From contig JAXINV010000008.1 of assembly GCA_034190465.1 (NCBI GenBank), forward strand, positions 1 to 29,250: DNA of 29,250 nt. The letters are read 5' to 3'. Positions 1 through 29,250 of the stretch are shown here, in pieces. A model generated the notes under the pieces. That model made no database searches. It saw only the letters and a program-made list of their open reading frames with translations, and was not told where the DNA came from. A program made the translations under genes and the position numbers. The stretch comes from Candidatus Asbonarchaeum danakilense. Lineage in GTDB: Archaea > Nanohalarchaeota > Nanosalinia > Nanosalinales > Nanoanaerosalinaceae. The stretch's first letter is position 1, and every line of letters starts with the position of its first letter.

Positions 1-209
1 CGCTTCTTCAGGATCTCCACCATCATCTCGTCGGGCACGTACTCGCCCTCGTCGATGTACTCCCGGGGCGTGCCGTGCTCCGTTTCCACATCCTTGTTGT
101 TGCGGAGGATCTGCCCGGTGGAGACGTGCGGTATTCCGAACCGTTTCGAGATCTTTGATGCCTGGGTGCCCTTTCCCGCCCCAGGCGGACCGAGAATAAT
201 CAGGTTCAT
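1..209 (-). CDS. adk: Adenylate kinase, bacterial/monomeric type (5' part; runs off the window)
   Basis: Manual translation: MNLIILGPPGAGKGTQASKISKRFGIPHVSTGQILR...YIDEGEYVPDEMMVEILKK. Has the GPPGAGKGT P-loop and STG/VPD motifs. An alternative start at 215 is possible. Confidence 0.93.
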   Translation of the reverse strand, partial: MNLIILGPPGAGKGTQASKISKRFGIPHVSTGQILRNNKDVETEHGTPREYIDEGEYVPDEMMVEILKK

Positions 210-284
210 TTGCATCGGTGGGTGCAACCCCTGTTCGGGCCAGTCGGCCCTTCCGTGACACGCATCCAACCACAGCGAAGCAAC

Positions 285-1628
285 TTAAACGTTTCCCTCA
301 AGGTGCAGGAACGACCACAGGAACCGGTCCCAGTCCTCACCGCCTGGTCTCACATCCACGAACGACGCATCCTGCATCGGCTCCACCAGGTTGCCCGGCA
401 CCCCCTGCTCCGGGAGGTCACCGTCCAGGAACGCGGCAAGGACCTCGCGCGGTGTCGTGTGCTCGCGCTCCACCACTGTCACCAGTCGGTCGTCCTCCAC
501 CCAGACACGGTCATACGCCTCCGTGAACTGCTGCAGGTGCTCCTCGTTGTGGAACACCGCTGGGCCATGGTGCTTCACCCTGTCCGGCAGTTCCTCAACC
601 AGCGGGTCGAACACCAGCCGGACCCTGTCCTCCGTCACGTGGAACCCCGAGTCGAAAAGCTCGAAGCCCCGCCCAACCATCTCCTGGCGCAGCCGCCGCA
701 TCAAACGCCGGAGCTGCGGGTACAGAATGTCGTCCACCACGTCCGGCCGGTCCAGCTCCAGCACGACGAACGTCCCGTGCGCGTCCAGCTCCTCCTCCAG
801 CCGGTCAGGGTCGACCACCGGCTCTTCCGGGAAGAACGCGTCAAGAGATGGTTCCTGCAGGTACCGCCACGCCTCGTAGATGAACCGTGCATAGTTCTCC
901 GACGACAGCACCGACGCCACGTTCCGCTCCGGGTCGGTCGGATCGATCACCACCAGGTCCTCGTCCGCGAACTTCTCCGCAAGCTCCTCAGGCAGCCCGT
1001 CGTGGTGGTCAGCGACGTCGATCACCGTCTCACGCTCCCAGTCGACCGCCGCCTTCAGCAGCGACCGGAAGCCGCCGTACTCCGCGATCAGCAGCTCGCA
1101 CAGGTAGCCGGAGAACCCTTCCACCCGGAGCGATGAGCCGTACAGCCCGCGCCCTTTCAGGAACGCCTTCAGCAGCACGACCTCGCGCTTCTCCTCCGTG
1201 GAAAGCGCATTGTTCACCCATTCGGTATGGAGCGGGGTGCGGTCGACCGAGGACTTCAGTTCAGCCGGCGAGTCGATGTCGTACGCCGGCACGATCTCCA
1301 CCTCGAACCCGTCGATCTCGCCCTTCGTGTACGGATGCTCCGCGAACTCGACCTCGTACGTGCCGTCGAACCGGTCGAAGACCGCCTCACCGATCGCCAA
1401 GCCGTCCTCCTCCAGTATCTCCCCGGACGTGTCCGCGTCGAAGAACACGAAGATGTCCAGGTCCTTGTCACCGGCGAGGAACGTCCCCTTCGCCAGCGAA
1501 CCCATCAGTTCCGCCTGCCGGTCGAACTCGTCCTCGATGAACCGCTGGATCTCCTTGAACTGCTCCCGGGAACGTCGCCGCTCCGCCTCGTCGGGCCAGA
1601 CCTGTTCCAGAACCTCATCCTCCGGCAT
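285..1628 (-). CDS. cca: CCA-adding tRNA nucleotidyltransferase, archaeal class I
   Basis: GSLAKGTFLAGDKDLDIF nucleotidyltransferase motif, plus AEHPY, SSVDRTPLHT, GFSGYLCELL and DPTDPERNVAS; 447 aa. Confidence 0.96.
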   Translation of the reverse strand: MPEDEVLEQVWPDEAERRRSREQFKEIQRFIEDEFDRQAELMGSLAKGTFLAGDKDLDIFVFFDADTSGEILEEDGLAIGEAVFDRFDGTYEVEFAEHPYTKGEIDGFEVEIVPAYDIDSPAELKSSVDRTPLHTEWVNNALSTEEKREVVLLKAFLKGRGLYGSSLRVEGFSGYLCELLIAEYGGFRSLLKAAVDWERETVIDVADHHDGLPEELAEKFADEDLVVIDPTDPERNVASVLSSENYARFIYEAWRYLQEPSLDAFFPEEPVVDPDRLEEELDAHGTFVVLELDRPDVVDDILYPQLRRLMRRLRQEMVGRGFELFDSGFHVTEDRVRLVFDPLVEELPDRVKHHGPAVFHNEEHLQQFTEAYDRVWVEDDRLVTVVEREHTTPREVLAAFLDGDLPEQGVPGNLVEPMQDASFVDVRPGGEDWDRFLWSFLHLEGNV

Positions 1629-1667
1629 GGGTACAGAAGGGTGGCGGACGTAAAAATAAGTGAGGGG

Positions 1668-2273
1668 TCACGCCTCCCGGTAGACCAGTGTCACACCTTC
1701 CTCGTGGTCCAGGTCGTACTGCAGCGCCTCATCCCGTGCCAGCTCCTGGAGCTCGTTCACGTCCTCGTCGCGATCGTCCACAAACAACGGCTTCCCCTGG
1801 AGCAGCCTGCCGTGGATGTCTGTGTAGACCTGGTCCTCCACCGTCTCCGGCAGCTCGTCAAACGCGAAGTACCGTTCCACAATCGCGTCAGCCGTGTGGG
1901 AGAACGAGTACGACCGTTCACCACCGAATTCCTCATCGTCCGACGCCAGTGCCGTGAACTCGTGGAACGCGTCATCGTCCTCCGTCGTGACCTCCACGTC
2001 GTCCGGCACACCGTCGACCGCCCGGTCGAGCTTCTCGGGCACGACGACCTCGTTCAATGGACCTGTACGCCGGTAGTTGACCTGTTCGTCCGGATCGGCG
2101 GACTCGTTATAGTTCCGGACGTGCTCCTGGACGATCCCCTCAAGATCCACCCCGACCGCGTCGATCCGGACACCGCCGGACGCGCCGTAGCCGACCGCAT
2201 AATTGTCACTGGCCAGATCAGCGTCCACGGACGCGAGTTCATCGCGCCAGTCCTCATCCGGTGCCGCAGCCAT
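1668..2273 (-). CDS. Hypothetical acidic protein
   Basis: 201-aa Asp/Glu-rich ORF with genome-typical codon use and an AT-rich TATA-like region upstream; no recognised motif. Confidence 0.8.
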   Translation of the reverse strand: MAAAPDEDWRDELASVDADLASDNYAVGYGASGGVRIDAVGVDLEGIVQEHVRNYNESADPDEQVNYRRTGPLNEVVVPEKLDRAVDGVPDDVEVTTEDDDAFHEFTALASDDEEFGGERSYSFSHTADAIVERYFAFDELPETVEDQVYTDIHGRLLQGKPLFVDDRDEDVNELQELARDEALQYDLDHEEGVTLVYREA

Positions 2274-2381
2274 GGGAGTAACTTGTCATTGTTAAGATTT
2301 AAAGCCCCAGGATGAACGGGCGTTAATCCCGGGTGTGTGCGTGCCGTGACGTTATAAGGCCACGGCGGTGAAACGGGTACG

Positions 2382-2855
2382 ATGCCATACAGCACCGACG
2401 AAAGCATGGACGGGACGGATGGTGAACCCGCGTACACCGGCTCCTGGGACTTCTCCTTCAGCGAGGTGCTGCGCGGCGCGCTGGGCGGGCGGCGGCAGAC
2501 CAACCGGGTGGTCCACCGGTACGCGGAACAGTTCGAGCAGGCGGCACGGCTGCTGGACGCGGAACGGGACGACGCCTACGTCGAGATCTACGACCCCGTC
2601 CAGAAGATCGAGCAACGGACAGACACGCCGGACAGCCTGTGGGACGAGCTGATCGACGACGTCGATGTCGAAGAAGTGGAGCTGGCCTATGAATCCGACG
2701 ACGGCAGCATGACGTTCAGCTACGACCGCAGCCTCGACCACCCGTTCCATGTCGAGGCGACCGACGAAGCAGCAAAGGACGAACTGGAGGAGCTGTACGA
2801 CATCAGGATGAAAAGAGAATGGAAGCCCAGCGGGTTGCTGGGACTGCTGGACTGA
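2382..2855 (+). CDS. Hypothetical acidic protein
   Basis: 157-aa acidic ORF with TTATAA at ~2352 upstream; stop abuts the convergent aIF5A stop. Confidence 0.8.
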   Translation: MPYSTDESMDGTDGEPAYTGSWDFSFSEVLRGALGGRRQTNRVVHRYAEQFEQAARLLDAERDDAYVEIYDPVQKIEQRTDTPDSLWDELIDDVDVEEVELAYESDDGSMTFSYDRSLDHPFHVEATDEAAKDELEELYDIRMKREWKPSGLLGLLD

Positions 2856-3242
2856 TCAGCCCTGGTGCTTGCCCTTGACCATCTTCTTGTCAGCGATGAC
2901 CCAGTAACGGATCTCCTCGCCCTCGGAAACGTCCAGATCGTCGGGCATCTGCATCTCCTCGGTCTCGTAGGTCTCCATGTCCATGACCTGTGCGATGTCG
3001 CCGTCCTTCGAGACGATCTGGCCGACCTTCTTGTCGACATCGGGCGACATCAGCATCGCGTCGCCGGGCTTGGTGATATTGCGTGTCTTGTCGTCGAACA
3101 CGCCGACCGCCTGGATCCGGTACTTGGCGTGGCCGTGCTTGCCCGGTGCTGACTTCTTCGTTTTCTTGACCTTGCAGGGCTCGTCCTCGAGCATGATGTA
3201 GTCGCCCTTGCCGACACTCTTCGCTTCAATCTGATGTGGCAT
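2856..3242 (-). CDS. eif5a: Translation factor aIF-5A
   Basis: MPHQIEAKSVGKGDYIMLEDEPCKV...SAPGKHGHAK hypusine loop. Real start taken at 3242; the ORF-track extension to 3872 runs over other features. Confidence 0.95.
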   Translation of the reverse strand: MPHQIEAKSVGKGDYIMLEDEPCKVKKTKKSAPGKHGHAKYRIQAVGVFDDKTRNITKPGDAMLMSPDVDKKVGQIVSKDGDIAQVMDMETYETEEMQMPDDLDVSEGEEIRYWVIADKKMVKGKHQG

Positions 3243-3286
3243 CGTTATGTCCCTCGTGGCTATACTCCCCGTCAGTTCTTTTAAAC

Positions 3287-3607
3287 CTATTCGCCGGCCC
3301 CGGTGTCCGCCTCCTCGAGCGGATGGATGTGCTCGTGTACCTGTCGCAGCCACAGCCGCTTGAACCACGGGAGCGTCGCCGTCGCCAGCACGAACGCCAC
3401 CGCCGGCACCACGGCACCGGTGAACGGATCCTGCATCCCGGCAGAGACGAAATAGACGACGATGACGAGGTACGTCAGCACCGTGATGAGTACTCGTCTC
3501 GACCAGCTCGTCTCCCAGGCCTTGTCCCGCTCCACCTTCCGGTTCCGTTGCTTGATGCGGTCGACCTCCTGCTCCAGCTGTTCGACGCGCTCCTCCAAGT
3601 CGGACAT
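3287..3607 (-). CDS. Small membrane protein (N-terminal coiled coil plus 2 TM helices)
   Basis: MSDLEERVEQLEQEVDRIKQRNRKVERDKAWETSWSRR followed by two hydrophobic segments. Confidence 0.85.
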   Translation of the reverse strand: MSDLEERVEQLEQEVDRIKQRNRKVERDKAWETSWSRRVLITVLTYLVIVVYFVSAGMQDPFTGAVVPAVAFVLATATLPWFKRLWLRQVHEHIHPLEEADTGAGE

Positions 3608-3653
3608 ATATTGATGCTGTGACCGGGGGCATAAAATCATTGTGCGTCAGGAG

Positions 3654-3673
3654 AAGAGAAGGGAGAAAAAGAA
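3654..3673 (-). terminator. T/pyrimidine-rich archaeal terminator-like tract
   Basis: Minus strand reads TTCTTTTTCTCCCTTCTCTT directly after the closing helix of the structured region. Confidence 0.55.
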
Positions 3674-4081
3674 GGGGTACGCCCCTCAGGCCCGAGGTGT
3701 GGGGGGAACGGCTTTTGTCGTGGGGCCTGAAAAGGCAGGGACGCCCGGCAGCCCTGTTACGGGCTGCCTGACGCGGGGATGAGGACGACCTGCTCCAGCG
3801 GGCGCCGGTCACGTGCTCGGGGGATGTAAATGAGGCACATGACCCGCTCCGCATCCAGCGTGGCGTGGCCACGCTGTCGGGGGAAGCCAGTCGTCCTAAT
3901 ATAGGTTTTGTGGGGGGAACCTAATAGACCGCTGAAGGGCGTCCCTGCCGGGGACGCATCCCCTTGTGGCGAGATCATCCCGCCATAGTGGCACACCGTA
4001 TTGGCGCTGTGCCATGTTAGTGGGGGTTGCAAGCGCTGTGCGCTTGACTAACATGGGACCGGGGGAGCACTCCCCCGGTCC
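3674..4081 (-). ncRNA. Unidentified highly structured RNA (ncRNA or ftsZ 3' UTR)
   Basis: Perfect 13-bp long-range helix 3734-3746/3937-3949; closing helix 3674-3685/3950-3963; many local hairpins; 10-bp helix 4012-4021/4047-4056; 12-bp hairpin 4056-4081. Non-Watson-Crick pairs are G-U on the minus strand. Confidence 0.7.
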
Positions 4082-4091
4082 TCGGTTACGT

Positions 4092-5165
4092 TCATTGCTG
4101 TTTGATGACCTTGAGCCCGAGATCGTCCATGTCTTGGACGTCGGCCTCTTTCTCTTCCTCGTCGACAGGGCCGAGCACGTAGGGGGACTCGACACCGGTA
4201 ATGATCGAGATGACCTGGACCTTGCCCTGGAGTTCCTCGCTGATCCGTGCGCCCCAGATGACCTGGGCCTGCGCGTCCAGCTTGTCGATCACTGTCTGAC
4301 CGATATCGTTGATCTCGTTGAGGGACAGGTCCTCACCACCTTCGACATGCACCAGCGCGCCTGTGGCACCCTCGAAGTCGACGTCCAGAAGGGGGTTGCT
4401 GAGCGCCTCTGCGATAGCTTCCTTCCCCTTGTTCCTGGTATCGGACTCACCGTAGCCTACCACGGCAACACCTCCGGAATGCATGATGGCCTTGACGTCT
4501 GCGTAGTCCAGGTTGACGAGAGAGGGCTCGGAGATTGTCTCCGTAACGCCCTGTATCATGGTTGTTATCAGTTCGTCGGCCACGCCGAACGCCTGGTCGA
4601 GCGGCATGTCACCGGCTATGTCAATCAGCTTGTCGTTCTCGATCACGATCGCCGTATCGACGAACTCACGGAGCTTGTACAGCCCATCCTCTGCCTTCGA
4701 CTTCCGCGCGCCCTCGATCTGGAACGGCATCGTCACCGTACCGATCACGATGCAATCCTCCGACTTCGCGATGTCAGCGAGAACAGGGATCGCACCCGTA
4801 CCGGTGCCGCCACCGAGGCCCGCACAGAGGAATACCATATCAGCATCAGCGAACAGTGATCGGAGCTCAGAGCGGTTCTCCTCGGCAGCCTTGGCACCCT
4901 TCTCCGGGTGGCCACCTGCGCCGAGTCCACGGGTGAGGTCCTGGCCGATCAGGATCTTCCGGTCAGCCTTCGACATCTTCAGGTGCTGCTTGTCAGTATT
5001 GACAGCAAGCGTCTCGGCACCGGCAACGTCCTTGTCCTGCATACGAGTGATCATGTTGTTGCCAGCTCCCCCGATCCCCGCTACAAGGATCTTTGCATCT
5101 TTTATGTCCTCAAAATCGTTTGCTGCTTGGTCTTCATCCGCCGCGTCTTCGATGATTGAATCCAT
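4092..5165 (-). CDS. ftsZ: Cell division protein FtsZ
   Basis: GIGGAGNN, AVNTD, GLGAGG, GLGGGTGTG tubulin signature and NLDYAD. Start placed at MDSIIEDA, after a purine-rich SD-like stretch. Confidence 0.97.
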   Translation of the reverse strand: MDSIIEDAADEDQAANDFEDIKDAKILVAGIGGAGNNMITRMQDKDVAGAETLAVNTDKQHLKMSKADRKILIGQDLTRGLGAGGHPEKGAKAAEENRSELRSLFADADMVFLCAGLGGGTGTGAIPVLADIAKSEDCIVIGTVTMPFQIEGARKSKAEDGLYKLREFVDTAIVIENDKLIDIAGDMPLDQAFGVADELITTMIQGVTETISEPSLVNLDYADVKAIMHSGGVAVVGYGESDTRNKGKEAIAEALSNPLLDVDFEGATGALVHVEGGEDLSLNEINDIGQTVIDKLDAQAQVIWGARISEELQGKVQVISIITGVESPYVLGPVDEEEKEADVQDMDDLGLKVIKQQ

Positions 5166-5478
5166 TGCTATCTCCTCTATCGTTGTGCTGGAGCACAACA
5201 ATCTTTTTGTGTGAGGCGTACCCACCTACTACTGCCCACGGTCGGTTAGAAGAACTCTAATCGATCACTATCAATACCTAGCAAAGACTAGTTGATCAGA
5301 AGTTGCCCAACTTCACTCGTGTTTCGCCCGTTCGGTTCATGCCCACACGAATCGTGCCCGCGATTCGCGTTGAACCGGAACGCGAAATCCTGAATCGGAA
5401 GTCTCGATCACGTTCCTGCGCCCAACAGGACAGTGATCAAATCCCGAATAGTTCTACCCACTTATTTTCCTTCCAGAC

Positions 5479-5487
5479 TATATAAAG
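5479..5487 (-). promoter_or_regulatory. TATA-box candidate for ftsZ
   Basis: Minus strand CTTTATATA in the AT-rich ftsZ/gatC divergent intergenic region. Confidence 0.4.
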
Positions 5488-5593
5488 GTTTCCTGCAGTC
5501 AGACATGTGTATTCCATCGCAAGGGTCGTTCTCACGCAACCTCCATTCCGGCCAGCGACAGCATTAAATACCTTGCCGGGTCCAGTCTCCCGC

Positions 5594-5878
5594 ATGGTCG
5601 AGGACGAGACACTGGAACAGGTGGCGGCCAACGCCCGACTCCAGCTCACCGACGAGGAGAAGGAACGGTTCCGGCAGGACCTGGAGGACATCCTCGACGC
5701 GTTCGACTCATTGGACGACATCGACACGGAAGGCGTCGACCCTGCGTTCCATCCCATCGACCTCGGCGACCGGGACCGGGAGGACGAGCCCGAGGACTGC
5801 CTCACCCAGGACGACGCACTTGCCAACACGGAAAACAAGGAGGACGGCTTCTTCAAGGGGCCGAGGGCTAATACATGA
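5594..5878 (+). CDS. gatC: Asp/Glu-tRNA amidotransferase subunit C
   Basis: VAANARLQLTDEEKERF...LDDIDTEGVDP...REDEP...DGFFKGPR; overlaps the gatA start; ATTAAATA upstream. Confidence 0.93.
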   Translation: MVEDETLEQVAANARLQLTDEEKERFRQDLEDILDAFDSLDDIDTEGVDPAFHPIDLGDRDREDEPEDCLTQDDALANTENKEDGFFKGPRANT

Positions 5879-7278
5879 TGGACCCGACAGCCACCGACTT
5901 CCTCCAAAACGACCAGGAACTGGACATGGACCGGTTCAGGCAGGAGGTCGAACAGGTCAACGACGATATCGATGCGCTACGCGCCACCGACTGGGACCGG
6001 GAACCAGGCAGCGGGAGACTGTCCGGCCTCCCGATTACCGCCAAGGACAACATCACCGTCCAGGGCATGCCGGCCACCGCTGGCTCCAAGATCCTCGAGC
6101 CGTACGAACCACCGTTCACCGCGACCGCCGCACAGCGTCTGGAGGACGAGGGCGCGGCAGTCGTCGCCAAGACCAACCAGGACGAGTTCGGGTTCGGCAC
6201 CTTCTCCACCAACTCCGCGTACGAGGTCCCCAAGAACCCGCACGACACCGACAGAGTCACCGGCGGCTCCTCCGGCGGGGCGGCGGCACTGACCGCGGCA
6301 CTGGACGAACCACACATCGCGCTAGGCCAGTCCACCGGCGGCTCGATCTCCTGCCCCGCAGCCTTCTGCGGCGTCGTCGGCCTGACCCCGACCTACGGCA
6401 GGGTCTCCAGGTACGGGCTGATCGACTACGCCAACTCCATGGACAAGATCGGACCCATCACACGATCGGTCCAGGACGCCGCACTGGCGCTCGAGATCAT
6501 CGCCGGACAGGACCCGCGGGACTTCACCACCGCGGCCAGGGACGTACCCGCGTTCAGCGATGTGGAGCCGAAGCTGCACGACAAGACGATCGGCGTCCCG
6601 GAACAGTATATGGCGTACGACGGCGTCGATGACCGGGTCCGTGACGCGGTCTGGACCAGTATCAAGCGGATGGAGGACCTCGGCGCAACCGTGAAGGAGA
6701 TATCACTCCCAAAGATCGCGAAGGAGTACGCACTGCCCGCATACTACATCACCGCCGTCGCGGAGGCATCCACCAACCTGGCCCGCTACTGCGGCATGCG
6801 GTACGGGCTGGAGGACGACCCGGAGCGGACGAGCTACGACGACTACTTCGCCGAGATACGGAGCGAGGGCTTCGGCGAGGAGGCCAAGCGCCGCATCCTG
6901 CTGGGGACGTTCGCCAGACAGGCGGGCTACCGGGATGCCTACTACATCAAGGCGCTCAAGGTCCGGCAGCTGGTCATCGACGAGTTCCGGCGCGGGTTCA
7001 AGGACGTCGACATGCTGGCGGCACCGACGATGCCGATCCCGGCACCGACGTTCGACGAGGCCGGCGACCTGCCACCCGCTGAGGTCTACGCGATGGACAC
7101 ACTGACCGTCGGCCCGAACCTCGCCGGGATGCCGCAGCTCTCACTGCCGACAGGCACCGTCGACGGCATGCCGATAGGCACCCATCTCATCGGCCCCCAG
7201 TTCGGCGAGAAGACACTGCTCGAGGCAGGGCTGGCGTACGAGAAGCACGAGGGCTTCATCGACACGCCAGAGCTATGA
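5875..7278 (+). CDS. gatA: Asp/Glu-tRNA amidotransferase subunit A
   Basis: Amidase signature (KDNI, KTNQDEFGFG, GGSSGG, STGGSI), plus EASTNLARYCGMRYG and KRRILLGTF. Confidence 0.96.
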   Translation: MMDPTATDFLQNDQELDMDRFRQEVEQVNDDIDALRATDWDREPGSGRLSGLPITAKDNITVQGMPATAGSKILEPYEPPFTATAAQRLEDEGAAVVAKTNQDEFGFGTFSTNSAYEVPKNPHDTDRVTGGSSGGAAALTAALDEPHIALGQSTGGSISCPAAFCGVVGLTPTYGRVSRYGLIDYANSMDKIGPITRSVQDAALALEIIAGQDPRDFTTAARDVPAFSDVEPKLHDKTIGVPEQYMAYDGVDDRVRDAVWTSIKRMEDLGATVKEISLPKIAKEYALPAYYITAVAEASTNLARYCGMRYGLEDDPERTSYDDYFAEIRSEGFGEEAKRRILLGTFARQAGYRDAYYIKALKVRQLVIDEFRRGFKDVDMLAAPTMPIPAPTFDEAGDLPPAEVYAMDTLTVGPNLAGMPQLSLPTGTVDGMPIGTHLIGPQFGEKTLLEAGLAYEKHEGFIDTPEL

Positions 7279-7350
7279 CCCCTTTTCTCCGCGAATCCCT
7301 TCACAGCATCATTTAAATACTGCCTTCTATAATTATAAAACAGAGGCCAG

Positions 7351-7428
7351 AAATTGTAAACAAATGTAAACTAAACTCTGGCGTAAGTAAAAACACTTAT
7401 ATACCAGGAGTTACTACTTTGAAGTAAC
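7351..7428 (+). promoter_or_regulatory. AT-rich promoter with tandem TGTAAAC repeats and a GTTACT-N7-AGTAAC palindrome
   Basis: TGTAAAC at 7355 and 7365, TATA-like CTTATATA at ~7397, inverted repeat 7410-7428 between TATA and ATG. Confidence 0.5.
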
Positions 7429-7440
7429 AGGTGGTCAACA

Positions 7441-8289
7441 ATGCAGGAGCCCCGACTTGCCGAGATGGAAGCAGGTGATCTCGAGGAGTTCTACCGAGAA
7501 CCATCCATGGAGACACTGCAAAAGACCGCCGGCTATCTGGAAAGCATGGAACGGATCGAGGAACTCGTCGAAGACTACAAGAAAAAGCGGAAGAACCTCG
7601 GCAAGGCAGAGGCCCTGCTCGAAGAAGGATACGACGAGGACGAACACGTCGGCTACGTCCAGATCGAGGACGAGGAAGCCGACGACTACACCCTCCTCGA
7701 AGAGTTCGTCATCGGCGACAGGATCGAGAAGACAGAAGAGGACCTCACCTACATCAAGCGTGAACTCGTCAAAGAGGTCAACGAGATGCGGGCCTGGGAT
7801 GAAGAGGTCGAAGCCACCGACGGCCCGGTGAGGGCAGCCTCCGTCACCTACGGCGTCGTTATGGACACGTTTTCCACCTCCTCCGACGCCGAGGAGGCGC
7901 TCCGCGAGCTGCGGGAGGAAGACTACGACGCATACCAGAAGCTCGACAGCTACGCCGAAGAGCGCAACACCGCCAGGAAGGATGAGGACGCGCTCGACCG
8001 GTTCATCGACAGAGACGGCATATTCCAGCGGGAAGACCTGTTCGGCCTCGTCGCCGACATCGTCATCCAGGGCGTCGACGTGATCGACGAGAAGTACGCA
8101 GACCTGGAGGAGAAAGGCCAGGCCTTCGGTCAGGTCTCCAGCGAGCGTCGGGACCTCCGGCACGACGGTGACGAACCGGTCAAGCCGTGGAGCTACGAGG
8201 TCGGCATGGTCCTCGACGAGGAACAGGACGGGGCGGCTGACGGCCACCCTGACGAGGACGACGACACGGTCGGGCGGATGTTTGCCTGA
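7441..8289 (+). CDS. Hypothetical very acidic, probably helical/coiled-coil protein
   Basis: 282-aa Glu/Asp-rich ORF with AGGTGG SD-like element upstream; no recognised motif. Confidence 0.82.
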   Translation: MQEPRLAEMEAGDLEEFYREPSMETLQKTAGYLESMERIEELVEDYKKKRKNLGKAEALLEEGYDEDEHVGYVQIEDEEADDYTLLEEFVIGDRIEKTEEDLTYIKRELVKEVNEMRAWDEEVEATDGPVRAASVTYGVVMDTFSTSSDAEEALRELREEDYDAYQKLDSYAEERNTARKDEDALDRFIDRDGIFQREDLFGLVADIVIQGVDVIDEKYADLEEKGQAFGQVSSERRDLRHDGDEPVKPWSYEVGMVLDEEQDGAADGHPDEDDDTVGRMFA

Positions 8290-8305
8290 CCGTGTCGGGA
8301 CTTCC

Positions 8306-9079
8306 TCAGTCCTCGTGCCACAGCACCAGCCGGTCCCACAGCCAGGTTGGGAGGACCGCCTTCAGCTTTGGGAACAGCCACGCCTGCCACGTGACCGTGT
8401 ACCGTGCAGAGGGACGGTCCGTCTCGACCGCCGTCACCAGCGTCTTCGCCGCCGTCTCCGGTGACGCGCCGGTGAACGCCGATGCCAGCTTCCGCCTATA
8501 GTTCTCCGCGTACGCCGAGTCAGGCAGGTAACGCTCAAGGTTCCGTGCCCCTTTCTCGTTGAACCCAGTCCTGATCGCGCCGGGCTCGATGACGACCACA
8601 TCGACGTCGAAGCGGGACAGCTCCAGCCGGAGCGCGTCGCTCACCGCCTCCACGGCGTGCTTGGACGCGGCGTAGGCCCCCCAGTACGGGGCGACGGTCT
8701 TCCCTGCCAGCGACGACACGTTGACGATCCTGCCGTCCCGTTCCTTCAGGGTCGGCAGCGCCGCCTTCGTAACCTGCAGCAGGCCGAACAGGTTGGTCTC
8801 GAAGTGCTGCTCCACATCGTCCATCGCCATGTCCTCAATCGCGCCGAGCGCCTGGTGGCCGGCGCAGTTGACCAGCACATCCAGCTCCTCGCCATCCAGG
8901 ACCTCCTCGACCCGTTCCCGGTCGTAGACGTCGCCCTGGTACGTGGTGATCTCGCCGGGCAGGTCGTCCAGGTGGTCCTGCTCGATGTCGAGGACGGCGA
9001 CCTCGTGGCCCCGGTCCAGCAGCCGTTCCGCGGTTGCCCTCCCGATGCCGTGGCCGCCACCCGTGATGAGGACGCGCAT
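8306..9079 (-). CDS. Short-chain dehydrogenase/reductase (SDR)
   Basis: MRVLITGGGHGIG, LVNCAG, IVNVSS and YAASK catalytic motif; start placed at MRVLIT. Confidence 0.95.
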   Translation of the reverse strand: MRVLITGGGHGIGRATAERLLDRGHEVAVLDIEQDHLDDLPGEITTYQGDVYDRERVEEVLDGEELDVLVNCAGHQALGAIEDMAMDDVEQHFETNLFGLLQVTKAALPTLKERDGRIVNVSSLAGKTVAPYWGAYAASKHAVEAVSDALRLELSRFDVDVVVIEPGAIRTGFNEKGARNLERYLPDSAYAENYRRKLASAFTGASPETAAKTLVTAVETDRPSARYTVTWQAWLFPKLKAVLPTWLWDRLVLWHED

Positions 9080-9158
9080 ACCGGAGAATGGGGGAGACGC
9101 GGTGAAAAAGACCGCGGCACGACACAGATTTTTAACCCTTCCCGCGCCAGTCACCCGC

Positions 9159-10571
9159 ATGAGCGACGGGGTGACGATCGGACTGGAGACGCACGTCCAG
9201 CTTGACACTGACACCAAGCTGTTCTGCGGCTGTTCCGCCGACCTGTCCGACGAGCCGAACACGCACACCTGTGAGACCTGCCTCGGCATGCCCGGCTCCA
9301 AGCCGCGGACCAACGCCCGGGTCGTCGAGTACGCGGTCAAGGCAGCGATGGCGTTCGGCTGCTCGATCAACGACCGGGTCCGGTTCTCCAGGAAGACATA
9401 CTTCTACCCCGACATGGCGAAGAACTTCCAGATCACCCAGTACGAGATCCCGATCGGCGGGAAAGGCAGCGTCAGGACCCGGCTCCAGGGCGAGGAGAAG
9501 GAGATCGGTATCAAGCGCGTCCACATCGAGGAGGACCCTGCACGACTGGTCCACAAGGGCGGGGACATCGCCTCCTCGGACTACACCCTGGTCGACTACA
9601 ACCGGGCCGGCATCCCGCTGATCGAGGTCGTCACCGAGCCCGACTTCGACTCGCCGGGCGAGGCACGCGCCTTCCTCCAGAAACTCACCCAGATCCTGGA
9701 GTACCTCGACGTCTACGACCCCTCGTCCGACCTCTCCATCAAGTCCGACGCCAACATCTCCATCGACGGCGGGGACCGGGTCGAGGTCAAGAACATCACC
9801 GGGACCAAGGGCATCGAGAACGCGCTCAACTACGAGATCACCCGGCAGCGGAACCTGCAGAAGCGCGGCCGGGACATCGAGCGCGAGACCCGGTCGTACA
9901 GCTCCGCCCAGGAGATCACCACCTCGCTGCGGCAGAAGGAGATGGAGGCAGAGTACGGCTACATCTTCGAGCCCGACCTGACACAGCTCGGCGTCGACCA
10001 GGCCACGCGGGACGAGATCAGGGCCGGCATCCCGGAGCTGCCCGACCAGAAGTTCGACCGGTTCCAGAAGGAGTACGGCCTCGAGGCAGAGCTGGTCGAC
10101 TCCCTGATCACCGACCCGGAGCTGGCCGACGCGTTCGAGGAGCTTGCGGACGACCACGACACCGATCTGGTCGCGTCCTGGCTGACCGGCGAGCTGAAGA
10201 AGACCCTGAACTACAACGAGGTCAGTTTCTCCGAGGCCGGGCTGGAGACCGGCTGGCTGGACGACGTCATCCGGCTGCTGGAGGACGGCAGGATCAGCGA
10301 CCGGAACGCGGAGATGCTGCTCCGGGAGCTGGTCGACGACCCGCGGGACCCGCAGTCCATCGTCGAGGAGCAGGACCTGCTGAAGGCGGACGAGGGCGAG
10401 GTCAAGGGCATCGTCCAGCAGGTCGTCGACGACAACCCCGAGGCAGTCGACGACTACCAGAACGGCGAGGACGACGCACTCAACTTCCTCGTCGGCCAGG
10501 TCATGCAACAGAGCCAGGGCAAGGCGGATCCCAAACAGGCACGCGAGATGCTGCTCGAGGCGATCGAGTGA
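9159..10571 (+). CDS. gatB: Asp/Glu-tRNA amidotransferase subunit B
   Basis: IGLETHVQL, KLFCGC, FSRKTYFYPD, HIEED, VDYNRAGIPLIEVVTEPD, RVEVKN and C-terminal FLVGQVM...GKADP. Confidence 0.97.
   Translation: MSDGVTIGLETHVQLDTDTKLFCGCSADLSDEPNTHTCETCLGMPGSKPRTNARVVEYAVKAAMAFGCSINDRVRFSRKTYFYPDMAKNFQITQYEIPIGGKGSVRTRLQGEEKEIGIKRVHIEEDPARLVHKGGDIASSDYTLVDYNRAGIPLIEVVTEPDFDSPGEARAFLQKLTQILEYLDVYDPSSDLSIKSDANISIDGGDRVEVKNITGTKGIENALNYEITRQRNLQKRGRDIERETRSYSSAQEITTSLRQKEMEAEYGYIFEPDLTQLGVDQATRDEIRAGIPELPDQKFDRFQKEYGLEAELVDSLITDPELADAFEELADDHDTDLVASWLTGELKKTLNYNEVSFSEAGLETGWLDDVIRLLEDGRISDRNAEMLLRELVDDPRDPQSIVEEQDLLKADEGEVKGIVQQVVDDNPEAVDDYQNGEDDALNFLVGQVMQQSQGKADPKQAREMLLEAIE
10487..10519 (+). repeat. 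33-bp exact repeat, copy 1 (gatB tail)
   Basis: CCTCGTCGGCCAGGTCATGCAACAGAGCCAGGG, identical at 11401-11433, inside a longer similar block. Confidence 0.9.
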
Positions 10572-11482
10572 TGTACGCCGACGACTGGCTGGACGACCAC
10601 GGTATCGACTATACACTTGTCGAACAGGACCGGCCGACACGGCAGTGCAAGGACTCCGCGGAGGAGCGCGACGTGTCGGAGACCAAGATCGTGAAGAGCA
10701 TCATCGTCAAGCGTGACGACGACTACCTGCACTGCCTCCTCCCCGGCAACCAGAACCTCGACACGGGGCAGATCGCGGAGGCCGTCGAGATGGCGGACGA
10801 GGACGAGGTCGCTGACGTGACCGGGTTCGAGCCCGGCACCGTGCACCCGTTCGCCTCCGACTGCAAGCTGCTGGTGGACGACGACCTGCTGCAGCGTGAC
10901 CGGCTGTCGTTCACCACCGGCGACCCGACACGCGGCATCGTTATCGACACCGCGGCATTCCTGGAGGCACTGGAGCAGCGCCAGTTCGAGATCCTGGACA
11001 TCACGCACGAGCAGACCTCCCCTGGCGAGCGACTGGCCGACAGACACGGCATCCAGCCCGGTGAGGCGAAGGACATCCTCCAGGCCGACGACAGGGAGCT
11101 GTTCGAGGCGGTCGCCGACGATATCGGCGCTGAGGAGGCCGCGCAGTACGTCCGGTTCATGGAGCGGGCGGCCGACGGCAGCGACCTGGACGCCGACCTG
11201 ACAGCGGACGAGATCGTGGAGGCGTACGAACAGGGCGACTCCCGGGAGCGCCGCGAGGCATTGATCGTCACGCTGCTGGAGGGCGGGTCGATCGAGGAGG
11301 ACGACGGCTTCGACCTGGAAGCGGCCGTCGAGGCGGTCATCGACGACAACCCGGACGCGGTCGACGACTATCAGGACGGTGAGGACGGTGCACTGGACTA
11401 CCTCGTCGGCCAGGTCATGCAACAGAGCCAGGGACGCGCCGACCCGCAGGAGACACGTGAACTGCTTCTCGACCGGCTGTGA
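10571..11482 (+). CDS. YbaK/ProX-family aminoacyl-tRNA editing domain fused to a GatB/YqeY C-terminal domain
   Basis: N-terminal IVKSII and VTGFEPGTVHPF (YbaK Lys and GxxxGxxxP motifs). C-terminal ~50 aa are a near copy of the GatB tail. TGATG stop/start overlap with gatB. Confidence 0.85.
   Translation: MYADDWLDDHGIDYTLVEQDRPTRQCKDSAEERDVSETKIVKSIIVKRDDDYLHCLLPGNQNLDTGQIAEAVEMADEDEVADVTGFEPGTVHPFASDCKLLVDDDLLQRDRLSFTTGDPTRGIVIDTAAFLEALEQRQFEILDITHEQTSPGERLADRHGIQPGEAKDILQADDRELFEAVADDIGAEEAAQYVRFMERAADGSDLDADLTADEIVEAYEQGDSRERREALIVTLLEGGSIEEDDGFDLEAAVEAVIDDNPDAVDDYQDGEDGALDYLVGQVMQQSQGRADPQETRELLLDRL
11401..11433 (+). repeat. 33-bp exact repeat, copy 2 (YbaK-fusion tail)
   Basis: Identical to 10487-10519. 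Confidence 0.9.
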
Positions 11483-12496
11483 CTACCGGACGACCTCTTT
11501 GAGATGGTCCCTGATGGCGCCGAGTTCATCCCTGATCAGCAGGCCTCCCACGATCGTCGGCAGCCAGAAGGAGAACACGCGGTAGATCAGCGCGACCGCG
11601 ATCGCCGTCTCGATCGGGATCCCGACACCGCGGAACGACGCCACCATCGTCGTCTCGAACGCCCCGACCCCGCCGGGAAGCATACTGGCCGCACCGATCC
11701 AGCTCGCGGAGATGAACCCGACGATCACCGTGCCAAGCGCGGCTGCCTGTCCCAGCGCTATGAACACCATGTAGACCGCCAGCGACAGGAAGAAGTAGCC
11801 GACGACGTTCATCGCTGCCGGGAACACCAGCTTCCGCTTGTTGCGCCGGGCGTACACGACCTGTTCCGCGATCGCATCCGCCGCCCTGCGGAGATGCGGG
11901 TGCGCCGGCCCGGTGAACCGTGCGACAACCGCCTCCAGCCGATCGAGGAGCTGACGGAGTCGCCGTCGCTCCAGGGCGATGTAGCCCGTGTAGCTGATGC
12001 CGACCACCACGGTCAATGTCAGGATGCCCTGCACCGCCATGCCGAGCAGATCGACCTCGTTCATCGCGACGTACAGGACGAAACCGCACAGCAGCAGGAA
12101 CAGGAACGAGACAGCGTTCGCGATGTTCTTCAGCACGATGACACGCCGGGAGATCTGCTTCTCGACACCGTTGCTTCGGAAGAAACGGTCGTAGACCGCG
12201 AACCCACCGAGCCCCAGGCTCGGGACCGTGTTGACCATGAACGCCGCCTTCAGGTCGGTGGCGACCAGCCGGCGCAGGCCAAATGTGGTTCCGAAACCTG
12301 CAGCCAGTGACCGGTAGACGAGCGCGTTCACGACCGTGGCAGCTCCGACGCAGCCCAGAGCAAGGAGGATGTACAGCAGATCGGCATGCGAGAGGAGGCT
12401 GATAACCGTCACTGTCGGAACGAAGTAGTCAACAGCCGCCGCAACGATGGCGATCGTCACCGTCAACAGGAAAAGGTGTTTAAGCCGTTGGAGCAT
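11483..12496 (-). CDS. Lysylphosphatidylglycerol-synthase-TM / UPF0104 flippase-like membrane protein
   Basis: Multi-TM protein with LPGGVGAFE and ALIYRVFSFWLP motifs typical of the family. Confidence 0.88.
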   Translation of the reverse strand: MLQRLKHLFLLTVTIAIVAAAVDYFVPTVTVISLLSHADLLYILLALGCVGAATVVNALVYRSLAAGFGTTFGLRRLVATDLKAAFMVNTVPSLGLGGFAVYDRFFRSNGVEKQISRRVIVLKNIANAVSFLFLLLCGFVLYVAMNEVDLLGMAVQGILTLTVVVGISYTGYIALERRRLRQLLDRLEAVVARFTGPAHPHLRRAADAIAEQVVYARRNKRKLVFPAAMNVVGYFFLSLAVYMVFIALGQAAALGTVIVGFISASWIGAASMLPGGVGAFETTMVASFRGVGIPIETAIAVALIYRVFSFWLPTIVGGLLIRDELGAIRDHLKEVVR

Positions 12497-12499
12497 TTT

Positions 12500-13162
12500 T
12501 CATATCAAATCCAGAAGATCGTGAAGGCTTGCTATCTTGTGTGTCGGTTCATGGTAGAGCTCGTAACCATCACGGTGCGGCCGCCGGATGAACGCGACAT
12601 CGATGCCCGCGTTCTGCGCCGCCTCGACGTCGACACCGCTGTCACCGACGTACAGCGGGTCAGAAACGCCGAGATCCTCCATCGCCTGCTGGATATAATG
12701 AGCATCCGGCTTCAACCGCTGGAGCGAGCGCCAGTCCGGTTCCCTGCCGTAGACCGTCTCGAACAGATAGTCTACCCTGAACCGCTGCAGGATGAACGAG
12801 ACAAAGTCGCGCTGGTTGTTGCTGACAACCGCCAGTGGCAGATTCTCGTACAGCAGCTCCACAGCGTTGAAGTCCGTGTACAGCTGGCGTTTCCCCTCTT
12901 CAATCATCTCCTGCTGGTACTCCAGCGATCGGCGCTCACGGCGGCGCCAGAACTCCGCGAAGTCAATCCCATACTTCTCACAGACTTCGCGCTGGTCCTC
13001 CGGATTGCCGATACGGGTCAACGTCTCAACATCGTCCTCGTCAGGATCCAGAACGCCGAAGCCGGCCAGGAGCTGCTTGATCTCCTCGTCGAACCTGTCC
13101 GGTCCGTTGTAGATGTCGAGCAGGACCCCGTCGTTGTCGAAGATGACCGAGTCATACGCCAT
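12500..13162 (-). CDS. HAD-superfamily hydrolase
   Basis: FDNDGVL (motif I), VVSNN, KPD and YVGDSGVD. Confidence 0.93.
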   Translation of the reverse strand: MAYDSVIFDNDGVLLDIYNGPDRFDEEIKQLLAGFGVLDPDEDDVETLTRIGNPEDQREVCEKYGIDFAEFWRRRERRSLEYQQEMIEEGKRQLYTDFNAVELLYENLPLAVVSNNQRDFVSFILQRFRVDYLFETVYGREPDWRSLQRLKPDAHYIQQAMEDLGVSDPLYVGDSGVDVEAAQNAGIDVAFIRRPHRDGYELYHEPTHKIASLHDLLDLI

Positions 13163-13206
13163 GGTACCGACTCATTCGGCCCGGTATTTAAAAACATCGC
13201 GCCGGG

Positions 13207-13680
13207 TCACCGCTCGTACGTCACGATGTCGAACCGGTCGCGGGAGTCCCGCTCCACCTCCTGCCAGTCCCCGTCCAGCTCCGGGAAGAACGTGTCGCCC
13301 TCGAACGGCTCGTGCAGCTCGGACAGCACCACTCTGTCCGCGCGGTCCAGCGTCTGCCGGTAGACGGAGGCCCCGCCGATGACGTAGACCGTGTCCCCAT
13401 GCTTCCCCGCCTCCCGGAACGCCTCGTCGATCCCGTGGACGTTGACAACCTCGGCCGGAAGCTCCAGGTCCTCGTGGCTGAGCACGATGTTGGTCCTGCC
13501 GGGCAGCGGCCCGCCCACGCTGGCCGCCACGTCCTCCCACGTCGTCCGGCCCATCACGACCGGATGACCGTGCGTGGTCGCGCGGAAGTGCTCCATGTCC
13601 TCCGGCAGCTCCCAGGGCAGCGAGCCGTCCCTGCCGATGACGCTGTTGGCCGCGACCGCGGCGATGATGACGACCTCCAT
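13207..13680 (-). CDS. folA: Dihydrofolate reductase
   Basis: IAAVAANSVIGRDGSLPWELPED, VMGRTTW, PLPGRTNIVLS, VIGGASVY and EGDTFFP. Confidence 0.96.
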   Translation of the reverse strand: MEVVIIAAVAANSVIGRDGSLPWELPEDMEHFRATTHGHPVVMGRTTWEDVAASVGGPLPGRTNIVLSHEDLELPAEVVNVHGIDEAFREAGKHGDTVYVIGGASVYRQTLDRADRVVLSELHEPFEGDTFFPELDGDWQEVERDSRDRFDIVTYER

Positions 13681-14687
13681 CACTCAGCCACCGCGAACCT
13701 GATACCGTCGTGGGCCTGGTAGTTTTCCAGCTCGATGTCGTCGAACGCCAGGTCGTCCAGGTCCTTGTCAGCCACCCGGATCGACGGACGGTCCAGCGGC
13801 TCCCGGGACAACTGCTCCAGCAGCCCCGGCACGTGGTCATGGTCTTCCTCCCCGTCCGGCTCCGGCGGGGCAGCATCGTCCAGCCAGTCACGGAACCCGC
13901 GGTAGTCGTCGCGGGACTCGACCCCGCGGAGCCGGTCCTGAAGCTCGTCCAGCCGCGACCTGTAAAAGTCGGCGCGGTCGCCCTTGCCGCAGTATACGTG
14001 GGCGTCGACGATCGTGTGGGCGAACGTCCCCGGTTCCAGGTCGGCCTGCTGCGCGACGATGTGGGTGATGAGCGCGTAGGCCGCGATGTTGAACGGCACA
14101 CCCAGCGCCAGGTCGCCGGACCGCTGCGTCAGCTGGGTGTTCAGCCGTCCGTCCTGGACGTTGAACGTGAACGTGTAGTGGCACGGCGGCAGCTTCGAGA
14201 CCGCAGCGTTCGCCGGGTGCCAGGCATTGACGACGAGCCTCCGGGAATGCGGTCGTTCACGGAGCGTGTCGATGACGTACTGCAGCTGGTCGAACGTCCG
14301 GCCGTGCTCATCCTCCCGGGTCCAGCGGTGGCCGTCGTCCGGCCAGGCCTCACCGTCCAGTCCCTCGTCCGGCACCGGGTAGCGGCGCCAGAACCGGCCG
14401 TACGCCGTCTCCAGCCGGCCGTCCTCGTCGGCCCACGCGTCCCAGATGCTGGTCTCCTCCCGCAGGTTGCGGATGTGCTCCTCACCGGAGAAGTACCAGA
14501 GCAGCTCGTGGATCAGCGACCGCCACCGGTAGCCGTCCATGTCCTTCGTCGTCAGCAAGGGGAAGCCCTGCTGCAGGTCGACCCGATAGTGGTGGCTGAA
14601 CGACGAGATCGTCGCGACATCAGTCCGGTTCCGCTTAAAGCCGCCCCGCTGCAGGACGTCCGCCACCAGGTCATGGTACTGCTGCAC
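13680..14687 (-). CDS. thyA: Thymidylate synthase
   Basis: GFPLLTTK, ELLWY, LPPCH (catalytic Cys), QRSGDLALGVPFNIAAY and DAHVY. GTG start follows a GGAGGT SD. Confidence 0.96.
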   Translation of the reverse strand: MQQYHDLVADVLQRGGFKRNRTDVATISSFSHHYRVDLQQGFPLLTTKDMDGYRWRSLIHELLWYFSGEEHIRNLREETSIWDAWADEDGRLETAYGRFWRRYPVPDEGLDGEAWPDDGHRWTREDEHGRTFDQLQYVIDTLRERPHSRRLVVNAWHPANAAVSKLPPCHYTFTFNVQDGRLNTQLTQRSGDLALGVPFNIAAYALITHIVAQQADLEPGTFAHTIVDAHVYCGKGDRADFYRSRLDELQDRLRGVESRDDYRGFRDWLDDAAPPEPDGEEDHDHVPGLLEQLSREPLDRPSIRVADKDLDDLAFDDIELENYQAHDGIRFAVAE

Positions 14688-14689
14688 GG

Positions 14690-15937
14690 TCAGTACCTCC
14701 TGTCCGCGCCGTCGTAGACCGGGAAGTTTGCGCACAGCTCGTCGACCTCCTCACGCACATCCTGGGCCTCGCCGTCCAGCGCCCGGTCGATCAGGTCGGC
14801 GATCCGGCGGAACTCGTCCTCCTCCATGCCGCGCGTCGTCAGGGCGGGCGCGCCGATCCTGATGCCGGAGGTGACGCGCGGCGACCGGTCGTCGTACGGT
14901 ATCATGTTCTTGTTGACGACGATGCCCGCCTCCTCCAGCCGCTGCTCGGCTTCCTTCCCTGTCATGCCGCGGCTGGTCATGTCGGCGAGGACGAGGTGGT
15001 TGTCCGTGCCGCCGCTGACGAGACGGATCCCGTGCTGCTGCAGCCGATCCGCGAGCGCCGCCGCGTTTGTCCTGATCTGGCGCTGGTATGCGTCGAACCC
15101 GTCGTCCAGCGCCGCGCCGAAGCTGGCCGCCTTGGCCGCGACCTGGTGCATCAGCGGGCCGCCCTGCGTGTGCGGGAACACGGCGCTGTCCACGTCGTCG
15201 GCCAAGCCTTCCCGACACATGATCATGCCGCCGCGGGCACCGCGCAGGGTCTTGTGCGTGGTCGTGGTGACGATGTCGCACTGGGGAAACGGGGAGGCGT
15301 GCTCACCCGCCGCCACCAGGCCGGCGACGTGGGCGATGTCCGCCATCAGGTACGCGTCGGTCTCATCGGCAGCCTCCCGGAACGCGTCGAACGGTACCTC
15401 GCGCGGATAGGCGGAGAACCCGCAGACGATCAGGTCCGGGTCGGCCTCCCGTGCCGCGTCGAGGATGTCATCCGCCTCGAACCGCTCCGTCTCCTCGTTG
15501 ATTGCGTAGGTCCGGAAGTCGAACAGGTTGCCGGAGAAGTTGACCCCGTGTCCGTGGCTGAGATGGCCGCCGTGGCTCAGGACCGGGCCGAGGACCGTGG
15601 CACCCTGCCCCAGCAGGGCGAAGTACGCGGCGAAGTTGGCCTGGGAGCCGGAGTGCGGCTGGACGTTGACATGGTCGGCGCCGAACAGCTCCGCGGCCCG
15701 CTCACGTGCCAGGTCCTCGACCCGGTCGTGGTGCTGGCAGCCGGCGTAGTATCGCTCACCGGGGTAGCCCTCGGCGTACTTGTTGGTGAGGACGCTCCCC
15801 TGCGCCTCGAGCACGGCCTGGCCGACGAAGTTCTCCGAGGCGATCATCTCCAGGCCGCCCCGTTCCTGGCGCCGCCGCTCGTCCCGGAGCATGCTGTGGA
15901 GTTCGGGGTCCTGCTGTTCAAGTGGTGCATGTTGCAT
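14690..15937 (-). CDS. glyA: Serine hydroxymethyltransferase
   Basis: MIASENF, NKYAEGYPG, GGHLSHG, TTTTHKTLRG (PLP Lys) and GGTDNHL. ATG at 15937 follows a GAGGTGA SD. Confidence 0.97.
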   Translation of the reverse strand: MQHAPLEQQDPELHSMLRDERRRQERGGLEMIASENFVGQAVLEAQGSVLTNKYAEGYPGERYYAGCQHHDRVEDLARERAAELFGADHVNVQPHSGSQANFAAYFALLGQGATVLGPVLSHGGHLSHGHGVNFSGNLFDFRTYAINEETERFEADDILDAAREADPDLIVCGFSAYPREVPFDAFREAADETDAYLMADIAHVAGLVAAGEHASPFPQCDIVTTTTHKTLRGARGGMIMCREGLADDVDSAVFPHTQGGPLMHQVAAKAASFGAALDDGFDAYQRQIRTNAAALADRLQQHGIRLVSGGTDNHLVLADMTSRGMTGKEAEQRLEEAGIVVNKNMIPYDDRSPRVTSGIRIGAPALTTRGMEEDEFRRIADLIDRALDGEAQDVREEVDELCANFPVYDGADRRY

Positions 15938-16264
15938 CGGGGTCACCTCGCCTCCATCGCGTTGCCGTCGCCCTCTCGTTCACCGGGGTCGCGTGGCGGG
16001 AAGCGGGGAGCAGTGCCCTGGCCGAGAACAGGGTGTCGTGGCGTGTTTGCGTGGCGGTCGGTCGTCCATTTATTGTACGGTCGTTGCCTCAGTTCGGACC
16101 ACCCAGCGGTCTGTACTTCATTAGTGTCTTACCGCTGAAGGATGTTTCACGACAGAAGTTGTCGACCCTGTCTGCAACCGGTCGGAGCGGTGCCACAACA
16201 CATAAATACCTCGTCGCCGATGCACCGGGATAGAAGGACGAGCCGATTCCAACACATACAAAAT

Positions 16265-16452
16265 GCCCGGGTGGCGGAGTCTGGCCCATCGCGGCGGATT
16301 CGAGCCTTGTTCGTCCTCGAACGCTGACGACCGGTCCACCGGTCGGATGATCTCACGAGGAACCCGTCACGTCCCGATATCCATGTCGAGGGGCGGCAAG
16401 CCAACTATCCGTTGGGCGTGAGCCCTCGCAGGTTCAAATCCTGCCCCGGGCG
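16265..16452 (+). tRNA. tRNA-Ser(CGA) with a 102-nt intron at 37/38
   Basis: Acceptor GCCCGGG/CCCGGGC, discriminator G, anticodon stem GCGGA/TCCGT with CGA at 16301-16303, long variable arm GGGC-GTGA-GCCC, T arm GCAGG-TTCAAAT-CCTGC. Confidence 0.93.
16305..16406 (+). other. tRNA intron with bulge-helix-bulge splice motif
   Basis: CTTGT(16306-16310) pairs with GCAAG(16396-16400). Central helix TTCG/CCAA has one mismatch; 3-nt bulges are AG^C and CT^A. Confidence 0.88.
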
Positions 16453-16455
16453 CTC
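16433..16455 (+). repeat. att direct repeat, left (tRNA 3' end)
   Basis: TTCAAATCCTGCCCCGGGCGCTC, identical at 22972-22994. Confidence 0.92.
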
Positions 16456-16471
16456 TCTCCGTTCCTTCGGC

Positions 16472-16978
16472 TCATGTGGCCGCCACCTGCTCCGCGTTCA
16501 TGACCAGCGCGTACGCCAGGAGGGGGGCCGCACCTGTCAGCAGCTCGATCTCATGGGTCGCGATGAAGCCCTGGACATAGCCGCTGACCGCGAACGCAGC
16601 CGGGAACACACCCACGAACAGCGACGCCAGGGCAGGGAGCAACGGGGAGCAGCACAGCAACGGCGGCAGCACACTGCCCAGCACACCGCCCGACGTCGAC
16701 GCCCTGCACACCTCTTTATCGTGGCGGACCGCATACACCAGGAACGGGACGATGAACGCCATCAGGACCGCAAACAGCACAGCGAACCCCGCCAGCACCG
16801 GTGTCAGGAACCGGAGCGCCACCGGCCCGACACGTCCCCCGGTGAACGTCGCCGGGAGCGTGAACACGTAGAGCAGCAGGAACCCGAGGAACGTCACACC
16901 GCCGAGCACACCGTACCTCGGCTCAGCGAACACCGTGCGCGACGCCGTCCAGACCGTCTCCAGCCGGCGCCGGATCAT
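16472..16978 (-). CDS. Membrane protein with a vicinal Cys-Cys motif (possible metal transporter or thiol-redox partner)
   Basis: About 4 hydrophobic segments with LPPLLCCSPLLP; overlaps the upstream redoxin stop. Confidence 0.75.
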   Translation of the reverse strand: MIRRRLETVWTASRTVFAEPRYGVLGGVTFLGFLLLYVFTLPATFTGGRVGPVALRFLTPVLAGFAVLFAVLMAFIVPFLVYAVRHDKEVCRASTSGGVLGSVLPPLLCCSPLLPALASLFVGVFPAAFAVSGYVQGFIATHEIELLTGAAPLLAYALVMNAEQVAAT

Positions 16979-17598
16979 CCCTCCGTCCCCGACGCGAACC
17001 GCATGATCTTCTCCAGCGTCACGGCCGGCGCGCCACCTTTCCCGGTTATTTCGCCGTTTGGCTCGATGATGTAGTAGACATCAGGCCTGTTCTGCGGGTT
17101 CCAGATACGGGTGGATCCATGGGAGAGCGTGCCCCACACCCAGTTCGAGGCATTACGGAGCTCCGGTGCGTACTGGTCGACGAACGACGGCACAGACGGC
17201 CCGGCATAGCCAGCGTTCCCCGCCGACTTGACCGCGATAACCGTCACGTTCCGCAGCCTGTCATTGTTCCGCTGCAGCGCCGCCGCGCCCTGCTGGCAGC
17301 TCGGGCACCACGTCGTGAAGACCCACAGCACCACCTTCCCGCTGTAATCCGACAGCTGCTTCGTCTCGCCCTGCACCGTCGTGAACGTGGCCTCCGGCGC
17401 CTGCGACCCGACCACCGCGGTCGGTGTTCCTTCCGTTCCCGGAGCGGACGGACCCTGGAACACCCCGACGACAAGCCACAGTCCAAGCAGAAGCAGCACA
17501 GCGATGGCAGCGTCCGTCCAGCCCAGATCCTCGACAGGAGAGTGGTCCTCCCGCAGCGCCTGCAAGCGATCACGCAGCCCGGTCTCGTCCTCACTCAT
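16975..17598 (-). CDS. Membrane-anchored TlpA/redoxin-family thioredoxin-fold protein
   Basis: TM anchor, then VGSQAPEATF...LSDYSGKVVLWVFTTWCPSC...P-x-YYIIEPNGEI. Confidence 0.88.
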   Translation of the reverse strand: MSEDETGLRDRLQALREDHSPVEDLGWTDAAIAVLLLLGLWLVVGVFQGPSAPGTEGTPTAVVGSQAPEATFTTVQGETKQLSDYSGKVVLWVFTTWCPSCQQGAAALQRNNDRLRNVTVIAVKSAGNAGYAGPSVPSFVDQYAPELRNASNWVWGTLSHGSTRIWNPQNRPDVYYIIEPNGEITGKGGAPAVTLEKIMRFASGTEG

Positions 17599-17761
17599 CG
17601 TCGCTCCGCTCCAGCGACCGTCGTGTTATCTCCGAGCTGCAGCTTCCATGCGTATCACAGTACTCCTCGCAGGCCGCAGCATCGTTCTCGGTTTCGTAGT
17701 GGAATCCACAGACATCACATCTGTAGGCCTCGCGTCCATCAAACATCTCCTCGGTCACCAT
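17591..17761 (-). CDS. Small Cys-rich metal-binding protein (56 aa)
   Basis: YRCDVCGFHY...ACEEYCDTHGSC; sits exactly between the ArsR stop and the redoxin start. Confidence 0.85.
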   Translation of the reverse strand: MVTEEMFDGREAYRCDVCGFHYETENDAAACEEYCDTHGSCSSEITRRSLERSDDE

Positions 17762-17762
17762 C

Positions 17763-18077
17763 TCAGCTCTCCTCCAAGACGTCACAGGTAAGGATGCCGT
17801 TGCGGTGCCTGTCGATGTGGTCCTCGATCGCAGCGAACAGATCATCCACCACAGCATCGTTCAGCGCATAGATCCGCTCATTTCCCTGGACCTCCCGTTC
17901 CGCGAACCCGCAGTTCGTGAGGCAGGACAGGTGGTACGACACCGTGTTCTGCGCCAGCCCGGTCGCCGCAGCGATCTCGTTCACCGACCGCTCGCCGTCC
18001 CGCAGCGCCTCGACGACCTGCATCCGTGTCTCATCGGCCAGTGCCTGGAACAGCCTCGCGTACACCCTGGCATCCAT
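17763..18077 (-). CDS. ArsR/SmtB regulator with CmtR-like Cys ligands
   Basis: FQALADETRMQV...SVNEIA...VSYHLSCLTNCGF plus a C-terminal Cys (alpha4C-type site). Confidence 0.9.
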   Translation of the reverse strand: MDARVYARLFQALADETRMQVVEALRDGERSVNEIAAATGLAQNTVSYHLSCLTNCGFAEREVQGNERIYALNDAVVDDLFAAIEDHIDRHRNGILTCDVLEES

Positions 18078-18094
18078 ATCAACGATGTTTGATA
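18077..18094. promoter_or_regulatory. Inverted-repeat operator for the ArsR operon
   Basis: TATCAA-N6-TTGATA between a TATA-like element (~18102-18109) and the start codon. Confidence 0.7.
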
Positions 18095-18161
18095 CAGGGC
18101 GGTATAAAGATCGGGGTCTCATCCGGTCGCCCTCAAAGAAAAATGAGGGACCGTCCAGGCC

Positions 18162-18590
18162 TCAGGAGACCTGGACAGTACTGTGCATACCGCTTCCAGG
18201 GCTGCCGTGGAAGCTGCAGTACACCTGGTAGGTGCCCGCCTCGTTGAACCGGAGCATCACACTCTGACCGCTCGACAGCGTCACATCGATGCCTGCAGAA
18301 TCGAGCGTGACCGTATGGGTCCCCTGCTGGCTCACGAACTTCACCACAGTCCCCGCACTGATCTGCGGGCTCGTGGCGGAGAACTTATAGTTGGTCAGTG
18401 TGATCGTCCGGTCGGGCGAGACACCTGAAACCTTCTCGATCGCCGGCGCCCCAGTGTTGCCACCCCCATCCGTCGGCTGCTGGTTGCCAGCACCCGTATT
18501 GCCGTACGGCTGGCTGGAACCACTGAGACAGCCCGCCAGCACCGTCAGCGAGACAAGGGCAGCAAGTGTGAGGAGGTTGTGTCGATCCAT
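18162..18590 (-). CDS. Cupredoxin (plastocyanin/halocyanin-like) lipoprotein
   Basis: LAGC lipobox; type-1 copper ligands H(TV)...YCSFH...GM. Confidence 0.88.
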   Translation of the reverse strand: MDRHNLLTLAALVSLTVLAGCLSGSSQPYGNTGAGNQQPTDGGGNTGAPAIEKVSGVSPDRTITLTNYKFSATSPQISAGTVVKFVSQQGTHTVTLDSAGIDVTLSSGQSVMLRFNEAGTYQVYCSFHGSPGSGMHSTVQVS

Positions 18591-18600
18591 CGATTCAGGG

Positions 18601-18620
18601 TAATGTAACAGAATTGTAAC
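18601..18620. promoter_or_regulatory. Shared operator motif, copy 1
   Basis: TAATGTAAC-AGA-ATTGTAA between the TATA (18621-18628) and the cupredoxin start. Confidence 0.65.
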
Positions 18621-18669
18621 TTAAATAAGTTGGCCAGCGCCACCCCCGCGACCAGTACCGGCTGCCACG

Positions 18670-19803
18670 TCACCGCAGCGTCAGCCGGCCCCGCATACCG
18701 TTCTCAGAGTGGCCCGGCAAACTGCACACGAACCGGATCGGGAAGGTGCCTGACCGTGGCGCCGTGAACGTGAAGGAATCCGAGCCTCCGGCACGGATGG
18801 TACTGGAGCCGACCCCGAGGGCAGGGATCCTGAGATTGTGCGGGATCGATCCCGTGTTCGTGAACGTGACCTTCACCGTCTGTCCCTTTTCCACGGTTAT
18901 CGTCGACGGAGAGAAACTGTACTCCGTCCCGGAGACCGTGATCCTCCGGTCCACGCTGGCACCACCCGCCCCCGTTGTCTCGGTCCCGCCATCCAGCTTC
19001 CGCTCGATGATTGTCCGGAACCGTGAGTACGGCTGCGCCCCCACGATCTTCGTCCCGGTCTCACTGCCCGACCGATAGATGACAAAGCCCGGTGTCGCCG
19101 AGACACCGACCGTCCGCGCCTGGCTTTCATCCTCAGACAGCTCCTGTCGGATCTGCTGGCGGTTCTCCTCCATGCACGAGCGCACCCGACTGGCATCGAT
19201 CCCGGTCAGGTTCCGTGTCATCGCGAGGATATCCTGCCTGTCCCCCCAGCCACGGTTCTCACCGTCCTGCCTGTCATACATCTGTGCGTGCCAGTCCCAG
19301 TACGCCTCGGGATTGGTCTGACCGACCTGTCGCCAGACACACTGGGAGGCGATAGCTGCCGTCGTCGAATCCGGACCGAGGAACGCGAAGTCCTTGAACA
19401 CAAACCTGACCTTGCCGGTCTTGATATAGTCCTCCCGCAGCCGGGGGAACGTCTGCTGTTCGAACCGCTTGCAGAACGGGCACTGGAAATCACCCCAGTA
19501 CACTATCGTAACCGGCGCATCCGGGCTTCCGATCGTCGGATCATCATCGAAGGAGATACTGCTGACAGTGACCGCGCTGTCCTGTCGCTGGTTCCCCTGT
19601 GTCGGCTGTGTATCCGTGTCCGTCGGCTCCGTGTCTGTCGGCGCAGCAGAGACGGCTCCGCTCGATCCTCCCGTCGTGAGGAGCGTCACAGCCATCCCCG
19701 TACCGCCGACCATGAAGCCGACAACGAAAACCAGGATGAACGCATGTTTCGCCCTGAAAACGATCGTCGTACCGCCACCCTCTCCATCCACTGCATCAGC
19801 CAT
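18670..19803 (-). CDS. DsbA-family oxidoreductase fused to a C-terminal cupredoxin domain
   Basis: TM anchor; GSPDAPVTIVYWGDFQCPFC...GVSATPGF...GAQPY; then PHN...FVCSLPGHSENGM. Confidence 0.9.
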   Translation of the reverse strand: MADAVDGEGGGTTIVFRAKHAFILVFVVGFMVGGTGMAVTLLTTGGSSGAVSAAPTDTEPTDTDTQPTQGNQRQDSAVTVSSISFDDDPTIGSPDAPVTIVYWGDFQCPFCKRFEQQTFPRLREDYIKTGKVRFVFKDFAFLGPDSTTAAIASQCVWRQVGQTNPEAYWDWHAQMYDRQDGENRGWGDRQDILAMTRNLTGIDASRVRSCMEENRQQIRQELSEDESQARTVGVSATPGFVIYRSGSETGTKIVGAQPYSRFRTIIERKLDGGTETTGAGGASVDRRITVSGTEYSFSPSTITVEKGQTVKVTFTNTGSIPHNLRIPALGVGSSTIRAGGSDSFTFTAPRSGTFPIRFVCSLPGHSENGMRGRLTLR

Positions 19804-20227
19804 TGCTCACACCTCGTCGACGGGCAGCCTGCAACGTGACACCGGCACCGAGGAACAGCAACCCGATATCGCGGATGATGATATCGGCAAAGCTACCGAC
19901 ACCGGCCAGGATCATGTTGACAAGGATCGCTGCAAGGGCAAGCGTCGTCAGTCCAGCAACCACGGTCGTATACATATCGGCAAGCAACGCCAGACCGAAC
20001 AGCGCTTCACCAACTGCATTCACCTGCATCACCTGGACAGGGCTCAGGCCGACAGCGGACAGGATGCCGGCGATCTGCGGCGCCATATATCCCGCCCAGA
20101 CAGCCGGCGCCAGCATACCGTGGATACCAGCTCCTGCCATCACCAGGCCCAGCCCCATGCGGAACACCGTCTCGGACCTGTCACTGTACCGAGCGACGGT
20201 GGTCGCGACCCTTCGTTCAGGATCCAT
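19796..20227 (-). CDS. DoxX-like membrane protein
   Basis: 4 TM segments with RMGLGLV, GEALFGLALL and IIRDIGL; overlaps the DsbA start. Confidence 0.75.
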   Translation of the reverse strand: MDPERRVATTVARYSDRSETVFRMGLGLVMAGAGIHGMLAPAVWAGYMAPQIAGILSAVGLSPVQVMQVNAVGEALFGLALLADMYTTVVAGLTTLALAAILVNMILAGVGSFADIIIRDIGLLFLGAGVTLQAARRRGVSNG

Positions 20228-20259
20228 TGTTCTCTCCTTAAGACCGGACTCTTTTATAT

Positions 20260-20278
20260 GTTACATTACACTTACAAT
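20260..20278. promoter_or_regulatory. Shared operator motif, copy 2 (opposite orientation, half-sites swapped)
   Basis: Minus strand ATTGTAA-GTG-TAATGTAAC directly upstream of TATA-like ATATAAAAG. Confidence 0.6.
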
Positions 20279-20289
20279 AGTGGCAGCCC

Positions 20290-21360
20290 TCAGAACAGTG
20301 TCGGCCGATGCCGCCACCACGGGACATACCGGTACATCCAGAGGAAACGTTTCTCCACTCCGAATCGCTCCATCAGGTATGGCAAAACGCCGGTGAACGA
20401 AACACGTCGTCCCTGGTACAGCCCATGGCGGCCGCCGAAGGAGACCAGGTACGGCGCATCTGGCGGGCGGTACAGCTCCAGCTCCTCGTCATGGATCGCA
20501 TGGAGCACGTTCTGGGCGGCGACCTGTCCTTCGATCGTTGCATAGTAGGCACGGTTCGTCCGCTCTCCCTCCGTCAGCTCGATCGCATCGCCCGCTCCGA
20601 AGACCCGGTCATGGTCCGGCGAGGACAGCCTCCGATCCACAGTGAGCGGGCCATCGAAACACGTCCGCACGGGCTCCGCCGGCCGGACCCCTGTCATCTC
20701 CAGAACCAGGCCGAACTCCGCTGCATCTCCCTCCTCCGTGACGACCGTCCCCGCGTCAACGTCCTCCACCCTTGTCTCCGTCCGCACGTCGATCCCCCGC
20801 CCCCGGAGTTCCTGTTCGACACGCTCCGCATTGTCTGCACGCAACTGCGGTGTGATCCGCTCCCCAGCCTCGAAGACCGTGACATCCACATCCTCCATGT
20901 ACTCGAGCTTGAACGCGGTCTCGATACCCTTGATACCTCCACCGACCACCCCGACACGCTCCACGGACGTGGCCCTGTCATGTATCCGTTGTGCATCCTG
21001 CCAGGTCTCGAACCGCAGCACCGTCTCGTCGTCAGGGAGCACGCGGGGTGTTTCGCCGCCGAGCGCCACGATCAGGTAGTCGTAGCCGACCTGCTGCGAC
21101 TCCGTTTCGACAGTGCGTGCCTCCGGTCTGATATCTTGCACCCGCTCCTGTATCCAGGCAGTCTCCTTCCCTAGCTGCGGTCCGAGCCGGAACCCTGTGC
21201 TGTCCGGGGACGCGCCCTCCAGGACATGGTACAGCGCAGGCTTGAACTGGAAGTAATCGGATGGCTCGACCACCGTGACCTCCACCGGCGCCCGCTCCAG
21301 CTGCTTGATCGCCGGATAGCCGGCGACCCCTGCACCGAGGACGACCACACGCGGCAACAT
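20290..21360 (-). CDS. NAD(P)/FAD-dependent oxidoreductase, NDH-2-like
   Basis: VVVLGAGVAG, YDYLIVALG, second dinucleotide motif VVGGGIKGIE and VFGAGD. Confidence 0.9.
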   Translation of the reverse strand: MLPRVVVLGAGVAGYPAIKQLERAPVEVTVVEPSDYFQFKPALYHVLEGASPDSTGFRLGPQLGKETAWIQERVQDIRPEARTVETESQQVGYDYLIVALGGETPRVLPDDETVLRFETWQDAQRIHDRATSVERVGVVGGGIKGIETAFKLEYMEDVDVTVFEAGERITPQLRADNAERVEQELRGRGIDVRTETRVEDVDAGTVVTEEGDAAEFGLVLEMTGVRPAEPVRTCFDGPLTVDRRLSSPDHDRVFGAGDAIELTEGERTNRAYYATIEGQVAAQNVLHAIHDEELELYRPPDAPYLVSFGGRHGLYQGRRVSFTGVLPYLMERFGVEKRFLWMYRYVPWWRHRPTLF

Positions 21361-21361
21361 C

Positions 21362-21380
21362 TAATGTAACCCTATTGTAA
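21362..21380. promoter_or_regulatory. Shared operator motif, copy 3
   Basis: TAATGTAAC-CCT-ATTGTAA in the divergent promoter between the oxidoreductase and the membrane/HTH pair. Confidence 0.65.
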
Positions 21381-21433
21381 TATTTCCGTGAAAGTATAAG
21401 TACCTGGGGACAGCACACGACCCTGGTGATACC

Positions 21434-21742
21434 ATGGCCGACGTCGTCAATTTCGTACTCGTTCTCCTATCATCAGCCGGCTTCCTGGCGGCGATCTTCT
21501 TCACATACCGCCTCTCCCAGGAGACCAGGGGCGGCCAGTACTGGCTGGCCTTCCTCGTGGCAGCGGCAGGGCTGGGGAGCCATGAGTGGCTGAAGATCGT
21601 CAGCACCGTGTTCAGTATCCACCCCACACTCTGGAACACCATCGTCGAATCAGGCATGGTCGTCGGATCATTCGCACTTGCATACGGTGCATACGGGATC
21701 CAGAAGTCGGTCAAGAAGATCAAAACACAGGTCGGGGACTGA
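21434..21742 (+). CDS. Small 3-TM membrane protein
   Basis: Three hydrophobic segments; GGTGAT SD upstream. Confidence 0.82.
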   Translation: MADVVNFVLVLLSSAGFLAAIFFTYRLSQETRGGQYWLAFLVAAAGLGSHEWLKIVSTVFSIHPTLWNTIVESGMVVGSFALAYGAYGIQKSVKKIKTQVGD

Positions 21743-21744
21743 AC

Positions 21745-22008
21745 ATGGATGAGACAGTCCTATTCTACCTCTCAGATGGAGGTGACGTGCGGTTGAAAAT
21801 CCTGGAGCTCGTCCGCGACGCAGAGGAGAACGACGAGGGGATGTACCTGACCAAGCTCGCGGACGAACTCGACATGTCACACGTCGGCGCCAGGAACCAC
21901 CTCCAGCTCCTCCTCGACGAGGGATACGTCCGCTACAAGAACCCGGACGGGAAACCCAAGTTCCTCGAGATCACCGACGAGGGCGAACGCGTCCTGGAAG
22001 ACCGGTGA
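21745..22008 (+). CDS. Winged helix-turn-helix transcription regulator
   Basis: RLKILELV...LTKLADELDMSHVGARNHLQLLLDEGYV...EITDEG; start placed at MDETVL. Confidence 0.88.
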   Translation: MDETVLFYLSDGGDVRLKILELVRDAEENDEGMYLTKLADELDMSHVGARNHLQLLLDEGYVRYKNPDGKPKFLEITDEGERVLEDR

Positions 22009-22069
22009 CACAGTAGACACGCCCACCGGCCCCAGCAGCTTTTTTATGCCACCCCCCTATGAACGGTAC

Positions 22070-22515
22070 ATGCGACCCCTACACAGAGCAGCGACCGGCC
22101 TCATCCTGACCCTCTCCTCCGTCGTCACAGTCTGGGCCTGGCCCCGTATCGGGAACATCGGTCTCGTGTTCATGCGACCAGTTTCACCGGTCTCATCCTT
22201 CTCCTCGACGGCGTCAACGGCAGGATACCCGGTGCGCTCAGGCTCCACGACCTCAGGACAGACAGCAGTGTCCTCCGGAGCCTCGTCATCGTCGCCGTCG
22301 TGTTCGGCTACGCGCTCGACATCGTCGGCTCGCTGACAGCCCGGCTCTGGTACTATCCACAGTTCGACTTCCTGCCGGCCTTGATTGTGGGTCCGCTGCT
22401 CTACAGCCTGTACGGCATCATCCTCCTGCTGCTGTACGACGCAGCAGCCTCGGTGGCAGGACAGACACGGGGAGAGCAGAGCACCGGCAACATCCCCGCA
22501 GCCCTCATCTGGATT
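22070..22515 (+). pseudogene. Frameshifted, 3'-truncated membrane protein gene
   Basis: Hydrophobic MRPLHRAATGLILTL...GLVF continues as ATSFTGLILLLDG...WYYPQF only after a frame change at ~22172; the 3' end runs into the antisense of another gene. Confidence 0.6.
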
Positions 22516-22785
22516 GGTAAAAGTAAACTCGCGGAAGTCTTCGGTCGAGACGATCTGCGTGTGGCGGCGGGCATTCATCTCGGAACGGTAGTCAGACGCG
22601 GTTTCGTCCGGACCTGATGCGACGATGGCGAGAAATTCATCGTCATCAATCTCCATCACGATCTCGTTCTCATCGCCGAGCTCAGTACGCTCAAATTCTC
22701 GTTTCTCAAGCGTCCCAGCGATATCCTCGATAGAATCCCATCCCTGAATATCGGACTTCGTGATGGTTCCTAGAGGCATGTTCAA
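22515..22785 (-). pseudogene. N-terminal remnant (~90 aa) of a probable haloarchaeal type IIG (Eco57I-like) restriction-modification protein
   Basis: ITKSDIQGWDSIEDIA...LGDENEIVMEIDDDEF...RHTQIVSTEDFREFTF resembles, from recall, the N-terminus of large haloarchaeal RM proteins. Coding character stops abruptly after FTF. Confidence 0.6.
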
Positions 22786-22893
22786 TGATACGGTCGGGCT
22801 CTTTAATTTCTAAGGTATATTGTGGTCTAAAACGTTACCAGGGAAGCAAGATTGTACCTTGGGCACAGATTAGCCAACCGATCGCATACTATA

Positions 22894-22912
22894 CCCTCGC
22901 CTGCCCCGGGCG
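22894..22912 (+). repeat. Damaged copy of the tRNA 3' end (second att remnant)
   Basis: CCCTCGC+CTGCCCCGGGCG equals tRNA 16423-16452 lacking the 11 nt AGGTTCAAATC. Confidence 0.75.
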
Positions 22913-22971
22913 TCCTTTCAGTCCTTCGTGACCGGATTCTTCCACTTCGCTTCTTGCCAGAAGCTCAGGGC

Positions 22972-22994
22972 TTCAAATCCTGCCCCGGGCGCTC
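22972..22994 (+). repeat. att direct repeat, right
   Basis: Identical to 16433-16455. Confidence 0.92.
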
Positions 22995-23114
22995 CGAGTC
23001 TTCCGGAGTACTCCCAAATCACACAAACAGGTCGACCAGCACAGATTTTTGGCCGCAGATATGACAGCCCGGCAAGTATTTTAAAATAGGCTCCTGAGAG
23101 TCGGTTGGATAAGG

Positions 23115-23504
23115 ATGATATGTCTGTTATCCCTCCTCGTCTTCAGCATCCTCGGGATCTTCTCAGCAAGCCATAGGAAGCTCGCAAAAGAAGCATTCAA
23201 CTGTGTGCGGAACAAGGCCAGGAGAAAACCCTGCGAGACGGATCTCGAAGACGACGTTAAAGCCTCCGTCGTAGGGAAAGTCCTGAAATACAGTCCACGG
23301 GCCGCGCGGATACTGAACAAGTATTTCGACGTCTTCAGCTGGTTACTGGTCATCGGCCTACTGGTCACAGGGCTGTACTCATCGTACAGCATCTACAACC
23401 TCTTCGTCTACGGCAACTGTAACGGCGCCACAGCGACAGCTAACTGTTCGATAAACAGCGGTGCAAACATCATCTCAAAACTTGTGGGGCTCGTCACGGG
23501 ATGA
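23115..23504 (+). CDS. Basic Cys-containing membrane protein
   Basis: 2 hydrophobic segments and 5 Cys; ATGA overlap with the next gene; TTTTAAAA upstream. Confidence 0.82.
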   Translation: MICLLSLLVFSILGIFSASHRKLAKEAFNCVRNKARRKPCETDLEDDVKASVVGKVLKYSPRAARILNKYFDVFSWLLVIGLLVTGLYSSYSIYNLFVYGNCNGATATANCSINSGANIISKLVGLVTG

Positions 23505-24628
23505 GAGAGGACGATTTTCCGGACCTGGATACAGTCTACCTCGACAGCGCCTGCATGTCGCTGCGACCGGAACAGGTCATAGCCTCAGTGAAACAATACT
23601 ACGACGAATACCCCGTCTGCCCGGGTAGGGGCAACTACCAGCTATCGAAAAAAGCGACACAGGAACTGGAGAACGCACGGTCACAGATCGCCGACTTCAT
23701 CTCCGCCGATACAGAGGACGTGATGCTCACCTCGGGCACCACCGAATCCATCAACACAGTCGCCGCCAGCTTTCCCGCAGACAAAGTGATACTCTCAGAC
23801 AGAGAGCATAACTCCAACCTCATCCCCTGGCAGGAACACGGGTACGACATAGATATCGTCGAGACCGGCGACGAGTTCATCCCACAGCTGGCGTCCAGCG
23901 TACAGGAGGGCGACCTGGTATCGCTCGTCCACGTCTCCAACCTCGATGGCTACGAGATCCCGGTCAAAGAAGCCTCAGAAATCGTCAGAGAAAACGGGGC
24001 CTACCTCCTCCTCGACGCCGCACAGAGCATCCCACACCATCCTTTCTCCGTCAAAGAAACAGAGCCAGACTTCGTTGCCTTCTCCGGCCACAAAATGTGC
24101 GGCCCAAGCGGGACCGGCGGCCTCTATGCCTCCGAACGGGTCAAAGACATGATAGACCCCTTGATGACGGGCGGTGGCAGCGTCACTGATTCGACATTCA
24201 CCAGCCACGACGAGAAAGCGTATCCACATGGGATGGAGTCCGGCCTCCCGAACATAGCAGGCCTGATCGGGATGGGAAGCGCGGCCCGTTATCTTGACAG
24301 CATAGGGATGGAAACGATCCGGTCACACGAAGAAACGTTGAGTCAGCAGCTCTACGAAGAGATCAGCGACATAGACAGCGTACGCAACGTAGGGAGCACC
24401 AACCCCGGAGTCATATCACTCCGTATAGGTAGCCTCGATCCTAATCAAGCAGCTATCATGCTCGACCAGCGAGATATCGCCGTCAGATCCGGGATGCACT
24501 GTGTGCACTCCTGGTTCCACCATCACGGCAAAGATCCTACCATCCGTGTCTCCCTCCACCTCTACAACAACAGCGACGACATCACGGAACTCATCGCAGC
24601 GCTGAAGGAGATATCCGTCCTCGGATGA
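23501..24628 (+). CDS. Cysteine desulfurase, SufS-like (class V PLP enzyme)
   Basis: YLDSA, GTTESIN, EHNSN, DAAQS, FSGHKMCGPSGTG and RSGMHC (catalytic Cys). Confidence 0.92.
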   Translation: MREDDFPDLDTVYLDSACMSLRPEQVIASVKQYYDEYPVCPGRGNYQLSKKATQELENARSQIADFISADTEDVMLTSGTTESINTVAASFPADKVILSDREHNSNLIPWQEHGYDIDIVETGDEFIPQLASSVQEGDLVSLVHVSNLDGYEIPVKEASEIVRENGAYLLLDAAQSIPHHPFSVKETEPDFVAFSGHKMCGPSGTGGLYASERVKDMIDPLMTGGGSVTDSTFTSHDEKAYPHGMESGLPNIAGLIGMGSAARYLDSIGMETIRSHEETLSQQLYEEISDIDSVRNVGSTNPGVISLRIGSLDPNQAAIMLDQRDIAVRSGMHCVHSWFHHHGKDPTIRVSLHLYNNSDDITELIAALKEISVLG

Positions 24629-24696
24629 TCGACCCCTCATGTGCCCCCGGTCAGCAGTCTTGCACCACGGTGGGGCCTGCAAGGCCATTGATTTAA

Positions 24697-24720
24697 ATAT
24701 CTAAACAATCGTTCATATGT
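24697..24720. promoter_or_regulatory. SmtB/CzrA-type imperfect inverted-repeat operator
   Basis: ATCTAAAC-AATC-GTTCATAT right after TATA TTTAAATA; resembles the ATATGAAC-N4-GTTCATAT SmtB box. Confidence 0.7.
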
Positions 24721-24735
24721 GTGACCTCGCCGGCG

Positions 24736-25023
24736 ATGTCCCTCCAACACGACGAACTTGAACCCGCCGCAGACCTCTTCCAGGCACTGTCCAGCCCCAG
24801 CCGGTTACAGATACTCCGTTCTCTATCAAACGGGGAGAAATGCGTCCATGAGCTGACAGAAGAACTGGACATGACACACTCCAACATCTCACACCACCTC
24901 AAGAAACTGAAAGACAACAGGATCGTTGAACGGCGCAAAGAAGGCAAACACAGATACTACAGCATGGACGACGACCACATCACCACCCTGATCGAGACCG
25001 GGGTTGCACACACCGATGAGTGA
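24736..25023 (+). CDS. ArsR/SmtB zinc-sensing repressor (alpha5 site)
   Basis: FQALSSPSRLQIL, EKCVHEL, ISHHLKKL and D-x-H-x10-H-x2-E (DDHITTLIETGVAHTDE). Confidence 0.92.
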   Translation: MSLQHDELEPAADLFQALSSPSRLQILRSLSNGEKCVHELTEELDMTHSNISHHLKKLKDNRIVERRKEGKHRYYSMDDDHITTLIETGVAHTDE

Positions 25024-25921
25024 CAGCCACCAGCACGAGACCCACGGCCACGGCGAGAACGCCAGCACTACAAAACTCGGTGTCGTCACCGGCATCAACG
25101 CCGTCGGATTCTTCATCGAACTCCTTGGAGGACTCCTGTTCGGGTCAGTCGCTCTGATGAGCGACGCCATCCATATGCTCTTCGACGCCGCTGCCTATGC
25201 CACAGCGTTCGTCGCCGCCTACATCGCCGAATCCATCGACGCATCAGACCGGTGGACGTACGGCCTTCATCGTCTCGAAGTGCTTTCCGCCCTCATCAAC
25301 GGCTTCCTCCTCATCCCGATGGCCGGCTGGATCGTCTGGGAGGCCTACCACCGGTTCCTCTCCCCCGTCACCATCAACCTCCAGTACGCCCTTCCCATCG
25401 CCGTCGGCGGGCTCATCATCAACCTGGCATCGGCCCTCTACCTCCACGGAGACGAAGAGATGAGCCTGAACGAGCGTGGAGCATTCTACCACCTGCTCGG
25501 GGATGCAGGAGGATCCATCGCCGTCATCCTCGGCCTCACCGTCGTCGCCACCACCGGCATCCGAGCGGCAGACTCAGTCGCCGCCATCCTGATCGCCGCC
25601 CTCATCATCTGGTCCGCGGTCAAAGTGCTGCGGGAAGGGGGCGGCATCCTCCTCCAGCAAAGCCCCATCGATCCGGCATCCATCGAAGATGCGGTCGAAG
25701 CCATGGACGGCGTCGAAAACGCGCACGACATCAAATGCTGGCAGGTCTGCTCCAACGTCAACGTCTGCACCGTCCACGCCACCATGACCGTCAAGACGCT
25801 GGATGAAGCAGAAAATCTCCGACAGCGTATCGACGAAGATCTGAAAGAACAATTCAACTTCCAGCACGTCACCATACAGATCGAAGGAGAAGAGACAGCC
25901 GACAACGGCATCGAACACTAG
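25016..25921 (+). CDS. czcD: Cation diffusion facilitator (Zn/Co/Cd efflux, CzcD-like)
   Basis: His-rich N-terminus, SVALMSDAIHMLFD, TYGLHRLEVLSALING, HLLGD and HVTIQIE. Confidence 0.92.
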   Translation: MSDSHQHETHGHGENASTTKLGVVTGINAVGFFIELLGGLLFGSVALMSDAIHMLFDAAAYATAFVAAYIAESIDASDRWTYGLHRLEVLSALINGFLLIPMAGWIVWEAYHRFLSPVTINLQYALPIAVGGLIINLASALYLHGDEEMSLNERGAFYHLLGDAGGSIAVILGLTVVATTGIRAADSVAAILIAALIIWSAVKVLREGGGILLQQSPIDPASIEDAVEAMDGVENAHDIKCWQVCSNVNVCTVHATMTVKTLDEAENLRQRIDEDLKEQFNFQHVTIQIEGEETADNGIEH

Positions 25922-26012
25922 CCAGGCCAGAGCGACTACGGGCGACCCCGGAGGAACGGCAGCAGATCAGAGCGACCATCGCCGATGTCCACAACGTCGT
26001 GTGCAAGGACGA

Positions 26013-26474
26013 TCAGGATGCCGAGCTCGAGGCGTGTGATCGGATCCGGTCTGCGACCTGTTCAGGGTCGACAACACCGACCAGGTCCAGCTTCCTGTCG
26101 TCAACCGTCTCGACCGTAACAGTCCCTGTGCCGTGGAGGCTGTCCAGTCCTCGCTGTCGTACCTCCACCGTCTCGGCGGTACGCAGCGGGAACTCCGTCT
26201 CGCCGGTCAACGTCCGTTTCACCAGGACGCCGTCATCGATGCCGTACCGCACCCTGTAGCTGTACTCCGCGACAGCGACGTTGAGCGCAGCCAGCAGCGC
26301 GAACCCGGCAGCGACCCGGTCCGCCCACCTCCTGACCTCGGCAGCGGTAAAGCTTCCTGCCCCTGTTTCGACAGGCGTCAGGCCGGCGTACACAGCGACC
26401 ACGACGAAAAGGATCGCCGGTAGGTAAAGCGACATCCTGGTACCTGCCAGCCGTCGCGTGGTGAACCGTTCCAT
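26013..26474 (-). CDS. Membrane protein with a bacterial PH-like (bPH_2) domain
   Basis: 2 TM segments, then RYGIDDGVLV...VEVRQRGLDSLHGTGTVTVET...VVDPEQV. Confidence 0.75.
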   Translation of the reverse strand: MERFTTRRLAGTRMSLYLPAILFVVVAVYAGLTPVETGAGSFTAAEVRRWADRVAAGFALLAALNVAVAEYSYRVRYGIDDGVLVKRTLTGETEFPLRTAETVEVRQRGLDSLHGTGTVTVETVDDRKLDLVGVVDPEQVADRIRSHASSSAS

Positions 26475-26543
26475 ACACGGCCTATCGTCCTGGCGGCACA
26501 AAACTGTTTGGGGAAAAGAAAAAAATTAGACGGAACGAGGCTC

Positions 26544-26762
26544 TTACGCCTCCTTCCACATACCTGAGAGCACCGCCGACGCCACAAGGATCGTGGCCGA
26601 CAGGATGACGAAACCACCCTGCGGATCCTGGACACCTGCCAGCGCCGCACCCGTGTCCACGACGAACACGGTGATGAAGAACGCCAGGATCGCCAGGATC
26701 AGCATGACGACAGATGCCACAACGTTACCGACAACATCCGCGACCGCATCTCCAAGTCCCAT
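26544..26762 (-). CDS. Small 2-TM membrane protein
   Basis: 72-aa hydrophobic ORF with strong GGAGGTGA SD and a T-run downstream. Confidence 0.85.
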   Translation of the reverse strand: MGLGDAVADVVGNVVASVVMLILAILAFFITVFVVDTGAALAGVQDPQGGFVILSATILVASAVLSGMWKEA

Positions 26763-26938
26763 AGAAACTCACCTCCATTGTATCAATTACCGCCGCCCGC
26801 CTTAAAGGCCACGGCCCGCCCCGGATCCTTAAAATAATTTCCGGCCGCTCCGATAAACAGTACACAAATTTTAAAAGAACAGGGTGGAAACTTGAAGCGC
26901 ATGAACCTTCAGCCAGCACCCGGTAGAGGTACGGTACC

Positions 26939-28216
26939 ATGCCGCAGATGACCGACCAGCCAAACAGCGACTGGCGGCACATACCCGTCACCATCCCGGA
27001 CAAGCCAGCAGCGCGGCAGCCCAGCTACGCCAAGATGCGGTGCCGCTGGTCGACCGGCCAGACACGACAGGCAGACCTGCAGCGGGCACAGGCCGACATC
27101 GAGCAGCACATGCAGCAGGCGGACATCGACACCACCCCTGCCTTCGACCTGCAGGGCGACTGGCCCGACCACCCGCTGATGGACTCCGTCAGACAGCGGG
27201 TCAGGGAGCGTGTCACACAGCGGATCGCGGAACGTAACCTGCTCGTCGACGAGAAGGACGCACTGTTCCAGGTCCTGTTCCGCCTCACCGCACTGCCACC
27301 GCGACGGCTGTTTCAGGACGGCGACGCGGCACGGCAGCTGCTGGACGGTGTCAGCACCGACCAGTGGCGCGGCATCCTCGACCTCGACAGGGACGACTTC
27401 CACGCCCTGGCGCTGGACGAGGCCGTCATCGACCGTGTCATCGACGAGCAGCTCGCCGTCATCCAGGACAGACTCGCCGCCAGCCCGCTGCCCCTGGAGC
27501 GAATCCTCGAGAAGACCGGGATCTGCAGCGGAGACTGGGTGCTGAAGCGGACCGGTGGCGAGGTCGTCGCCGAGGACAGGCGGACCGGCGACCAGCGCGG
27601 CATCGAGCTGCGCGAAGTCGACCAGCAGACCGCCACACAGTTCCACCAGGACCTGCACTACATCCACACCCCGCGGACCGGGACCGCGTACGGGCTCTAC
27701 GCCGAGGGCGCCGAGCTGCCGTTCTCCGTCGAGTCCGTCGAGCCCGTCGACCGGGACTACAAGCAGGCAGCCCTGCTGCTCCACGGCCACGACCCCGACA
27801 ACTGCGTCGAGCTGACACGGCTGTACAACTGGCCGTCACCGCCGATGAACACCGTCAGCATCATGGACAGGCTCGTCTTCGACCGGTTCCGCGACGAAGG
27901 GATCGAAGCCGTCAGCACCACCATCATGCCGACCTACACCCTCAGCAAGAGCCAGACGGCCGGCGGCATCGACCAGGCATACCTCGCCAAGCGGCCGGAA
28001 CACACGTTCATCGGCAGGGACGTCGGCGGGCGGACAGCACTTGAGCACGCCACCAAACGCAAGCGGCAGCGGCGCGGCCAGCAGCCCGTGCGGCGGGACC
28101 ATCCCGACTTCCCGCTGCTGCCCGTCGTCGAGCTGATCAACGGCCTCAGCGCGCCCAGCATCGAGCCGTCACACCGGGTCGACGGAAGCATGATAACCAT
28201 GGGGTACGGAGGCTGA
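26939..28216 (+). CDS. Uncharacterised protein with a putative Mom-like GNAT-fold C-terminal domain
   Basis: LREVDQQTATQFHQDLHYIH...YGLY...VELTRLY...PMNTVS resembles the HY...G...ELxRL...PxNxxS pattern of Mom-like proteins. The ORF itself is well supported; the family call is tentative. Confidence 0.55.
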   Translation: MPQMTDQPNSDWRHIPVTIPDKPAARQPSYAKMRCRWSTGQTRQADLQRAQADIEQHMQQADIDTTPAFDLQGDWPDHPLMDSVRQRVRERVTQRIAERNLLVDEKDALFQVLFRLTALPPRRLFQDGDAARQLLDGVSTDQWRGILDLDRDDFHALALDEAVIDRVIDEQLAVIQDRLAASPLPLERILEKTGICSGDWVLKRTGGEVVAEDRRTGDQRGIELREVDQQTATQFHQDLHYIHTPRTGTAYGLYAEGAELPFSVESVEPVDRDYKQAALLLHGHDPDNCVELTRLYNWPSPPMNTVSIMDRLVFDRFRDEGIEAVSTTIMPTYTLSKSQTAGGIDQAYLAKRPEHTFIGRDVGGRTALEHATKRKRQRRGQQPVRRDHPDFPLLPVVELINGLSAPSIEPSHRVDGSMITMGYGG

Positions 28217-28220
28217 TACC

Positions 28221-28805
28221 ATGCAGACAGTCCTGTTCCTGACATCGAACGAGGAGAAGTTCACGTGGGCGAAGAAGAAACTGGAGCCCTACGACATCAA
28301 ACTGGAGCGGAACGACTTCGGCCTGCCAGAGATCCAGAGCGTCGACACCGAGCAGGTCGCACGGGAGAAGGCCGAGTACGCCACCCGGTTCATCCAGCAG
28401 CCGTTCTTCGTCGCCGACACCGGCTTCGAGATCGAGGCGCTGGACGGCTTCCCCGGCGCGTTCCTCAAGCCCGTCATGAACACCATCGGCGCCGAGGGAC
28501 TGTGCAAGCTGATGGAAGACGAGGACGACCGCAGCTGCAACTTCAAGAGCGTCCTCGCCTACGTCGACCAGGACGGCGACATCCACACCTTCACCTGCAA
28601 CGACACCGGCACAATGGCCGTCGAGCCGACCGGTGAGCAGCGTGACCAGTGGGGCGACATCATGCGGCTGCACCAGCCCGACGGCTTCGACAAGACCCTC
28701 GCCGAGATGACCGACGACGAGTTCAGCAGCTACGAGGACCGGATGGAATCCGAAGAACACTACGTCAAGTTCGCCGAATGGTTCGCAGGGAGGGATGACA
28801 CATGA
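28221..28805 (+). CDS. Ham1/ITPase-family NTP pyrophosphatase, divergent
   Basis: FLTSNEEK, LPEIQ, AREKA, VADTGFEIEALDGFPG and KTLAEM are present; FGxDP and SHR motifs are absent. Confidence 0.92.
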   Translation: MQTVLFLTSNEEKFTWAKKKLEPYDIKLERNDFGLPEIQSVDTEQVAREKAEYATRFIQQPFFVADTGFEIEALDGFPGAFLKPVMNTIGAEGLCKLMEDEDDRSCNFKSVLAYVDQDGDIHTFTCNDTGTMAVEPTGEQRDQWGDIMRLHQPDGFDKTLAEMTDDEFSSYEDRMESEEHYVKFAEWFAGRDDT

Positions 28806-29250
28806 GCATCGTCTTCGTCAGCGGCGTGCCCGGCACCGGCAAGAGCACCGTCTGCCAGGGCGCACTGGAGCAGGACTACGACCTCGACTACCTCAACGTC
28901 GGCCAGTACCTGGAAGAATACATCGAAGAACACGGCAGCGAAGAAGGGGTCGACGACGCGCTGGAGGACTACCTCAAAGGCCTGGAGGACGACGTCATCG
29001 TCGACACCCACGCCGTCGAGCGGACAGACTACGGACTCAAGCAGTACGCGTTCCAGGGCCTTTCGGACATGGACGTCGAGGGCTACGTCTTCGTCGACAG
29101 CGACCCGGAAGACATCTACCAGCGGCGGGAGAAGAGCGACAAGGAACGAATCGATGAGTCCCTCGACGAGATCGAACAGCACCGCGACCACCTGCAGCGC
29201 GTCATCACCTCGCGGGCCACGAGGGACGAGGCACCGACCTACGTCCTGGA
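28802..29250 (+). CDS. Archaeal AdkA-type nucleoside monophosphate kinase (3' end off window)
   Basis: Manual translation: MSIVFVSGVPGTGKSTV...VIVDTHA...VDSDPEDIYQRR...DEIEQH; ATGA overlap with the Ham1 stop. Confidence 0.85.
   Translation, partial: MSIVFVSGVPGTGKSTVCQGALEQDYDLDYLNVGQYLEEYIEEHGSEEGVDDALEDYLKGLEDDVIVDTHAVERTDYGLKQYAFQGLSDMDVEGYVFVDSDPEDIYQRREKSDKERIDESLDEIEQHRDHLQRVITSRATRDEAPTYVL

Follow-up and report, generated by a model that had tools for sequence, protein, structure and literature searches.

The ftsZ locus and its trailer

The window, which is the whole stretch of 29,250 nt that was analysed, is contig C10 of a 1.2-Mb genome (the source genome, G000; 92% complete). An ftsZ gene lies on its minus strand, and a structured 3' trailer lies in the gap that separates the ftsZ stop (4092) from a small membrane ORF, which is followed by eIF5A. 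The product resembles FtsZ2, a label based on a comparison of the C-terminal tail, which is nearer to that of Haloferax FtsZ2 than to that of FtsZ1, and not on a reference tree. Orthologues in relatives match at 70-92%, and nearly all relatives carry a separate paralog at 45-50%. A short ORF overlapping the ftsZ stop was not kept in G001, the single congener among the relatives compared. The features of the locus are as follows (SD, Shine-Dalgarno).

3652-3659, minus strand: degenerate anti-SD of 8 bp, one of them G-U, past the first U-tract
3664-3673, minus strand: U-tract, probable transcript end
3664-4091, minus strand: complete 3' trailer, consisting of four hairpins, a branched main domain and the U-tract
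3674-3963, minus strand: branched main domain with closing helix, 13-bp helix and nested stems (RNAalifold with G001)
3701-3706, minus strand: C6 tract in the loop of the last hairpin (fold and G001 alignment)
3770-3782, minus strand: UCAUCCCCGCGUC, invariant in G001; complementary to ftsZ codons 7-11 (13 bp, one bulge)
3819-3823, minus strand: C5 tract in a hairpin loop (fold)
3879-3883, minus strand: C5 tract GGCUUCCCCCGA, complementary to ftsZ codons 31-34
3898-3909, minus strand: linker AAAACCUAUAUU, whose AUAUU core is also seen elsewhere on the 5' side of stems with C-tracts
3912-3917, minus strand: C6 tract in a hairpin loop (GUUCCCCCCACA), unpaired in the minimum free energy fold and invariant in G001
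3967-4054, minus strand: hairpins H2-H4, H2 with an unpaired C5 bulge at 4022-4026
4056-4081, minus strand: hairpin H1 (3' arm 4056-4068)
4092-5165, minus strand: ftsZ, FtsZ2-like, 357 aa from the ATG at 5165 (TIGR00065, 395 bits)
5065-5077, minus strand: ftsZ codons 30-34, with the gene's only G5 run (rare GGG codon)
5134-5147, minus strand: ftsZ codons 7-11, with a conserved GCG as codon 8
5166-5488, minus strand: region upstream of ftsZ, with a TATA box at 5479-5488 and six GGGC(A/G) hairpin-array motifs at 5234-5424
5171-5178, minus strand: SD-like AGAGGAGA

A sequence-only reading of this DNA had described the gap behind ftsZ as a large structured RNA. The helices it quoted were all found where it had placed them: the 13-bp helix GGCAGGGACGCCC (3734-3746 with 3937-3949), the closing helix (3674-3685 with 3950-3963) and the nested stems AGGACGAC (3782-3789 with 3890-3897), CAGCGTGGC (3856-3864 with 3868-3876), GGCAGCCC (3747-3754 with 3761-3768), TAGGTT (3902-3907 with 3918-3923) and TCAGGCCC (3686-3693 with 3723-3730). 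The T-run that it saw after the element is the U-tract at 3664-3673 on the minus strand, and U-rich transcription termination is established in archaea (PMC8501993). It overlooked the five C-runs that lie in or beside open loops of the trailer.

The region 3650-4092 folds at -229.7 kcal/mol. Its z-score is -10.3 for the minus strand, where none of 100 shuffled sequences folded as well, compared with -5.5 for the plus strand. At the corresponding site of the congener lies a copy with 70% identity, in which the C-run loops are invariant and the CAACCCC(C)AC bulge of H2 is also present. RNAalifold of the two sequences gave 72 consensus pairs, with 13 double-sided changes and seven single changes, all of them to G-U on the minus strand. 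The trailer is a sense-strand RNA structure under selection. It bears some resemblance to the ORB elements of replication origins, but an origin reading was rejected on account of the strand-specific wobble.

No relevant match to a known RNA was obtained with Rfam for the window and eight related loci; the window had no match at the gathering score, only noise appeared at E<=10, and no tRNA or tmRNA was found in it. Archaeal SRP RNA and RNase P RNA are alike in having about 300 nt and a helix joining the ends, but their motifs are missing here and the true copies are at other loci, in agreement with their earlier dismissal. The region had no covariance-model match to archaeal SRP RNA (RF01857, including the helix-8 motif), and the SRP RNA of the genome is on contig C3 (107.5 bits, above cut-off). 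The CR-I/CR-V pseudoknot motif and a model match to archaeal RNase P RNA (RF00373) were likewise absent from the region, the genome's copy being on contig C18 (E 2e-23). This RNase P RNA (C18:1096-1430) scores 81.9 bits against 84, just below the Rfam cut-off, and would escape standard annotation. Contigs C13 (about 17850-18150), C31 (299-620) and C46 (2381-2458) of the source genome carry tandem repeats of tRNA 3'-end sequence, which are typical of integration scars.

Trailers behind ftsZ2 across the Nanohaloarchaeota

A BLAST-type DNA search of 60 relatives matched the congener alone, and homologues were therefore located by synteny, extracting the sequence that follows the ftsZ orthologue and setting the trailer end by the C-tracts. 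This gave 57 loci. In two of them the contig did not include the stop and one had only 49 nt (with two tracts), leaving 54. C-tracts were present in 52/54, nearly all unpaired and inside long stems; the two exceptions were G003, with C4 only, and G054, where the contig end cuts the trailer. Eight more genomes, inspected by eye, all had C-tracts, bringing the total to 60/62. Behind the paralog a tract was seen in 1 of 13 trailers, as an unenclosed terminator. The trailer is specific to the ftsZ2 orthologue.

The sense strand had the better z-score in 50/52 trailers (median -6.0 vs -2.7). In an alignment-free count of 1x1 sites in trailer helices, taken from folds computed without G-U pairs, G-U outnumbered A-C by 55 to 20 (27 genomes vs 7, kin not being independent), and in 18 pairwise alignments the excess was weak (29 vs 21). 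This G-U bias marks the sense strand of the trailer.

From the first stem to the last tract the trailers span about 50-430 nt, and stems and branching differ between genomes. The constant parts are a C-tract in a loop (UUCCCCC(C)R in the family of Asbonarchaeum, ACUCCCCUCCCCCC in f3, the largest family) and an AUAUU-type linker (ATATT in 43/60 trailers, with the variants AUGUU/AUACU/AUGCU); lineages that use an SD also retain complementarity to the 5' region of the own mRNA. RNAalifold of ten f3 modules gave no consensus because their stems do not align, and each module folds alone. A metagenome scan returned mostly f3-type loci, with no new complete trailer of Asbonarchaeum's family.

The sequence-only reading had left a choice between a new multi-domain ncRNA and an ftsZ 3' UTR. 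The second branch stood, as the trailer starts a few bases past the stop on the ftsZ strand and has equivalents behind the orthologue, and not the paralog, throughout the phylum; no clear promoter of its own was found for the element, as had been noted. The first, taken as a fixed-fold RNA gene, is unsupported, since size and branching vary freely between genomes. We regard an independent ncRNA gene, or just an ornate terminator, as very improbable. Such a reading could draw on the main domain of the Asbonarchaeum genus, where a single helix closes 290 nt, on the TATA-like AAAACCTATATT and on the pyrimidine tracts that are also found behind other genes. However, fold and size are not fixed across relatives, the trailer begins a few bases past the stop in many genomes, and the TATA-like motif lies inside the element, with AUGUU/AUACU/AUGCU as variants. 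The element is also unique in the source genome, where no further copies were found and 5/154 WWC5R sites form one cluster, in the trailer, every other cluster having at most two. The trailer is a conserved 3' UTR architecture of ftsZ2 and not a fixed-fold RNA gene.

Some further observations concern the surroundings of the trailer. In G003 and G006 a basic, Arg/Lys-rich ORF of about 35 aa separates ftsZ2 from the structured trailer, and in G015 and G027 an ORF of 13-14 aa does so. The stems that close the f3 C-loops often start with a GGAGG arm resembling an SD (GGAGG is present in 40/60 trailers; modules L029-L064), which makes the C-loop and the 3' arm alternative partners for this arm. Some f3 genomes (L067, L103, L104, L106) have a Zn-finger gene directly after the trailer, which presumably resembles an archaeal NusA paralog and could be a candidate KH-type binder. 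In G018 and G024 an unstructured pyrimidine tract of C4-T-C7 type follows a small ribbon-helix-helix gene, CdrS-like by eye; one CdrS-like query gave no tblastn match in the source genome.

Complementarity between the two ends of ftsZ2 mRNAs

In the congener, a perfect 11-bp anti-SD over its own SD lies just before the U-tract. A 3' anti-SD, a mechanistic hallmark of type I toxin mRNAs, was found in G001 and in 19/37 loci of one Aenigmarchaeota clade, is degenerate in the source genome and is absent from f3. The trailer of the source genome also has a 9-bp match to the ribosome-binding site (RBS) region off the SD, which is not retained in the congener and is probably due to chance. Among 14 non-f3 genomes, a complement of at least 9 bp to the own RBS region was present in 7/14, compared with 14/182 cross pairs. 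In f3, which has a weak SD, 0/45 trailers reach 9 bp to their own RBS and no 5' window showed an own-over-cross preference; the C-tracts are nonetheless most conserved in this family. The best partners for the f3 tracts, at Gly codons of the tubulin signature (44 matches near +330-360), were rejected as unspecific because GGA is the usual codon there.

Two sites within the coding sequence are also complementary to the trailer. The contact of UCAUCCCCGCGUC with codons 7-11 was matched as well by only 2/176 other CDS windows in the source genome and 3/176 in the congener. G003 and G007 lack it, in G008 it is weak and in G006, G002 and G004 it is weaker than here, and the G002 site pairs better with the trailer of the source genome than with its own. 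The second site, codons 30-34, includes the G5 run, which the C-loops of the trailer match. The C5 tract GGCUUCCCCCGA is complementary to codons 31-34 and the 3' arm of H1 to codons 30-34 (13 bp, one G-U, 4056-4068 with 5065-5077), but this arm is sequestered in its local stem and the congener does not conserve it. At codon 32/33 the rare GGG is found in 7/7 genomes of the Asbonarchaeum family with pure C-run trailers, and GGA in G003 and G006, the two with weaker ACCCCUCUC-type trailers. Elsewhere GGG occupies this codon in 4/45 f3 genes, 3/50 Aenigmarchaeota-type genes and 1/7 paralogs, and in the source genome it starts just 55/1137 Gly-Gly pairs.

The GCG at codon 8 is kept in 7/7 and codon 32 in 6/7, placing them among the 10/110 four-fold columns so conserved, and the first 14 synonymous sites are all identical between the source genome and the congener (204/316 overall), although codon conservation at the 5' end has frequent other causes and kin are not independent. 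Folding of the whole mRNA supported the codon contacts in the congener but not in the source genome, where the G5 contact reached only 0.02-0.09; the RBS contact in G015 reached 0.06. Such folding is unspecific, as 6/16 control genes also paired the RBS with the tail at >=0.66.

Scanning with aligned FtsZ sequences from outside the nanohaloarchaea returned 80 loci, of which 66 were analysed; the 14 dropped were 11 nanohaloarchaeal loci (by label, sequence or isolate series), two without downstream DNA and one without a start. The Aenigmarchaeota-type ftsZ2 trailers are short. Own RBS and own trailer were perfectly complementary over 10 bp or more at 19/66 loci, compared with 3.6% of cross-genome pairs. 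All 19 fall inside one 37-row clade (quick tree, SH-aLRT 98), and outside it 0/29 Aenigmarchaeota-type loci had such a complement. The complement tracks variants of the SD, reaching 14 bp in L110, 15 in L135 and 13 in L119 and L116. In within-subclade permutations 0/20000 were as good as the own RBS-trailer match, and in 13 sister pairs the own combination was better than the swapped one in nine, worse in two and tied in two. In sequence from three such genomes (crude ORF calls), ftsZ2 ranked joint second for this match among 367 ORFs in 400 kb of G070, and first both among 291 in 320 kb of G073 and among 74 in 76 kb of G074. CCCYCC within 60 nt past the stop is rare (3/367, 2/291, 3/74 and 26/1047), and the anti-RBS match is not a general terminator feature. 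An ftsZ2 trailer with a covarying anti-RBS segment is present, at the level of sequence, in one Aenigmarchaeota clade and some SD-using nanohaloarchaea. In a separate Aenigmarchaeota clade without the anti-RBS match, ftsZ2 is immediately followed by a short acidic ORF in which a WDP motif is conserved (L137, L140, L144, L150, L151, L159, L160).

Binding of a protein could give the tracts a role that needs no 5' pairing. The open C-tracts and AUAUU linkers would bind a poly(C)- or pyrimidine-binding protein, which could set half-life, 3' processing or localisation; KH-domain proteins, e.g. a NusA paralog or aCPSF1, are candidate binders. This explanation, which we consider rather unlikely, would fit f3, where the tracts are kept in open loops of 15-30 nt although an RNA partner was not found, and where 42/53 exact genome-wide matches to the 11-mer CCCCTCCCCCC fall in the ftsZ2 trailer. 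The number of tracts per trailer (1-6) is as in a multivalent site, and aCPSF1 cleaves CA/CC near U-rich ends (PMC8501993). It leaves unexplained the trailers that follow their own SD flanks base by base and the conserved synonymous codons.

Possible roles of the trailer

The reading that we prefer is that the ftsZ2 trailer folds back from 3' to 5' and gates FtsZ2 translation, which on the sequence comparisons we hold to be an even call. The stems would act as a scaffold that holds the C-rich and anti-RBS segments single-stranded until their partners, i.e. the SD, codons 7-11 and the G5 run at codons 32-33, are met. When transcription reaches the 3' end, these contacts could close the mRNA and block new initiation. 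The outcome could be a short, mostly co-transcriptional burst of FtsZ2 per transcript, or silence until the tail is trimmed or opened by a protein, with the AUAUU linkers as candidate sites of cleavage or binding. In the SD-poor f3, where the tracts persist, a protein may bridge the contact, or the partners may be the G-loops of the leader.

It is plausible, if somewhat short of even, that an RNA-only closed loop controls ftsZ2 in two DPANN phyla, with a 3' tail clamping the initiation region that has grown into a multivalent C-loop scaffold in nanohaloarchaea. The nanohaloarchaeal trailer could be an expansion of the short Aenigmarchaeota anti-SD tail or could have arisen in parallel to it; the two lineages are not sisters in the tree, so that homology of their tails is not established.

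A comparable arrangement is found in bacterial toxin mRNAs. In aapA3/IsoA3 of H. pylori a 5'-3' long-distance interaction is described, in which the 3'-terminal anti-SD of the full-length transcript pairs with its own SD (PMC6733600, in the text available). The likeness to this system and to hok/Sok would lie in a 3' anti-SD against the own SD, as seen in the congener and part of the Aenigmarchaeota. A type I toxin-antitoxin mRNA was rejected for our locus, as the ORF is FtsZ, an essential archaeal division GTPase, and not a short toxin, and no antisense antitoxin gene was evident; the large scaffold tail, the several C-tracts and the contacts within the CDS are further differences. In Haloferax, 5' and 3' UTRs interact functionally, both being needed and the direction being encoded by the 3' UTR; in its available text the 2009 study gives no mechanism and states that no 3'-UTR-binding factor was known then (PMC2636863). 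Our case differs in gene, lineage and its explicit predicted base pairs.

A likeness also exists to the cuckoo/CcsR RNAs of Alphaproteobacteria, which derive from a 3' UTR and consist of repeated hairpin modules whose stems vary while the C-rich loop is conserved (PMC4615179, PMC8034643, as far as their accessible text goes). By analogy, modules cut at AUAUU could act in trans as sRNAs, their C-rich loops pairing with the G-rich RBSs of other mRNAs, and CCUCC does occur within the f3 loop. We consider this unlikely. The motif CCUCCUCCC, which cuckoo/CcsR RNAs have in the loops of two to four adjacent hairpins, is absent here, there is no DUF1127 neighbour, and Rfam scores stay below cut-off (ar15 15.1 bits vs 40). 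The pure C-runs in the loops of the source trailer pair poorly with GGAGG, and among 34/795 genes with GGGGGA near the start no division-related target stands out. The five ncRNAs of a nanohaloarchaeal transcriptome include none with trailer motifs by eye (PMC10266531 Table S3), and in the accessible part of the same study ftsZ is expressed and has gatC on one side and the gene of a transcription elongation factor on the other. The evidence favours a target in cis.

The trailer is not the only hairpin element at this gene. A G-loop hairpin array upstream of ftsZ2 and the C-tract trailer flank one gene, this paralog only, and the complementarity of G-loops and C-loops is obvious, which invites a loop-loop kissing between the tracts and the GGG hexaloops of the array. 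We regard this as quite improbable because the shared pairing is 2-3 bp only, the loop variants GGGC, GGGA and GGCG have no mirror in the tracts, and loop and tract numbers are uncorrelated (rho 0.19, p 0.17, n 54). The leader also lacks a G-U bias (29 vs 22) and is inverted in some Aenigmarchaeota. The array may function at the DNA level, or be a separate RNA upstream of a second promoter. The array occurs in Aenigmarchaeota as well (often TTGGGGGA), and the inverted cases are L120, L122, L128 and L137 (20 motifs in reverse and 114 in forward orientation). The start codon is preceded, at about 35-70 nt, by a TTTAAAAA box, which is degenerate in the Asbonarchaeum genus.

In the literature within reach on nanohaloarchaeal, DPANN and archaeal ftsZ, UTRs and ncRNA (subscription papers and bioRxiv supplements lying outside it), the trailer and its SD complementarity are undescribed. 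The trailer is a real cis-element with a testable closed-loop mechanism. If the RNA-only closed loop is true, it would be the first physical 5'-3' pairing in an archaeal mRNA and a post-transcriptional division timer in host-dependent symbionts. Covarying predicted base pairs between the ends of an essential division mRNA are a directly mutable test case. For the question of how DPANN symbionts time their division relative to host attachment, the ftsZ2 trailer, present in 60/62 of the nanohaloarchaeal genomes examined, offers a concrete handle whatever the mechanism.

Follow-up and report, generated by a model that had tools for sequence, protein, structure and literature searches.

What is the purpose of a compact three-gene unit, found at the end of a contig fragment from the archaeon Candidatus Asbonarchaeum danakilense, whose products resemble a DNA-modifying enzyme of phage Mu, a nucleotide pyrophosphatase and a nucleotide kinase? 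The window, by which we mean the whole stretch of 29,250 nucleotides that was analysed, belongs to a 1.2 Mb genome assembled in 81 contigs and 92% complete; its acidic proteins, its archaeal-type genes and the salt-lake origin of sequencing runs that contain the stretch fit a halophilic archaeon of small size, probably one of the nanohaloarchaea. Its last part holds three open reading frames, all on the forward strand (26939-28216, 425 aa; 28221-28805, 194 aa; and 28802 to beyond 29250), of which the first two are separated by a 4-bp gap and the last two share an ATGA overlap, coordinates that agree with the co-oriented arrangement described in the original prediction of a nucleotide-modification system. 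The features discussed below are as follows.

26869-26876, forward strand: AT-rich box 5' of gene 1, a candidate archaeal TATA element picked out by eye
26926-26930, forward strand: candidate ribosome-binding site 8 nt ahead of the gene 1 start codon (ATG), also by eye
26939-28216, forward strand: gene 1 (425 aa), with a putative Cmk-like domain remnant, a helical domain and a Mom-like GNAT domain, from homology, predicted fold and conservation
26939-27118, forward strand: gene 1 residues 1-60, aligning with the final stretch of a Cmk-like domain without P-loop that homologues of about 600 aa carry
27161-27508, forward strand: gene 1 residues 75-190, helical domain with near-invariant D107, Q111 and Q171, from family conservation
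27542-28192, forward strand: gene 1 residues 202-418, Mom-like GNAT domain, from VIA, Foldseek, the hhalign register and conservation
28221-28805, forward strand: gene 2 (194 aa), Ham1/ITPase-fold pyrophosphatase, from Pfam, structure comparison and alignment
28802-29250, forward strand: gene 3 (149 aa visible before the assembly gap cuts it), NMP kinase of the AdkA type with an intact P-loop, GVPGTGKS

The window stops at a scaffold gap of 100 Ns (C10:29251-29350), beyond which lies a gene on the opposite strand, convergent with gene 3, that looks HAD-like by eye and has no Pfam match. Since this gene is 175 bases longer in a genome of the same genus than the part present here, the true gap must exceed 100 bases and contain the ends of both genes. 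Given the gap and the orientation of the next gene, only the tail of the kinase should lie beyond the window, and the transcription unit most likely consists of the three genes, which corrects the earlier suggestion that the unit may continue past the window. A contig from a second study covers 26861-29250 unbroken, with 119 differences, and sequencing runs from salt lakes contain the stretch; no RNA dataset containing it was found among the matches listed. Some contigs extend past 29250 and across the gap. A promoter scan based on a sigma-70 model, whose coverage does not include archaeal promoters, found nothing.

Gene 1 is supported as a coding sequence by 16 homologues with identities of 33-45% and by comparison with a second strain, for which 40 of 178 differences were listed: of the 22 listed in gene 1, 17 lie at third codon positions and 15 are synonymous. 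NCBIfam and PADLOC searches with the protein returned no match. Its structure model has a pLDDT of 84.7, falling below 50 for residues 1-28. The alignment of residues 1-60 with the larger homologues, together with the fold of the homologue N-terminus described below, suggests that this segment is a cytidylate-kinase-like remnant. The helical domain that follows is marked by the conservation of D107 (119/121), Q111 (119/120) and Q171 (117/125) and corresponds to no clear known fold; sigma-factor-like matches (Z 6.3-6.8) were weak and were rejected.

The C-terminal GNAT domain connects the protein to Mom. Mu Mom (8bv8) ranks first in a Foldseek search with the gene 1 model (E 1e-5) and in the VIA comparison (Z 11.0, rmsd 3.4, 182 residues aligned; the next match scores 8.5), and Mom-like proteins also lead the matches in a viral structure library, where the nearest folds are Mom-like domains, many of them with nuclease fusions. 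At the sequence level, the Pfam family PF25680 (Mom) scores 13.6 bits against the window protein (E 0.054), below the gathering score of 27.1, and is found in 9 of the 16 homologues; some homologues exceed that score; a PDB sequence search with the family profile gave no real match. The link to Mom therefore comes from the fold and from weak Pfam scores. The LHYIH, GLY, ELTRLY and PMNTVS patterns noticed in the original prediction are all present in gene 1, and its Mom/GNAT call, based on motifs, is upheld by the three structural searches.

An hhalign register, weak when taken alone (probability 3.7%, E 0.011), places H240, Y241, R294 and S307 at the positions of Mom H58, Y59, R111 and S124, and these four residues are conserved across the aligned rows of the family (142/142, 140/142, 140/142 and 133/143, respectively). 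H243 and R246, like D107, Q111 and Q171 of the helical domain, are near-invariant and specific to the family. The alignment stops at Mom S146, equivalent to T327, and its ungapped extension brings Mom D149 and R151 to M330 and T332, in columns that across 126 rows hold Met (87) or Asn (26) and Ser (56), Asn (26) or Thr (24); no Tyr that could stand for Mom Y159 occurs near 339-340 across the family. According to the available part of PMC13219725, R111, S124 and R151 of Mom are essential, the donor is Gly-tRNA, the acceptor is adenine in double-stranded DNA, and a model places D149 and R151 around the flipped dA. Since the positions of D149, R151 and Y159 differ, we consider gene 1 Mom-like and not a Mom orthologue. 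The net charge of the GNAT domain has a median of +4 among 122 proteins and is -5 in the window protein, where the low value may be an effect of halophily only, against +15 in Mom; 15 of the 122 domains reach at least +10. The structural match covers residues 21-237 and so includes the region of the Mom DNA-binding insertion.

Gene 2 matches the Pfam Ham1 family (PF01725, E 1.2e-25), as expected from the Ham1 fold assigned to it earlier, and reaches 98.9 bits against TIGR00042 (cut-off 145.35). It retains the triphosphate-binding residues N10, K13 and E38 and the catalytic D66, and carries a W-containing loop in place of FGYD and EHY in place of SHR. Throughout the cassette Ham1s (16 at loci and 3 fused) the catalytic Asp is present in 19/19 and SHR in 0/19, and a Trp-containing loop stands in for FGYD, whereas SHR is kept in 6 of the 7 non-cassette Ham1s in the genomes of loci L002-L011. 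The earlier description of this Ham1 as altered holds. SHR is also missing outside the cassette, in the second Ham1 of the source genome and in a group of unrelated Ham1 matches. In the part of PMC5075207 available, Arg178 of SHR forms bonds with inosine at O6 and N7, and the loss of the motif therefore leads us to expect a different base for the cassette enzymes; the accessible text of PMC5714213 holds nothing further on the motif. One structural relative of gene 2 is KomB.

Gene 3 matches PRK04040 with 54.3 bits (E 1.2e-14), below the cut-off of 155 in a gene that is cut by the gap, and this match and the GVPGTGKS loop agree with the P-loop AdkA-like kinase initially proposed. The nearest solved structures to the cassette kinases are archaeal AdkA (E about 1e-26), and a Walker A pattern is present in 21 of the 22. 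Because the source genome has separate ADK-family genes, gene 3 is indeed an extra NMP kinase, as had been suggested.

A wider view of the gene 1 family came from a profile search that found 382 representatives at E<=0.001, with 150 listed. From 160 collected proteins, 97 have at least 400 aa, and among the 77 of these that were scanned for fusions a Cmk domain is fused in 17 (15 of them above the Pfam cut-off), a Ham1 in 3 and an AdkA-like kinase in 2. Most A5 matches proved to be ordinary cytidylate kinases and were left out of the counts. One member, with two close relatives, carries a C-terminal CYTH fold (TM 0.84). In a homologue of 605 aa the N-terminal part folds as a Cmk: its top 13 Foldseek matches are all Cmk, and it compares with CMP kinase at Z 12.9 (rmsd 4.2, 181 aligned), with no Walker A or P-loop found in it. 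A profile-profile comparison between the N-termini of the 600-aa class and the Cmk fusions gave a probability of 19% (P 0.0012; reversed control 0.69), which is weak by itself, so the link between the two was accepted on the strength of the fold search. A quick, midpoint-rooted tree of 65 cores, with some long branches, sets the Cmk-fused group apart from a 38-row group (SH-aLRT 99) that includes the window protein and most Ham1/AdkA loci. We infer that a fused Cmk may have decayed and given way to a separate AdkA-like gene, its remnant being nearly lost in the window protein.

The partner genes recur with the family. Scoring as a partner any Ham1 or kinase gene within 1.5 kb of a gene 1 homologue, 38 loci gave 17 with both partners, 21 with Ham1, 22 with a kinase and 12 with neither, 9 of these 12 having less than 1.5 kb of sequence on one side. 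When the 22 fully flanked loci are considered, 16 have both partners, which answers positively the co-occurrence check proposed with the original prediction, 19 have at least one and 3 have neither, one of the latter being a fragment. Clustering at 60% identity reduces the 38 loci to 29 groups, both partners being present in 13, and gene order and orientation differ between loci. For the Ham1 profile 9 of the 38 loci supplied the sequences, and for the kinase profile 10, which favors detection at those source loci; the calls at L002-L011 were independently confirmed by Pfam. Other neighbors include radical SAM proteins (L002, L003, L020 and L022), radical SAM with HAD phosphatase (L023, L026 and L027), PfkB (L006 and L017), an APH-like kinase (L032), and an aminotransferase with a methyltransferase (L028). 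We did not count as part of it the peptidase S51/S66 neighbors (L008 and L029), nor papain-like domains noticed by eye. No nuclease partner was recognized among the locus neighbors scanned, PADLOC matched neither gene 1 nor gene 2, and no defence-island context was found; the DNA-modification and anti-viral roles put forward for the locus are for these reasons unsupported so far.

The distribution of the cassette is patchy. Gene 1 is present in 0 of 60 relatives of the source genome, and all that remains at the same site in the same-genus genome is the 3' half of the Ham1 gene, carrying a frameshift. With seed genomes excluded, it occurs in 4 of 400 genomes of the phylum containing Saccharibacteria, in 4 of 300 of that containing Micrarchaeota (2 intact, 1 fragment and 1 probable chance match) and in 0 of 300 of that containing Nanoarchaeota. 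The G593 match (E 2e-4, five stops) was taken as chance. The cassette is found mainly in small genomes, of 0.7-1.5 Mb, and at L003 the four-gene unit is located between an 83-nt 5' stub of ychF and ychF itself. Short-pattern or one-query searches of viral contigs and annotated phages found no relatives of gene 1, which falls short of proving their absence.

Beyond the observed folds, conserved residues, co-occurrence, fusions and patchy distribution, the cassette probably makes and manages a chemically altered nucleotide. Our best reading, which we hold at a probability of roughly one half, is that gene 1 acylates the base amine of a free nucleotide whose phosphorylation state is set by the kinase and Ham1. 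The cassette would be a mobile accessory unit for the production and handling of an N-acylated free nucleotide, in which the Mom-type site (H240, Y241, R294 and S307) would acylate the exocyclic amine of a mononucleotide and not of duplex DNA. The acyl group would most likely be an amino acid taken from a charged tRNA, as in Mom; tRNA-dependent GNAT-fold transferases also work in natural-product pathways, according to the available part of PMC12945691. The kinase would shift the nucleotide between mono- and diphosphate, for substrate supply or product activation, and the Ham1 with its rebuilt pocket would cut the modified triphosphate to the monophosphate, excluding the modified nucleotide from the cell's own DNA and RNA. 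Adenine seems the likelier base for the Ham1/AdkA clade; for the sister clade, fusion to a cytidylate-kinase domain could point to cytidine.

Acylation of a free nucleotide is favored by partners that are enzymes of mononucleotide phosphates, by the changed acceptor-side residues and by the rebuilt Ham1 pocket. An NMP kinase partner recurs as a Cmk fusion, as a P-loop-less Cmk fold and as a separate or fused AdkA, and further partners (Ham1, CYTH, HAD phosphatase, PfkB and the APH-like kinase) likewise bear on phosphorylation state; D149 and R151 of Mom are not kept, and the GNAT domain is less basic. Against this reading, the kinase and the pyrophosphatase would need different substrates, as the two working on the same nucleotide would give a futile cycle. 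The inclusion of the insertion region in the Mom match, the 15 highly charged GNAT domains, the three partnerless well-flanked loci, the SHR-less Ham1s outside the cassette, and the lack of a defence-island context or of PADLOC matches for genes 1 and 2 also speak against it. By analogy with viperin and its kinase, the likeliest use would be in conflict, as an antiviral or host-directed antimetabolite. A bolder version, which we regard as doubtful, has archaea and bacteria of ultra-small size turn a tRNA-derived, base-aminoacylated NTP into a weapon against viruses or hosts. The system would then be the GNAT equivalent of viperin, in which the NMP kinase partner would have been replaced repeatedly and a re-tuned Ham1 would provide self-protection.

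Modification of a polymer in the manner of Mom, with gene 1 aminoacylating adenine in DNA or a base of RNA or tRNA after synthesis, is the main rival and a serious one, if somewhat unlikely. Mom is after all the best fold match, its four active-site residues are near-invariant, its insertion region lies within the match, and the nearest viral folds are Mom-like domains that are often nuclease-fused. In the available part of PMC7824862, Mom domains of jumbo phages are described with nuclease fusions; PMC7261163, to the extent available, makes no link to a kinase. The changed Ham1 pocket would even suit a clean-up role, in which Ham1 and a reversed kinase would take modified nucleotides released by turnover to the monophosphate and block their re-incorporation. 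Yet the R151 that Mom requires is not conserved, nor are D149 and Y159, the neighbors scanned include no recognized nuclease partner, the searches made found no viral copies, and repeated fusion with an intact-looking cytidylate kinase is hard to account for if the substrate is a polymer.

A second rival is detoxification or salvage. GNATs and Ham1 proteins frequently act in resistance and house-cleaning, and symbionts that import host or viral nucleotides might use the GNAT to mask a base analogue that is harmful, leaving its recycling or removal to the kinase and Ham1, in line with the small genomes and with the dispensability of a cassette whose gene 1 none of the 60 relatives carries and which has decayed in the same-genus genome. 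We judge this quite unlikely: radical SAM, aminotransferase and methyltransferase genes at some loci look biosynthetic, and the GNAT is of the Mom type and not of the small-molecule resistance type (Z 11.0 vs 8.5). Less probable still is signaling akin to Kongming, with the modified nucleotide as second messenger, Ham1 as a dead sensor and gene 1 as a toxic effector. Kongming does combine base modification and a kinase activity with a HAM1 protein, but, from the available part of bioRxiv 2024.12.20.629578, its sensor HAM1 has His at the position of the catalytic Asp, a residue kept in 19 of 19 cassette Ham1s. In favor of this reading, gene 2 has KomB as a structural relative and Ham1-gene 1 fusions exist; the Sir2 effector and the adenosine deaminase were not recognized among the window's flanking genes or the locus neighbors scanned.

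To our knowledge, no enzyme of this type has been characterized other than Mom, whose target is phage DNA, and few defence or host-manipulation tools are known to us from DPANN archaea and Patescibacteria. The association of a cellular sister family of Mom with nucleotide kinases and pyrophosphatases suggests that there is a modified nucleotide yet undescribed, and that Ham1 and AdkA have variants of new base specificity; the three-gene cassette offers an expressible handle on the use of nucleotide chemistry in these organisms. The cassette is real, conserved and built from known folds, and it is apparently undescribed, as no description was found in the literature searched, apart from Iyer et al. 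2013 (NAR 41:7635) and the Mom and Kongming supplements, which lie outside that search.

Overall, the cassette recombines elements of several known systems. With Mu Mom it shares the GNAT fold, near-invariant equivalents of H58, Y59, R111 and S124, and PF25680 scores that are weak to cut-off-level throughout the family; it differs in lacking D149, R151 and Y159, in its less basic GNAT domain, in the added helical and Cmk-like domains, in being cellular and not viral in the searches made, and in having a kinase and a pyrophosphatase as partners instead of nucleases. Gene 2 has the fold and catalytic residues of the housekeeping ITPases (RdgB/Ham1/MJ0226), but its SHR and FGYD specificity motifs are replaced and the genome holds a second Ham1; similarly, gene 3 has the fold and catalytic residues of archaeal AdkA in a genome that encodes separate ADK-family kinases beside it. 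Phage pre-replicative base-modification pathways combine a modifying enzyme, a dedicated dNMP kinase and a dNTPase, and the cassette follows the same three-role logic at the mononucleotide level, although it is cellular, relies on GNAT chemistry and has no polymerase or other phage genes nearby. Kongming likewise has three genes, including a base-modifying enzyme and a HAM1-fold protein, but its kinase is encoded by the cell, and the cassette retains the catalytic Asp of Ham1 and lacks the Sir2 effector and deaminase. Finally, in the available part of bioRxiv 2023.09.13.557418, viperins are linked to kinases of several origins, and viperin with its NMP kinase (CMPK2/VakA) resembles the cassette in that an enzyme modifying nucleotides is joined, by linkage or fusion, to NMP kinases, with an occasional triphosphatase/cyclase domain and a patchy distribution. 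Radical SAM proteins are absent from the window cassette, and those at other loci reach no more than 39.8 bits against NF038283 (cut-off 180) and score weakly on the pVip models; in contrast to viperin, the cassette is centered on a GNAT, adds a Ham1, and would have an antiviral role by analogy.

At the syntenic site in the same-genus genome G001, the cassette is present as a copy gone to decay: gene 1 and the kinase are both absent, and the 3' half of the Ham1 gene alone remains, 93% identical and with its frame broken.

G001:C5:47992-48303 (L051:7993-8318): Ham1 gene remnant (3' half, frameshifted)

The convergent gene immediately after the kinase in the Asbonarchaeum genome (G000) is also conserved in this relative; it shows HAD-like motifs by eye and had no Pfam match. 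Further along the very small G000 genome lies an NAD salvage cluster containing an NrtR-like Nudix regulator, NAD kinase-like and isochorismatase/nicotinamidase-like genes, and a 410-aa gene that, by eye, looks like a nicotinate phosphoribosyltransferase. Two other gene groups lie within the window.

L001:4352-5192 (C10:29351-30192), minus strand: convergent gene
L001:11079-16613 (C10:36075-41612): NAD salvage cluster
Window 13683-15946: adjoining genes for thymidylate synthase and serine hydroxymethyltransferase
Window 16475-21360: thioredoxin/DsbA, cupredoxin, ArsR and disulphide oxidoreductase cluster

Besides gene 3, G000 has two ADK-family kinases. One of them begins at the left edge of the window, and its sequence may carry on into contig C25. 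Its second Ham1, atypical like that of the cassette, has an FAWD loop, lacks SHR and sits on a long branch in the tree. A distinct Ham1 group (P0164-P0176) has GYDYDK and lacks SHR.

Window 1-273; G000:C7:1840-2316; C25:12649-12744: ADK-family kinase genes
G000:C30:8158-8814 (L039:1450-2097): second Ham1

At locus L003, the cassette and ychF are bracketed by short copies of the ychF ends, an arrangement consistent with insertion at ychF. Records for L002 (genome G061), L003, L004 and L006 are labelled Gammaproteobacteria or Vitreimonas, with genomes of 1.0-1.5 Mb; since G061 falls with the Saccharibacteria phylum sample, some of these labels are probably mistaken.

L003:6876-6958 and 12381-12401: short ychF-end copies

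At other loci the Mom-like gene has further neighbours. An unnamed radical SAM family with weak viperin scores lies directly 5' of the kinase at four loci, and at L006 a run of mutually similar genes lies on the 5' side of the kinase. A Cys/His-containing domain, without a clear Pfam match, adjoins the Mom-like gene or is fused to its product; by eye, it is papain- or transglutaminase-like.

L002:3528-4535; L003:7010-8017; L020:3050-4057; L022:2272-3279: 335-aa radical SAM genes
L006:3-7310: about nine small DNA-binding-like genes
L014:4078-5211; L025:3683-4798; L105:7579-10320; proteins P0124, P0143, P0148: Cys/His-containing domain
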